A DNA stretch of 63,306 nucleotides, filler included, from Basidiobolus ranarum (GCA_040143965.1; 31 parts of 31 records of this genome joined end to end with filler, not necessarily neighbours in it); one strand, 5' to 3'. Positions 1 to 63,306 are shown, counted from the first letter of the whole stretch. The notes: generated by a model from the sequence alone, not told the origin. Numbers and translations are program-made.

Positions 1-58
1 CTCTTGTCATTATTTCCAGTCCTTGTCCAGTTCCTTATTGTGACAGTTTGATCAGACT
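1..58 (+). mobile_element. 3' end of gypsy LTR family B (ends TGTGACA at 45) plus putative self-priming PBS (48-58)
   Basis: Same LTR end recurs at 6919-7109(-), 7377-7483, 31386-31540 and 34360-34492; here it is followed by gag. Confidence 0.8.
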
Positions 59-552
59 ACTTATACTTGCCTTTAGACTTCTCTCCATCCCTGTTCTCCA
101 ACCTTGAAACCTCCCAAGGTTCCCTCTTATTTCCCATCTTTCCCAAGCTTCCCTGCTAAGGCAAAGATACCTTTGACCTTTTGATAATTGCTCTAAGTGC
201 ATCCTTGTCAAGACACTACTGGTTAAGTTTACAGTTGTTTTTGATCAAAGAAGCTTTGGTACTTGATCAAGATCAAAGGACGTTGATACCAGCATATTCT
301 TTTGTCAAGGTGCCAATCATTTCTTCAACAGAAAGTTGGATGTTTTATTGCAATTATTGTTCCTAGAGAAACTTGTGGTTTTTAAAACTTCCCCCTCACA
401 ACATAGTAAGTATTATGTCTATGCCAGCCCCCACAATGGAAGATGTTATGTGAGCCCTTACTCAGCTTCAGCAACAAAATCAAGAACTTCACACTTCTAT
501 TGCTCAAGTACAGAATCCAGCTCCACCCAACTATACTGCAATTCCAAATCCT

Positions 553-958
553 GAACCCATAATCTCCTTACCAATTAAGTTTGATGGTACTCACCAAAAC
601 TATTGTGGTTTTATTAACCAAGTAGAGCTTATCATCCAGTTACAACCCCATTGCTACCCCTCTGACCAAACAAAAGTAAGCTTGTGGGAACACTCTTATC
701 AGGAACCACTCTGTCTTGGTTTGCTCCTTTAATGGAAAGTCAATCTCCACTTCTTTTAAACTTCCTTGCCATTCTTGCTGAGCAGAAGCCACATTTGGAA
801 ATGCAGATAAAGTAAGAAATATAGCCATTAATTAACTCACTCTTGGATCAGATTGCTTCATTTGGAATGCACATAAAGAAAGAACTTCAGCCACTAAGCT
901 CCGTGCACTTAAACAAGGGTCAAAACCTGCATCAACTTATGTTGCACAATTTTGCCTG
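553..958 (+). pseudogene. Ty3/gypsy gag (PEG10/Tf1-like capsid), degenerate
   Basis: Hand translation gives EPIISLPIKFDGTHQNYCGFINQVELIIQLQP...LSGTTLSWFAPLME, with frameshifts. Confidence 0.8.
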
Positions 959-1029
959 GTTCTCTAATGGTTTTGCAATTTAGAAGGGTGGATCCAATCT
1001 GGATCAAATTCATTTTAATTTTGTTAGGG
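959..1029 (+). mobile_element. CACTA-like element terminus A (TIR 1017-1029)
   Basis: Matches the subterminal sequence at 18690-18763 and ends ...TTTTGTTAGGG. Confidence 0.7.
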
Positions 1030-1955
1030 AACTCCCAATGTTGCCAATACTTATCAGGCTGAAATCTTTTCAACATTCCACTTGAATATATAAAAATCCA
1101 ATACTTGCAGTCTTTGCACTTGAATGAATGCCTAGATGAGTGGATATTGATCAGAGGCTAGGTAAAAGATGATGGTATCTTGACATTTTCAAATACTTTC
1201 CCAATCTAATCAAACTTTGATCCTATCTCAAAGTGCTCATTCATATTGAAGTTTCCATGAAATAGCTGAGTAAGTAGTATTGGAATGTTGTTGCATAGTA
1301 TGTGCATAGTACTTAATGGGAAGCTCTGGCTCCAACTGATCCCTTTAGCAATATAATCTTAGGCTTATGGCTAATGCCAAGTTTGATGTTAGACTGACTA
1401 TTTGATGAATTGATATCTGTGATCATGTTGAAATCTGACTGGGCTCTTGATGGTAAAATTATTGAGTATAGTATTGTATTTGGATAGTAGTAATGTGTAC
1501 GCCGGATAGTGTAAACTCCATTGATTTGACAAAATCCACAGCAAGATAGTGCATTGGCTCACAAAAACCTCCAAGCTCACTGATGGCAGGAGTTTCACCA
1601 ATACACACAATGATATTAGCTTTAAAAAAAAATTCACCCATCTGAGCCCCATTAGATTGCCTTTTAAATTCCACAGTCAAAGGCTCCAAAAAGCTATCTA
1701 TAAGACTGGTGATTTAGATCTAGATGTGATGGCTAGTATCAGAATATTGTGACTTTATGCCATTAAGAAGAAGGAAGATATAACTTAATTAAAATTATTG
1801 GCCAGCAAGCCTTTCCAATTGTTTATTTGTTTAGCAAGAAACCTTCCAAAGCCAATGCAACTGCATGATCATACTTGTTCTCAAAGAAACCTTGACTTTT
1901 CAGATTCTGGTAGTGATATCCATCAAGTATATTAGTAATACTATCAGCTTCATAG
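1030..1955 (-). pseudogene. CACTA/EnSpm (Tnp2/Transposase_21-type) transposase fragment
   Basis: Motifs LDGYHYQNLKSQGFF, ALALEGF..WPIILI, ANIIVCIGETPAISELGGF and MH-type/WKYW-type segments across shifted frames. Confidence 0.8.
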
Positions 1956-2055
1956 NNNNNNNNNNNNNNNNNNNNNNNNNNNNNNNNNNNNNNNNNNNNT
2001 TAATTAATTAANNNNNNNNNNNNNNNNNNNNNNNNNNNNNNNNNNNNNNNNNNNN
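1956..2055. other. Artificial contig linker N44-TTAATTAATTAA-N44 (first of 30; last at 61270-61369)
   Basis: Identical 100-nt spacer about every 2.04 kb with stops in all six frames; contig lengths fall monotonically from 1955 to 1937 nt. Confidence 0.98.
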
Positions 2056-2314
2056 AGGGGTAAGGTATTTTAAATATGTGAATATAACACCTAACTGTCA
2101 GTACTTCCTTTGAGACAGTCAAGTCCTTTTAGTCACACAATAGCTGGTACATTTCTCTAGTACTCTCTCTTGAGCATCCTCTTCCAAGGTTTTGTAAGCA
2201 ATGATGAGAATAAAGGTTGAGCACAAGTGGTAATATTTATTTAAGCCAAAGTAATTCTTATTGACAAGATATGGCTTCAATTTATAGTGTTCTGAAGATA
2301 CAATCAATTAATAG

Positions 2315-2581
2315 CGAGAATTTCCAGAAAGTTGCAGAGAGTTGCATTAATGGAGAAATGGGAATAACATATTACCAGAAATCATAAGATATTTAATCCA
2401 TGGAATGTTGAAGAATGTTATAAAATAATCCAGAGAGTCTTGTAATATTTTGGTAAAATCAAATTTTGATATGTCAAATTCAAATTGGACTACAAATACT
2501 TCAAGAATCTTATGGAAATTTCAAGAAGATTGTAGAGATTTTCAGAAGATAGTAGGGAACATGTGGATCTGCCCCACTACA
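2315..2581 (-). mobile_element. LTR fragment family I (starts TGTAGTGGGG)
   Basis: Homologous to 36879-37339; both end CCCCACTACA on the plus strand. Confidence 0.6.
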
Positions 2582-2859
2582 GCATACAATATTATAGGAT
2601 TGCCACATATATAGCAAAAATCTCTACATACATTCTCCCAATTGCACTTCAGTCAGAATGAATAAGAGATTTTGCAATTAAAACCATAACTAATAACAAG
2701 CTTAGTAATACTCTTTGCTCATGGGTTGATGAAGGTGTGATATTGATAATTCTACAAAAATATCTTGTTCATAAGTAGCTGAAAGAATATTAAAAGTTGT
2801 CATCTGATATTATACTTGCAGATCAAGAACAAGAGCTAATATATTTAATTGTTGAAAGT

Positions 2860-3336
2860 CATATCAATGCATAGAGGATTACAAATATTTGTACTTTGAT
2901 TGTAATCTCCTGAAGTGCAGCTTTTCAACCATGCAAGAATGATGAGATTTGAGTAATTAATGGTGGAGCTGCAACCATTTCTAAATTGCCCCCACTGAAA
3001 AAGAAACACTAGCATATATATGGAACAAAGGAGTTTAGGACCTCAAGATGTTTACATATTTTGTGATAACTCTGAACCAATCAACTGATTCCCCTCAAAA
3101 TTAGCACAAAGCTGCAGCAGTACATATGCTGATGTGCTCAAAGCGTTAAAGCCAAAGCTGTGATAATAGTAATCTTATTGGCATTTATCCTAAGTCCTCT
3201 ACTCACAGCACATATACAGAGTCACCAATTGAAAGTACCTAATCTTATCTATCTTTTCTATAAGCAACCCCTCCCCCTAGTGAAGAAGCTTCTAGCCTTA
3301 CCAGTAACCATTATGCATCACATCCTTTATTCTTTA
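2860..3336. repeat. Unclassified interspersed repeat
   Basis: Reverse-complement homology to about 33745-34200; CpG-poor; no recognisable domain. Confidence 0.55.
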
Positions 3337-3857
3337 CTCTAGCAGAAATTTAAGGATTGTAATTGTAGGAAAACCATCACAATTTTAATCCATTTGGGAT
3401 TGACTGTTTACTTACTGTCATAAAATGATCAAGTTAGATTTGATTTTAATCAATTTTTTCAGTTTCAAGAGTGGAATTTCAAGATCTTGCAAAATAGTTG
3501 TACATGATTGGCTACAGTCTCAGAGAACTATGGATCAACATAAGTGCAAAAAACATAACTCAAATTTTACACAATTACCACTTGAATTCTAATTTGTCAC
3601 CTTTGAAATCCCTGCTGTCTTCAATATATTCTCCTGAATATTTTTATAGAGTTCTTCATACCCAAGGTTTAGCTCATACCCAACATGAGCTTGTATCAAT
3701 ATCTCCATTAAAGCCCACCATTGTATTAATGTTACTGAATCAACATTCTTACAGCTATCTGGTGGATACCCTGCAATATTGTGCCACTCTGTATTAAGTT
3801 CTTCCCAGATATCTGCATAGTCAACACCAGACTGAATGTCAAGTTAAATGTTCTTCT
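3337..3857 (-). mobile_element. CACTA-like element terminus B with 3' end of an accessory ORF
   Basis: Homologous to 21095-21600 and 30917-31385; degenerate TIR CTCTAGCAGAAAT; minus frame LDIQSGVDYADIWEELNTEWHNIAGYPP...KVTN*. Confidence 0.7.
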
Positions 3858-4009
3858 TGTTGAAAGTCTGGTGACTTGTGGTACAAGCAGTAATTCCCAG
3901 AGGAAAATATGGAGTATGGTGACTGCATCTGAACACAAAGTCTAAGGCCAATCAGTTGCTTGTATAGCTGAAATGCCAAAGTACCATACATTGACAGACT
4001 AGGTTAAGG
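3858..4009 (+). mobile_element. 5' part of the tRNA-bearing TRIM LTR, inserted in the CACTA ORF (cut by contig end)
   Basis: Starts TGTTGAAAGTCTGGTGAC and closely matches the reverse complement of 42583-42736. Confidence 0.85.
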
Positions 4010-4109
4010 NNNNNNNNNNNNNNNNNNNNNNNNNNNNNNNNNNNNNNNNNNNNTTAATTAATTAANNNNNNNNNNNNNNNNNNNNNNNNNNNNNNNNNNN
4101 NNNNNNNNN

Positions 4110-4490
4110 TTTCAACTTCATAAGTTAATACATAAAAACCACCAATTTCTTTATTTCTCCCAACCACTTCTAACATGCTCCTATAATACTTTAACAACTA
4201 TAGTGATATGATAAAGTTTCCAAGTCTGTGAATATATGTTGTATTGAGCTTAACATAGCCAAAGCATCAATAAAGTCATATATAGCTTATTTCTTAGATA
4301 CTTTATATTTTACTAAGTTATCACTCACTATTCTCAAGAGGGATTTCCTCTGAAGTTTGAGGATATAAGTATTTTGAAAACTTGTCCTAAAGGCCCCAAA
4401 CTTTATACAGATGCTCACGGGACCTTTCTTAACACACTCTGCATGATTTTTATCTATTTCTTGCCAAAACTAAAAGTATCAACTTTCTAC
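4110..4490 (+). mobile_element. Copia LTR family C fragments
   Basis: Homology to the LTR-C copies at 42020-42366 and 62114-62460. Confidence 0.7.
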
Positions 4491-5212
4491 TTATTTACTC
4501 AGACACCAAGTAATCAACAATATATATACGTATCTTTATTGATGATCAATCTCACTTCACAGTTTCATATCTTTTGTCAAGTAAAGGAGAAGTGTTTCAA
4601 TGTTTCAAGATATATGAAGCAGTGGTCACAACCATAACAGAGAAAAAAAGCAAATACCTATGCGGTGATAATTGAACTGAATTTAGCAATGAAGCCATGA
4701 CTAGCTTTTGTCAAGAAAAGGGAATTTGGCAGCAGTTTACTATTTCATATAGTGCAGAACAAAATGGAGTTGCAGAAAGGATGAATAGGACTTCAGTAGA
4801 GAAAGCACATGCAATGCTGATTGATACAGATCCGCCTAAGACCTATTGGGGTGAAGGTATGTTAACAGCTACATATCTCCAAAATAGAAGTCCAACACAC
4901 AGCAACCATGACTCTAAAACTCCTATTGAAACCTGGACTGGAAACAAGCCTAATCTGATTCATCTCAGAATATTTGGATCAATAGTATATGCTCATATTC
5001 CTATACCACAGCATAGGAAATTGGACAAAAAGGCAATTAAATGTATCCTATTAGGATATCAGAACAAATGCTATCATCTCCTAATTGCTGGCACAAATCA
5101 AATCATCAACTCCAGAGATTCTATATTCATTGAAGAAAATCTAAAATCTGTTAATCAAGGGAATTTGATTTTGGTGAAAATCAATTTCTCAATAACTCAA
5201 ATTCCAAGTTAA
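4490..5212 (+). pseudogene. Ty1/copia integrase core, degenerate
   Basis: YSAEQNGVAERMNRT...W.G.KPNL.HLRIFG...RKLDKKA..CILLGY motifs. Confidence 0.9.
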
Positions 5213-5656
5213 CAAGTTCTGAAACTAACCTTGAGCTAATGAGTACTGAAACCAACTTGGAAAATGATATATTGGGAATAGATACTGGAATTAGGCTAAA
5301 TTTGGAATCTGAAACTATCTATCAACATTATCCAAATTTAGAAAACATCACATCTGGGACAAGGTCTAAAACATCCGCCACCAATGAATATATGGCAAAG
5401 CTCAAAATCTCTACCAATCACTGTGGTGAATATTCCTAGCATGAAACAAACAAGCAATAATCCTATCTCAAACTTCACTATGAGTACTGAAACCTAGGGG
5501 AACAAACTGCTATATGATATTCTGGAATCAAGCAGCTATACAAGTAGTGAAACATTAGGCAACACTGGAAATATACCAAGTTATACAAGAAAACTTGATA
5601 ATACTCTGAGGATACTGATAATTTGAAACCAGCTTCTAGAAATCAGCATATTATCT

Positions 5657-6036
5657 GTTGAAATTAACATTGCCTAAACATCTATATAGTCATTAAAATT
5701 AGCATTGCCTAAACACCTATATAGTCATATATAGCTTAGCACTTAGTTATCTTATAACTCACTAAGATATTATCAATTATTCTCAACCAGAATTACTTGG
5801 AATATTTTACCAACTCAGAAGTTCTCAGATATATTGATTTTTCAAACTTCTGCTAGAAGCCCCAAACTTTGCACACATGTTCCTGGGACCTTCCTTAACA
5901 CATTCTATGTATTAGTTTGTATACATCTTGACAAAACTATAAATGCCAACTTTCTACTCAATAAATCAATTTGTGAAAACCACCAATTCCTCTAATTCTC
6001 CAAACCACTTCCAAAAGGCTCCCAAATACTTTAACA
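5657..6036 (+). mobile_element. Copia LTR family C with duplicated 5' ~35 nt
   Basis: TGTTGAAATT...CTTTAACA termini; homology to the other LTR-C copies. Confidence 0.8.
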
Positions 6037-6162
6037 TTATCTCTACCAATGAAAGATATGGTNNNNNNNNNNNNNNNNNNNNNNNNNNNNNNNNNNNNNN
6101 NNNNNNTTAATTAATTAANNNNNNNNNNNNNNNNNNNNNNNNNNNNNNNNNNNNNNNNNNNN

Positions 6163-6918
6163 CAGAAAAGGCTAAATTAGCACTAGGCTCCTTTTGGCTA
6201 GTGTGAGAGTAGTAATCAGGTGGAGATCTCATCCAATTGGATCTCCTAAGATGGGAAATTGGCACTACAACTTCTGGTACCAATTTAGGCAATGAAACCA
6301 CCTCAGGCTTGGTTGAGGAGACTGCAGGTGAGGAATTTCTGATGTTTTTCTCACTCATTGGGATCTGGTGAGAGAAAGAAGAATTTTCATCAATTTTTGG
6401 TTGTTTTTCTTGATTCTGGATTGTTTTGATTGGAAGTTTTTCTTCTTCAGCAAATTCCATGTCCCTTGACTTGATTAGCCTCTTATTTTCAGTATCATAC
6501 AGTCTGTACCCTTTTGTTCCATCACAATATCCTAAAAAAAGACATTTTGGGCTTTTTCAGTCTAATTTTGATCTCTTCTAGTCTGGAATCATTGCATATG
6601 CAGTACTTCCAAAAACTCTGAGGTTAGCCACATCAGGTTTACTTCCAAACCAAGCTTGATAAGGTGTCATAGCCAATAGAGACCTAGAAGCACATCTACT
6701 CCTAATATATACCGCAGTTGCAACCAATTCAGCCCAGAACCTTTGGGTAAATCTTGATCATGAAGCATTGATCTTGCCTTTTCTATTACTAATCTATTTG
6801 CACATTCTGCTACTCCATTCTGCTGTGGGGAATATGACACTGTAGTCTGCTGTTTTATCCTATAGGTTGAGCAGAAGTTAGAGAAGAGTTTTGAGGTATA
6901 TTCCCCTCCATTATTAGT
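6163..6918 (-). pseudogene. Ty1/copia integrase fragment
   Basis: Minus frames give NGGEY...YSPQQNGVAE, FLGYCDGTKGYRLYD and LRRS-linker motifs. Confidence 0.85.
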
Positions 6919-7109
6919 GTCACACTAAGGAACTGGACAAGGACTGGAAACAACAACAAGAGGCTAGAAAGCAGGAGAGTACTTGGGTGTAGACCTCAAG
7001 ACAAGACAAGACAAGACTGGACAGGGAAGATACTTTGGCAAGATTCTTTATTGATAACTGGCATTGATCAGACTGAGGTCTGATAAAGGAATACATGGGG
7101 CTTATATAG
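6919..7109 (-). mobile_element. Gypsy LTR family B, TATA to 3' end
   Basis: Reverse complement of the LTR end at 1-45; TATA-like CTATATAA at 7102-7109. Confidence 0.8.
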
Positions 7110-7376
7110 CCCTAACAAAAATAAAATCGATTTGATCTGGATTAGATCCACCCTCCAAAATAGCAAAACTGTCAGAGAACCATCATAATATTGTTGGCTT
7201 GCATTCTGCCTGGGATTTTGATGGTGTGATGGTGGTTTCTTGATGGTATCTCAATGGTATTCATACATGTTAAAATATTGATCCTCAAATTTGGCATGCG
7301 TTCTTCAATATCCAGCAATTTTTGCAAAAATATAATTTTCAAATGGCAAATTACTGGGCTTACTGCTGTAGGAATT
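7110..7376 (-). mobile_element. CACTA-like terminus A (TIR CCCTAACAAAAAT 7110-7122)
   Basis: Same start and subterminal sequence as 13551 onward. Confidence 0.8.
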
Positions 7377-7483
7377 AGTATCTTGCTTGCCCAGTCTTGT
7401 CTTGTGGTCTACACCCAAGTACTCTCCTGCCTTCTAGCCTCTTGTCATTGTTCCCAGTTCTTGTCCAGTTCCTTATTGTGACA
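7377..7483 (+). mobile_element. Gypsy LTR family B 3' end
   Basis: Ends CCTTATTGTGACA; inverted relative to 6919-7035. Confidence 0.75.
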
Positions 7484-8115
7484 CATACCTTTTGGGCAAA
7501 ATCTGTTGCTAGAGCTGTATATCTGAAGAATAGGAGTTCTACTAGAAGTCTGTATAACTCTACACCATAGCAAGCTTGGTGTGGAGCTAAACCTGATGTA
7601 AAACATTTGAGGATTGTTGGATGCATTGCTTATGTCAAAATTATGCCCAAAAGTTGGTCTAAATTTGATCCAAAAAGCAAGAAATGCATATTTCTGGGTT
7701 AGTGAACTCAAACTAAGGGTTACAGACTCTTTGATACCCAAATTTCCAAGTTAATCAAGTCTGGGGATGTTTTGTTTAATGAAAAGTAAAAATGTTCACC
7801 TAAAATGACCTCAGATGATGATGAAAATCAATCTTCTCCTGATCCATTCATTCAAATTGATTTAAACCAAAACAATGAGGAAAAAGCATTCCTGTGGACC
7901 CTTCAACCAAAATTTTGCCTACTGAAGTGCCAACACAATGCCAGAAGTTGTAGTACCTTTATCCCAAACCAGTAGATCAAATTGGATCAGAAATAGCCCT
8001 GATTCCTATCTCAATGAGTTCCAAAATTGGGCCTATGCCTGCACAGCTCAAATACATGAATCCCCAACTGTATGGCCCTCACACAAAATTTTGGAGATCT
8101 GCAATGGCTTATGAG
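7484..8115 (+). pseudogene. Ty1/copia integrase C-terminus/linker
   Basis: Homologous to the reverse complement of 19560-20215; KPDVKHLRIVGCIAYV motif. Confidence 0.85.
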
Positions 8116-8215
8116 NNNNNNNNNNNNNNNNNNNNNNNNNNNNNNNNNNNNNNNNNNNNTTAATTAATTAANNNNNNNNNNNNNNNNNNNNNNNNNNNNN
8201 NNNNNNNNNNNNNNN

Positions 8216-10085
8216 TTATCCTCGCTTCATCCATCAAGAAGCAATCATCTTGCCTTCAAAATTCCTGGCAGAATGGAAGCCACCATCTCTATGATGATTC
8301 TCTGGCAGTTTTGCAATCCAAATGTATGGATCCAATCCCAATCAAATCAATTATATTATTATTAGGGGATTTGTATGTGTTCAAAAGTAAAAACCACCAA
8401 GTTGCTATACAGGTCATGACAAACAAAAATACCACAATATTGCATATAATAGAGCATTCTTATGCAACTATTCAATAGTCACAGAGTTGCTCCACTCTGT
8501 TACAGGACCTTCAGAATGCAATACATGAGCTACAGCAACATGCAGCTCCCTCATCCATTATCACATGGATTTCAATCAATCTCAACCATACATATGAGTG
8601 TCATAGTGCCAATCTAGGAGAGCAGAATATATATTGGACCATTAAGCCTACACAGTAAAAGAATAAAATCTTGTACAAAAACCAGCAAACCAAAAGATGC
8701 AGAATATCAGAGCTGCAGTCTCATACCCTGATAATGATTGGTTTTACATTTTGGAGACTGGGGGAATGTTGCCCAAAATCACCATGATTTGAGCCAATTG
8801 TGGAAAAACCAAAAACCAGGCATTACTCTGAAGGTTGTTGGCTTATTATATTAGACATATCTTGGGTTTTTGCAAGCAAATGGTAATTGGGCTAGTATAG
8901 GCCTATTAATGAAACATCTCAAAAATGTATACAATTAAGGACTTAGAAAAGAAAAAAAAGCATATATAAAAGTATATAAGGAGCACAAAGTTAGTAAACC
9001 CAAGGGAAAAGCAAAGAGCCAGTACATTTAGGCTCTACCATCCCACTTACAAAATTCTTCACACAATAACAAAAAGAAATCAATTTGATCTTGATTGGAT
9101 CCATACATCTGAATTGCCAAACTATCAGAAATCCATCACAATATTGATGGCTTTAAATCTGCCAGAGATATTGATAGTGACAGCTTCCTGACAGTATATT
9201 GACAGTATTCATGCATGGTAAAATATTGATGCTTATATTTTCCATGTGTCTTTTAATTTCCAACATTTTTTTGCAAAAACTAGTTTTGAATGGCAAATCA
9301 CTGGGTTTATGGCCACAGGATTTTGACTTAACATGAATGCCTTTATTCAGTTATTTTAGGCTTTGTATTCCAGCTATAATCAGAATTAAAAAAAAACAAG
9401 AATCTTGTTGTGTTTGGTACTACATCTGTACATACTTGACTGATTAGACATAACTGAAGAACATCAATATGCTTTACCAGCTAACTAATGTTGGAAATAT
9501 TGCTATACACCAGAAATCTTGAATAGCACTGTCACTTGGCAAATAACTGACTTTTGTTGCCATTCACAATGAGATTAAGCTCTTGGATTTTGGCAAGTTT
9601 TTGTAGTGAATTTAGCTAAAATATCTCCAACTTGCAGTCAACCAATATCCTGCCACAAGTAGATGTGTCATTACTTGAATACATTACCACATGGATAAAC
9701 ACTAATGCTGTGTATCTTGCTTTATCTCACCAAGAGGTCTCTCTTGCAGCATTCCTAGAAATACCATCAATTTTCACACAAACAAATTAGTCCCAATTAT
9801 AGAGGTATTACAAAGATCTGTATTTTCAGAGTCAGATATACTGACTAAATAGCTTAATTCTACCATAAAACCAGGTACACCAGTTGGAAGAGTATCAAAT
9901 TTGCAAGTTTATCAAAACCTGGCACCTCTCAACAAGTCAAACTTAAGCAACTAATACTCACAGCTTTCCAACCTCAATAGGTACTTTTCATATTGTTGAA
10001 ATTCACTCCAAACTCTAAGGCAAGCAAAAAGCCTCCCAAGCCCCACACAGACCCCTTGGTAGTGTCAAACTATAAGGATGTATAT
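8216..10085. mobile_element. Scrambled CACTA-like element pieces (terminus A twice, accessory ORF, transposase C-terminus)
   Basis: Blocks match 18640-18763, 35990-36670, 13551-14265 and 36680-36778 in alternating orientation. Confidence 0.75.
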
Positions 10086-10266
10086 AGATAGTCAAATTGC
10101 TTGATACGCATTTTCAAAAGTACACCGCAAAAAAACAGTGCACCTGTGCAGAGAGTAGCTACCGAANNNNNNNNNNNNNNNNNNNNNNNNNNNNNNNNNN
10201 NNNNNNNNNNTTAATTAATTAANNNNNNNNNNNNNNNNNNNNNNNNNNNNNNNNNNNNNNNNNNNN

Positions 10267-11734
10267 CATACTTGCAATGCCTTGTTCCCTTCATACTTAT
10301 GAAAATACTCCTCTAGCACTTTCACTATTTTATATGTCATTGTAGTGTGACACTACTGAGGGTGCTTTGTAGTGTTTGTGTGGCTTTTTGCTTGCCTTTA
10401 ACTTTGAGGCTAATTTTAACACTTGAAAAGTTCCAGTTGAGGTCAGAGAGCCATGAGTTTTATTTGCTGGTGTTTTGGCTTGTTGAGAGGTGCCAGGTGT
10501 TGGATAAACTTCCAAATTTAGCACTCTTACAACTGGTGTACCCAGTTGCATGGTGAAATTAAGCTTTTTTGCCAGTATATCTGACTCTGGAATTGCTGAT
10601 CTTTGTAATGGTGTGAAGAATTTGGTAAGTTGGACAGTAGATCCTTAACTAACTGGCTCCTTTGCTTTTCCCTTGGGTTTGCTAACTTCCTGCTCCCTCA
10701 GTACTTCTTTAGCTGCTTTACTTGCTTTTCCAAGTTGACAATTGCATACACTTTTGAGATGTTTCATGAATAGGCCTATACTAGTCCAATCGCCATTTGC
10801 TTGCAAAAACCCATGATAAGCCACATCAAATAAGTCAAGAACCTTCAGAGTAATGCCCAGTTATGGGTTTTTCCACAATAGACTCAAATCCAGGTGATTT
10901 TGGGCAAGATTCCGCACAGTTTCCAAAATGTTAAACCACTCATCATCAGAGCAAGTGATAGTAGCTCTGACATTCAGAGTCTTTTGGTTTGCCGGTTTTC
11001 CTATGAGATTTCTACTTTTGTGTGCCCAAGCAATTTTGGGTTGTTGTGTAGGCTTAATGGTCCAACACATATTCTGCTCTGCTAGATTGTCATGGTGACA
11101 TTCATATGTATGGTGTGGGATTGACTGAAATCCTGTATGAGAATGGACAGAGGGAGCAGCATGTTGCTGTAGCTCAAGTACAGCATTCTGAAGGTCTTGT
11201 ATCATTGTTGAGTGACTCTCTAACTGTTGACTAGTTGCTTCCAAACGCTGCATTAATTGCAATATTGTGGCATTATTGCTTGTCATGGCCTGTATAGCAA
11301 CTTCATAGTTTTTACTTATGATTGCATACAAATCATTATGGTGTTCTGCCTGCAATTCCCTTATTGTAATAATTCTATCCAAATTTTCTACAGAGGGTTG
11401 TTCAATAGTGGGCAAAGTAGGCATTTTGGAAGTTGATGGTCTTAATGATGTTTTGGTTGAACTTTGCTCAATAAATGATTTACTATATAATTGGGGGATT
11501 AAATCTCTACACTTGCACTATTGCTGGAAAAGAACAATCAGGTAAATTGATTAACGCTTCATCATTACTTGAGTTAGTTTCCGGTATGTTTATGCCTTAC
11601 AAAGTGGATAGTGGATTGCCAGACTGCTCATCAATTAAGTCCTCTGTTCTTGCTGGTTTTTTTCCTCTTGTGCCAGGAGGGTTTGGCTCGGAAGCCAATT
11701 TTGACTTAGATTTTGAACACTATTTGAATGGCAT
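10267..11734 (-). pseudogene. CACTA-like accessory ORF2 (coiled-coil, unknown function), degenerate
   Basis: Contains the 187-aa ORF 10861-11424; paralogues at 21600-22458(-), 35555-36778(+) and 8400-9060(+); ATG at 11734. Confidence 0.7.
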
Positions 11735-12029
11735 TAAAATTTTCAGATGATAAACTTGGTATAATGAAAATGCTTAGAAACAGCTTATAATAAACAAAAT
11801 TGCTATCCATTAGCAGAATTATCTTGTAAATCCCCTGATGACTCATCCATGACACTGTCTCAGAATTAGTTGATGATATTGATGGGCTATATCTAAAATA
11901 CCACACTTACGTGGGAGGTGTTCTTTTTTCCACAATTACCTTCTCATGCCACAACACAAACTTTTAAAGAAGCCCTGCTATTATTGTTGCAAATTCTTGT
12001 CTATGAAAGCGGGAGGCTTCATAGAAAAA

Positions 12030-12216
12030 ATGATCACAAGCATGCTCAATGTACAAAGCCACCAGCTGCACAAAGCCTGGTGTATAACAACAGTAATAGG
12101 TACACTAAATCAACTTTAGTTTTGCCCATTGACTCCACTGACTGTAGTTTGCCTCAAAGTTTTAGTAGCACTGCCAAAAGTCAAGATACTGTGGAGTTTC
12201 CACAGTTATATGACCA
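12030..12216 (+). pseudogene. Probable transposase N-terminus divergent from ORF2
   Basis: QSHQLHKAWCITTV...FCPL homologous to 34834-35246(-). The assignment to transposase is inferred from element polarity. Confidence 0.4.
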
Positions 12217-12316
12217 NNNNNNNNNNNNNNNNNNNNNNNNNNNNNNNNNNNNNNNNNNNNTTAATTAATTAANNNNNNNNNNNNNNNNNNNNNNNNNNNN
12301 NNNNNNNNNNNNNNNN

Positions 12317-13465
12317 CTGAGAATGTGTGTAAGCTTCAGAAGTAATTTTATGGACTTAAACAATCACCCAGGGCCTGGTACACTAAGATAGACACATACT
12401 TGGAATCACTTGATTTCCAAACAAATATGGCAGATTTTTGGATCTACTTACCAACAGATAAGCACAGTAATGTGATACTTGCCTTATATGTAGATGATCT
12501 GATTATAGTTACCAATAATGATGAAGCTCTCAGGAGCACCAAAAGATATCTATCAGTCCAATTCAAGATGACTAAATTAGGTGAACTTATGTATTTTCTG
12601 GGCCTGCAGAGCCATATAGCTGAATCAATTTAAGTACATCTCAGACACTCTCAGACATTACCAGATGGAGAGTTGTAAGGCAGTAGCAACTCCCACGAAT
12701 CCAGGTGTGAAACTAGTCAAAAATCCCATCAAAAATGATCAAAATTGGCCAAATATGGCTCAAAATATGTCATTTGAAAGCCCTGATTTCCCTTATCAAT
12801 ATATGGCAGGTAGTTTGATCTATGCTAAGACTGGATCCTTAACAGATATCTCTTTTGCAGTGGGAGTAGTTAGCCAACTTGTGCAAAACCCTGGATCTGA
12901 GCATTATTCAGCAGTTAAGTGAATTTTCCAATATTTCAAGGAGACAATTGATCTGGGATTAAGAAACACATATTCTTATATGAATAAGGTTCTAATTGAG
13001 TTTAGTGATGCAGATTTGGGATGTGATATTGAGGACAGAAGATCTAGCCCTGGATATACCTTTCTCTATAGTGAAGCAGCCATATCTTGGAATAGCAAGA
13101 AACAACCCACCATGGCTCTTTCAACAACTGAAGCATAGTACATGGCAGCATCACATAAAACAAAGGAGGCTATGTGGTTAAGAAAGCTTTTCAAAGACTT
13201 GGGCTTTTTTCAAAGTTCACCCACCATAATTTTCAAGGATAATGAAAGTTGCAATTCTTTATCAAAAAATCCCAAATTTCATGCCAGAAGTAAGCACATT
13301 GACATACAACATCACTTTGTTAGAGGAGCTATTGAGAATAAGTATTTCTAATTAGAGTACTGTACAACTGAGGACATGATTGCTGAAATCCTTACCAAAC
13401 CATTACACAAGCCAAAACTTGAATATTTAAGATTTAAGTTAGGACTAAGATACATAAATATTTAG
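12317..13465 (+). pseudogene. Ty1/copia RT-RNase H, degenerate
   Basis: LYVDDLII, FSDADLG..IEDRRS and FHARSKHIDIQHHFVR motifs. Confidence 0.92.
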
Positions 13466-13476
13466 TTGCATGAGAG

Positions 13477-13550
13477 TGTTGAAGTTTTTTGTCTTTATCA
13501 TATTTGTTATCTTGATCTTTATACACCTAACTATTTCATATATCATATAT
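13477..13550 (+). mobile_element. Copia LTR family D 5' part, cut by a CACTA insertion
   Basis: Starts TGTTGAAG right after RNase H; matches 14556 onward. Confidence 0.75.
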
Positions 13551-14265
13551 CCCTAACAAAAATAAAGTCAATTTGATCTGGATTGGATCCACCCTCCAAA
13601 ATAGCAAAACCATCATAGAATTGTCACAATATTGGTGACTTGCATTCTGCCAGGGATTTTGATGGTGTGATGGCAGTTTCTTGACAGTATTTTGATGGTA
13701 TTCATGCATATTAAAATAATGATCCTCAAATTTGGCATGCATAATTTAATATCCAGCAATTTTTGCAAAAATATAATTTTCAAATGGCAAATTATTGCGT
13801 TTACTGCTGTAGGAATTGGAATTAATATGCATGCCTTTATTTAGATATTTAAGGCTTTGTATTCCAGCCATAATGACAATCAAAAAATACAAGAATCTTG
13901 TTGTGTTTAGTCTCTACATATGCACATACTTGACTGATTAGACATAACTCAACAACAGCAATATGCTTTACAAGCAAACTAATGGTTGAAAAAATGCTAA
14001 ACATCTGAAATTTTGAATAGCACTGACACTTGGCAAATAGCTGACTCTTGTTACCATTTACAATGAGAATAAGTTCATGGATTTTGGCAAATTTCCATAA
14101 AGAATTCAGCCAATATATCCCCAACTTGCAGTCAACAAATGTCCTGCCACAAGCAGATGTGTCATTGCTGGAATAGATTACCCCATGGCTAAAACAATAA
14201 TACTGCATATCTTGATCTATCTCACCAAGAAGTCTGTCTTGCAGCTTTCCTAAAAATACCATCAG
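13551..14265 (-). mobile_element. CACTA-like terminus A plus transposase-side 3' coding region
   Basis: TIR CCCTAACAAAAAT at 13551-13563; ORF 13849-14262(-) runs toward it. Confidence 0.75.
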
Positions 14266-14365
14266 NNNNNNNNNNNNNNNNNNNNNNNNNNNNNNNNNNN
14301 NNNNNNNNNTTAATTAATTAANNNNNNNNNNNNNNNNNNNNNNNNNNNNNNNNNNNNNNNNNNNN

Positions 14366-15300
14366 GAAGTAAGCACATTGATATTCAACATTACTTTGTT
14401 AGGGAAGCTATTAAGAATAAGCACATCCAACTGGAGTACTGTCCAACTGAGGACATGATTGCTGCCATCCTTACCAAACCATTACCCAATCGAAAATTTG
14501 AAGAATTAAGATTCAAGTTAGCATAAAGATATATGAATATATAGTTGAGTGGGAGTGTTGAAGTTTATTATCTTAATCATATTTGTTATCTCTATCCTTA
14601 TACACCCAACTATCTTATATATCACATCTAACTTAGTTAAGAATACTTATTCAAATATCACTTGACTGCAAATTGGAACATATATTATATATATATGTGA
14701 ATAATGTGAGTAATAGCAATTCCATATTGAAAATTTCACAATCATCCAAATTGCCACAAAGATAGCTCATTTTACTCCCACAGATATTCTGAACACAACC
14801 CCGGTGTTAGGTTTCTGTATTTCCACCCAAATAGATAAATGCTTCATATCTGGACAATTAATAATTATCACACCAAGCTATTCACAACTCCTCTTTTCTA
14901 AAGTTCCTCCAGACAACTCATAATTTAAGTTTGTTGTCTTTATCATATTTGTTATCTCTATCTTTATACACCTAACTATTTGATATATCATATATAAGTT
15001 AGTTAACATTACTTAGTCAAATATCACTTAGCGGAAAATTGTAACATATATTGTATATATGTGAATAATGTGAGAATCAGCAATTCCATATTGGAAATTT
15101 CAAACTTGTCCAAATTGCCCCAAAGATAGCTTATTTTACTCCCACAGATGTTCTGAACACAACCCCAGTGTTAGTTTTGGTTATTTTCTTCAAAAAGTAT
15201 AGATGCTTTATTTCTGGACAACAAACAATTATCTCACAAAGCTATTTGCAACTCCATTTTCCTAAAGTTCCTCCAATTGGCCCATATTTTCCCAGTAATC
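14366..15300 (+). mobile_element. Copia RNase H end, PPT and two tandem partial LTR-D copies (14556-, ~14925-)
   Basis: SKHIDIQHYFVRE...DMIAAILTKPL; GAGTGGGAG then TGTTGAAG; ~370-nt direct repeat. Confidence 0.85.
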
Positions 15301-15425
15301 TAATTGATATTTTGATCTCTTAGAGCAATAAGTGCACTTTCTGAATGGCAGATTTGAATGCTAAATAAGCTGAATATTAATAAACCAACTGCTAAATAAT
15401 GAGTTGCTATTTACCTTATTTTAAC

Positions 15426-16314
15426 AGATTTCATCACAGATGCACTCCATTGGGAAATCCCAGAATATGTAGCAAGGGCCTATTATCTCTAAGCATTGTG
15501 AAAGATGCAGCAGCAAATAATTTGTATACCAGTATAGTTCAGTCTATCATCTCCAAGCCTGTAATAAAACTTTGGATATCTAATTACAAAATCTTCACAC
15601 AGTTGCCGTATCTGCCAGCTATCTGCCAAGGTGAGTTGAGGCTCTAAGAATATATTGAAAATATCACACAAACAGCTCCCAATGTTGGCAATACTTCTCA
15701 GGTGGAAATCTTTTAAAGATTCCACTTGAATGTGTGCAAGTCCAATACTTCCAGTCTTTGCAATTGAATCAATGCTTTGATGAATGGATATTGATGGGAG
15801 TCCTGATGAAATATGATAGTATCTTGACATTTTTAAGCATTTTCCCAATCATTCCAAACTTTGATCCTTTCTTACAAGGCTCCTTCATAGTGAAGTTTCC
15901 ATAGCATTTCTGAGTAAGTAGTATTTGAATATTATTGAATAGTAAGTGCATAGTGCCCAATGGGAAGCTCTGGCTCTAGCTGATCCCAATTTGCATTATA
16001 ATCTTAGGCTTACAGCTAATACCATGTTTGATGTTAGGCTATTTGGTGAATTGATATCAGTGATCATTTTGAAATCTGACCAGGCTCATGATGGTAAAAT
16101 CATGGGGTTTAGTTTTGTATTTGGATAGTAGTAATGCATATGCCTGATAGATCAAACCCCATTGACTTGACAAAATCTACAGCAAGATATTGCATTGTGC
16201 CCATAAAAACCTCCAACTTTACTGTTGGCTGGAGTGTCACCAATACATACAATGATATTAGCTATAATAAAATATTCACCCATCTGAACCCCATTAGATA
16301 ACCATTCAAATTCC
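15426..16314 (-). pseudogene. CACTA/EnSpm transposase fragment
   Basis: IIVCIGDTPA..KVGGF.GHNAISCCRFC and MHLLFNNI motifs; homologous to 1030-1670. Confidence 0.8.
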
Positions 16315-16414
16315 NNNNNNNNNNNNNNNNNNNNNNNNNNNNNNNNNNNNNNNNNNNNTTAATTAATTAANNNNNNNNNNNNNNNNNNNNNNNNNNNNNN
16401 NNNNNNNNNNNNNN

Positions 16415-16582
16415 TGGGAAGCGACGAGCATATCCAGCGCAAGAACCAGCATTGTCATCGAAGCTTTGTTTACCACTGTTGAATCTCCAGTCCATGCAGT
16501 CTACCCAGGAGTGAGCATCATTGAGAGAAGGCATGACCATGACAGCAGCCACAGAAGCAAGGAAGAATTTAGCGTTGACCAT
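16415..16582 (-). CDS. Secreted protein, 5' part, copy 1 (signal peptide then His-Ser-Trp)
   Basis: MVNAKFFLASVAAVMVMPSLNDA|HSWVDCMDW...; truncated by contig end. Confidence 0.8.
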
Positions 16583-17035
16583 GTTTGAAATATAAAGTGA
16601 AAGTAGTAAAACTAGTAATCAGGAACGAAATGAATCGGTGAAACGAAATGGAATAGAAATATAGTATAGTTCGAATGAGAATATGGTTGACCAGCGACCT
16701 ATTCTTTTACAGAGAGTGCCAATACTAAAAGTGAATGAAGAATATTTGATACCTTGAGATTTCTTTTATATATTCTAATGGGTCGTACCTCAAGGTCGGG
16801 TTCCTTCACGGTTACTCTTTCATCAATGGATCGAGAGGCGACATCAATAAATGAAATTGTTAAGGTATCTATGAAAAAGAGACCATTTTTGGTACCGGTT
16901 GGCACATATTAAAAATTGTACTACATTTCCATACCAGATGTGAATATTCCAAGTTTCACTTAGTGACGAGCAGTAGCCAAGTCACATGGAGTGAATTCAT
17001 TCATATAGGAATTTTAAAGGGTGGTTGTTCCGTAA

Positions 17036-17141
17036 AGCAGATTACTATGGTTATTCTATAAAGATTACTAAGGTGGTTCTACAAAGATTGCTAAGGTGGT
17101 TCTACCAAGATTGCTAAGGTGATTCTATAAAGATTACTACG
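17036..17141. repeat. Minisatellite, 23-nt unit AAAGATTRCTAAGGTGGTTCTAC, about 4.5 copies
   Basis: Read directly; lies in the intergenic region between the divergent gene pair. Confidence 0.85.
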
Positions 17142-18194
17142 ATCACCAAGTGATGATAACTTTTAATGATCACAAAGATTCAATGTGCGAAATACCAAGA
17201 CTAAGAGATCTTTGGAATACACTAATTAGATACAAATTTTGGGGATTTCCCAAGACGATTGGTTGATGTTGCAAATCAAATTGAGTATCCTGATATGGAA
17301 GAGTGATAGATTTCTTTCTACTCACTTTCCTTCACACGCAAATTTTCATCCCTAAATAACCACTATGTACGGCGAAATCCTCCTTTCAATCGAGAATAAG
17401 CTTACAGCAGATAAAAGCGCGTTTATAATTTACCATTTCCAGTGGTTCATGTACAGAGTATAGAGGGGTGAGGTTGAAAAATGGCGCATCTATTGTCTCA
17501 CAAAAGATCGAGGCCCGATTGTTAATAGAGTTATTTAGGCCTTAATTGGAAGAATTCATTAAATAGCATCGTACACATTTAATGATTTCAACACATCTCT
17601 TTATAGCAGATAGATCAAGTCCTTCAATCTCAACTCTGGTTCATGGCCCACGCAAAATAAAAGGCCTTCATGTGTTACAGTTACCACAAGTGGAATCGAC
17701 ATTTAAGGATCAGAAATAAAGAAATGTGGGATACTTAAGAGTTGATTGGACTGTAGACCTGCTTAACTCAAGGGTCATAATAGCTGGTTAAAACCTTGTG
17801 TGATGAAGGGTTATACAAATGGTCGCCAAGGTGTGACCTAGATTGATAATTTGGTATCGAATTTACAAGCCTTCTTTCATGGGGAGATGATACAAAATCA
17901 TACCTATTCATGGCACCTGTTGTACTTTCAAAGTTTCCATTACAGATTCTATATCAACTACATATTCCAGAAGTGGATATGTTATAACATGTAATGAATC
18001 GAAACCATATATATATGGTGTATCCTTCCCACTTTCAAACTCATTCACTACACGAAGGAATTTGGTCGCAGGTCAACCATATTCTATCTTAAGCTATACT
18101 AACACTCATTCTTTAGTACTTCTACGCATTTCATTGCACTGATTCATTTCGTTCCTGATTACTAGTTTTACTACTTTCACTTTATATTTCAAAC

Positions 18195-18362
18195 ATGGTC
18201 AACGCTAAATTCTTCCTTGCTTCTGTGGCTGCTGTCATGGTCATGCCCTCCCTCAATGATGCTCACTCCTGGGTAGACTGCATGGACTGGAGATTCAACA
18301 GTGGTAAACAAAGCTTCGATGACAATGCTGGTTCTTGCGCTGGATATGCTCGTCGCTTCCCA
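18195..18362 (+). CDS. Secreted protein, 5' part, copy 2
   Basis: Same 56 aa as 16415-16582; two synonymous differences seen. Confidence 0.8.
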
Positions 18363-18462
18363 NNNNNNNNNNNNNNNNNNNNNNNNNNNNNNNNNNNNNN
18401 NNNNNNTTAATTAATTAANNNNNNNNNNNNNNNNNNNNNNNNNNNNNNNNNNNNNNNNNNNN

Positions 18463-18763
18463 AAAATATCTAAATAAAGGCATGCATATTAATTCAAATT
18501 CCTACAGCAGTAAACCCAGTAATTTGCCATTCGAAAATTATATTTTTGCAAAAATTGCTGGTTATTGAATAACACATGCCAAATTTGAGGATCAATATTT
18601 TAACATGTATGAATACCGTTAAAATACCATCAAGAAACCACTGTCACACCATCAAAATCCCTGGCAGAATGCAAGCCAGCAATATTGTGACGGTTCTCTG
18701 ACAGTTTTGCTATTTTGGAGGGTGGATCCGATCCGGATCAAAACAAATTTATTTTTGTTAGGG
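18463..18763 (+). mobile_element. CACTA-like terminus A (TIR 18751-18763)
   Basis: Ends ATTTTTGTTAGGG; subterminal CCGTCA-type motifs. Confidence 0.8.
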
Positions 18764-20410
18764 ATCTGATTTGAGCCATTTTTAGTCAAGTTAAGATTTG
18801 TCTCCATTGTGGTATATATTGGATTACATTTTTCCATTTTAAACTTCTTTAGTATTTCTAGGATATACTTAGACTAGTTTAAAGTTATTGTTTTGGTACT
18901 TATATTTATCTTAATTTGGATTCCAGGAAAGTACATTAGTTCACCAAGATCAGTAATTTTGAAATTGGCAGATAAGCTGGATTTGGTTTTCTGCAAAGTC
19001 TTCAAGTTATTGGTTGCTACAGTAAGGTCATCTACATGTAAGGCTAATAAGACTGAGTTTGTCTTATCTGGCCTGAAGTAGGTACCATAGTCAGCATTAC
19101 TCTTTTGGAATTTGACTGTTTCCAACATAGCATCTATCTTGCTATTCCAAGCTCTTGGAGATTGTTTTAAGCTATAGAGTGTTTTCTGGAGTCTGCAAAC
19201 TTTTTTAGGGCTTGCTGTGCCCACAAGTCTGTCTGGCTGGTCCATATAGATCTTCTTGGCAAGCTCACTATTCAAAAAAGTAGTTTTAGCATCAATTTCA
19301 TTTATAATAAACAGATATTTAGCTGAAGTTGCTAAAATCAATCCAATTGAATTAAACTTTGCTACAGGAGCAAAAGTTTCCATACAATCTATTCCTGGTA
19401 TTTGGGAATAGCCTTTGGCTACTAGTCCAGCCTTGTACCTTTCTATATTGTCATCAGAGTTGTATTTAATTTTAAATGCCCATTGGCAGCCAATTGATTT
19501 GCAATCATCAGGTAAATTGGTTAAAATCCAAGTTTGATTATCAATCACAGACTCTTACTCATCAGCCATTGCAGATCTCCAAGATTTCATGTGGGGCCAT
19601 TCAGGGCCCCTTTTACAGTCTGGGGCTCACTTGTTTGAGCTGTGTAGGCACAGGCCCAATTTTGGGACTCATTGATATAGTAATAAGGGCTATTTCTAAT
19701 CCGATGTGATCTCCGGGTTTGGGATAAAGGAACTATAACTTCTGGCATTGTATTGGGCACTTCCTTAGGCAAAATTTTTGCTGAGGGGTCCACAGGTATG
19801 CTACTTTCTTCATTGTTTTGGTTTGAATCAATGTGGATGATTGGATCAGGAGAAAATTGATTGTTGTCATCATCTGAGGTCATTTTGGGTGAAGATTTTT
19901 CATTTTTATCAAACATAACATCTCTGGACTTCATTAACTTGAGAATTTTGGTATCATAGAGTCTGTAGGCCTTAGTTTGAGTACAATAACTCAGAACTAT
20001 GCATTTCTTACTTTTTGGAGCAAATTTATATCAATTTTTGGTCATAATTTTGACATAATCAATGCATCCAAAGATCCTCAAATGTTTTACATCACGTTTT
20101 ACATCAGGTTTTAATCCAAATAAAGCTTGATATGGTGTAGAGTTAGACAGATCTCTAGTAAAACTCCTATTCTTCAGATATATAGCTGTAGCAACAGATT
20201 CTGCCCAAAAGCTATGAGATAAATTTTGTGCATTTATCATAGATCTTGCCATTTCTATCATAGTCCTGTTAGCTCTTTCAGCAACTCCATTTTGTTGAGG
20301 TGAATAAGGGGCAGTAGTTTCATGCTTAATTCCATGAACTTTGCAAAAGTGCTTAAATAGTGTTAAAGTATATTCCCCACCATTATCAGTATGTATTTTT
20401 TTGATTTTAG
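18764..20410 (-). pseudogene. Ty1/copia integrase-RT, degenerate
   Basis: TDNGGEY, PQQNGVAERAN, RYKAGLVAKGYSQIPGID, LKQSPRAW, LHVDDL. Confidence 0.93.
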
Positions 20411-20510
20411 NNNNNNNNNNNNNNNNNNNNNNNNNNNNNNNNNNNNNNNNNNNNTTAATTAATTAANNNNNNNNNNNNNNNNNNNNNNNNNNNNNNNNNN
20501 NNNNNNNNNN

Positions 20511-21094
20511 AAAGACTGCAGGGGCATTGGTAAGTCCAAATGGCAGGACATTGTATTCAAAGTGTCCATAGACAGTTTGAAAGGCAGTTTTCCACTAGCC
20601 TGTTGGTTAGATTCTTACAAGATTGTAAGCACCCCTTGAATCAATCCTTGTAAATACCTTTGCTGAAGCAAGCTGATGCAAGAGTGAGTTGATTAATGGC
20701 AAAGGGTACCAATTTTTGACTGTGATGCTATTTATGCCTCAATAATCAACACAGAGATGGAGGGATCCATCCTTTTTCTTAACAAATGAGATTGGAAAGC
20801 CTGCTGGGGACTTTGGATGTTGGATAAATCCTTTCACCAGATTTTCTGCAATGTACTCTTTCAGAATGTTGAGTTCTGACTGAGTCAGTTGATAGATAGG
20901 CCTAAAAGGTGTTTTTTTACCTTCTTGTAGCTCTGTAGAACAATCATATGGGTGAAGAGCCAGGAGTATATCAGATTTCTTCTTGTCAAAAACATCAGCA
21001 AAGGCCAAGTATTTGGGTGGGAGCTTATGCACCATAGGTTTTGTTAGTTTCAGCTTTTTAGCAGCACTGTCCATGTATATTGGCTTCATATATA
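20511..21094 (-). pseudogene. Ty3/gypsy RT N-terminal half
   Basis: FADVFDK, KGFIQHPKSPAG..FVKKKDGSLHLCVDY, YGHFEYNVLPFGLTNAPAVF. Confidence 0.92.
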
Positions 21095-22458
21095 CCCTAA
21101 CGGAAATTTGAGGATTGTTATTGTAGGAAAACCATAACAGTTTTAATCTATTTGCAATTGACCATTTACTTAGTATCATAAAATTATTCAATTTTATCAG
21201 TTTCAGGAGTGAAATTTCAAGATCTCACAAAATAGTTGCATATGATTGGCTACAATCTCAGAGAACTATGGATAAACACATTTGCAAAAAATGTAACTCA
21301 AATTTTTCACAATTACCACTTGAATGCTAATTTGTCACCTTCAAAATCCCTAGTCTCTTTGATATATTCTCCTGAATATGTTTATAGAGTTCTTCATACC
21401 CAAGGTTTAGCTCATAACCAACACAAGTTTGTCTCAATATCTCCATCTAAGCCCACCATTGTATTAATGTTGCTGAATCAACATGCTTCAAGCTATCTGG
21501 CATATACCCTGTGATATTGTGCTACACTGTATTAAGTTCTGCCCAGATATCTGCACAGTAAACACCAGGCTGAATGTCAAGTTGCATGTTCTTCTTCTGA
21601 AGCCACTTTCTGCATACTACGCCATGTGAAATAAGTCAAGAGCATTCAGGATAACACCTGGTTTTTGGTTTTTCCACAATTGGCTCAAATCCAGGTGATT
21701 TTGGGCAAGATTCTGCAAAGTTTCCAAAATGTTAAACCACTCATCATCAGAGCAAGTGATGGCAGCTCTGATATTCAGAGTCTTTTGGTTTGCTGGTTTT
21801 CCTATGAGATTTCTACTTTTGTGTGCCCAAGTAATTTGGGTTGTTGTTTATGCTTAATGGTCCAACACATATTCTGCTCTGCTAGATTGTCACAGTAACA
21901 TTCATATATATGGTGTGGGATTGATTGAAATCCCATATGGCATAGACAGAGGGAGCAGCATGTTGCTGTAGCTCAAGCACAGCATTTTGAAGGTCTTGTA
22001 TCATTATTGAGTGTCTCTCTAACTGTTGACTAGTTGCTTCCAAATGCTGCATTAATTGCAATGTTGCGGCATTATTGCTTTTCATGGCCTGTATAGCAAC
22101 TTCATAGTTTTTACTTATGGGTGCATACAAATCATTACAGTATTCTGCTTGCAATTCCCTTATTGCAATAATTCTATCCAAACTTTTTACAGAGGGTTGC
22201 TCAATAGTGGGCAAAGTAGCCATTTTAGAAGTTGATGGTCTTGACCATGTTTTGGTTGAACTTTGCTCAACTATTTACTTACCACATAATTGGGGGATTA
22301 CAATCTCTTCTCTTGCACTATTGCTGGAAAGGAACACATCTGGTAAGTTGATTAATGCTTCATCATTACTTGAGTTAGTTTCCAGCATGTTAATGCCTTC
22401 CAAAGTGGATAGTGGATTGCTAGACTGCTCATCAATTAAGTCCTCTGTTCTTGCTGGT
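21095..22458 (-). mobile_element. CACTA-like terminus B (TIR CCCTAACGGAAAT) and internally deleted ORF2
   Basis: Terminus B and ORF2 lie in one contig with the same polarity. Confidence 0.8.
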
Positions 22459-22769
22459 NNNNNNNNNNNNNNNNNNNNNNNNNNNNNNNNNNNNNNNNNN
22501 NNTTAATTAATTAANNNNNNNNNNNNNNNNNNNNNNNNNNNNNNNNNNNNNNNNNNNNTGGTAAATTGTGGTGATTTGGAACACGAGTTACTAGTAAATT
22601 ATAGTGATTTTTATCTAATAATCTATAACTTGTAATAAAAAATGGCATTAACGAGTGATCTTTTAATCCATGTTTATTTTACGAGTGATCTAAATTACAT
22701 TGGTGAATGAGATGTGAGAATAGAGAGCTGAGGTAGTTGGGGAGGGGTGAGGGGTGAATGTATGGCCTT

Positions 22770-24505
22770 CTAATTATTTGACTCCGTTGCTTGGTCCAGA
22801 TGCCTTTTAACTTCATCGTATCTATCTTGATCTTCTAAAGACTCATAAACCTGTGCTAATGTACTATAGGTACTCTCGTTAGGCACAACCTTGCGCTCTA
22901 ACATTTCTTTATAAATCTGGTCAACCAGCTCCGGGTTCCTCTGCATTCTACCGGCACTCGCGATGACCAAATTATAGTGATATGCCTCCGGATGTGGTAT
23001 AGAATTTAGAACTTCTCGGGATCTAGCAAAATCGTACGGCTCTAAGAAAGAATATGCCTGTATGAGCAGCTTATAAGTATATCCGTTTGGTATAACCTTG
23101 GCCTTCAGAAGATCTTGATAACACTGAGCAACCTTGGTTTGGTCTTTTTGATTCATATGGTAAGTCATCAGGGTGTTGAAGGGAATTGGACTTAGCTTGC
23201 AATTCTTGTCACCAAGCATTTCTACATAATATTGTTGTGCTAAGGTGGAATTGTTTATGCTCAGTGATTTGTTGATCAAGGTGTTGTACGTTAACTCTGT
23301 AGGTTGGATTTGATAATGCTTCATTTCCAAGTATATGTCCGCTACCAAAGAAAGATCCGCCTTGTATGCGATCTTACTCCACAAAGCTCTATAAAAGTCG
23401 TGTGTAAGACGAAGTCCACGCATCTTCAACTGCTCGTAGGCATCCAATGCTATCTTTGGGGCGTCCGCGTTGTGCAACAGGAAAATATACTGCGCACATA
23501 CATTGGCGCTAGGAAATTCACCCATCTTAATGATAGCCTCGTAGTACTCTTGAGCCTTGGGTAGATTCTTACGAGTAGCATACGCATACAACATAGAGTT
23601 GGTAGGGAAGAGTCTGGCTTTACTGCGCTCCTGCGCATCCTTAATCCTCTGACACGTCCTGTCAGATAATTTGAGAATCTTCTCTGCATCCTCCAACCTG
23701 TTTTCGATTCCAAGTCGCTCAATCAACTCGGCAAATGCTTGAGGTGTCAATTGAATCTCTGTCTCGATGGCCTTTTTAACTAAGGATTCGGCAATTGGCA
23801 GGCCTTTAGATTCACCACACTTCTCGACAATATCGGATGATATTTGCAAAGATACTTCCACTTTCTTCAACGCGTGTAACACCTTCTCAGCGATTGAACT
23901 ATGCTGAGCAGACAGTAACTCTTGCTTCCATAGCGTTTTGGCACCACTGGACTTTATGCCGAACAGTGCATCGCCAATGCTTTCATACAAGCTGGTGTCA
24001 ATACTATCTATTTGCTTTGAATTTTGACTCGCGAGTGCTTCGATTTCTTTCAAAGATTCAGGATCTCCATCGCTAGCAATGATGAACGATGCAGCTATAT
24101 AGCCGTAAACATCAGGACTGACTTGGATATCGGAGGTTTGTCTGTAAGAATCCACAACCATTGAAGAGATATTTTCATTTGGACGCACGTCATATTTTAA
24201 CAGGGTTGTAATTGCACTCAAAACAAAGTTCGAGTCCCCTTTTTGTGTTCGAAATACAAACCCTGCAAATTCTTGTGCCTCTCTGGGAGACCTACATTCT
24301 TTGCACAGCATTTGGATTAACATCTCAAAAGCCTCCACGCTTTTTGGTCGATCTCCAAGTTCTGCGAATCTCTCCATACTTCTCTCACAAAATTCCAATT
24401 TTGGCTTGAATCCTAGATCTCTCATCTCTTGAAGGACTTGGATCCAGGGTTCGATGTCTCCGTTTTTCAATGATAGTTTAGCGAAGCTCTCCAGCACTGA
24501 GTATC
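22770..24505 (-). CDS. Pentatricopeptide-repeat protein, C-terminal ~575 aa (probably mitochondrial RNA factor)
   Basis: Long open frame with ~35-aa PPR motifs (PTELTYNTLIN, PNGYTYKLLIQAY, PNESTYSTL); 5' end truncated; CpG retained. Confidence 0.92.
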
Positions 24506-24605
24506 NNNNNNNNNNNNNNNNNNNNNNNNNNNNNNNNNNNNNNNNNNNNTTAATTAATTAANNNNNNNNNNNNNNNNNNNNNNNNNNNNNNNNNNNNNNN
24601 NNNNN

Positions 24606-25734
24606 CCTGTAGCAACACCAATGGATCCCAATGTGAAATTAATTAAAATTTCATCCAATTTGGCCCAAAATGACTCAAATCAAAGCCAGGAGTTCCCTTA
24701 TCAATCCATGGTTGGTAGTTAAATGTATACAATGGTTGGAACACATCCAAACATTGCTGTGGCAGTGGAACCTGTCAGCGAATACCTCAAAAATCCAGGA
24801 TCTGAGCACAAAACTGCAGTAAAACAAATATTCAGGTATTTGAGAGGAACTGTAGACCTAGTTTTGGAATACTCTTCCACTCCTGATGCACAAATTTTGA
24901 AGGCTACAGTGATGCATACTGGGCAAGAAACCTTGATGATAAAAGATCAACAACTGGATACACTTTGCTCTATGGAAATGGAGCCATAACTTGGAATAGT
25001 AAGAAGCAACCAACCGCAGCACTTTCCACTACAGAAGCAAAGTATATGGCTGCCTCTGCTACAACAAAAGAAGCTATGTAGTTAAGGAAGTTATTTACAG
25101 ACTGAGGATACATGCAAAAATGTGCTATTACTGTATTTGAAGATAATCAAATTTGTATTTCATTAGCCAAAAATCCTACATTTCATGCTAGAACAAAACA
25201 TATAGATATTAGGCATCATATTGATAGATAGTAATAGAGAATGATATAATTGAATTTGTTCATTGCCCTACTGAAGAAATGATAGCTGATATCTTAACCA
25301 AACCTTTAGCTAAAGCACAATTTGAATTATTAAGATATAAGTTAGGTTTAAGAGAAATACAAAATAATTAGTTGAGTGGGAATGTTGAAATTAGGTAAAT
25401 AGCAACTCATTATTTAGTAGTTAGTTTATTCATATTCTGATTATTTAGCACTCAATTCTGTTATTCAAAAACATGTGTTTATTGCTCTAATTGATAGAAA
25501 TATCAATTAGATCACTTTTACAAATTTTCACTATTTTCTCAAAACTTCTCCAAATCTCCTCAAATTTTCATCCATGCTTAACAGGCATGTTTGTTATGAT
25601 CTAAGCATGTCCAATAGAGCTATTTCATAGTAAACTAGAAATACGACACATTCAATTCAATAAAACTTAAGTGTCTAATTCACAAATCCAAATCTTGTCC
25701 AAAACACTTCCAAACCCCCTAAACACTTTTATTA
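24606..25734 (+). mobile_element. Copia RT-RNase H end, PPT and 3' LTR family E (25383-25734)
   Basis: WNSKKQPT.ALSTTEA, FHARTKHIDIRHH, ADILTKPL; GAGTGGGAA then TGTTGAAA. Confidence 0.9.
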
Positions 25735-26551
25735 GTTATTGCTTCTCTAACCACAGTTGAAGCTTCATCTCTTTCAACTGGCCATTGCCGTAGTTGCATT
25801 CCAGTACATGTTGGAGCAAGTCATATACCTTGAGGTTTGCATTCGGCAGTTCTTGCCTCTTCAACCATGGTAGAAGCATCATCTCTTTTGACTGGCTGCT
25901 GTGACCTCTGTTGCAAGGCAGAATGCATCAGAGCATATTATCTACCTTGGGGTTTGTTTTCAACTGTTGTGGCTTATTCAAGCTCAGTAAAAACTTCACT
26001 GTCTCTCTCAAACACCCATTGTCTTGGTCTCATGGGGGTACGCGTAGTAGCGGATTGCTGTCTTAGTAGATTGCTCTCAGGTGTCAGATCTTTATCCAAC
26101 AAAGTGGAAGGTTCAAAAATTCTGGTGGTTGGCCTTTGTTGCTGTCGTGCAGTTGTAATTGTGAAACTGGTATTTCTTTCTGGTGGCATTCTCCTTGAAG
26201 CTGACTCTTTGCCAGATGTAAAAAGCTCACTGGTTGGTTTGGTTGAATCAGGTAAATCACGTGCTACAATGCGTGAAAATGCGGGCCATCCTCTTTCTGG
26301 TTCTTCATTGACTGCTTGCTCTTCATCAAAAACGGGAGAAACATCATGGACTCTTCCAAGCTGGCATTGCTGTTGATGTGTACTACTAGCTGATGAACCA
26401 ACTTGTTGGGCTCTTGCCCTTGTTGGAGGTGTTACCTCAATTCTAGTGGTGAGTTGTGTAGATTCTTCTTGTGAAATAGATACCTTGTCAGGAGTCTCTT
26501 TGATTTGGAGTGATCTAGTACATCTCTGCAACGGTCTAGACTGCTCCAATT
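25735..26551 (-). pseudogene. S/T/Q/E-rich protein with degenerate ~38-40 aa repeats, interrupted by stops
   Basis: 191-aa ORF continues in frame past stops with related blocks RQWVFERDSE / QQPVKRDDAS / RQWPVERDEAS. Confidence 0.45.
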
Positions 26552-26652
26552 NNNNNNNNNNNNNNNNNNNNNNNNNNNNNNNNNNNNNNNNNNNNTTAAT
26601 TAATTAANNNNNNNNNNNNNNNNNNNNNNNNNNNNNNNNNNNNNNNNNNNNA

Positions 26653-26943
26653 GATCTCATCTCTCATCGTATTCAACCGCGCCGAGCATCGATTCAAGAA
26701 GCAGAAGCCAAAGAAGCATCTCAGAATAATCATGAGAATGGCAATATGCAGCAACCTTCTTCATCACAGGAACCTATCTTGGTTCAGAAAGTGAAGTCAC
26801 TATTTCCCCAGCCATTAGTAGAAGAAGATGGCTCCCCAAGATATAAAATTGATGATACTTGGGGTTATCAACATGGCAGCTCCAATATCGGTTATGACCC
26901 TATCAATCATCCTTCTCAAGCAATGGCCAAACATTCGAAGTGA
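26653..26943 (+). CDS. 3' end of a hypothetical host gene
   Basis: Open from the contig start for 96 codons; CpG retained; no family recognised. Confidence 0.5.
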   Translation, partial: DLISHRIQPRRASIQEAEAKEASQNNHENGNMQQPSSSQEPILVQKVKSLFPQPLVEEDGSPRYKIDDTWGYQHGSSNIGYDPINHPSQAMAKHSK

Positions 26944-27919
26944 AGAATATTCCTCCTTCACCAATGGTCATATGTTGTCAATAAAGTATAGCCCTATTTT
27001 TGATTCACTCCATCCGTGCTTTAGGGTTGATGGCTTTTTCCGGTTTATTTCCATTTCCATGCACCAGTGAGTGTATTATAGATGGAGTAGTTGCAAGTTC
27101 AATAATGTGATACATGGCAATCAAGTGAAAGTGAAGCTATTATGAGCTCTGATACTATAATTGTGACCAGCAGGGTATCATTTAAGCTCCATTATATATA
27201 TGTGAACTGGAATCCAAAACACTTACTTAAAAATGCCTAAAATTTCAGTTTCTTCACCTTTTCCCATATACACAAGTATGCCTCCAAGAGTAATCAAGTC
27301 TACTTAATTATTAGTTTACTCTATTAGCATAATTCAGACTAAATGAACTGACAAATCAAACACAATGTATGCAACTGGTTCAATCCTATATTGCTGCCTA
27401 CCTCATGCGCTCATATTATTCCGTGGATTCCGTTATCTCAACTATTGGAAGCAAGAAACTTTCTTAATTGTGATTTGTCTACATTGGATGCTTATTTGTA
27501 TACAATAACAGCTAGAAATACCAAGATATGAATGACATACAACTAAGCTCTCATTCTCCTTGGTGCTCAAAACCACTGATCGTTAAAAACCATGTGTATG
27601 TCAAAGTTAATAAACAAAAAATAGAGAGTGGTAGGAAGAGTTTTAAACAGATTTAATCATGCCATATCACAACGTTTGTGAGATCTGGCTAAAAGTGAAG
27701 ATATGAGGTTGATTCCAAAAAGGCTAGATACACGAGCCTTTGATGCATACTAAACATAATAAGGAGTCATTTTGACAGTTATCTTTACAGTCTCAATAGC
27801 CCAAGCTTTGAGAATATGTAAAATCACAGTAGGAGTGGTCCCAATGCAAATATTCAGCAGGAAAAGTCAGTGAAATAGTGGAACGTCTCCTTAATGCAAA
27901 ATAATTTCCTCCCTGAAAG

Positions 27920-28252
27920 TGTTGAAGTATTTTGGGAGTTTGTTCGAAGTGGTTTGGAGAGTTAGAAAGAATCGATGGTTTTCACTTATTGATTTATTAA
28001 GTGAAAAGTTGATATTCGTACTTTTGTCAAAAGGTAAACAAACGAACATGTAGAATGTGTTAATGAAAGTCCCAGGAACATATGCACAAAGTTTGGGGCC
28101 TCTAGAACAAGGTATCAAAATCTATATATCTTCAAACTTTTAAGTGAATTCCGATTGAGAATAGTAGTACGTATTACTTTGTGAAATATGGAACAACTAA
28201 ATACTAAGCTATATATGACTCTATAGATGTTTAGGCGATGTTGTTTTCAGCA
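27920..28252 (-). mobile_element. Solo copia LTR family C with 5-bp TSD GAAAG
   Basis: TG...CA ends; GAAAG at 27915-27919 and 28253-28257. Confidence 0.9.
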
Positions 28253-28697
28253 GAAAGCACCAGGTATGTCACATTAGAAATCGAACAGTTTCAGACTTAC
28301 CACCACAAAACTAGCTAAATATCTTCCAAGCAGCTAAGCACGGGTGGGAAAAGATAAAGAAAGCAAAACTTTGTGAATATACATCCTGCCATGTCTACAT
28401 AGATTATTTAACACAGTACTCTTACCCTAACATATTCCAATAACAAGTAATAACAATATCCAATAAGCAATTCTGGAGATATTTAAATTATACCCATGTG
28501 CTAATTCACTCTGATAGATGCTCTGTGCACAAACTCAGGCTGGTCTTTATTTCCGTGAGTAAATGCAAATTATAATCAATATAGATTTATATTCAGANNN
28601 NNNNNNNNNNNNNNNNNNNNNNNNNNNNNNNNNNNNNNNNNTTAATTAATTAANNNNNNNNNNNNNNNNNNNNNNNNNNNNNNNNNNNNNNNNNNNN

Positions 28698-28986
28698 CTA
28701 AGTAAATTCCTCATGAGAATAATGGACAATATCTTAGTTCATTATAAGATAACTAAGTACTAAGCTATATATGACTATATAGGTGTTTAGGCAATGCTAA
28801 TTTCAACACCAGAAACATGTGTACAAGCTTTGGGGCCTCTAGGACGGGTTTGAAAAATATATATATCTGAGAACTTCTAAGCAAATCCCTCTTGAGAACA
28901 GTGAGTGATATCTTAGTTCAATATGGAATAACTAAATACTAAGCTATATATGACTATATAGACGTTTAGGTTATGTCAATTTCAAC
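28698..28986 (-). mobile_element. Two partial LTR-C copies
   Basis: Both end ...ATTTCAACA; homology to LTR-C. Confidence 0.75.
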
Positions 28987-30743
28987 AATTATAAGTTATA
29001 TAAACACTGCAATACTTTGCTTTGTGAAGATAATCTAACCAAGATCCTGCTCATGTTAAATAGCCACCACTTGGCAACCACAACTCCGATGCAGAGTAAC
29101 CGACTGCTTAATAACTTTCAGATACTTACAATCGGCTAGTCAGGTCAAACACAGATATCACTGGCTAGATTAACTTGCTGATTAGATATACCAAAACATA
29201 CCTTTCTACGCATCCAGTGCGCTGAATTTAAGAGATACTAAATAAATAGATGTTTTGTTGAGAACAAATACCACTTTTGTATATTCATGTACCATACTAC
29301 ATATGTCATGGAGCTATGTTTGGAAGCAAATACTAAATAGTATTCAAGGTGAGTATCCAAGATATGCTGGGATGCGTAGCGCATCCGCAATAGACATACT
29401 TTTAATATAAAATCAGCATTATTTCGCCTGGGGAGTAGTACATTGCTTCTGAGACATAAATGATCTGACATTGCTTATGTTCACGCTTGTGCTCTTATAC
29501 ACATCATGCATAAGCCTCCAATATGATTCCAATAGACAGTTGTTTGATAACAGCACTGCGAACCTGACCTTCAAACTGGGTACTGTGATCACTCTCGTTC
29601 GGTCTGAAGTTATATTGAAATATCATGAACTTTGCGTAATAATCCTCTAAATAGGTTCCATCACCCAATACATTGTAATCATTAAAGTGGAGGATATTAT
29701 CCTATAGTGAGCTTCAATCAACCACCTCATCATCTACAGCTCGAGTAAATCGACATCACATGACCTGAGTTTTCTATGTTGTATCATTAATGAAGTTCCC
29801 GCGGTACAGAATATAAGCCAAAGCCCTGTTACGGATTCACCCTTTCTGGTGCAGACACTACAACATTTAGAAACAATTAGTCCCAGCGATTCCATGGAGC
29901 AAGGTCTCTTAATTATTAGGGAATCCGAAGATTATTATCGTATCCCGAGTCTTGATACATCCAGTATTTGGTAAGAGACTGTCCCCGAATCTTTCATCGA
30001 TCACTGTGCAAATGAGATCTCTACCCAATGTAACACTCTGAGTAAGTGTTGGGCATGTTTACAGCTTGTTTGATCGTCAGTTAATACCTACTCTCAGGGT
30101 ACTTTCCGAGAGACACTGTCAAAGCAGGAGGCCTAGTTGTAAATAGTAAATACTCGTTACACTGTTGCTTGTTACAATTAAATTGTGATATATTAGTTTC
30201 TAGTCAGTTGCGAAGTTGACTTGGATTCTTACCAAAACTGGTTAATTTCCGTCCACATATATTACTCTAATTATATGCCTACAGTCGATAGAGTATTACA
30301 GACGTGAGGAGGAAGTATTGTACCAATCATGGTTGCCAATCAGAGTTCACCATATCAAAAATAGAGTGTTGCCTTTTATGCTGAATGTTAATTAGGTACT
30401 GAATACTTAATAAATCTATTATGGAGTTTTAAGAGTTAACATACCTCCTAATTACCCCATCTCATCCCACATCTGTTTCAGCATTTATCATTGAGCCTAA
30501 TTAGTACGAGTTATTCCTGCCTTTCTAAGTTCCACCTTTCAACAACCTAAAGTTTCTTCATCACCTTCATCATCAACCTCCTGTTCATTCCTATGTATAA
30601 TATCTCTGTACTATCAAATATCACCTTTAAGTAAATCCGATCANNNNNNNNNNNNNNNNNNNNNNNNNNNNNNNNNNNNNNNNNNNNTTAATTAATTAAN
30701 NNNNNNNNNNNNNNNNNNNNNNNNNNNNNNNNNNNNNNNNNNN

Positions 30744-30916
30744 AAACCTACTCTCTACTGTAACATAGCAACCCACTGCTATTCCCAAGACATATATCAG
30801 TTAGATCTGCTCTGCTGATATATCCTGCTTAAACAGTTCTAAGATTCTGCACTTGACTGTTTCTTTGGTTCAGTAAAGTTCAAGACTTTTTAACAACTTT
30901 TCTCTTGGACACAACA
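30744..30916 (+). mobile_element. LTR family G end
   Basis: Reverse complement of 51446-51615. Confidence 0.75.
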
Positions 30917-31385
30917 GGAAGAACTTAATACAGAGAGGCACAAGATCACAGGTTATCTGCCAGATAGCTGGAAGAATGTTGATTCAGCAACATTAATACA
31001 ATGGTGTGCTTTGATGGAGATATTGATACAAACTTGTGTTGGGTATGAGCCAAACCTTGGGTATGAAGAACTCTATAAAAATATTCAAGAGAATTTATCA
31101 AAGAGACTAGGGATTTTGAAAGTGACAAATTAGCATTCAAGTGGTAATTGTGTAAAATTTGAGTTACATTTTTTGCACATGTGTTGATCTATAGTTCTCT
31201 GAGATTGTAGCCAATCATGTGCAACTATTTTGCAAGATCTTGAAATTTCTCTCCTGAAACTGAAAAAATGGATTAAAATCAAATCTAACTTGACAATTTT
31301 ATGATGGTAAGTAAACAGTCAATCCCAAATGGATTAAAATTGTGATGGTTTTCCTACATTAACAATCCTCAAATTTCTGTTAGGG
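30917..31385 (+). mobile_element. CACTA-like accessory ORF end and terminus B (TIR 31373-31385)
   Basis: Ends ATTTCTGTTAGGG and abuts gypsy LTR-B. Confidence 0.8.
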
Positions 31386-32788
31386 TCTGATTAATGCCAG
31401 TTATCCATAAAGATTCTTGCCCAAGTATCATCCTTGTCCAGTCTTGTCTTCTCTTGTCTTGTGATCAACACCCAAGTACTCTCCTGCCTTCTAGCCTCTT
31501 GTCATTGTTTTCAGTCCCTGTCCAGTTCCTTATTGTGATAGTCAGAACCCTCCGATTATGTCCTTGGGATGTTCCCACTTCTCTGATCCTTCTTCTTGCT
31601 GGAGATTACTGCTCGGAGATCCTGAAGTCAGAAAATTGCTTCCTTTTTAGAACAAGCTGAGAATCCCTCCCTTGCCTACAAGGAATACTTGGTGGACCTT
31701 TGGCAGCAATGTTTTTGGAAAAACACTCCCTTTATGCTTAATGTTGATTCAGGTCTCATTGCAGTTATTTCCATTGTTGACAAACCATCTTTACCTTGAT
31801 TACCCCCTCCCACTCCACTTAATAGTGTCTTAGACTCTACCAACTTAACTTTCCTACTTTGCAACATTCATACCAATACTCCAGAACTTTACATCTTAAT
31901 TAAGAAACTACCAAAATAGGTATGGCTTCTTTGTTTTGTTCGAAATAAAGATTTTGCCTGTTAATGATTGTCTCCCCCCTAACCCAAGTCTACTCATGAT
32001 AAAATTACAATATTTGAAAGCTTTTAGAGTCTCAGGGAGGACATCTTCACTTTAGTTTCTCAGAGACTTGTAAATACATGAATTAGTAATAAATAAAAAA
32101 TATTTAATATCTGAGAAATTTCTCATAATTCATAAAAATTATAGAAGCTAAAAACAGCTATGTCATAATGTTGGAAATAGCTCAGAGATCTGACCTTTAG
32201 AAATTTTGGGCAAGCCCAATTCTTTCCATATACTAGTAACTTGAATATATTGTGACAGAAAGGTGTACATGGGGGATTGCATCCCCCAGACCCCCTCTTT
32301 TCATCCTTACCCTTACCAGAACATCTCTACCCTAACTGCACATATGATATGGCCATTAGGGCCATTATTGGTGGTGATGACGGTTCCTTTGAAGCAAAGG
32401 CCAGGAGTGTTAAAATCATACTTTCCTAGTTAGAGCTCACATGCTCCACTGTGCTTCAAATAGTGAGAAGAAACAGAAATGCGTGCATCAGTTATAATGT
32501 TTTACTAATTCTAGGCAGTTCAAAATATGAAGATTTTTCGAAGAGGTTGTTTGTGATGTCAAAATTATCGAGAATTTATGTAATGAATTGTTTCAAAAAA
32601 AGGAATGGTAATAATGTTGAAGGTTTATTCTGTCTCTTAAGTTTATTTTGGCCCATGTAAAGTCAAAAACTACTGAGGTTTTGGATAGNNNNNNNNNNNN
32701 NNNNNNNNNNNNNNNNNNNNNNNNNNNNNNNNTTAATTAATTAANNNNNNNNNNNNNNNNNNNNNNNNNNNNNNNNNNNNNNNNNNNN

Positions 32789-33284
32789 CCAAAAGTCCTT
32801 GTCTTCTAGCACCATTTGCATCTTGAACTTCCAAAGGTGAAAGTCTGCACCATCAAACTTCTCTGTGGATGCAAAAATGTTGGTAATAGTACTGGTAGAC
32901 ATTCCTTGAACAGCTAGCTTGGGGCTACTGACCTGATAAAAGTGTTTAGGAGATTTGGAAGTGTTTTGGGCAAGATTTGGATTTGTGAATTAGACACTTG
33001 GGTTTAATTGAATTGAACATGTCCTAAGTAGAGTTTACTAGAAAATAGGACTATTGGACATGCTCAGATCATGACAAATATACCTGTTGAGCATGGGTGA
33101 AATTTGAGGTGATTTGGAGAAGTTTTGAGAAAATAGTGAAAATTGGTAAGAGTGATCTCATTGATATTTCTATCAATTAGAGCAATAAACACATGTTTTC
33201 AAATGACAGAATTGAGTGCTAAATAAACGGAATATGAATAAACTAACTACTAAATAATTAGTAGCTATTGACCTAACTTCAACA
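32789..33284 (-). mobile_element. Copia 5' LTR family E (32934-33284), PBS-like site and gag start (ATG 32902)
   Basis: LTR matches 25383-25734; gag reads MSTSTITNIFASTEKFDGADFHLWKFKMQMVLEDKDFW. Confidence 0.88.
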
Positions 33285-34359
33285 GGATAGGGGTGTTAAC
33301 TTGATTTTTCAATAATAAAGCTTAATCCCACTACAAATCTCCAGCAGAGCTGAATTTTTTTATACTGGAATCTTAAAAATATCAATAGGAGATATATTCA
33401 TTATTCTATCTTTAAAGGGTAAAGAAACACTTTAGTATGTTAATAGCTTGAAGACTTTTATGAGAAAAGATTATATCTGATGAAAATGCTATCAAAAATT
33501 CTCAATACTACAAGGGTAGATAAAACTCTGAGGGTTTCTCTAACTTGAAGTCTGAAGAAAAAGATATTGTACTTTTGAGATTGGCAAAGACTTTGATTAA
33601 GAGTTGGATATATTCTATGGCTGTAAGAGTGAAGTTAACCATGAAAAAATCTGTACTGCAATCTTCAATAGTCAAGCCTAGTTGAGTTGCAATAAGAATC
33701 TTTATTATCTTACTATGATACAGGGTAGAATATCTGATTAAGGAAAGGATAAAGAATATGGAGCAGTTTTGGATGGTGCTATGGCTAGAAGCTTTCTCAA
33801 TAGGGGGAAGGGTTGCTTATATAAAAAAACAGCTTAGAATAAATGCTGTAAATTGGTGGCTGAGAATAAATGGTATGAGTGGGTGGCATAGCATTGAAGT
33901 GCCAACAAGATCACTAATATAGTTGCTACGGCTTTGAAACTTTAAGCACATCAGTATCAAGTACTGTTGCAGCTCTGTGCAAATTGTGAAGAGAATTCTT
34001 TTGCCAGTTCAAGAGTTAGCACCAGTTTTGTGAGCATCATGAGGTCCTGAATTGCTGTGTTCTAAGTATATGCTAGTGTTGATTTTTGTGTTGCCAATTT
34101 TGAAATGATTGTAGCTCCACTAATAATGGCTCAAATCTTATGATTTTTGCACGGTTGCTAAGCTCTAATTCTGCAGCTATTGATTGCAGCTTAAATTACT
34201 GTAATACAATAAGTTTTAATGTAACTATGAGTGATGATAGATCATTGTTGTGCTTTTTCTTGATCTGGAAAATATTATAAGATAGCAGTAGATAACTTTC
34301 TTCTTACTTATTACATGCAATATATGATTGAAATATTTCCAACACCACAATGTCAGTGA

Positions 34360-34733
34360 TCAACAAAGATTCTTGCAAAAGTATCTTCCCTGTCCAGTCT
34401 TATGTTGCCTTGTGGTCTACACCCAAGTACTCTCCTCCCTTCTGGCCTCTTGTCATTGTATCCAGTCCTTGTCCAGTTCCTTATTAAGACACTATGTCCC
34501 TCAGATGTAGCTTTACTCACTGATAACAAATTTTGCTATCCCAGGCACATATAGCACATTTCTCAATGTCAAATGCATGTCCCCAGAGATGCCCCCAAGA
34601 TCCACTTCAATTTCTCCCACTACCAGAGCTTCTAGTGGCTGGTCATCTCCCATATAAACCTTCTTGTTTATATCAGTTTTGAGTGTTTTAAACCAGTTTT
34701 TTTGATTAGAGAAATGTTGAGAGGCTCCAGAAT
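34360..34733. mobile_element. Gypsy LTR-B end next to a copia protease fragment (minus)
   Basis: LTR-B homology to 34492; minus strand SGASQHFSNQKNWF and NVLYVP motifs. Confidence 0.7.
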
Positions 34734-34833
34734 NNNNNNNNNNNNNNNNNNNNNNNNNNNNNNNNNNNNNNNNNNNNTTAATTAATTAANNNNNNNNNNN
34801 NNNNNNNNNNNNNNNNNNNNNNNNNNNNNNNNN

Positions 34834-36778
34834 TTGGATTGAACTCTCCACTCCTCAATAGTCAAAGCTGCTTCCTTTACTGTAAGTATTATGAGTGGAC
34901 TAATGTTTGCCAATAACAAAGAGTCTGTAACAAAACCGTCATCTTCTTCTTCAACTTCTTATATACTACCATTGGTACTGGAATAACCAAGGTCAACATC
35001 TAGCAGCAAGTCCTCAAAGTTGTCTGGACTAACTGGTTCAACCAAAGTTGCATTTTGACCTACATCATTCTGTTCATATAAATGTGGTAACTCCATGATA
35101 TCTTGCCTTTTGTCTGTATTACAAAAAACTTTGAGGCAAACTACAGTCAGTGGACTCAATGGGCAAAACTTAAGTTGATTTAGTGCACTTTTTACTGTTG
35201 TTATACACCAGGCTTTGTGCAGCTGGTGGCTTTGTATGGTGACCATGCTGTGATTAATTTTTCCATGAATCCTCTGGCTTTCATACTACAAACATTTGTG
35301 ACAATAATAGCAGGGCTTCCTTAAACGTTTGTGTTGTGGCATGAGAAGGATATTGTAGAAAAAAGAACACCTCCCACGCAAGGGTGGTATTTTAGGTAGA
35401 GCCCATCAGTAACATCAGCTGATTCCGAGATGATGTCACAGATGATTCATCAGGGGATTTACAAGATATTTCTGGTAATGGATGGCAATTTTGGTTTATT
35501 ATAAACTGTCTCTAAGCAAATTCATTTTACCAAGTTTACCATCTGAAAATTTCAATGCCATTCAAAAAGCATTCAAAATCAAAGTGAAAAACAGCTTCCA
35601 AGCCAAAGCCTGCTGGCACAAACGGAAAAGAACCAGCAAGAACACTGGACTTAATTGATGACCAGTCTAGTGATCCACTATCCCCTGTGGAAGGCATTAA
35701 CATGCTTGAAACTAACTCAAGTAATGATGAAGCATTAATCAATTTACCACATGTGTTCAGTTCCAGCAATAGTGCAGCTGAAGAGATTATAATCCCCCAA
35801 TTACATAGTAAATCAATAGTTGAGCAAAGTACAACCAAAACACCATCAAGACCATCAACTTCCAAAATGGCTACTTTACCCACTGTTGAACAACCCTCTG
35901 TAGAAAACTTGGATAAAATTATTACAACATGGGAATCAGAGGCAGAACACCATAATGAATTGTATGCAATCATAAGTAAAAACTATGAAGTTGCTCTACA
36001 GGCCATGACAAGCAATAACACCACAATATTGCAATTAATGCAGCACTTGGAAGCAACTAGTCAACAGTTAGAGAGTTACTCAACAATGATGCAAGACCTT
36101 TAGAATGCTGTACTTGAGCTACAGCAACATGCTGCTCACTCCATCCATTCTCATATGGGATTTCAATCAATCCCACACCATACATATGAATGTCACCGTG
36201 ACAATCTAGCAGAGCAGAATATGTGTTGGACCATTAAGCCTACATAACAGCCCAAAATTGCATGGGCACACAAAAGTAGAAATCTCATAGGAAAACTGGC
36301 AAACCAAAAGACTCTGAATGTCAGAGTTGCCATCACTTGCTCTGATGATGAGTGGTTTAACATTTTGGAAACTGTGCAGAATCTTGCCCAAAATCACCTG
36401 GATTTGAGCCAATTGTGGAAAAACCAAAAACCAGGCATTACTCTGAAGGTTATTGACATATTTCATGTCACTAATCCTGGGTTTTTGCAAGCAAATAGCA
36501 ATTGGGCTAGTATAGGCCTATTCATGAAACATCTCAAAATGTATGCAATTGTTGAAATAGAAAAGCAGCTAAAGAAGCACTAAAGGAGCAGGAAGTTAGT
36601 AAAATCAAGGGAAAAGCAAAGGAGCCAGTGAGTTTAGGCTCTACTGTCCCACTTACCAAATTCTTCACCACATTATAAAGATCTGCATTTCAGAGTCAGA
36701 TATACTCGCAAAAAAGCTTAATTTCACCATGGAACTGGGTACACCAGTTGGAAGAGTGCTAAATTTGGAAGCTTATCC
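34834..36778. mobile_element. CACTA-like central region: divergent ORFs 34834-35246(-) and 35555-36778(+)
   Basis: Reverse-complement homologue of 10500-12216. Confidence 0.75.
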
Positions 36779-36878
36779 NNNNNNNNNNNNNNNNNNNNNN
36801 NNNNNNNNNNNNNNNNNNNNNNTTAATTAATTAANNNNNNNNNNNNNNNNNNNNNNNNNNNNNNNNNNNNNNNNNNNN

Positions 36879-37339
36879 ATACTTTTCTGAAGGTAGATAT
36901 GATTACTAATGAGAATTTCCGGAAAGTTCCAGAGAATTCTATTGGTGGGGATCTGGGGTTATGATATCATCATAAATCATGAGATTAGTAATCCATGGAA
37001 TGTTCCGGAAGGTTGTAGAATAATCCAGAAAGTCATGGAATGTTCCGGCAAAATCAAGTTTTGATTGGTCAAAACTTAATCAATCATCAAATATTCCAAG
37101 AATCTTGTGGAATGTTCCGGAAGATTGTAGAATTTTCCAGAGATTAACAGGGCTAATGTGGGTTAATACTGATAAATTGGAAGTAATATGGGATAATACT
37201 AATATTGTGATTTGATTGGCTAGAAAATATGGGTAAGTCAAATAAGGATAATAAAATAGAAATTGTGCAATAGTAATGATATGAGCTTGGAGTGGAAATA
37301 AGTCAACCTGCCAGTGGGTAGCAATGCTACCCCACTACA
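36879..37339 (-). mobile_element. LTR family I 5' part
   Basis: TGTAGTGGGG start; repeated AATGTTCCGG motifs; homologous to 2315-2581. Confidence 0.6.
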
Positions 37340-38305
37340 CCGCCATCCAATCTACCTTGCCCTGCTGCCTTTGATAGTGGTACCTTCCTGAAGGACACCC
37401 ATAAGCAATTTATATCTAAGTTGGAGCATGCTCAATCTCAACATAAGAACTTTGCTGATAAGAAAAGAAAGCCCAACACAGATCTCAAGCCAGGAGATTA
37501 CATATGGCTAATCCAAAGAATTATCAAGACCACTAGACTTTGCAATAAACTTGATGATAAAAGACTAGGACCTTTTAAGGTAATTAAGCAAATCAATTCA
37601 GTAGCCTTCTGCCTTGTACTCCTGGATATTCTCAAAGTCCACAAAGTATTTCATGTCTCTCTCCTAGAGCCACATTCCAGAAACACCTTCTATGGCCAGT
37701 TCATTCCACCCACCACCAGCAATCCAAGTAGAAAAACACTCAGAATCTGAAGTTAGCAAGATTCTGGATTAAAGAATTTAGCAACTTATATCACAATATT
37801 TGGTGGAATGCAAGAAATACTTAACAAATGATCAATCATGAGAACCAGCAAAAATTCTATTCAAATCTAAAGAACTTTGCCAGGAGCTTCATGAAGCCTA
37901 CCCAGAAAAACCTGGCTCTATGATGTCTGGAAGTCATCACCAAAGGAGAGGATACTGTCATGATGCTGATCTTGGCATAATCATCCACTGCAAATGGAAT
38001 TCTTCTACTATTAGATTATGACATTGTATCTGCCATGCAATCCATTTTAGGCAATCTTGTGCTAGTTTAACCAGGGTATCTTATATGGAAGTCATCTTTA
38101 TTGCAATATTCCATGAAACCTAACAAAGCATAGCATCACACACATTTTATATTATCACCAAAACCTTACATGGAATGTCACCTGATCATCCTTACTTTAT
38201 CCTCATGCACATTGATCCTTGTAGTCCCCAACACCCCAACATTTGAGCTTAACACACCATAATTCCAATTTGGCATATTGTGTTTCAGCTTGCAATAGCT
38301 ATACA
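37340..38305 (+). mobile_element. Gypsy integrase C-terminus/chromodomain, PPT and 3' LTR (from 37956)
   Basis: KLDDKRLGPFKVI, VHKVFHVSLLEP; GGAGAGGATAC then TGTCATGA; homologous to 43012-43500. Confidence 0.88.
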
Positions 38306-38823
38306 CTCTGACAAAAATAAAATCAACTTGATCCAGATCAGATCCACCCTTGTGGATCACAAAACTGTGAGAGAACTGTCACAATATTGGTGGCTTGCAC
38401 TCTGCCAGGGATTTTGATGGTGAGATGGCAGCTTCTTGAAAGTATTTGTACAGTATTCATACATGTTAAAATATCAATCCTCATATTTGGCATGCATTAT
38501 TTAATTTCTGGCAATTTTTGCAAAAATTTAATTTTCAAAAGGCAACTGATTACACTGAAATATATACAAATCCAATACTTCCAGTCTAAGCATTTGAATA
38601 AATGCCTAGATGAGTGGATATTGATGGGAGTCCTGGCAAAATATGATGGTATCTTGATGTTTTCAAGCATTTTCCCAATTGATTGAAATTTTGATCCTAT
38701 CTCAAATGACTCACTCATTCATATTGAATTTTCCACTGTGTATCTGAGTAAGTAGCATGGTAATGTTTTTGAATAGTAAGTGCATAGTGCCTAATGGGAA
38801 GCTCTAGCTCCAGCTGATCCCCT
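38306..38823 (-). mobile_element. CACTA-like terminus A fused by deletion to transposase middle
   Basis: Degenerate TIR CTCTGACAAAAAT; IGKMLENIKIPSYFARTPINI..DWKYW. Confidence 0.75.
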
Positions 38824-39184
38824 NNNNNNNNNNNNNNNNNNNNNNNNNNNNNNNNNNNNNNNNNNNNTTAATTAATTAANNNNNNNNNNNNNNNNNNNNN
38901 NNNNNNNNNNNNNNNNNNNNNNNTACCATCACCAAAATGTTGAACGGTTCCAACAATTGACTCTGATGCACTTTCCACGACGATCGACATCATCATTTGA
39001 ATTCCGTTGATGTTCCATGTTGATACTCTGTACTTTTATCTAACACGTGTGTAGCGCAGAAAATGTGTATACTAGCCCTTTACAAGCCCTTGTAGATCAA
39101 TGAACGCATACGATGCCATATAGACCAAAATAAATCTTAATCATCGGCAATTCCTTCTACTCCTTGTGATCTTTTTTCCATTGT

Positions 39185-40867
39185 GGAATTTACTTAGAAT
39201 ATTGACACCAACTTAGAAGTTCTGAGATATATAGATTTTCAAACTTGTGCTAGAAGCCCCAAACTTTGCATACATGTTCTTGGGACCTTCTTTAACACAA
39301 TCTACATGTTGGTTTGCTTACATCTTGACCAAAGTAATAATGTCAACCTTCTACTCAATAGATCAATAAGTGAAAGCCAGTAATTTCCCTATTTTCTCCA
39401 AGCCACATCCAACAGGCTCCAAAATACTTTAGCACTAGAATCAAGGATTGAAAATATGACCTTGAATCATGAATTTGGCAAACTGATGGATGAAGTTATA
39501 TGCACATCTGGATCCAACCAAATACATGAAGAAAATGCTTTAATAGATTATGGGAAACCTTCCTGTAAATGTCTAAAGCAATTTCAGAAGAAAAGTAATA
39601 CATTCAGTGTTTACTGTATAGGAGCTGGTGATTTGAGTAAAGATTGCTTTAAGAAAATTGTAAAAAAAGAGAAACCTACTGAATCTGGAAAAGTCGTATA
39701 ACAGAAGATCACTTGTTCATATCTACTCCATCTTTAACTACCAATAAGGATCTTCAGCAATGGTATATTGATTGTGGAGCCTTCCAACATTTCATAAATG
39801 AACACATTGGTTTGTGGATTATGAAGAAATTCCAATTAGAATGGTTTGCATGGGAGATGACCATGCATTGGATGCCATTGGAATGGGAACAATTTGAGTC
39901 AATTTAACTGGTGCTTCCAAAGAGAATGTAAATACTGTTAAGGATGTATTATATGACCAGATATTGTCAAGAATTTAATACCTGTATGCAAGGCTACCTC
40001 AGAATGGCTAAAATACAATGATTGACATAGGAATTAATTAACTTTGGATGAAAGGGGTGAAAACTTATCCAAGCTTACATTATATCTAAGAGGTTTATGT
40101 GAAAATATAAGTTAATCCAATCAAGAAACCATTTAATTATGGCATGAGATCTGACCATATTGGATTTGACTTTTTAAGAAACATGATCAAAATTTCCTGA
40201 TTCAAACTAACCTACAAACCAAAATGTAAATTTGTAACAGTTGTATATTGAGAAAACAAGCCAGGCAACTGTTCATGAGCTCTGGTTTAATCAGATCTAT
40301 CAAAAAACCGGATCTAATTCATTTGGATATGTGTGAACCTATGCAAAATGCATCTTTAGGCTGAATAAGCTATTGAATCACATTCATTGATGATTATACA
40401 AGATATACTTAGGTCTACTTTGTGGAAAGAAAAGAAGAAGCTCTCTCTATCTTTGGATATTTTAAATTTCTATGATGACTGTTAATGGAACTAAATTCAA
40501 GTCAATACATTAGGGAAATGGCAGAGAATATATTTCAACACTAGTGGTTCACTTTTGTATAGTACATGGAATTTGTCAAGTATATTATCTTTATCATATT
40601 TGTGATCTCTATCTTTATACATCTAACTAGTTCCTATATCAAATATAAGTTAGTTAAGATTACTTAGTCAAATATCACTTAACTGCCGATCAGAACATAT
40701 ATTATATATATATGAATAATGTGAAAATTAGCAATTCCATATTGAAAATTTCAAACTCACCCAAATTGCCCCAAAAATAGCTTATTTTACTCCCACAGAT
40801 GATCTGAACACAACCCCAGTGTTACCTTTCTGTATTTCCACCAAAATGTATAAATGCTTTATTTCTG
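39185..40867 (+). mobile_element. LTR-C 3' part, highly decayed copia gag-pol (39435-40575), LTR-D part
   Basis: WYIDCGA protease, WH.R..H GAG-pre-integrase, DLIHLDMC..M and FIDDY.RY motifs. Confidence 0.8.
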
Positions 40868-40967
40868 NNNNNNNNNNNNNNNNNNNNNNNNNNNNNNNNN
40901 NNNNNNNNNNNTTAATTAATTAANNNNNNNNNNNNNNNNNNNNNNNNNNNNNNNNNNNNNNNNNNNN

Positions 40968-41219
40968 TATCGCGTAGAAGAATTTGTAAATATGAACCAG
41001 ATCAAAGACTTGCCCGAACTTCGGGTTGCCGATCCGGAGGACGCCATGTGCTCCGTATGCCTTGAGGAATATAACGATGGAGAGCTGGTTCGTAAACTAC
41101 GTTGCAATCATCATTTCCATCAGCACTGCTTGGATGAGTGGTTGTTAATCAACAAGTATTGTCCATTGTGCAAAGCCAATGCATGTCCAACTACCGATGA
41201 CAATCAGGAAAATGCTTGA
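40968..41219 (+). CDS. RING-H2 E3 ubiquitin ligase, C-terminal part
   Basis: CSVCLEEY..GE.VRKLRCNHHFHQHCLDEWL....CPLCK. Confidence 0.93.
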   Translation, partial: YRVEEFVNMNQIKDLPELRVADPEDAMCSVCLEEYNDGELVRKLRCNHHFHQHCLDEWLLINKYCPLCKANACPTTDDNQENA

Positions 41220-41703
41220 CCTAGTCTCGAATGAAACATGCGAATGATGGGAGTTTTGTCAGGTGGAATTTGCTCATTAGATTGCTCATCTGGCTGTTAA
41301 CCTTGTCGAGTCACGTGTCAAACCATTTCGCCGCTCCTCGGCTAGAATATTCTTTTTGGATCCTTTTGAGTCCTTGTTTCACGATCACGTTAAATAAAAT
41401 GGGATACCTTCTGTTTATGCTTAATTCCTTTTTCGGTAAGAAGATTGACAAATTCCAGTGCCAAGACACAACTGGGCTTTCTAAATATATTCAAGCACAG
41501 TTAGTGATGTCTGGGGTATTTGATAGAGTGTCAATGGCCGTCTATTTAAGGTGCAGGGTGGTTGGTAGAGTCAGACCGGCTCTATACATGATTTCTTAGA
41601 TCCGAATTCATAGGATAGACATCTGCTACCAAACCAAAGTGCTTTCATTTCAATTAAGCCAAGTAAAATATGGGCTAGAATATTCTAATGAAGAGGTGCA
41701 TGC

Positions 41704-41995
41704 TGTTGAAGTATTTGGGAGCCTGTTGGAAGTAGTTTGGAGAACTAGAGAAATTAGTGGGTTTCATTTGTTGATTTATAGAGTAGAAACTTAACATTAA
41801 TAATTTTGTCAAGATGTAAATATGCCAACATGTAGAATGTGTCAAAGAATGTCCCAGAAACATGTATGCAAAGTTTGGGACATGTAGCTCAAGTTGGAAA
41901 AATCTATATATCAGAGAACTTATAAGTTGGTAAGAATATTCTAAGTAAATTCCAATTGAGAATAATAGATAATATCTTAGTGAAATATAAGATAG
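41704..41995 (-). mobile_element. LTR-C copy, 5'-truncated, inverted relative to 42020-42366
   Basis: Starts TGTTGAAGTATTTGGGAG on the plus strand. Confidence 0.8.
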
Positions 41996-42019
41996 CCATG
42001 AGAACTTCAAAGTATATTC

Positions 42020-42378
42020 TGTTGAACTTAGCTTTGCCTAAACACCTATATATTCATATACAGCTTAGTACTTAGTTATCTTTTATTTCACTAAGATATT
42101 TTCCATTATTTGCATAAGGAATTTACTTAGAATATTGACACCAACTTAGAAGTTCTCAGATATATAGATTTATCAAACTTGTGCTCAAAGCCTCAAACTT
42201 TGCACAAATGTTTCTGAGACCTTCCTTAACATATTCTACATTTTAGATTGCTTACATCTTGACAAAACTATAAACATCAACTTTCTACTCAATAAATCAA
42301 CAAGTGAAAACCACCAATTTCTCTAATTCTCCAAACCACTTCCAACAGGCTCCCAAATACTTAACAGGTTATGAGCCT
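42020..42378 (+). mobile_element. Copia 5' LTR family C (42020-42366) with PBS GGTTATGAGCC
   Basis: TG...CA ends, followed directly by the copia-type PBS complementary to the tRNAiMet anticodon arm. Confidence 0.88.
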
Positions 42379-42480
42379 TGAGCTTGCACTCTCTGTATTG
42401 TCTACTTCTCAAATTTATGGAATTTTTCCCTCTTCTGAAAAATTGGGCAGAACCTATTAAAATTATTTAGGGAGAAATAT

Positions 42481-42553
42481 TGGTCTGGCCAGGATTTGCA
42501 CCTGGGACCTCCTTCACAATAGCAAGGTGCTCTAACCACTGAGCTACCAGTCC
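42481..42553 (-). ncRNA. tRNA-like cassette in the TRIM 3' LTR
   Basis: GGACTGG-TAGCTCAGTGGTTAGAGC...CCAGG-TGCAAAT-CCTGG-CCAGACCA; B box mutated. Confidence 0.75.
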
Positions 42554-42813
42554 TTGTATATTATGACTATATTGCTAGGGAACCTTAATCTAGTCAGTCA
42601 ATGTATGGTACTTTGGCATTTCAGCTATACAAGCAACTGATTGGCCTTAGACTTTGTGTTCAGATGTGGTCACCATACTCCATATTTTCCTCTTTGGGAT
42701 TTATTGCTTGTACCACAAGTCACCAGACTTTCAACATTCCCCCTCAAGCAGGATTTCCAGATTTAGCACTAACTGGGGCTCATAACCTATTGAAATTATT
42801 TAGGGAGAAATAT

Positions 42814-42886
42814 TGGTCTGGCCAGGATTTGAACCTGGGGCCTCCTTCACTCTAGCAAAGTGCTCTAACCACTGAGCTACCAGTCC
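42814..42886 (-). ncRNA. tRNA-like cassette in the TRIM 5' LTR
   Basis: 73 nt; A box TAGCTCAGTGG, B box GGTTCAAATCC; D and T stems pair; anticodon arm degenerate. Confidence 0.8.
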
Positions 42887-43011
42887 TTGTATGCTATGCC
42901 TATATTGCTAGNNNNNNNNNNNNNNNNNNNNNNNNNNNNNNNNNNNNNNNNNNNNTTAATTAATTAANNNNNNNNNNNNNNNNNNNNNNNNNNNNNNNNN
43001 NNNNNNNNNNN

Positions 43012-44954
43012 ATAGAAGAGTTCTATTTGCAGTGGATTAGTATGCCAAGATCAGAATCATGACAGTATCCCCTTCTTTAGTGATGGCTTCCAGACATCAT
43101 AGGGCCAGGTTTTCCTGGGTAGGCTTCATGAAACTCCTGGCAAAGTTTCTTGGAATTGGAAAGATTTGTTGCTGGCTCCCATGATTGATTATTTGTTGAG
43201 TATTCCTTCCAGTCCACAAAATATTGCAATTTATGTTTATAAATTCTGGAATCCAAAATTTTGCTAACTTCATATTCAGGGTGTTCTTCCACATGGATTG
43301 CTGGGGGTGTATAAATGGATTGGCCCTGGAAGGTGTTTCTGGTGTATGGCTCTAAGAGAGACATATGGAATACATTGTGGACTTTGAAATGGGATAGTAG
43401 TTTAAGGCAGAAGGCTATTGAATTGATTTGCTTAATAATCTTAAAAGGCCCTAGTCTTTAATGATCAAGTTTATCACAAGGTCAAGTGGTTTTGATATTT
43501 TTCCGGCAGGGCAAGGTAGATTGGAAGTGGGTGACTTGTAAAACAAGGATGGATCCATAATTTGTAAAGAAGGGAGTTTGTTTTGTTGAGGTATGATAAG
43601 AGTTGTTGTAAGTAAATTCAGCAAGAGGCAAGAGTTGTGTCCAATTATCCTGATTATAGTTGATAGTGCATCGCAAATATTGTTCCAAAACTTGATTGAC
43701 TCTTTCTGTTTGGCCATCAGATTGGGGGTGGAAGGCAGTGGAGAGATTGGCAGAGATACCCAAGGTATGGAGGAGACTTTTCCAGAATTTGGAAGCAAAC
43801 TGAGGTCCTCAGTCAGAGATGATAGTTTCAGGGAGGCCATGTAGGTGGAAGATGTTTTGAGTTACCAATTCTGCTGTTTGTTTTGCATCAATTGACTTGT
43901 TGCAGGGCACAAAGTGGGCCATCTTTGTTAGATGGTCAACAATTACCAGAATTGAATCATATTTGGCAGACATGGGTAAATCAGTTATGAAATCCAGGGA
44001 TATGGATTTCCACTGCTGATCAGGAATTGGAAGTGGCTGTAGGAGGCCATAGGGCTGATGTCTTGGAGTCTTCACTTGAGCACAAGTATCACAGGTGGAA
44101 ACATAAGTCTTAACAAATGCAAACATTTTGGGCCACCAATAATCCCTGGATGCCAACATATATGATTTGGCAACACCAAAGTGTCCTGCTAGTGGTGAGT
44201 CATGTCTTTCCTGCATGATTTTGAGTCTGGAAGTGTGGTCTGGAATGTAAAGGCGCTTCTTATAAAACAAGAGATCATTGATGATAGAGAAATGGCAGTA
44301 CAAGTTCAAGCTTGAGAGGTCTTTGGGTGTTCCTGGGCTTTGTTGATTGATATTACCAATTGGTCTTCTGATTGAAGTTTGTGGATGTCTTCATGGAATG
44401 TGCTTGAACTAGGCAGAGAAAGAGCAGCTGCACTAATTTGAATTTGGTAGGGCTTCAGTAAGGAAGTATTTTGTTGGCTCAAGGCCTCATCCCCTTCTTT
44501 AGGCTGATACTCTGCTCTACGTGATAAGGCATTGGGTTTTCCTTGCTGGCTACCTGGTTGATATGTAATCACAAAATCAAAACTGGCACAAAATAATGAC
44601 CATCTTGCTTGAAGATGGTTGAGAACTTTAGTTGTACTAAAATACTGGAGATTCTTGTGATCACAATAAACTGTGATTTTGTGATTTGCTCCATTCAAGT
44701 ATTGTTGCCATTGTTCAAATGCAGCAATAATTGCTAATAGTTCCTTGTCATAGATGTCATAGTTGATTTCTGCAGCAGAGAACTTTCTTGAGTAAAAGGC
44801 AACAGGGTGCAGTAAGTTGTCATCAACAAACTGTGAAAGTACTGCTCCTAGAGCAAAGTCAGCTGCATCAGCTTTAACAATAAATGTTATATCTAGCTTG
44901 GGATGTGCCAGGATTGGGGCTGAGGTAAAAGCACTCTTTAAAGTTACAAATGCT
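43012..44954 (-). mobile_element. Gypsy chromovirus RNase H-integrase-chromodomain, PPT, LTR start (43064)
   Basis: DHKNLQYF, HDSPLAGHFG..YWWP..CDTC, FHPQSDGQTERVNQ, EYEVSKILDSR..QYFVDWK..SWEP; stops and frameshifts. Confidence 0.95.
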
Positions 44955-45054
44955 NNNNNNNNNNNNNNNNNNNNNNNNNNNNNNNNNNNNNNNNNNNNTT
45001 AATTAATTAANNNNNNNNNNNNNNNNNNNNNNNNNNNNNNNNNNNNNNNNNNNN

Positions 45055-45168
45055 GTCGATGCTGTGCCCGCTCATGCTGGGGCTGCTGCAGACGCTGGTG
45101 ACGACGATGTCGTTGATGCTGACGCCGACGACGATGGCGACGACGATGATGACAATAGTGATAATTAA
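45055..45168 (+). CDS. Acidic (Asp/Ala-rich) C-terminal tail of an unknown host gene
   Basis: VDAVPAHAGAAADAGDDDVVDADADDDGDDDDDNSDN*; GC-rich then AT-rich 3' flank. Confidence 0.5.
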   Translation, partial: VDAVPAHAGAAADAGDDDVVDADADDDGDDDDDNSDN

Positions 45169-46885
45169 GGGAACATCGATGGTGGAATCTTATTTTCCTA
45201 TTTATCACAAGTGAGATTTCAATAGTTTACTTGTGGTAATCTATGGTAACTTTTGAGTTTGCATTGAGCTATTTGTTTGGAAAGTTGACCTTTATCAAGC
45301 CAATGAAAGCAAAGTATTTTTTTAATGTACATTCCGTAGTATATCAAGTATCATTTTTACCAACATTCATATTTAAGACCAAATATCCAATTTTTACTGT
45401 CGAACAACAGAATTAGGTCCAATATTAAACATTAATTAAATGTTTCATAAGCAATTTTTATTCTCTTACTGTGCCTGGTGCTTTATATTTGTAAAGTTAA
45501 AGGCATGATTAACAGTTTTGTAACAACACAAATTCAATTATTTTTAGGATCCGAAGCATTGGCCCTTTTACCTCTGGATGTATACTTTGACATAAGCATG
45601 ATCCTTCGTCGAGATTTGGCTGTTGAATGAAACTTGTGTTAAGATGCTTGTGATTTATAATTTATATATAGGATCATCTCTAGAAGCAATTAAAACATTA
45701 TGAATGTTCGAATTCGTTAGTTAATATAGAGCCTAGCACGGGATTACAAGTTTCAATATAAAATACAGTACTCTTGATTATATTCGTGCTAATTGATAGA
45801 ATCAAATACTATAATACTAATGTTTTCTTACAATATTATTCAATACTTTAGCTAATGAAGGCACATGTTCAGAAATTGCGAGACCGAGACGAGAGCAACA
45901 AAATTTTCTCACTAAACCATTAAAGGAGACTTGTTATATATATGAATAGGGGATATCAACTGTTCTTGGCATCGTTGAATACAATTTAATTACTAATGGA
46001 TTAGTTAGTAAGTCCTTAGCCCACTTTCACTGTACCCATCTCTCCATTATAGTTGTTGGACTCTCCATGACAATAGATTCACCTCGGTTAAGCACAAACT
46101 GACCATCCACATGTAAAATATGGAACTCGTAGGAGCATGTACACCTCTCGATTCTTCATCCGCCACATGAAATAAAGGTGAAAAAGTAGCTTTCGCCATA
46201 CTCAAGAGAAATACACTGTTTTAATTAGCACTTCATAACTAAGCAATTTATCATTATTTTACTACTGTAATAATAGTTTTACTACCTCCTGCGTCAACAT
46301 ATTCGAGATAACTTCTAGGCTACCTTACTTGTACTTAGATCTAAATGCTTGATTCGATCGATTTTGTTGTTACTTGAGTACAACCCTCTTGCTTTATTGA
46401 GTAATAATCCAATATGAGCCCAACTGCCTTTATTAGTGATATATATTTGTTCCATGTTGTCAAAATCGGAAAGGTCCCCTATATTAAGTTAGCGGCATAA
46501 AATTAGAAATTACTCATTTGATGAAGTGATCCTAACACCCTACACGATGGGCTACTCTCAACTATCTTTAGTATGGATTTTTATTTCAGTATCAAAGAAG
46601 GAATTAACAAGAACGGAGTTGATGGAGATATTGAATATGCAATAGGAAGCATAGGGTATCACTATATATTGCGCTCAAGCTTCTATTCTTACTTGCTCCT
46701 TGGTTGGGTATGAATTTCTCATTTCATTTGGAAGATAATTCAGTTTATGAACCCGAAACCAAGAAATCACATTAAACTATATTCATCTTTCGTGAAAACA
46801 GCTACCAAAGTTTCTCTATCCACTATAAAAGCTTGAACCTTCATACCATCTATAACAGTATACCTATATCTACAACAAACACATC

Positions 46886-46996
46886 ATGAAGTACCTTTGC
46901 AACATTAGTCTTCTTACCATCGCTCTAGTATCTTGGGCTGTTGCAGATTGCACTGAGAGTGCTGTACAATGCTCTGGTGATATGATCCAAATATGA
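46886..46996 (+). CDS. Small secreted Cys-containing protein, 5' part
   Basis: TATAAAA at 46824; MKYLCNISLLTIALVSWAVA|DCTESAVQCSGDMIQI; the last codon at the contig edge reads TGA. Confidence 0.5.
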   Translation: MKYLCNISLLTIALVSWAVADCTESAVQCSGDMIQI

Positions 46997-47096
46997 NNNN
47001 NNNNNNNNNNNNNNNNNNNNNNNNNNNNNNNNNNNNNNNNTTAATTAATTAANNNNNNNNNNNNNNNNNNNNNNNNNNNNNNNNNNNNNNNNNNNN

Positions 47097-47368
47097 ATAG
47101 GGCAGACATATATAGATGAACCCTGTGCATGCTTACCTGATTTGCTTGTTCTAATTTTAGCCTCTTGGCAAAGATCCTTTTGCTGAGATCTTTGGTCAAA
47201 TGGCCTGGTTTCTCAAAGTACTGACCAATAATTAATTTCCTATTGGGGGCACAATTATTGAATCCTATTGGCCAATATTGAGCTCTAACAAAGCTGATCT
47301 GCATGTTTAGCTGAGAATCAGATCTCCTTAATTCCTCATTCAAAAGTCTGGCACCAACATATTCCATT
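47097..47368 (-). pseudogene. Copia gag zinc-knuckle remnant
   Basis: IIGQYFEKPGHLTKDLSKR resembles a decayed CX2CX4HX4C. Confidence 0.45.
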
Positions 47369-47900
47369 GGACTTGTTCCATCAGACCAGGTCAGATCATG
47401 CTGTTCAATCCAGCATGCTAGTACACCATCTGGCACAATCTGTCAATTACCATGGCTGGGTCATATAATACTCAATTGGACACTATGAGGGACAATATGG
47501 CACTATCCCACCACAATTGGACACAATGTTTTTATTGGAGATATTGTGCCAGCCCATACCAAGTTACCCAATTTAGTATTGCCAAATTAAGATTTTGTGT
47601 AACTGACAAAGCAAGTCTGTCCCCTGGTTTGTAACTTACAAATTACTGAATATGTAACAAAAAACAATCTATGCTGTTACTAACCCAATCAAATGTATAA
47701 CCAAGACATTCACATGCTTTTAGGCCAATCATTTGTCCCTCACTAACACAGTATCCTGATTTTGAATTGGGCCCAATGGCACTTGCATTGCAAAATACCA
47801 GTAGTCTTGGCACCCTGGTGACAAATCACTGTACTTGATGATGGATTGATCTGCAGTATGATGGTAGTGATCAGGATTGCTTGAGTCACCATTCTTAGAT
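47369..47900. mobile_element. PHIS-family element end (TIR GGACTTGTTCCAT) with GGCAC/GTGCC subterminal motifs
   Basis: Reverse complement of 59332-59806; flanked by ATT. Confidence 0.7.
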
Positions 47901-48209
47901 CAGCAAATTATTCATTCAATGATGTAAGCTTCTAATTGGATGAGAATGTAAACAAATTAAGCCATATCAAGCCAATACAGCTGCACAAGCTTTTTATTGA
48001 CAGACATTTTTCATTTAATTGTAGTGAAATTGCATGTATTAATAGGCTATCATTGCTTTTTTTGATAAATGACAAATTCATACAATCAATGTTTTATAAG
48101 GACATAAGTGATTGTGATCCAACTAAAGCAATTTATGCTATACTTAACTGCAATCCATATCAATTTTTTAAGATGTGCTAAACAGTAAAGATAGGACAAC
48201 ATATATATT

Positions 48210-49037
48210 AGACTTGTTCCATTATATTGAGCCAGATCAGGCCAGCTAAAAAGTGTGCTGGCACAAATTGGCATGATTGGGCCCTATCTGGCACAATGAT
48301 ATTTACCATTTTGGAAACAGTTCATTTTATTTATGTGGTATATTTAAGAAAAGTACTTTTAGATATTATTGCACATTCAAAAGACAATGAAAGCTTTATT
48401 CATATTGTCTTAAGTCTAGAGCTCTCAATGGAGATCTTTGAGTATGAATGTATTGATAACTAATCAAGATTTTGACTACTTTGGCTAACTTTGATTGAGG
48501 CCCACAAAATGATTTTCCTCTATACCTTCCTGCTACAATGCTATATCTCTTTAAGAAACCAAAGCTATGTTCTACTCTAGCCCTAAAATAGGAAAAAAAA
48601 AAGTCATTTTAAAGCTTTTGCCTCTCTGCGAGTATCCTTCCTCTGGCCCTCTTGTTAGCAGTGACACATCCTAGCCTTCTGCATTCTTCCCCAACATATG
48701 CCAAATCAGCCATAGTCTTTGCATATCTTATAAATGGTGCATGCCTCTCAACCCAAAGCCTTTTGTCATGATGTCTTCCTGGATATGGCTGACTGAACCA
48801 AATGATGTTTCCTTCCAAATCTGTGAAAGCCTGGAACTTTACACAGTGGGCTTTGTACTTGCCAGAATAGAATAGCTTTTGGTTGCTTTTGGGCCTGTTA
48901 ATTCTGACTGGAAATGTGTCAAGAATACTTCTGATATGAACTCTATTGGGAAATACTCCAGGAAATGGAAGGAAATTAGAGTCTCTAAATCTTTTGTCCC
49001 AGGCATCTTCAACATCATTCATCACTGAAGCTAGATA
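48210..49037 (-). mobile_element. PHIS (Harbinger-like) DDE transposase pseudogene 48396-49037 running to TIR at 48210
   Basis: LDTFPVRINRP, YSGKYKAHCVKFQ, PGRHHD, MADLAYVG, then after a stop/frameshift RARVEHSFGFLK; TIR AGACTTGTTCCAT after ATT. Confidence 0.88.
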
Positions 49038-49137
49038 NNNNNNNNNNNNNNNNNNNNNNNNNNNNNNNNNNNNNNNNNNNNTTAATTAATTAANNNNNNN
49101 NNNNNNNNNNNNNNNNNNNNNNNNNNNNNNNNNNNNN

Positions 49138-49365
49138 AAACTTGAAGAAACTATCAACAGTACTATCAGCTGGTTGGATGCAAATCAAGAAGCTTCTAAG
49201 GAAGAGTACGAAGAGAAGCAAAAAGATTTGGAAGGTGTTGCCAATCCTATTATGACCAAGATGTACCAGGCTACTGGTGGGGCCCCTGGTGGCTTCCCAG
49301 GAGCTGCTCCAGGAGGGTTCCCAGGTAGTGACAACAGTGAACCAACTGTTGAAGAATTGGATTAA
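49138..49365 (+). CDS. Cytosolic Hsp70 (Ssa-type) C-terminus
   Basis: [43 protein letters not shown] repeats, terminal PTVEELD. Confidence 0.95.
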
Positions 49366-49776
49366 GCTTAGATTGAAATTTGAGTTTTGTTCCGCATGTA
49401 TTTTACTATGTACAATATTTACAAAAGAATACCCGATTCTAAATAATACCAAGCATATCTTGGATATCAATAATAAATATTACGTTTCAACACAATCAGA
49501 AAACTTATCTTAAAGTGACGGTTGATTTATATAAAAGAGACTACTTTTGATTGAGAAAGAACAATCACATTTGAATGAGAGAATAAACTTTAGTTGACTT
49601 TAGAATGCATTGACGAAAATATTGCCAAATTATTATGAATCATTATCCGATCAGAGAATGAAAGGTTTACTGCTTGAATAGCTCACCCTGTCCAGGAGTT
49701 CCTGTCGTATTTTTCCTAGCACACCGATATTGATTATTATTTTGAATGTATTGATATTAAAAATCAGATATGACGA

Positions 49777-49852
49777 GAGCTCAACCGGGAATTGAACCCG
49801 GGACCTCCCTCCATGACCCGAACGAGGAATCATACGACTAGACCATTGAGCC
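49777..49852 (-). tRNA. tRNA-Pro(CGG)-like gene with atypical anticodon arm
   Basis: GGCTCAA-TGGTCTAGTCGTATGAT...TTCGGGT...CCGGGTTCAATTCCCGG-TTGAGCTC; T5 terminator about 14 nt downstream. Confidence 0.75.
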
Positions 49853-51177
49853 CTGGGTCGTCACTTTTATACACAAGTTTCGAAATCGTCACACTCCCAA
49901 ATCCGACAGGAATGCCACTCAAATTTCCCCTGGTCAACCTTATCAAAATAGCGCAATCGAAATAAAATTAATCAGTCGATTTATCAATGAATCGAGTCCC
50001 GAAATTGCATTCACCTCGGGAACCAAGCTCAATATCTATAAAAACATTGGAAATAGTCATTATTCTCCTGAGTTCTGGTAAATTTTTATTGCTATCGAGA
50101 TATATATTCAAGTGAGGATTTTGTCTTCGAATAAAAAATTAGATATGGTCAACGCATCGGCACAATTTCCCACAGACTAAATAAATGGTTACTGGTATTT
50201 GGTTCCTAATTGTTGACTTTTCATCTAGAGCACTTAAGACAACTAAACAGTTGACATGGCAGTGACTTGGCCGTAAGATACCTAATCACCGTGGCATGTG
50301 CACATGATCCAATTTGCTCGTGACTCTCTAGTATCCATCTTATACACTCAAGATGTATAATGGGAGGCACGGTGATTTCTAGGAGTCTGAACATATTTAG
50401 GAAGTACCTAAATTTTGAAAGCATCGACCACTTCCTTGCATTTGGTATAATCTATTTAATTAGAGTTGGAGTGAGTTGGAGATATGTACCGAATGCTGAA
50501 AAGTGCGAATATGGGAAAATATCACACTCGTATTTCTTGTACGCTAATCAGTGACATCACGGGAAGTACATGAATTCTTATTTTTTCTGCCTCTAGCATA
50601 TCAGTGATGTAATTTAATCTAAAATTTGAAACTTGTTTAGCGTGTTTCCAAGGTGGTTTATGATCAGCACAAATTAATGACAACATCAAATAAATTGGGT
50701 TTTAATTGGGTTTTTGATGGATTTCTTATAGGATATTTACTCTAGCATATGCGAATATGAGCGTTATGGATATATCTATTATGGTTACTAGTACGTAATG
50801 ATATTGTGTAATTCAATTAATTTTGTTTAGTCACAGCTCTAGTCAGTGTATGTGCGTTAGCTATACTTTAGCTGGATAGCATCACTTTATCACATCATGT
50901 GTAATCTAACTCCAGATGACTGTACCATCAATGATATTGCCCGATCATAGAGGGGATACATTTACATAAATATCAGTACCAAAACGCTTCGAAATTTCAG
51001 AAACCTAACTTTAACATTGTATACACTATTTTCATTATGAGCTTTTTCAATGACACACGCCCATCTGATGACCGCTCNNNNNNNNNNNNNNNNNNNNNNN
51101 NNNNNNNNNNNNNNNNNNNNNTTAATTAATTAANNNNNNNNNNNNNNNNNNNNNNNNNNNNNNNNNNNNNNNNNNNN

Positions 51178-51429
51178 AGAAAGCAACGTATCTATAGCCC
51201 CTATATTCTAAATAGGAATATCTCTATATCAATATAACAAGTATGTCTTATTACCCCCACTTATCTATTATATCTTATTACACAAACTTCTGAATATCTC
51301 AAACAATTGATTTACTTTTCTACTATATAAGTCACCATGTACTCTTAAGAATAAACTAACTAAAAACACACTATCATAAGTTGCTTCTAATACTCAAAGT
51401 CTACCCCATTATGTCAAGATCCTCCAACA
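51178..51429 (+). mobile_element. LTR family H 3' part (ends CCTCCAACA)
   Basis: Reverse-complement match to 57055-57193, which starts TGTTGGAGG inside an LTR-C. Confidence 0.65.
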
Positions 51430-51445
51430 AATTCAATGAAAAAAA

Positions 51446-52182
51446 TGTTGTGTCCAAGAGAAAAGTGGATGAAAAGTCTGGAACTTTACTGAACCAAAGA
51501 GACAGTTAAGTGCAAAATCTTAGAACTGTTTAAGCAGGATATATCAGCAGAGCAGATCTAACTAATATATGTCTTGGGAATAGCAGTGGGTTGCTATGTT
51601 ATGGTAGAGAGTTAGTTTGCTAGGCAGCTAGGCTTGGTGTTCTGTAGGTGCTAGTGAATACTAGGCTTGGATAAAAATGAGAGAGAAATATAGAATTTGT
51701 TGTGAAACACTGAGATGTGTTAAGATCCTATATTTGTTAAGACACACACTAAACCAAAAGGTTCAGTTAGCTTTATTTATACTCTTTGATAGCAAAGTGA
51801 ATTAGTCAGTGCCAAGATATTAGATGACTAATTCTGTTAAAGATAATGTGATTGGATAGATAGATAGATAGATAAGTGAGTAATGTATCAGCTGAAGTCT
51901 TGGCAGTGAAAGATCATTGGTTATGAATCTTGTGACTTATATTGACTTTCATCTAGACAAATGACTCAGAGGATAATACTGATTGGATAATGATCATGTG
52001 ATTGGTCATATGATCTGATAGAAGAGATAAGAGAATAGATAGTAGTCATGTGATAAGTCACATGATAGGGTCATGGATAAGGTCAGGTGACTAGTTAGCA
52101 ATGGTGATAAGCTAAACAGGTATTCATGCAAGTTGTATAGATATAGCATAAGTTAAGCAACTCTGTATGTTGGTGCACAACA
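51446..52182 (-). mobile_element. Solo LTR family G (737 nt)
   Basis: Termini TGTTGTG...CACAACA; second copy at 30744-30916; contains (GATA)5 at 51855-51874; no TSD. Confidence 0.7.
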
Positions 52183-52450
52183 TATAGCTTATCATTCAGT
52201 TATCTTATATTTCACCAAGATATTACCCATTATTCTTGATCAGAATATATCTTGAATATTTTTACCAACTTAGAAGCTTGAAGATATGAAGATTTTTCAA
52301 ACTTGTGCCATAAACCCCAAACCTTGCACACATGTTTCTGGGACCTTTCTTAACACATTCTACATGTTAGTCTGCTTACATCTTGACAAAACTATAAATG
52401 TCAACTTTCAATTCAATAAATCAATAAGTGAAAACCACCAATTTCTCATA
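52183..52450 (+). mobile_element. LTR-C fragment
   Basis: Homology to LTR-C. Confidence 0.75.
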
Positions 52451-53015
52451 TTTTTATTCATGTTTACAATATCTGTTTTTTATTTATTGAAGGATATATA
52501 GATCAATGCTTATTTGGAATAGATTTCTGAAATTAACAGAAAGCTTAGAGCTGTAACAACATATTCCTATTGTAACTTCTCTTCATCTAAAATGCTGCTC
52601 ATAACAAGGATGATAGATATCGTTTAGACCCTTAACCAATTGGCTTCGGAACAAACAGATCGTATATACTCAACATGAAAAGTCCGAAATTGATTCCACA
52701 TGTTGCCTTAATGTTTCAATAAATTTCAGATTAAATTAGTGGATCTAGGGCGAAGGGATATTAGAACTTAACAATATGACTTGATTAAATAATGCAAATT
52801 AAGCTATACTTAAACACTGAAAAAAAAATCGAAAAAAATGGGCCACCATACTATCCCCTATCAATTCCTGACTTTGTATTAATCAACGATAACTTGGTAG
52901 CATATTCTTTCACCTACGCTCTTGCTGGTAAGGCATGCTGTATAAAATTAACTAGAAAAAAGTTCGCCAACTAAATGATTTGACATCAGTAGATCTTTTG
53001 ATTCGTATCCCAATA

Positions 53016-53116
53016 ATGACTTCTACAAATACAGCCAAGGTCGCCAGTGCTAGGGACATTCCTGCAGTGAGAAAAGCTGAACCTGGAACTCCACTTCCAG
53101 TCGATTATAGTACCAC
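53016..53116 (+). CDS. eIF4E-binding protein (4E-BP) N-terminus
   Basis: SARDIPAVRK...LPVDYST(T) parallels the RAIP and LP-DYSTTPGG motifs of metazoan 4E-BP; truncated. Confidence 0.7.
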
Positions 53117-53216
53117 NNNNNNNNNNNNNNNNNNNNNNNNNNNNNNNNNNNNNNNNNNNNTTAATTAATTAANNNNNNNNNNNNNNNNNNNNNNNNNNNN
53201 NNNNNNNNNNNNNNNN

Positions 53217-54532
53217 TATCTATTACCAATGACGAGCCACCTAGAAGGATATAAAACGTACACGCTGATGAAGTAAACGTTGCAAGAGCTAGTTGAACTA
53301 TGGCGTTATAATCGAATCAAACAATAGGATGTCATGAAGATTCTTATATATTACCAAAAATGATTCGTTTTTCTTGAGACGTCAAGCTTATTCTCAATAC
53401 CCCCCATCCCTTAGAAATCAACATACGAAATATAAAATATATAGTGCTGGTCAGGAATATCAACAATGCTCTTAGCACTTGCATTGCAGTTGATATCTCG
53501 CCTAAAAGTAATTTAGTGTTAGCAGAGTTTTGCCAAAGTACCTGAGTAATATATATATAAAACTGTACCTGTTTTGGAGATGTAATTGAAGAAAAATATA
53601 CTGAAGAGGCTATGAGTGATACTAATCACCGCTTGTGATGCAAGAATTGAGTATAGAAACAGCGAAGCCTAAGTGTAGCAGCAACTTGTTAATGATTCTT
53701 TGTTATCCCATAGGTGTATATGTCTACTAGTATTACCTTTCGATATTTATACCAATTAAAAGTCCAGAAGGCAACCATTAGGGGCCAGATACCTAGTGCA
53801 AAAACTGTGTAGATGATGGGTAAAGGTATATCACCAGAATCCAGGTGATTGATGTTCCCATTTTGCATGTTTATAAGGGCAGTTTTGAACTATCGAAGGG
53901 TTAGTTTTGAGCAAATGCAGTAGTAGTTCCGAGTTATGAACTATCTGAATTACCGAAAATCGGACTGATACAGGAGAGCAATTCATCAGTAAGACATCAT
54001 AAATCCCCTCTTTACGAACAACATATTTAAAAGTTGGGTTTTGTGTATCTAAAGGTTCTAAAGCTTTGATTGGGTTCAAAGTAGCGAAGGAGAAATAGTT
54101 TCCAGCAGGTAAGAAGGATATTGAAGAGCAATAGCTTCCCTGTGAACCTATTACATAATTAGTAAACTTGAGGTTTAGAGTTAGTGCATTGTAATATCAA
54201 AGGAGACATTAAATTAGGTTTACCCCTGACCAGGTCTCATCGTCAAGGACAATAAGTTTTATTTGGCTTGCTTGGCTTAGGGAATCGTTCTATTTTGGCT
54301 TAAATAAGTCGTTATACATGAAAGTGAGAAAGTATTTGATACTGACCTTGGAGTCTAAGAATCCAAAATTTCCAACTGAGAATTGTACTTCCCCTTCAGA
54401 CCAAAAACTGAACTGAGATATGAAATAAGGTTCTTTATCAGGAAACAACAAGAATTTGTCAGACGAATATATCATTGAGTCGACAAAAAGGAACTTTGTC
54501 GCCAAAGTCATCAGCCACCAAGCAATAATCAT
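53217..54532 (-). CDS. Multi-exon GOST/TMEM87/GPR107-like seven-TM protein, 5' part
   Basis: Signal peptide, FSFWSEGEV, EGIYDVLLMNC, HLDSGDIPLPIIY plus TM helices; short GT-AG introns (e.g. 54290-54346). Confidence 0.65.
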
Positions 54533-55257
54533 ATGCTAAGATCGATTAATAGGAAGGATGGGTATAGGTGGAAGAGGTAAATACAGCTAGTAAATCAAAA
54601 GGAATCTTTTACATAGCAGCGAGAGGAGTTAGAAATATGTTAGAGACAAAGAGGAAACTCTCCTTTCCTCTACACTGCTGCAAACATGAGTTTCATGATC
54701 AAATCAAAGTCACGAATGATCATGAAGATCTTTCATCAAATCAAACCATATTTACCCTAAGCAAGCATTTGCTCTCCATGTAAATGCTTTGCTTTGACTA
54801 ACAAAGCGTCGCATAAAAATGTTCATGATTTACGAATCTACCATTAAGCATGCATGGAAGTATACTTAATCATAGCTGATGCAAATGTATGTAGATGAAG
54901 CTAACGGAGTTCAGACCTTACCGGTAAAGAATAAAATAAGGATATCTTACACTTGTTTACTTTTCAACAATGTGGCCCATAATATAGCAGCAGTTGTCTG
55001 GTGGCGATCCTCTATGAGCTATAAATATATACTCATACCTGCTTATCCATCCCGACAACTATATATGAGCATTGAATCTTTACAATAGTAAATATAATAC
55101 CAACCCTAACTTCCTTGCCACTCCAATCACATAATATCACCCACTCTCGTTTGTCNNNNNNNNNNNNNNNNNNNNNNNNNNNNNNNNNNNNNNNNNNNNT
55201 TAATTAATTAANNNNNNNNNNNNNNNNNNNNNNNNNNNNNNNNNNNNNNNNNNNNTC

Positions 55258-55605
55258 GACCATGTTCTTTGTGAAAAAAATGTTGTTATGATTATTCGTA
55301 AAAATGGTGACCAAGATTTCGAAAAAATAGATAAAGATGGTATCCAAAATATTCTGGAAACCATTATTGAAGTTGCCCATAAGCGAATGTTTAATTCGGA
55401 ACCATCTTCTGCACAGGCGAATATAGAGCAAGCCAAAGGTACATTGAAAGAGACTTTGGGGAAAGGTGTGCGAAACGAGCGATTGCAGCAAACAGGTATG
55501 GCCCAAAAAGAACATGGAAAAGCTAGATGCGATGCTGTTAAGAATGCTGATTTACTGAGAACAAATCTAAGTGATCAGTTGGACTCGGAGTTCCAGACCT
55601 CATAA
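55258..55605 (+). CDS. Protein ending in a CsbD-like stress domain, 3' part
   Basis: ANIEQAKGTLKETLGKGVRNERLQQTG.AQKEHGKA fits the CsbD pattern; open from the contig start. Confidence 0.55.
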   Translation, partial: DHVLCEKNVVMIIRKNGDQDFEKIDKDGIQNILETIIEVAHKRMFNSEPSSAQANIEQAKGTLKETLGKGVRNERLQQTGMAQKEHGKARCDAVKNADLLRTNLSDQLDSEFQTS

Positions 55606-56304
55606 ATTACGATGCCTCCTTGATTGCTTATTCATATTTTCCTTTAGTTGAAATCTTCAGTAACTACTTTGGATATATCAATAGTGATTAAGTTGCTTTT
55701 ATTCATGAGACTATTCCAAAGCATCGGCTGCTCTGACATAAATATGGAGTGAGGTGCTCAGATTTTTGGAAGATAGGCATAGGCTTTTATTTAAGGCAGC
55801 TTTTTGAAACATTCAGTTATTAACCCCAAGAAAAATACATACATTAACAAAGGCTTGTTGTCCTTCTGATGTGCTGTTAGGAGAGTGGATATTGACCTTC
55901 CTCAAGTATTATTAATGAACCAAGTCATCCTGAAGGTCCAGAATTTATTATATCATATATATGTTATATCCTCAGTATGCACAGATAAAAATAAGTTGCT
56001 GGGTTCTTGTCAATACAATTCTACTATGGGTTATTGTAAGCATTGAGGATAGACAGAATTTGATATGTTGTCATAGAGTTGTTAGTTAGTAGCCCAGGTG
56101 ACTTCTAATAGAAACTTATCACTATGAGCAATTTGGTGTGAAAGCTATCTAATCAGTTACCCTTGTCTAAGGTTTGACTCTTGGCCAGTCCAACATTTCT
56201 TGATTTGATTATTTTAACAAGCACCAACATCACAGTTTTAGTACCAAGCTTGCCCCCTGGATCTATTCCAATTTCTCCAGCTCCAGAGATCCCAAATACT
56301 GCTC

Positions 56305-56582
56305 AACTCCATATCAGCAATCATGTGTTCTGTAGAACAATAAGTCAAGTCAATAAACTTATTCTTTATAGTTTCTCTAATGAGGTGATGTCTAATATGT
56401 ATTTGTTTGCTTCTATTATGAAACATGGGATCTTTAGCTAATTTGATACAACTTGGATTATCTTGAAATATTGTAGTTGGCAAATTTTGAGAATAACCTA
56501 AATCTGCTACTAGTTTTCTTGACCATACTGCTTCTTTTGTTGCTTTACAGGCAGCCATATATTCTGCTTCTGTTGTTGAAAG
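56305..56582 (-). pseudogene. Copia RNase H fragment
   Basis: STTEAEYMAA..ATKEAVW, QDNPSCIKLAKDP.FH.RSK.I.IRHH. Confidence 0.88.
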
Positions 56583-57054
56583 TGTTAAAGTATTTGGGAG
56601 CCTGTTGGAAGTGGTTTGGAGAATTAGAGGAATTGGTAGTTTTCACTTATTGATTTATTGAGTAGAAAGTTGTCATTGGACTTGTTCTCAGTGATAGTGC
56701 CAGATTGTGCTGTATATATCATATTGGATAAAGAATTCTAAAATTTATGCGGCACAATTTGGCACTATCCATCACCCTCTGGCATGATCAATTTCAATCA
56801 CATTTACTCTAATACTTTGATCCATGGTCCAATAAATCCTGGCATAATGGAACAAGTCTATTTATAGTTTAGTCAGGATGTAAGCAAACTAGCATGTAGA
56901 ATATGTTAAGGAAGGTTCCAGGAACATGTGCACAAAGTTTGGGGCTTCTAGCACAAGTTTGAGAATCTATATATCTGAGAACTTCTAAGTTGGTAGAAAT
57001 ATTCCAAGTAAATTCCAATTCAGAATAATAGATAATATCTTAGTGAATTATAAG
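56583..57054 (-). mobile_element. LTR-C interrupted by a MITE and by LTR-H (57055-57193)
   Basis: LTR-C homology resumes after 56860. Confidence 0.8.
56678..56859. mobile_element. 182-nt MITE, TIR RGACTTGTTC, 3-bp TSD ATT
   Basis: ATT at 56675-56677 and 56860-56862; the empty site GACATTTATGG is seen in LTR-C at about 61418. Confidence 0.88.
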
Positions 57055-57479
57055 TGTTGGAGGATCTTGACATAATGGGGGCAGACTTTGAGTATTAGAA
57101 GCAACTTATGATAGTGTGTTTTAGTTAGTTTATTCTCAAGAGTATATGGTGACTTATATAGTAGAAAAGTAAATCAATTGTTTGAGATATTCANNNNNNN
57201 NNNNNNNNNNNNNNNNNNNNNNNNNNNNNNNNNNNNNTTAATTAATTAANNNNNNNNNNNNNNNNNNNNNNNNNNNNNNNNNNNNNNNNNNNNTGATTAT
57301 TCCAAATTTCCGCTTTGATTTGGCTGTTAGGCAGTTGCTAACATTAGGTTACCACCTAACTGGTCCACTGTGACCCTCACTAAATACCGGTCAAACCAAG
57401 AACCCCGTCATGCTTGGAATAAAATCAGCATGTTGCCATTTAGTAGTGCTATAAAATGTGGAAAAAATGGTATTCATAG

Positions 57480-59231
57480 AATAGGATAGGTCTTACTTCT
57501 CACTACTACCAGCTCCTGGGGGGAGCGATAAGAGGGCCTTTGTTACCCTTGGATCAAAAGGAAGGTGTAAGGACTTTGATGCTATCTAAAGTCGAGGGAA
57601 TCCATATACCCTTAAATGATAAGGAATGGCGTGTTGATCTCATTAATGAGCCGGTTTCTATGGCCGAAGGTATATGTTTACCTTTACTTGGAGTGGAGTA
57701 TCTCCGCGAGAAGGAAAAAAAGTTCAAGGGGGGGGGAAGAGAACATTGAGTGTGATATTCCCGAATTCATTCAACAGTATACTGGAATTTAGTATACCGA
57801 AAGGAGTAGGATCGAAAGATATAAGCAACAATGAGTACATGTCGGTCACTCCTCACCACAAATTCTCTAAATTGGATTACTACAAATTGCTCTTCCATTT
57901 GACGCCAAATAAGTTGGACCTACTGGCTCCTTCCAAACATTATCGTCAATTTAAAAATTTCCTGGGCTAATTCGAAAGTCTATGGGAAAAACTGAATCGG
58001 GTTGGTTGGTCCAAAGCAGGTCAAAAATTGATCAGAGCGAGCCATGCTTATCTTTGAGGACAACAGTTCAATTGGGGTAGTCTATTGTCAGCAATGAAAT
58101 TAGCTTGGCCATTACTCAAGTTAATATAACCGAACAGGACCTTCTAGAAGCCAAGTTCACTCATGCCCCAAAGGATCGACAGGAATGCGCTCTGGTGAAG
58201 TTGTCTCAAGATATACTCCTTCCTGTAGAACGTTGGGGTGATAGTACATCGGGAAAATTGATGAGCCGATTTCAAGAGTCTAGTTTAAAGTGACTCTTCT
58301 TGGGCCTGCCCAATTATAAAGCCGATTTTTATCACCCAGAGAGTGTTCAAGCTGCAAATAATGCTGGCCATTTGATCAGTCCCTATGATTCTTATAATAC
58401 TGCCGTTCCAGAAGGAATTGAACTATCAGTTCGTACGGCTCATCTCGGCCAAGAAGTATTTGAAAAGTGTGGAGTAATGTTGGAGAATGGAAAACACTTA
58501 CCAGGCTTCCAAGGAAAAGGTATCCACACAAACACTCCTTGCGTACGCAAAATATTTCGGGAATGTGTGAAAGAGGTTCAAGAGAAAACACGTAATGCTT
58601 ATAACAGTTGGTTCCTGGATGTTGATGTCTCTGGTATGGTTCACGAGGACTATGACCCTGCCCGTACTAGCACTGAAGCTCAAGATGTAAGAGACCGGAA
58701 CTTACGAATGAGGTGGGTAGCCATCAACTCGCGACCAAGACTTTTAGCTGGTTCAGAGAATGGCTATTCTCATATGAACACGGAAATAGCATTCGTGCAT
58801 GGGATGCAAAATACTAAGGTTGGGTGGGGTGGCCCACAAATGCACAAGAACAAAAGCTCCCCATTTTTTTCGGTGGTTATTTCCCTGATGATCGACCAGC
58901 CACGTATTTCCAACCTGCTTTGATACAATCAAAATACAAACAGCTGTATTATACTCCATCGAAGAGGTTGCCACCATTTCAAGCGGTATTACACGACAAT
59001 GGGATTACTACAAATCACTGGCTGCTTGACAACCTAAAACTCCAGGATATCTAGTGCGATGGAGAGTTACTGTAAATTTGTGCAATGTACCTCCATTAAT
59101 CCATTAGAATTTGGCTACTGCTGATACTAAAATTCAATATATACCCCGTATCAACGCTTTCACGACGCTTTCTTCCGCCCTGTTCCAGTCTTTGATAGAC
59201 TTCGAATAGTTATTAAACGATCATATAGTAC
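57480..59231 (+). pseudogene. Bacterial-type glycoside hydrolase (GH129/GHL, GH101-related), disrupted
   Basis: PYDSYNTA, GFQGKG, NSWFLDVD.SG...EDY, GSENG, AFVHGM, RLP.FQAVLHD..ITTNHW..DNLK; no introns seen; several stops and frameshifts. Family recognised from memory; 5' boundary approximate. Confidence 0.7.
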
Positions 59232-59331
59232 NNNNNNNNNNNNNNNNNNNNNNNNNNNNNNNNNNNNNNNNNNNNTTAATTAATTAANNNNNNNNNNNNN
59301 NNNNNNNNNNNNNNNNNNNNNNNNNNNNNNN

Positions 59332-59806
59332 CATCATCGAGTGCTGTGATTTGTCACCGGTGTGCCAAAACTACTGGTGTTTCGTAATGCAGGAGCTGTT
59401 GTGCCCAATTGAAAATCAGGATACTGTGTTAGTGAGGGACAAATGATTGGCCTAAAAACATGTGAATGTCTTGGTTATACATTTGATTGGGTAAGTTACG
59501 GTATAAATTGTTTATTGTTACACATTCAGTAATTTGTAAGTTACAAACTAGGGGATGAATTTACTTTGTCAGTTACCCAAAATCTTAATTTGGCAATACT
59601 AAATTGGGTAACTTGGTATGGGCTGGCACAATATCTCCAAAAAAATCATTGTGTCCGATTGTGGTGGGATAGTGCCATATTGTTCCTTATAGTGTCCAAT
59701 CAAGTATTATAGGACCCAGCCATGGTAATTGACAGATTGCATCCAATGGTGTACTATCAGGCTGGATTGAGCGGCACAATCTGACCTGGTCCGATGGAAC
59801 AAGTCT
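59332..59806. mobile_element. PHIS-family element end (…GGAACAAGTCT|AAT)
   Basis: Reverse complement of 47369-47840. Confidence 0.7.
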
Positions 59807-61269
59807 AATACATTCTTCCACAGGCTGACTGCTCCTTCAATTTCTAGATATCCAGAGCCATTATATGGCTTATGAACTAATACCAATTGGTTGGGATGGA
59901 AGCAGGAAGGCATTGGCCAATCATCATTAATATAGTAGAGGAGTTCTATGGGTACAACAATGTTCTCTGCTTCTTGACAAGTTCTTTTTGTACTTCCTCC
60001 TCTACTGGGTCCAGAATGTTTGGTCCTTCAAAAACTGTAGTATTAATGTAGGCCAATCAGATTCTTCAATGATATAGATTTTCTTAGCCTTAATTACTTG
60101 AGACAATGCATCTGCTACAACATTTACTTTTCCAGGGCAATAGTGGACTTGTTCCATTGTGCCAAGATTTATTGGATCTTGGATCAATATAGTAGAGTAA
60201 ACATGATTGAAATTAATCATGCCAAAGGGTGCTGGCTAGTGCCAAATTGTGCCAGTAATTCATCTCTCCCAGCATTGGGATTTTTGTTCTTTATAGTGAC
60301 TGAGCTCAGTGCGTGATAGTCAACACACATTCATAGAGTTCTATCTTTCTGCATGATAAAGAAGACAGGTGCTCCCTATGGCAACTTGCTTAGTCTTATA
60401 AATCTTTGCTCTAAGAGTTAGTCAATTTGCTTCTTAAATTCTTGTAACTCCAAGGGACTCATATGGCTGGGTGCTTTGCTCACAGGTCTGCTGTCTCCTG
60501 CAACAATTGCCTGGTCTACTTCTCCGGTAGGTGGAAGCTCTGTCAAATCTTCTGGAAATATATTCTTGTATCCCTTCAATACTTGTGTCATTGCAATAGA
60601 GGTATCCTTGAACTCCTTGTCCTGCAATACAGCAATTAGAAAGATATCTGGATTCTCCCAGACACCTTGCCTGAGCTAACTTTCAATGGCAGACACATCA
60701 CCCTTCAGGCCAGTCATGATAAGGTGATACTCCATTTTGGCAGGAGTAAGCTATTAAGTATTGCACTCCTTTATGAGAATATGATCATGGGTTCTCAAGT
60801 CAATATTTGAATTGCACTGAAATAGTCAAGTCTTTCCAAATGCTAAGTCAAGCTTACAGCCCTTAAACAAGTAAGCTTTTATGTCATCCTGGTAGTCTCC
60901 TATAGTGATTCTCAAGGGAATTGTAATTTAACATAAAGAGTGTGCTGGTCCATCTGCAGTCGAATCTCTGGGGGTTGAGGCAAGTTCCGAGAAGAATCCT
61001 GCTTTGTTGGCAAACTGGGATGATGTATACTCATGTGATGCTCCTGAGTCAATCATGATGATGGGGGTAGTTCCATTTATAACTCCATCAAGATAAAGTA
61101 CACTTCCTGTGTTCTCACTGCAATTGCACCAAATTTCAGCAGTTTGTGAAAAAGTGGCATCATCTCCCTCTTCCCAAATGGTGTCTGACTCTTCCATAGT
61201 CTTGACAAAAGTAGACCCAAGTGTATCTTGTATAACATCAATAAATGTGATTAACTGTCTATTTCTGCC
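59807..61269 (-). pseudogene. Ty3/gypsy pol fragments (protease, RT start, RNase H end) with a PHIS/MITE end at 60145-60255
   Basis: MIDSGASHEY, FPEDLTELPP, TL.MCVDY, PGKVNVVADA. Confidence 0.85.
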
Positions 61270-61369
61270 NNNNNNNNNNNNNNNNNNNNNNNNNNNNNNN
61301 NNNNNNNNNNNNNTTAATTAATTAANNNNNNNNNNNNNNNNNNNNNNNNNNNNNNNNNNNNNNNNNNNN

Positions 61370-61676
61370 TTAGAGGAATTGGTGGTTTTCACTTATTGAT
61401 TTATTGAGTAGAAAGTTGACATTTATGGTTTTGTCAAGATGTAAACAAACTAACATGTAGAATATGTTAAGGAAGGTCCCTGGAACATGTGTGCAAAGTT
61501 TGGGGCTTCTAGCACAAGTTTGAAAAATCTATATATCTGAGAACTTCTAAGTTGGTAAAAATATTCTAAGTAAATTCCAATTGATAATAATTGATAATAT
61601 CTTAGTGAATTATAAGATAACTAAGTACTAAGCTATATATGACTATATAGGAGTTTAGGCAATGCTAATTTCAACA
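61370..61676 (-). mobile_element. LTR-C copy
   Basis: Ends CTAATTTCAACA on the plus strand. Confidence 0.85.
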
Positions 61677-61771
61677 GTTATGGCTTCTTTGTTTTATTTG
61701 AAATAAAGATTTCACCTGTTGGTGACTGTCTCCCCCCTAGCCCTTACCCTTGCCAGAACATCTATACCCTA

Positions 61772-62460
61772 AGAATATACTGCTGCCTGAGAAGCAACAA
61801 AAGAAGTGACATGGTTACAAATACTCTTAACATATTTAGGTTATTCTCAAAACTCACCAATTACAATATTTCAAGATAATCAAAGTTGTGTCAAATTAGC
61901 TTAGAATTCCACAGTTTGTAATAGATTCAAACACATTGAAATTAGATATCACTTCATTGAAGCAACTATAGAGAAACAGTTTATAGATTTAACTTATTTT
62001 TCTACAGAAGACAAGATTACTGATATATTAACTAAACCATTAACTAGACAGAAATTTCAGAAATTTAAGCCTTTATTGGGATTAGTTTATATGACTATTT
62101 AGCTAAGGGAGAGTGTCAAAATTAGCACTGCCTAAATACTTATAAAGTCATATATAGCTTAGTACTTAGTGATCTTCCATTTCACTAGGCTGTTACCCAT
62201 GATTCTCAATTGGAATTTACTTGGTATATTTTTACCAACTTATTAGTTCTATGATACATTGATTATTTAGGCTAGTACTAGAAGCCCCAACTTTGCACAC
62301 ATGTTTCTGGGCCCTTCCTTGACATATTCTACATGTTAGCTTACTTACATCTTAACTAACCTATAAATGTAAACTTGCCACTAAATAAGTCAGTAATTGA
62401 AAACCACCAATTTCTCTGATTCTCCAAACAACTTCCAACAGGCTCCCAAGCACTTTAACA
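61772..62460 (+). mobile_element. Copia RNase H end, PPT (62105-62113) and 3' LTR-C (62114-62460)
   Basis: KHIEIRYHFI, DILTKPL; AAGGGAGAG then TGTCAAAATTAGC...TTTAACA. Confidence 0.88.
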
Positions 62461-63306
62461 ACTGCTATTATATTCTATAAATGCTTTATTTCTGCATAGT
62501 AAATTAATATCTCACAAGTTAATCTCAACTCCACTTTTCTGAAGTTCCCCCAAACAGCTCATATTTTCCCAATAAAGTAATGACCAATACATCTGCTTCA
62601 GCATTAATGGGTATTACAGACAGTTGCTTTGATATATTCCTATCTTAAGTCAGATCTATCAACTTAAGTAGATTGAGATTATATCAGATGTAGTAAGATG
62701 GTTAAAAGCTATATTTTTGATAATGCGTAGTGGGTATATCACTTTCCTACTTTGTAATACTTGAGCTTACATTGTTAATACTTGTAAGTACTGAATGACT
62801 GATGGATTCAGGTCAATTGACTAAATAAATCATATAATAGAGTATTCCTCAAGTTTTTTGCTACTACTTGGTTGAGACTTTTACTGATCAACTTCTCTAT
62901 AGATATAAAGCAGAATCAAAGGAAGTACAGGATGGAAAACATGGCCAGTTTTGCTAAATTCTTATGCCTGATCAAAGTGCCCAGCTTGCCTTATGTTATA
63001 CTCTGCAACATTGCAACTGAAATATACACTTTTGACCAGGCTTTGTTCAATATTGTTGATATGCAAGTATTGTGAATCCAACCTTTTAGGAGATCAGTAA
63101 GTCTTCATTACCCTGTTAGATAGGCTGCCAAAACCCAAGAGTCAAAGTACATTCAATCTCACTAGCATTTCCTAAATGTATTAGTGTAGCCATTAATGGT
63201 TTATGTCTTGCTTTTGCTTATATGATTTGCTCCATTATTAACTGTGTTGGATAAACATTAAAGGCTGTGCAGCTATTGTTTCACTCATATTCTCTGAGTC
63301 TCTAGT

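Follow-up and report, generated by a model that had tools for sequence, protein, structure and literature searches.

Organization of the locus

The window analyzed here is a 63,306-base stretch of DNA with a GC content of 36%, in which 31 contigs of 1,937-1,955 nt each, ordered by falling length, are joined by linkers of the form N44-TTAATTAATTAA-N44. The contigs, each of about 1.9 kb, are independent of each other and unrelated. Contig 21 (40968-42911) carries a miniature LTR element (TRIM), which runs into the contig end at 42911. Read on the plus strand, the contig begins with the 3' end of a RING-H2 gene (40968-41219), followed on the minus strand by a 5'-truncated copy of an LTR termed LTR-C (41704-41994). 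A full copy of this copia-type LTR lies on the plus strand (42020-42366); it starts with TGTTGAA (TGTTGAAC), ends with CTTAACA and continues into GGTTATGAGCCTTG. The PBS of the LTR-C element, GGTTATGAGCC, is located directly after the LTR (plus strand, 42367-42377).

The TRIM is oriented opposite to LTR-C and sits in the LTR-C leader. With 88 nt of leader in between, it lies downstream of the LTR-C PBS at practically the distance (about 90 nt) that an earlier note on this DNA had given. A gypsy/chromodomain pol on the minus strand (43080-43400) appears to adjoin the TRIM on its other side. This adjacency was rejected as a product of contig joining; the pol belongs to the next contig and is therefore unrelated to the TRIM.

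Anatomy of the miniature LTR element

All parts of the TRIM are read on the minus strand. The 3' LTR is complete, comprising 282 nt (TGTTGAAAG...TTTTAATA; 42736->42455). Of the 5' LTR, the last 124 nt are present (LTR positions 159-282; 42911->42788), ending in ...TTTCAATA. As contig 21 breaks off at 42911, the two LTRs overlap over positions 159-282 alone. The earlier note had described a pair of 282-nt LTRs; one full LTR of this length does exist, whereas the second is visible over 124 nt and the pair is an extrapolation. The first 158 nt of the 5' LTR, together with the flank before them, would lie beyond the contig end, and the predicted full length of the TRIM is 615 bp (282 + 51 + 282). 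The direct repeat (42448-42578 vs 42781-42911) matches at 92% with a BLAST E value of 1.7e-48. When the 5' LTR was compared with the 3' LTR, 115/124 positions were identical (92.7%), the nine differences being five transitions and four transversions (K2P 0.077).

Between the LTRs lies an internal region of 51 nt without ORF (42787->42737), which consists of a PBS, a 29-nt spacer and a PPT, as the earlier note had read it on this strand. The PBS GGTTATGAGCCCC (42787->42775) begins directly after the 5' LTR end and belongs to the type that can pair with the anticodon stem-loop of tRNA-iMet. The PPT GAGGGGGAA (42745->42737) adjoins the 3' LTR start TGTTGAAAG. We take the PBS to pair with the host tRNA-iMet, an assumption in line with the text of Figure 3 in Kojima 2024; a host tRNA-iMet was not found in the window.

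The sequence GGTTCTG after the 3' LTR resembles the PBS start GGTTATG. A tandem-array remnant was considered for this resemblance and rejected, as the core aligns with the 95-nt flank no better than shuffled sequences do: the local alignment reached a score of 12.0 compared with a shuffle mean of 12.4, and 64% of 2000 shuffles attained this score.

A tRNA-like cassette in both LTRs

Each LTR contains a tRNA-like cassette of 73 nt, located at LTR positions 184-256 in both LTRs and leaving 26 nt to the LTR end (minus strand; 5' copy, 42886->42814; 3' copy, 42553->42481). The tRNA model of Rfam (RF00005), for which the gathering score is 29 bits, scored 55.4 bits on the 5' copy and 55.7 bits on the 3' copy. 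The minimum-energy fold of both cassettes is a cloverleaf, with unremarkable energy z-scores of -0.47 and -0.32. ARAGORN called the 5' copy as Ser-aga and the 3' copy as Asn-att, corresponding to the anticodons AGA and ATT. The tRNA shape claimed earlier for the two cassettes, as well as their distance from the LTR end, is therefore confirmed by Rfam scores of about 55 bits and by the cloverleaf folds.

The A box (TAGCTCAGTGG) is intact in both cassette copies. An intact B box (GGTTCAAATC) is found in the 5' copy only; the 3' copy reads GGTGCAAATC (GGTGC). Both boxes had been described in this way before. The earlier description of the anticodon arm as decayed was overstated: 4/5 pairs of the anticodon stem are kept, together with a 7-nt loop. 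The differences between the two LTRs fall at 5/73 sites within the cassette compared with 4/51 outside, and two of those within the cassette hit the anticodon. With LTRs that have diverged by 7%, the TRIM copy in contig 21 is old, and because of this divergence and the broken B box of the 3' LTR it is probably inactive. AT-rich, TATA-like stretches (AATATAG, ATAATATAC) are located 10-30 nt upstream of the cassette.

As the cassette occupies the same position in both LTRs, it already belonged to the LTR when reverse transcription last took place, and a SINE insertion after integration is thereby ruled out. A free-standing tRNA-derived SINE was likewise rejected, given that the cassette recurs at the same LTR position and is tailless. 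The cassettes were also rejected as functional tRNA genes, for which consistent anticodon and isotype, intact stems and a nearby terminator would be expected. The acceptor stem is interrupted by an A.A mismatch and the anticodon stem by a G.G mismatch, the AGA anticodon of the 5' cassette is combined with a 5-nt extra arm and not with the long extra arm of tRNA-Ser, and no T4 is present in the 18 nt after the cassette. Self-priming by the cassette was discarded as well; the PBS region is complementary to either cassette over 5 nt at most. No further diverged cassettes were detected in the window, where an Rfam search at E <= 1 added only a host tRNA-Pro(CGG) (49777-49852; 36.9 bits), which has a T5 run 14 nt downstream.

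The minus strand between 42911 and 42360 contains just two T runs of at least four. A T4 run (minus strand, 42462-42459) occupies 3' LTR positions 275-278, at which the 5' LTR has TTTC, and a T5 run (minus strand, 42438-42442) lies in the flank, 13-17 nt past the 3' LTR, as a possible Pol III terminator. The stretch from the 5' cassette to 3' LTR position 275 is devoid of T runs of at least four. Consequently, the earlier claim that no T4 occurs between the 5' cassette and the end of the 3' LTR holds until LTR position 275 and fails at positions 275-278. Yeast Pol III needs runs of at least five T to stop, so the T4 at the end of the 3' LTR may serve as a weak Pol III stop.

A second LTR piece in the window

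A second piece of the TRIM LTR (LTR positions 1-154) was found on the plus strand of contig 2 (3858-4009). It starts exactly at TGTTGAAAG, is cut by the contig end and is identical to the 3' LTR at 146/154 positions. Two sites hence define the 5' terminus of the LTR: 42736, where it follows the PPT, and 3858. No PPT precedes the LTR start at 3858; the left flank is another repeat, with CTTCT at the junction. In contig 11, a paralog of this flanking repeat (84% identical) is unbroken past the 3858 junction, and its reading frame runs across. The junction looks like an insertion at a discrete LTR terminus. Such an insertion predicts a 5-bp duplication of CTTCT, the left flank alone being visible there. 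The piece stops at LTR position 154, before the cassette, and is therefore silent on the cassette in other copies.

No TRIM LTR copies beyond these two loci were detected among the 31 contigs (blastn, word size 7, E <= 1e-3). Metagenome scans with a 22-mer from U3 and a 23-mer from the cassette flank gave 0 matches each. The earlier note had concluded from the insertion at 3858 that the element belongs to a family. The LTR piece and its exact terminus are real, but the family is read from two broken pieces with nearly coincident breakpoints, contig 2 stopping at LTR position 154 and contig 21 starting at 159. The coincidence could reflect an assembler stop at the branch point of a multi-copy repeat, or the pieces could be two halves of one 5' LTR. 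We favor two separate insertions, because the flanks would misfit one simple insertion (another repeat as opposed to the LTR-C leader; CTTCT as opposed to GGTTC).

LTR-C, the resident copia element

Copies of LTR-C are present in at least eight contigs. In contig 31, the C-terminus of a copia pol (61791-62102), a stop codon and the PPT AAGGGAGAG are directly followed by an LTR-C variant (plus strand, 62114-62460), which is about 80% identical to the LTR-C of contig 21. A Pfam search with this pol C-terminus returned no family, and the protein atlas gave weak leads, all below 0.9. An ORF in contig 28 (56241-56582) shares 79.6% nucleotide identity with the pol C-terminal stretch of contig 31 and matches 151 proteins (E <= 1e-5). 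Among the 120 of these 151 matches that were listed, most carry RVT_2, many also have rve and gag, and several are named Ty1/copia. Because the LTR-C variant follows a copia pol C-terminus and a PPT, and because the paralogous ORF matches RVT_2/rve proteins, LTR-C is identified as a Ty1/copia LTR. This arrangement in contig 31 also upholds the link to a resident copia that had been drawn before.

An exact search of the window for the 11-mer GGTTATGAGCC gave just two matches, one after LTR-C and one in the TRIM. With one mismatch allowed, five matches were obtained in the window compared with 0.71 expected by chance. Other PBS-like motifs, with one mismatch each and located at 21409, 26890 and 31041, were dismissed; the motif at 21409 lies in a coding-like part of an unrelated repeat.

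The TRIM and LTR-C have in common the TGTTGAA start, an end in ...AACA/...AATA and the 11-nt PBS, in agreement with the half-tRNAiMet PBS and the start that the earlier note had listed as shared. In blastn comparisons within the window, the LTR of the TRIM and LTR-C displayed no likeness beyond the termini, and the PBS is the sole part that the TRIM core shares with the LTR-C leader. No coding fragment attached to a TRIM LTR was found in the window. From the shared termini and PBS, LTR-C is the likely copia partner of the TRIM.

Comparison with Helenus and other known elements

Helenus elements are TRIMs with tRNA-derived sequence in their LTRs (Kojima 2024, Biology 13:119, PMC10886601). The name, already mentioned in the earlier note as one in use for tRNA-bearing TRIMs, fits the element by this definition and by the architecture of the fungal members. 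The fungal Helenus comprise 113 families in Pucciniales and a few in Agaricomycetes, from three Agaricomycetes hosts, and have 5-bp TSDs (PMC10886601). Their dominant PBS is of the tRNA-iMet anticodon-loop type, a mode of priming for which Ty5 and copia are cited, and Copia is the proposed mobilizer (PMC10886601). Helenus elements range from 311 to 1263 bp in length, and their predicted tRNAs mostly disagree in isotype (PMC10886601). Their use of Pol III is without experimental proof (PMC10886601); among TRIMp3, transcription by Pol III has been shown for Cassandra only. In rusts, Helenus cassettes were found to inflate and distort tRNA gene counts (PMC10886601).

Over its visible sequence, the element in contig 21 is a direct LTR pair around a short non-coding core, within a length of less than about 1 kb. 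The PBS lies next to the 5' LTR and the PPT next to the 3' LTR, and the LTR contains tRNA-derived sequence with a box A of the form TRGCY...YGG and, in the 5' copy, the box B GGTTC. The predicted length of 615 bp falls within the Helenus range of 311-1263 bp. The isotype inconsistency of Helenus is seen here too, the two cassette copies reading AGA and ATT. As for LTR-1_PTrit and Copia-9_PGr, which share the PBS and not the LTR body (PMC10886601), the likely Copia partner of the TRIM has the PBS in common with it, but not the LTR body.

The TRIM was compared with Helenus consensus sequences visually and by motif look-ups, in a file whose FASTA line wraps may hide matches. In the consensus sequences compared (e.g. 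LTR-1_PGr, Helenus-4_PGr/PSt, Helenus-4 and -16_CroRib), LTRs likewise surround a short non-coding core with PBS and PPT, and the tRNA-like part is placed towards the 3' end of the LTR (PMC10886601). In the TRIM as in these fungal Helenus, the tRNA-like part with A and B boxes is about 25 nt away from the LTR end, and the PBS is of the tRNA-iMet anticodon-loop type (ggttatgagccc...). The PPT ending in gggggaa and the LTR termini tgttgaa...ttcaata are common to both. The consensus of LTR-1_PGr has an LTR of the form tgttgaag...ttcaata, a core extending from ggttatgagccca to gggggaa and a tRNA-like part that stops about 24 nt short of the LTR end (PMC10886601). In the Kojima 2024 supplement, an 18-nt string from the T-arm of the 5' cassette occurs in two consensus LTRs, those of Helenus-4_CroRib and Helenus-16_CroRib. 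A generic 16-mer from the D-arm has 14 occurrences in the same supplement, in elements from fungi, bivalves and wasps. For two motifs specific to the family and for the 13-nt PBS the count there was 0, line wraps in the FASTA possibly hiding matches.

Differences from the reported Helenus concern size, sequence details and host. Judged by the rows of Table S1 shown (Puccinia to Cronartium), the 282-nt LTR is at the top of the fungal range of 106-284 nt, and by these rows the core of 51 nt compares with 75-354 nt in fungal Helenus. The extra arm of the TRIM cassette is short, whereas the look-alikes from Cronartium and Puccinia, in the consensus sequences seen, have a long insert. The PBS of the TRIM has four C's. 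While the reported fungal Helenus hosts are Pucciniales and three Agaricomycetes, the TRIM resides in Basidiobolus. The Helenus screen took Repbase as its starting point and was then widened solely to relatives of positive genomes (PMC10886601). Hence, early-diverging fungi were not surveyed, and absence of Helenus from them is not a negative result. No other report of TRIMp3 or Helenus beyond Kojima 2024 turned up in the part of the literature covered, in which a sugar beet paper merely cites Helenus. Among the papers listed on Basidiobolus retrotransposons, the titles and opening lines of abstracts contain nothing on TRIMs.

Other known systems resemble the element in part. Plant Cassandra, with 5S rRNA in its LTRs, and Ajax of nemerteans are also miniature LTR elements in which the LTRs contain part of a small-RNA gene together with an internal Pol III promoter, the principle behind the proposed TRIMp3 class (PMC10886601). 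In contrast to these, the small RNA of the TRIM is tRNA-like and not 5S, and the host kingdom differs; a search for 5S rRNA in the window yielded no match at E <= 1. The TRIM resembles SINE2 elements in its tRNA-like head, which has A and B boxes and probably does not work as a tRNA. Unlike them, its cassette is inside an LTR and is duplicated with it, a PBS and a PPT are present, an A-rich or LINE-like tail is lacking, and the TRIM would depend on an LTR element instead of a LINE. The tRNA-iMet half-primed Ty5/copia elements resemble the TRIM in the type of PBS, and TGTTG...CA/TA termini are shared by the TRIM and LTR-C. The TRIM differs from such elements in having no gag-pol, and its LTR body is unrelated to that of LTR-C.

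A possible life cycle and competing explanations

We consider it probable that the element is a degenerate Helenus-type TRIM ('TRIMp3'), a gene-less LTR retrotransposon which would have used Pol III for its transcription and a copia element for its mobilization. The A and B boxes of the 5' LTR cassette would recruit Pol III, with transcription starting near the first cassette base (LTR position 184). The transcript would then leave the 5' LTR through its last 26 nt and continue across PBS, spacer, PPT and 3' LTR. Read-through to the 3' LTR appears possible in this copy, since no T run of at least four intervenes. Termination at the T4 near the LTR end or at the T5 just past it would give an RNA of about 430-450 nt, which would be terminally redundant with an R region of about 95-99 nt. 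This RNA might be packaged in particles of a resident Ty1/copia, either of the LTR-C family or of a relative. A tRNA-iMet fragment would act as primer for reverse transcription at the PBS of the anticodon-loop type, and the PPT would prime the plus strand. Finally, the copia integrase, recognizing the TGTTGAA...CAATA ends, would insert the DNA copy.

Several observations count against this explanation. The window shows a single copy with a core, and the contig end truncates the 5' LTR of this copy. The second LTR piece ends before the cassette and breaks at most 5 nt from the break of the first piece. TTTT and TTTC are one base apart, and with an ancestral TTTT, transcription by Pol III might already end within the 5' LTR. 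The TRIM LTR resembles LTR-C at the termini only, and the core has the PBS alone in common with the LTR-C leader. Lastly, the two family-specific motifs and the 13-nt PBS are without a match in the Kojima 2024 consensus file.

The same TRIM might instead have been transcribed by Pol II from the 183 nt of the LTR that lie upstream of the cassette. The cassette would then be a passenger, as the fossil of an old SINE or tRNA insertion, or would have another role, in RNA processing, in packaging or as a chromatin boundary. The TATA-like stretches 10-30 nt upstream of the cassette would suit such a promoter and are usable by either polymerase, and for the published Helenus, too, Pol III use is experimentally unproven (Kojima 2024, PMC10886601). 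Decay of the cassette also keeps pace with that of the remaining LTR (5/73 vs 4/51), but equal decay is expected of any dead copy and is therefore uninformative on the active ancestor. Retention of the A box in both copies and of the B box in one, together with the absence of terminator-length T runs across the would-be transcript, argues for Pol III, as does the finding that boxes A and B are conserved in 113 fungal families (Kojima 2024, PMC10886601). We regard transcription by Pol II as unlikely. It is quite unlikely, in our view, that the element arose by a one-off internal deletion of a longer LTR element, autonomous or LARD-like, which had a tRNA-like LTR and founded no propagating family. 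Such a deletion would agree with the one core-bearing copy visible in the window and with a core that, at 51 nt, falls below the 75-354 nt of the fungal Helenus cores in the Table S1 rows shown. Yet the core retains exactly a PBS and a PPT with a 29-nt spacer, in the manner of a TRIM, and no coding fragment in the window is joined to a TRIM LTR. Both visible pieces lie at contig breaks, as is typical of multi-copy repeats, and a long autonomous element, it has been argued, would be unlikely to rely on an LTR driven by Pol III (Kojima 2024, PMC10886601).

Far-fetched by comparison is an assembly artefact, in the form of a repeat mis-join in a 1.9-kb contig, or a local duplication that contains real tRNA genes. 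The contig is indeed short and ends within a repeat, and ARAGORN and Rfam both call the cassettes tRNAs. The two LTR copies, however, differ at nine sites and are therefore distinct LTR sequences rather than a collapsed read pile, and the PBS and PPT are positioned exactly at the LTR junctions. Real tRNA genes would be difficult to reconcile with two different anticodons (AGA, ATT), with the A.A and G.G stem mismatches and with AGA in the company of a short extra arm. Moreover, no T run follows closely after the cassette, unlike in the host tRNA-Pro with its T5 run 14 nt downstream.

Host and implications

The host of the TRIM is an early-diverging fungus. A rust, suspected at first from the Helenus literature, and a plant, suggested by a PPR ORF of 577 aa, were both discarded as hosts in view of best matches to Basidiobolus. 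Judged from its sequence features, the element is a real, albeit truncated, Helenus-type TRIM beside its likely copia partner. It is doubtful, though conceivable, that it represents the first Helenus lineage outside the Dikarya and perhaps shares ancestry with the rust families. Common ancestry is suggested by the same termini TGTTGAA...TTCAATA, the iMet PBS and the GGGGGAA PPT, as well as by the position of the cassette about 25 nt from the LTR end and by a T-arm that shares 18 identical nt with two Cronartium families. If true, Pol III-driven parasitism of Copia would date back to the separation of early-diverging fungi from Dikarya, or it would have moved horizontally between fungal phyla. 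Helenus was defined only in 2024, and a member in Basidiobolus would widen its range to early-diverging fungi. Such a wider range bears on a repeated as opposed to an ancient origin of Pol III-type LTR parasites. The TRIM and the LTR-C copia would constitute a candidate parasite-host pair for studying the trans-mobilization of an LTR with a Pol III promoter. As the cassettes pass tRNA detectors at 55 bits, they can inflate and distort tRNA gene counts, and, if the reading is true, such elements may inflate tRNA predictions in Basidiobolus-like genomes.

Two protein-coding regions elsewhere in the window match the genus Basidiobolus, for which NCBI gives the phylum Basidiobolomycota. A PPR ORF of 577 aa (minus strand, 22770-24503) has its best named match in Basidiobolus meristosporus, at 71% amino-acid identity, and a GH129-like ORF (58294-58923) matches B. 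meristosporus at 71% and B. ranarum at 70% amino-acid identity.

Window composition and truncated LTR pieces

The window consists of 31 contigs of ~1.94 kb each, ordered by decreasing size and separated by N44-TTAATTAATTAA-N44 linkers (e.g., 42912-43011). Any feature or neighbourhood spanning a linker is artificial. Two contigs end within the 282-nt LTR of the miniature element (TRIM; 42455-42911, minus strand), and both contig-end pieces, at 4009 and at 42911, belong to one LTR family. Counted along this LTR, contig 2 stops at position 154 (window 4009), and the TRIM LTR of contig 21 begins at position 159 (window 42911). The two breaks may be explained either by repeat-induced assembly breakage at a branch point or by the pieces having formed a single physical 5' LTR, although in the latter case the flanks of both pieces are unlike those of a simple single insertion. 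The contig 2 piece (3858-4009, plus strand) sits in a repeat carrying a degenerate minus-strand coding frame (3335-3857), a repeat also represented at 21093-21596 and 30917-31386. Diverged relatives of the host repeat were observed in contigs 6 and 18.

Sequences surrounding the TRIM

Directly past the 3' LTR of the TRIM, the 7 nt at 42448-42454 (minus strand) read GGTTCTG, identical at six of seven positions to the start of the primer-binding site, GGTTATG. A run of purines, AGAAGAGGGAAAAA, lies 13 nt beyond this motif. Overall, alignment of the 3' flank with the 51-nt core was no better than chance. The resemblance to the primer-binding site may be a coincidence, reflect a target preference or represent the trace of a tandem unit.

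On the same contig, two copies of the resident copia-type LTR-C (41704-41994 and 42020-42366) lie head to head, 25 nt apart and ~79-84% complementary, the minus-oriented copy (41704-41994) being without its first ~57 nt. This arrangement probably arose from nested or recombined copia insertions. A comparable inverted pair was found at 61372-61671 and 62119-62417.

Other mobile elements and host genes

Contig 22 is part of a Ty3/gypsy element (43012-44954, minus strand), in which Pfam detects RT-RNase H as well as the zinc-binding domain of an integrase. Judged by eye, the 3' end of its pol (about 43080-43290) may encode a chromodomain; past the stop codon, a purine tract is present along with what may be the start of an LTR. 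At 48609-49037 (minus strand) lies a transposase fragment of the Harbinger/PIF type (DDE_Tnp_4).

A tRNA-Pro(CGG) at 49777-49852 (minus strand) is likely a genuine host gene. It scored 36.9 bits, above the Rfam gathering score, yet went undetected under default filters. The gene measures 76-79 nt, possibly contains a short intron and is followed 14 nt downstream by a T5 run. Its contig is non-repetitive, and at the other end (about 49138-49400, opposite strand) the sequence looks, by eye, like the 3' terminus of an HSP70-type gene. At 58294-58923 (plus strand), an ORF for a GH129-like glycosyl hydrolase shares 70-71% identity with Basidiobolus proteins. A PPR-repeat ORF at 22770-24503 (minus strand) runs without interruption for 577+ aa and shows 71% identity to a protein of Basidiobolus meristosporus; this ORF looks unusually plant-like for a contig of fungal origin.
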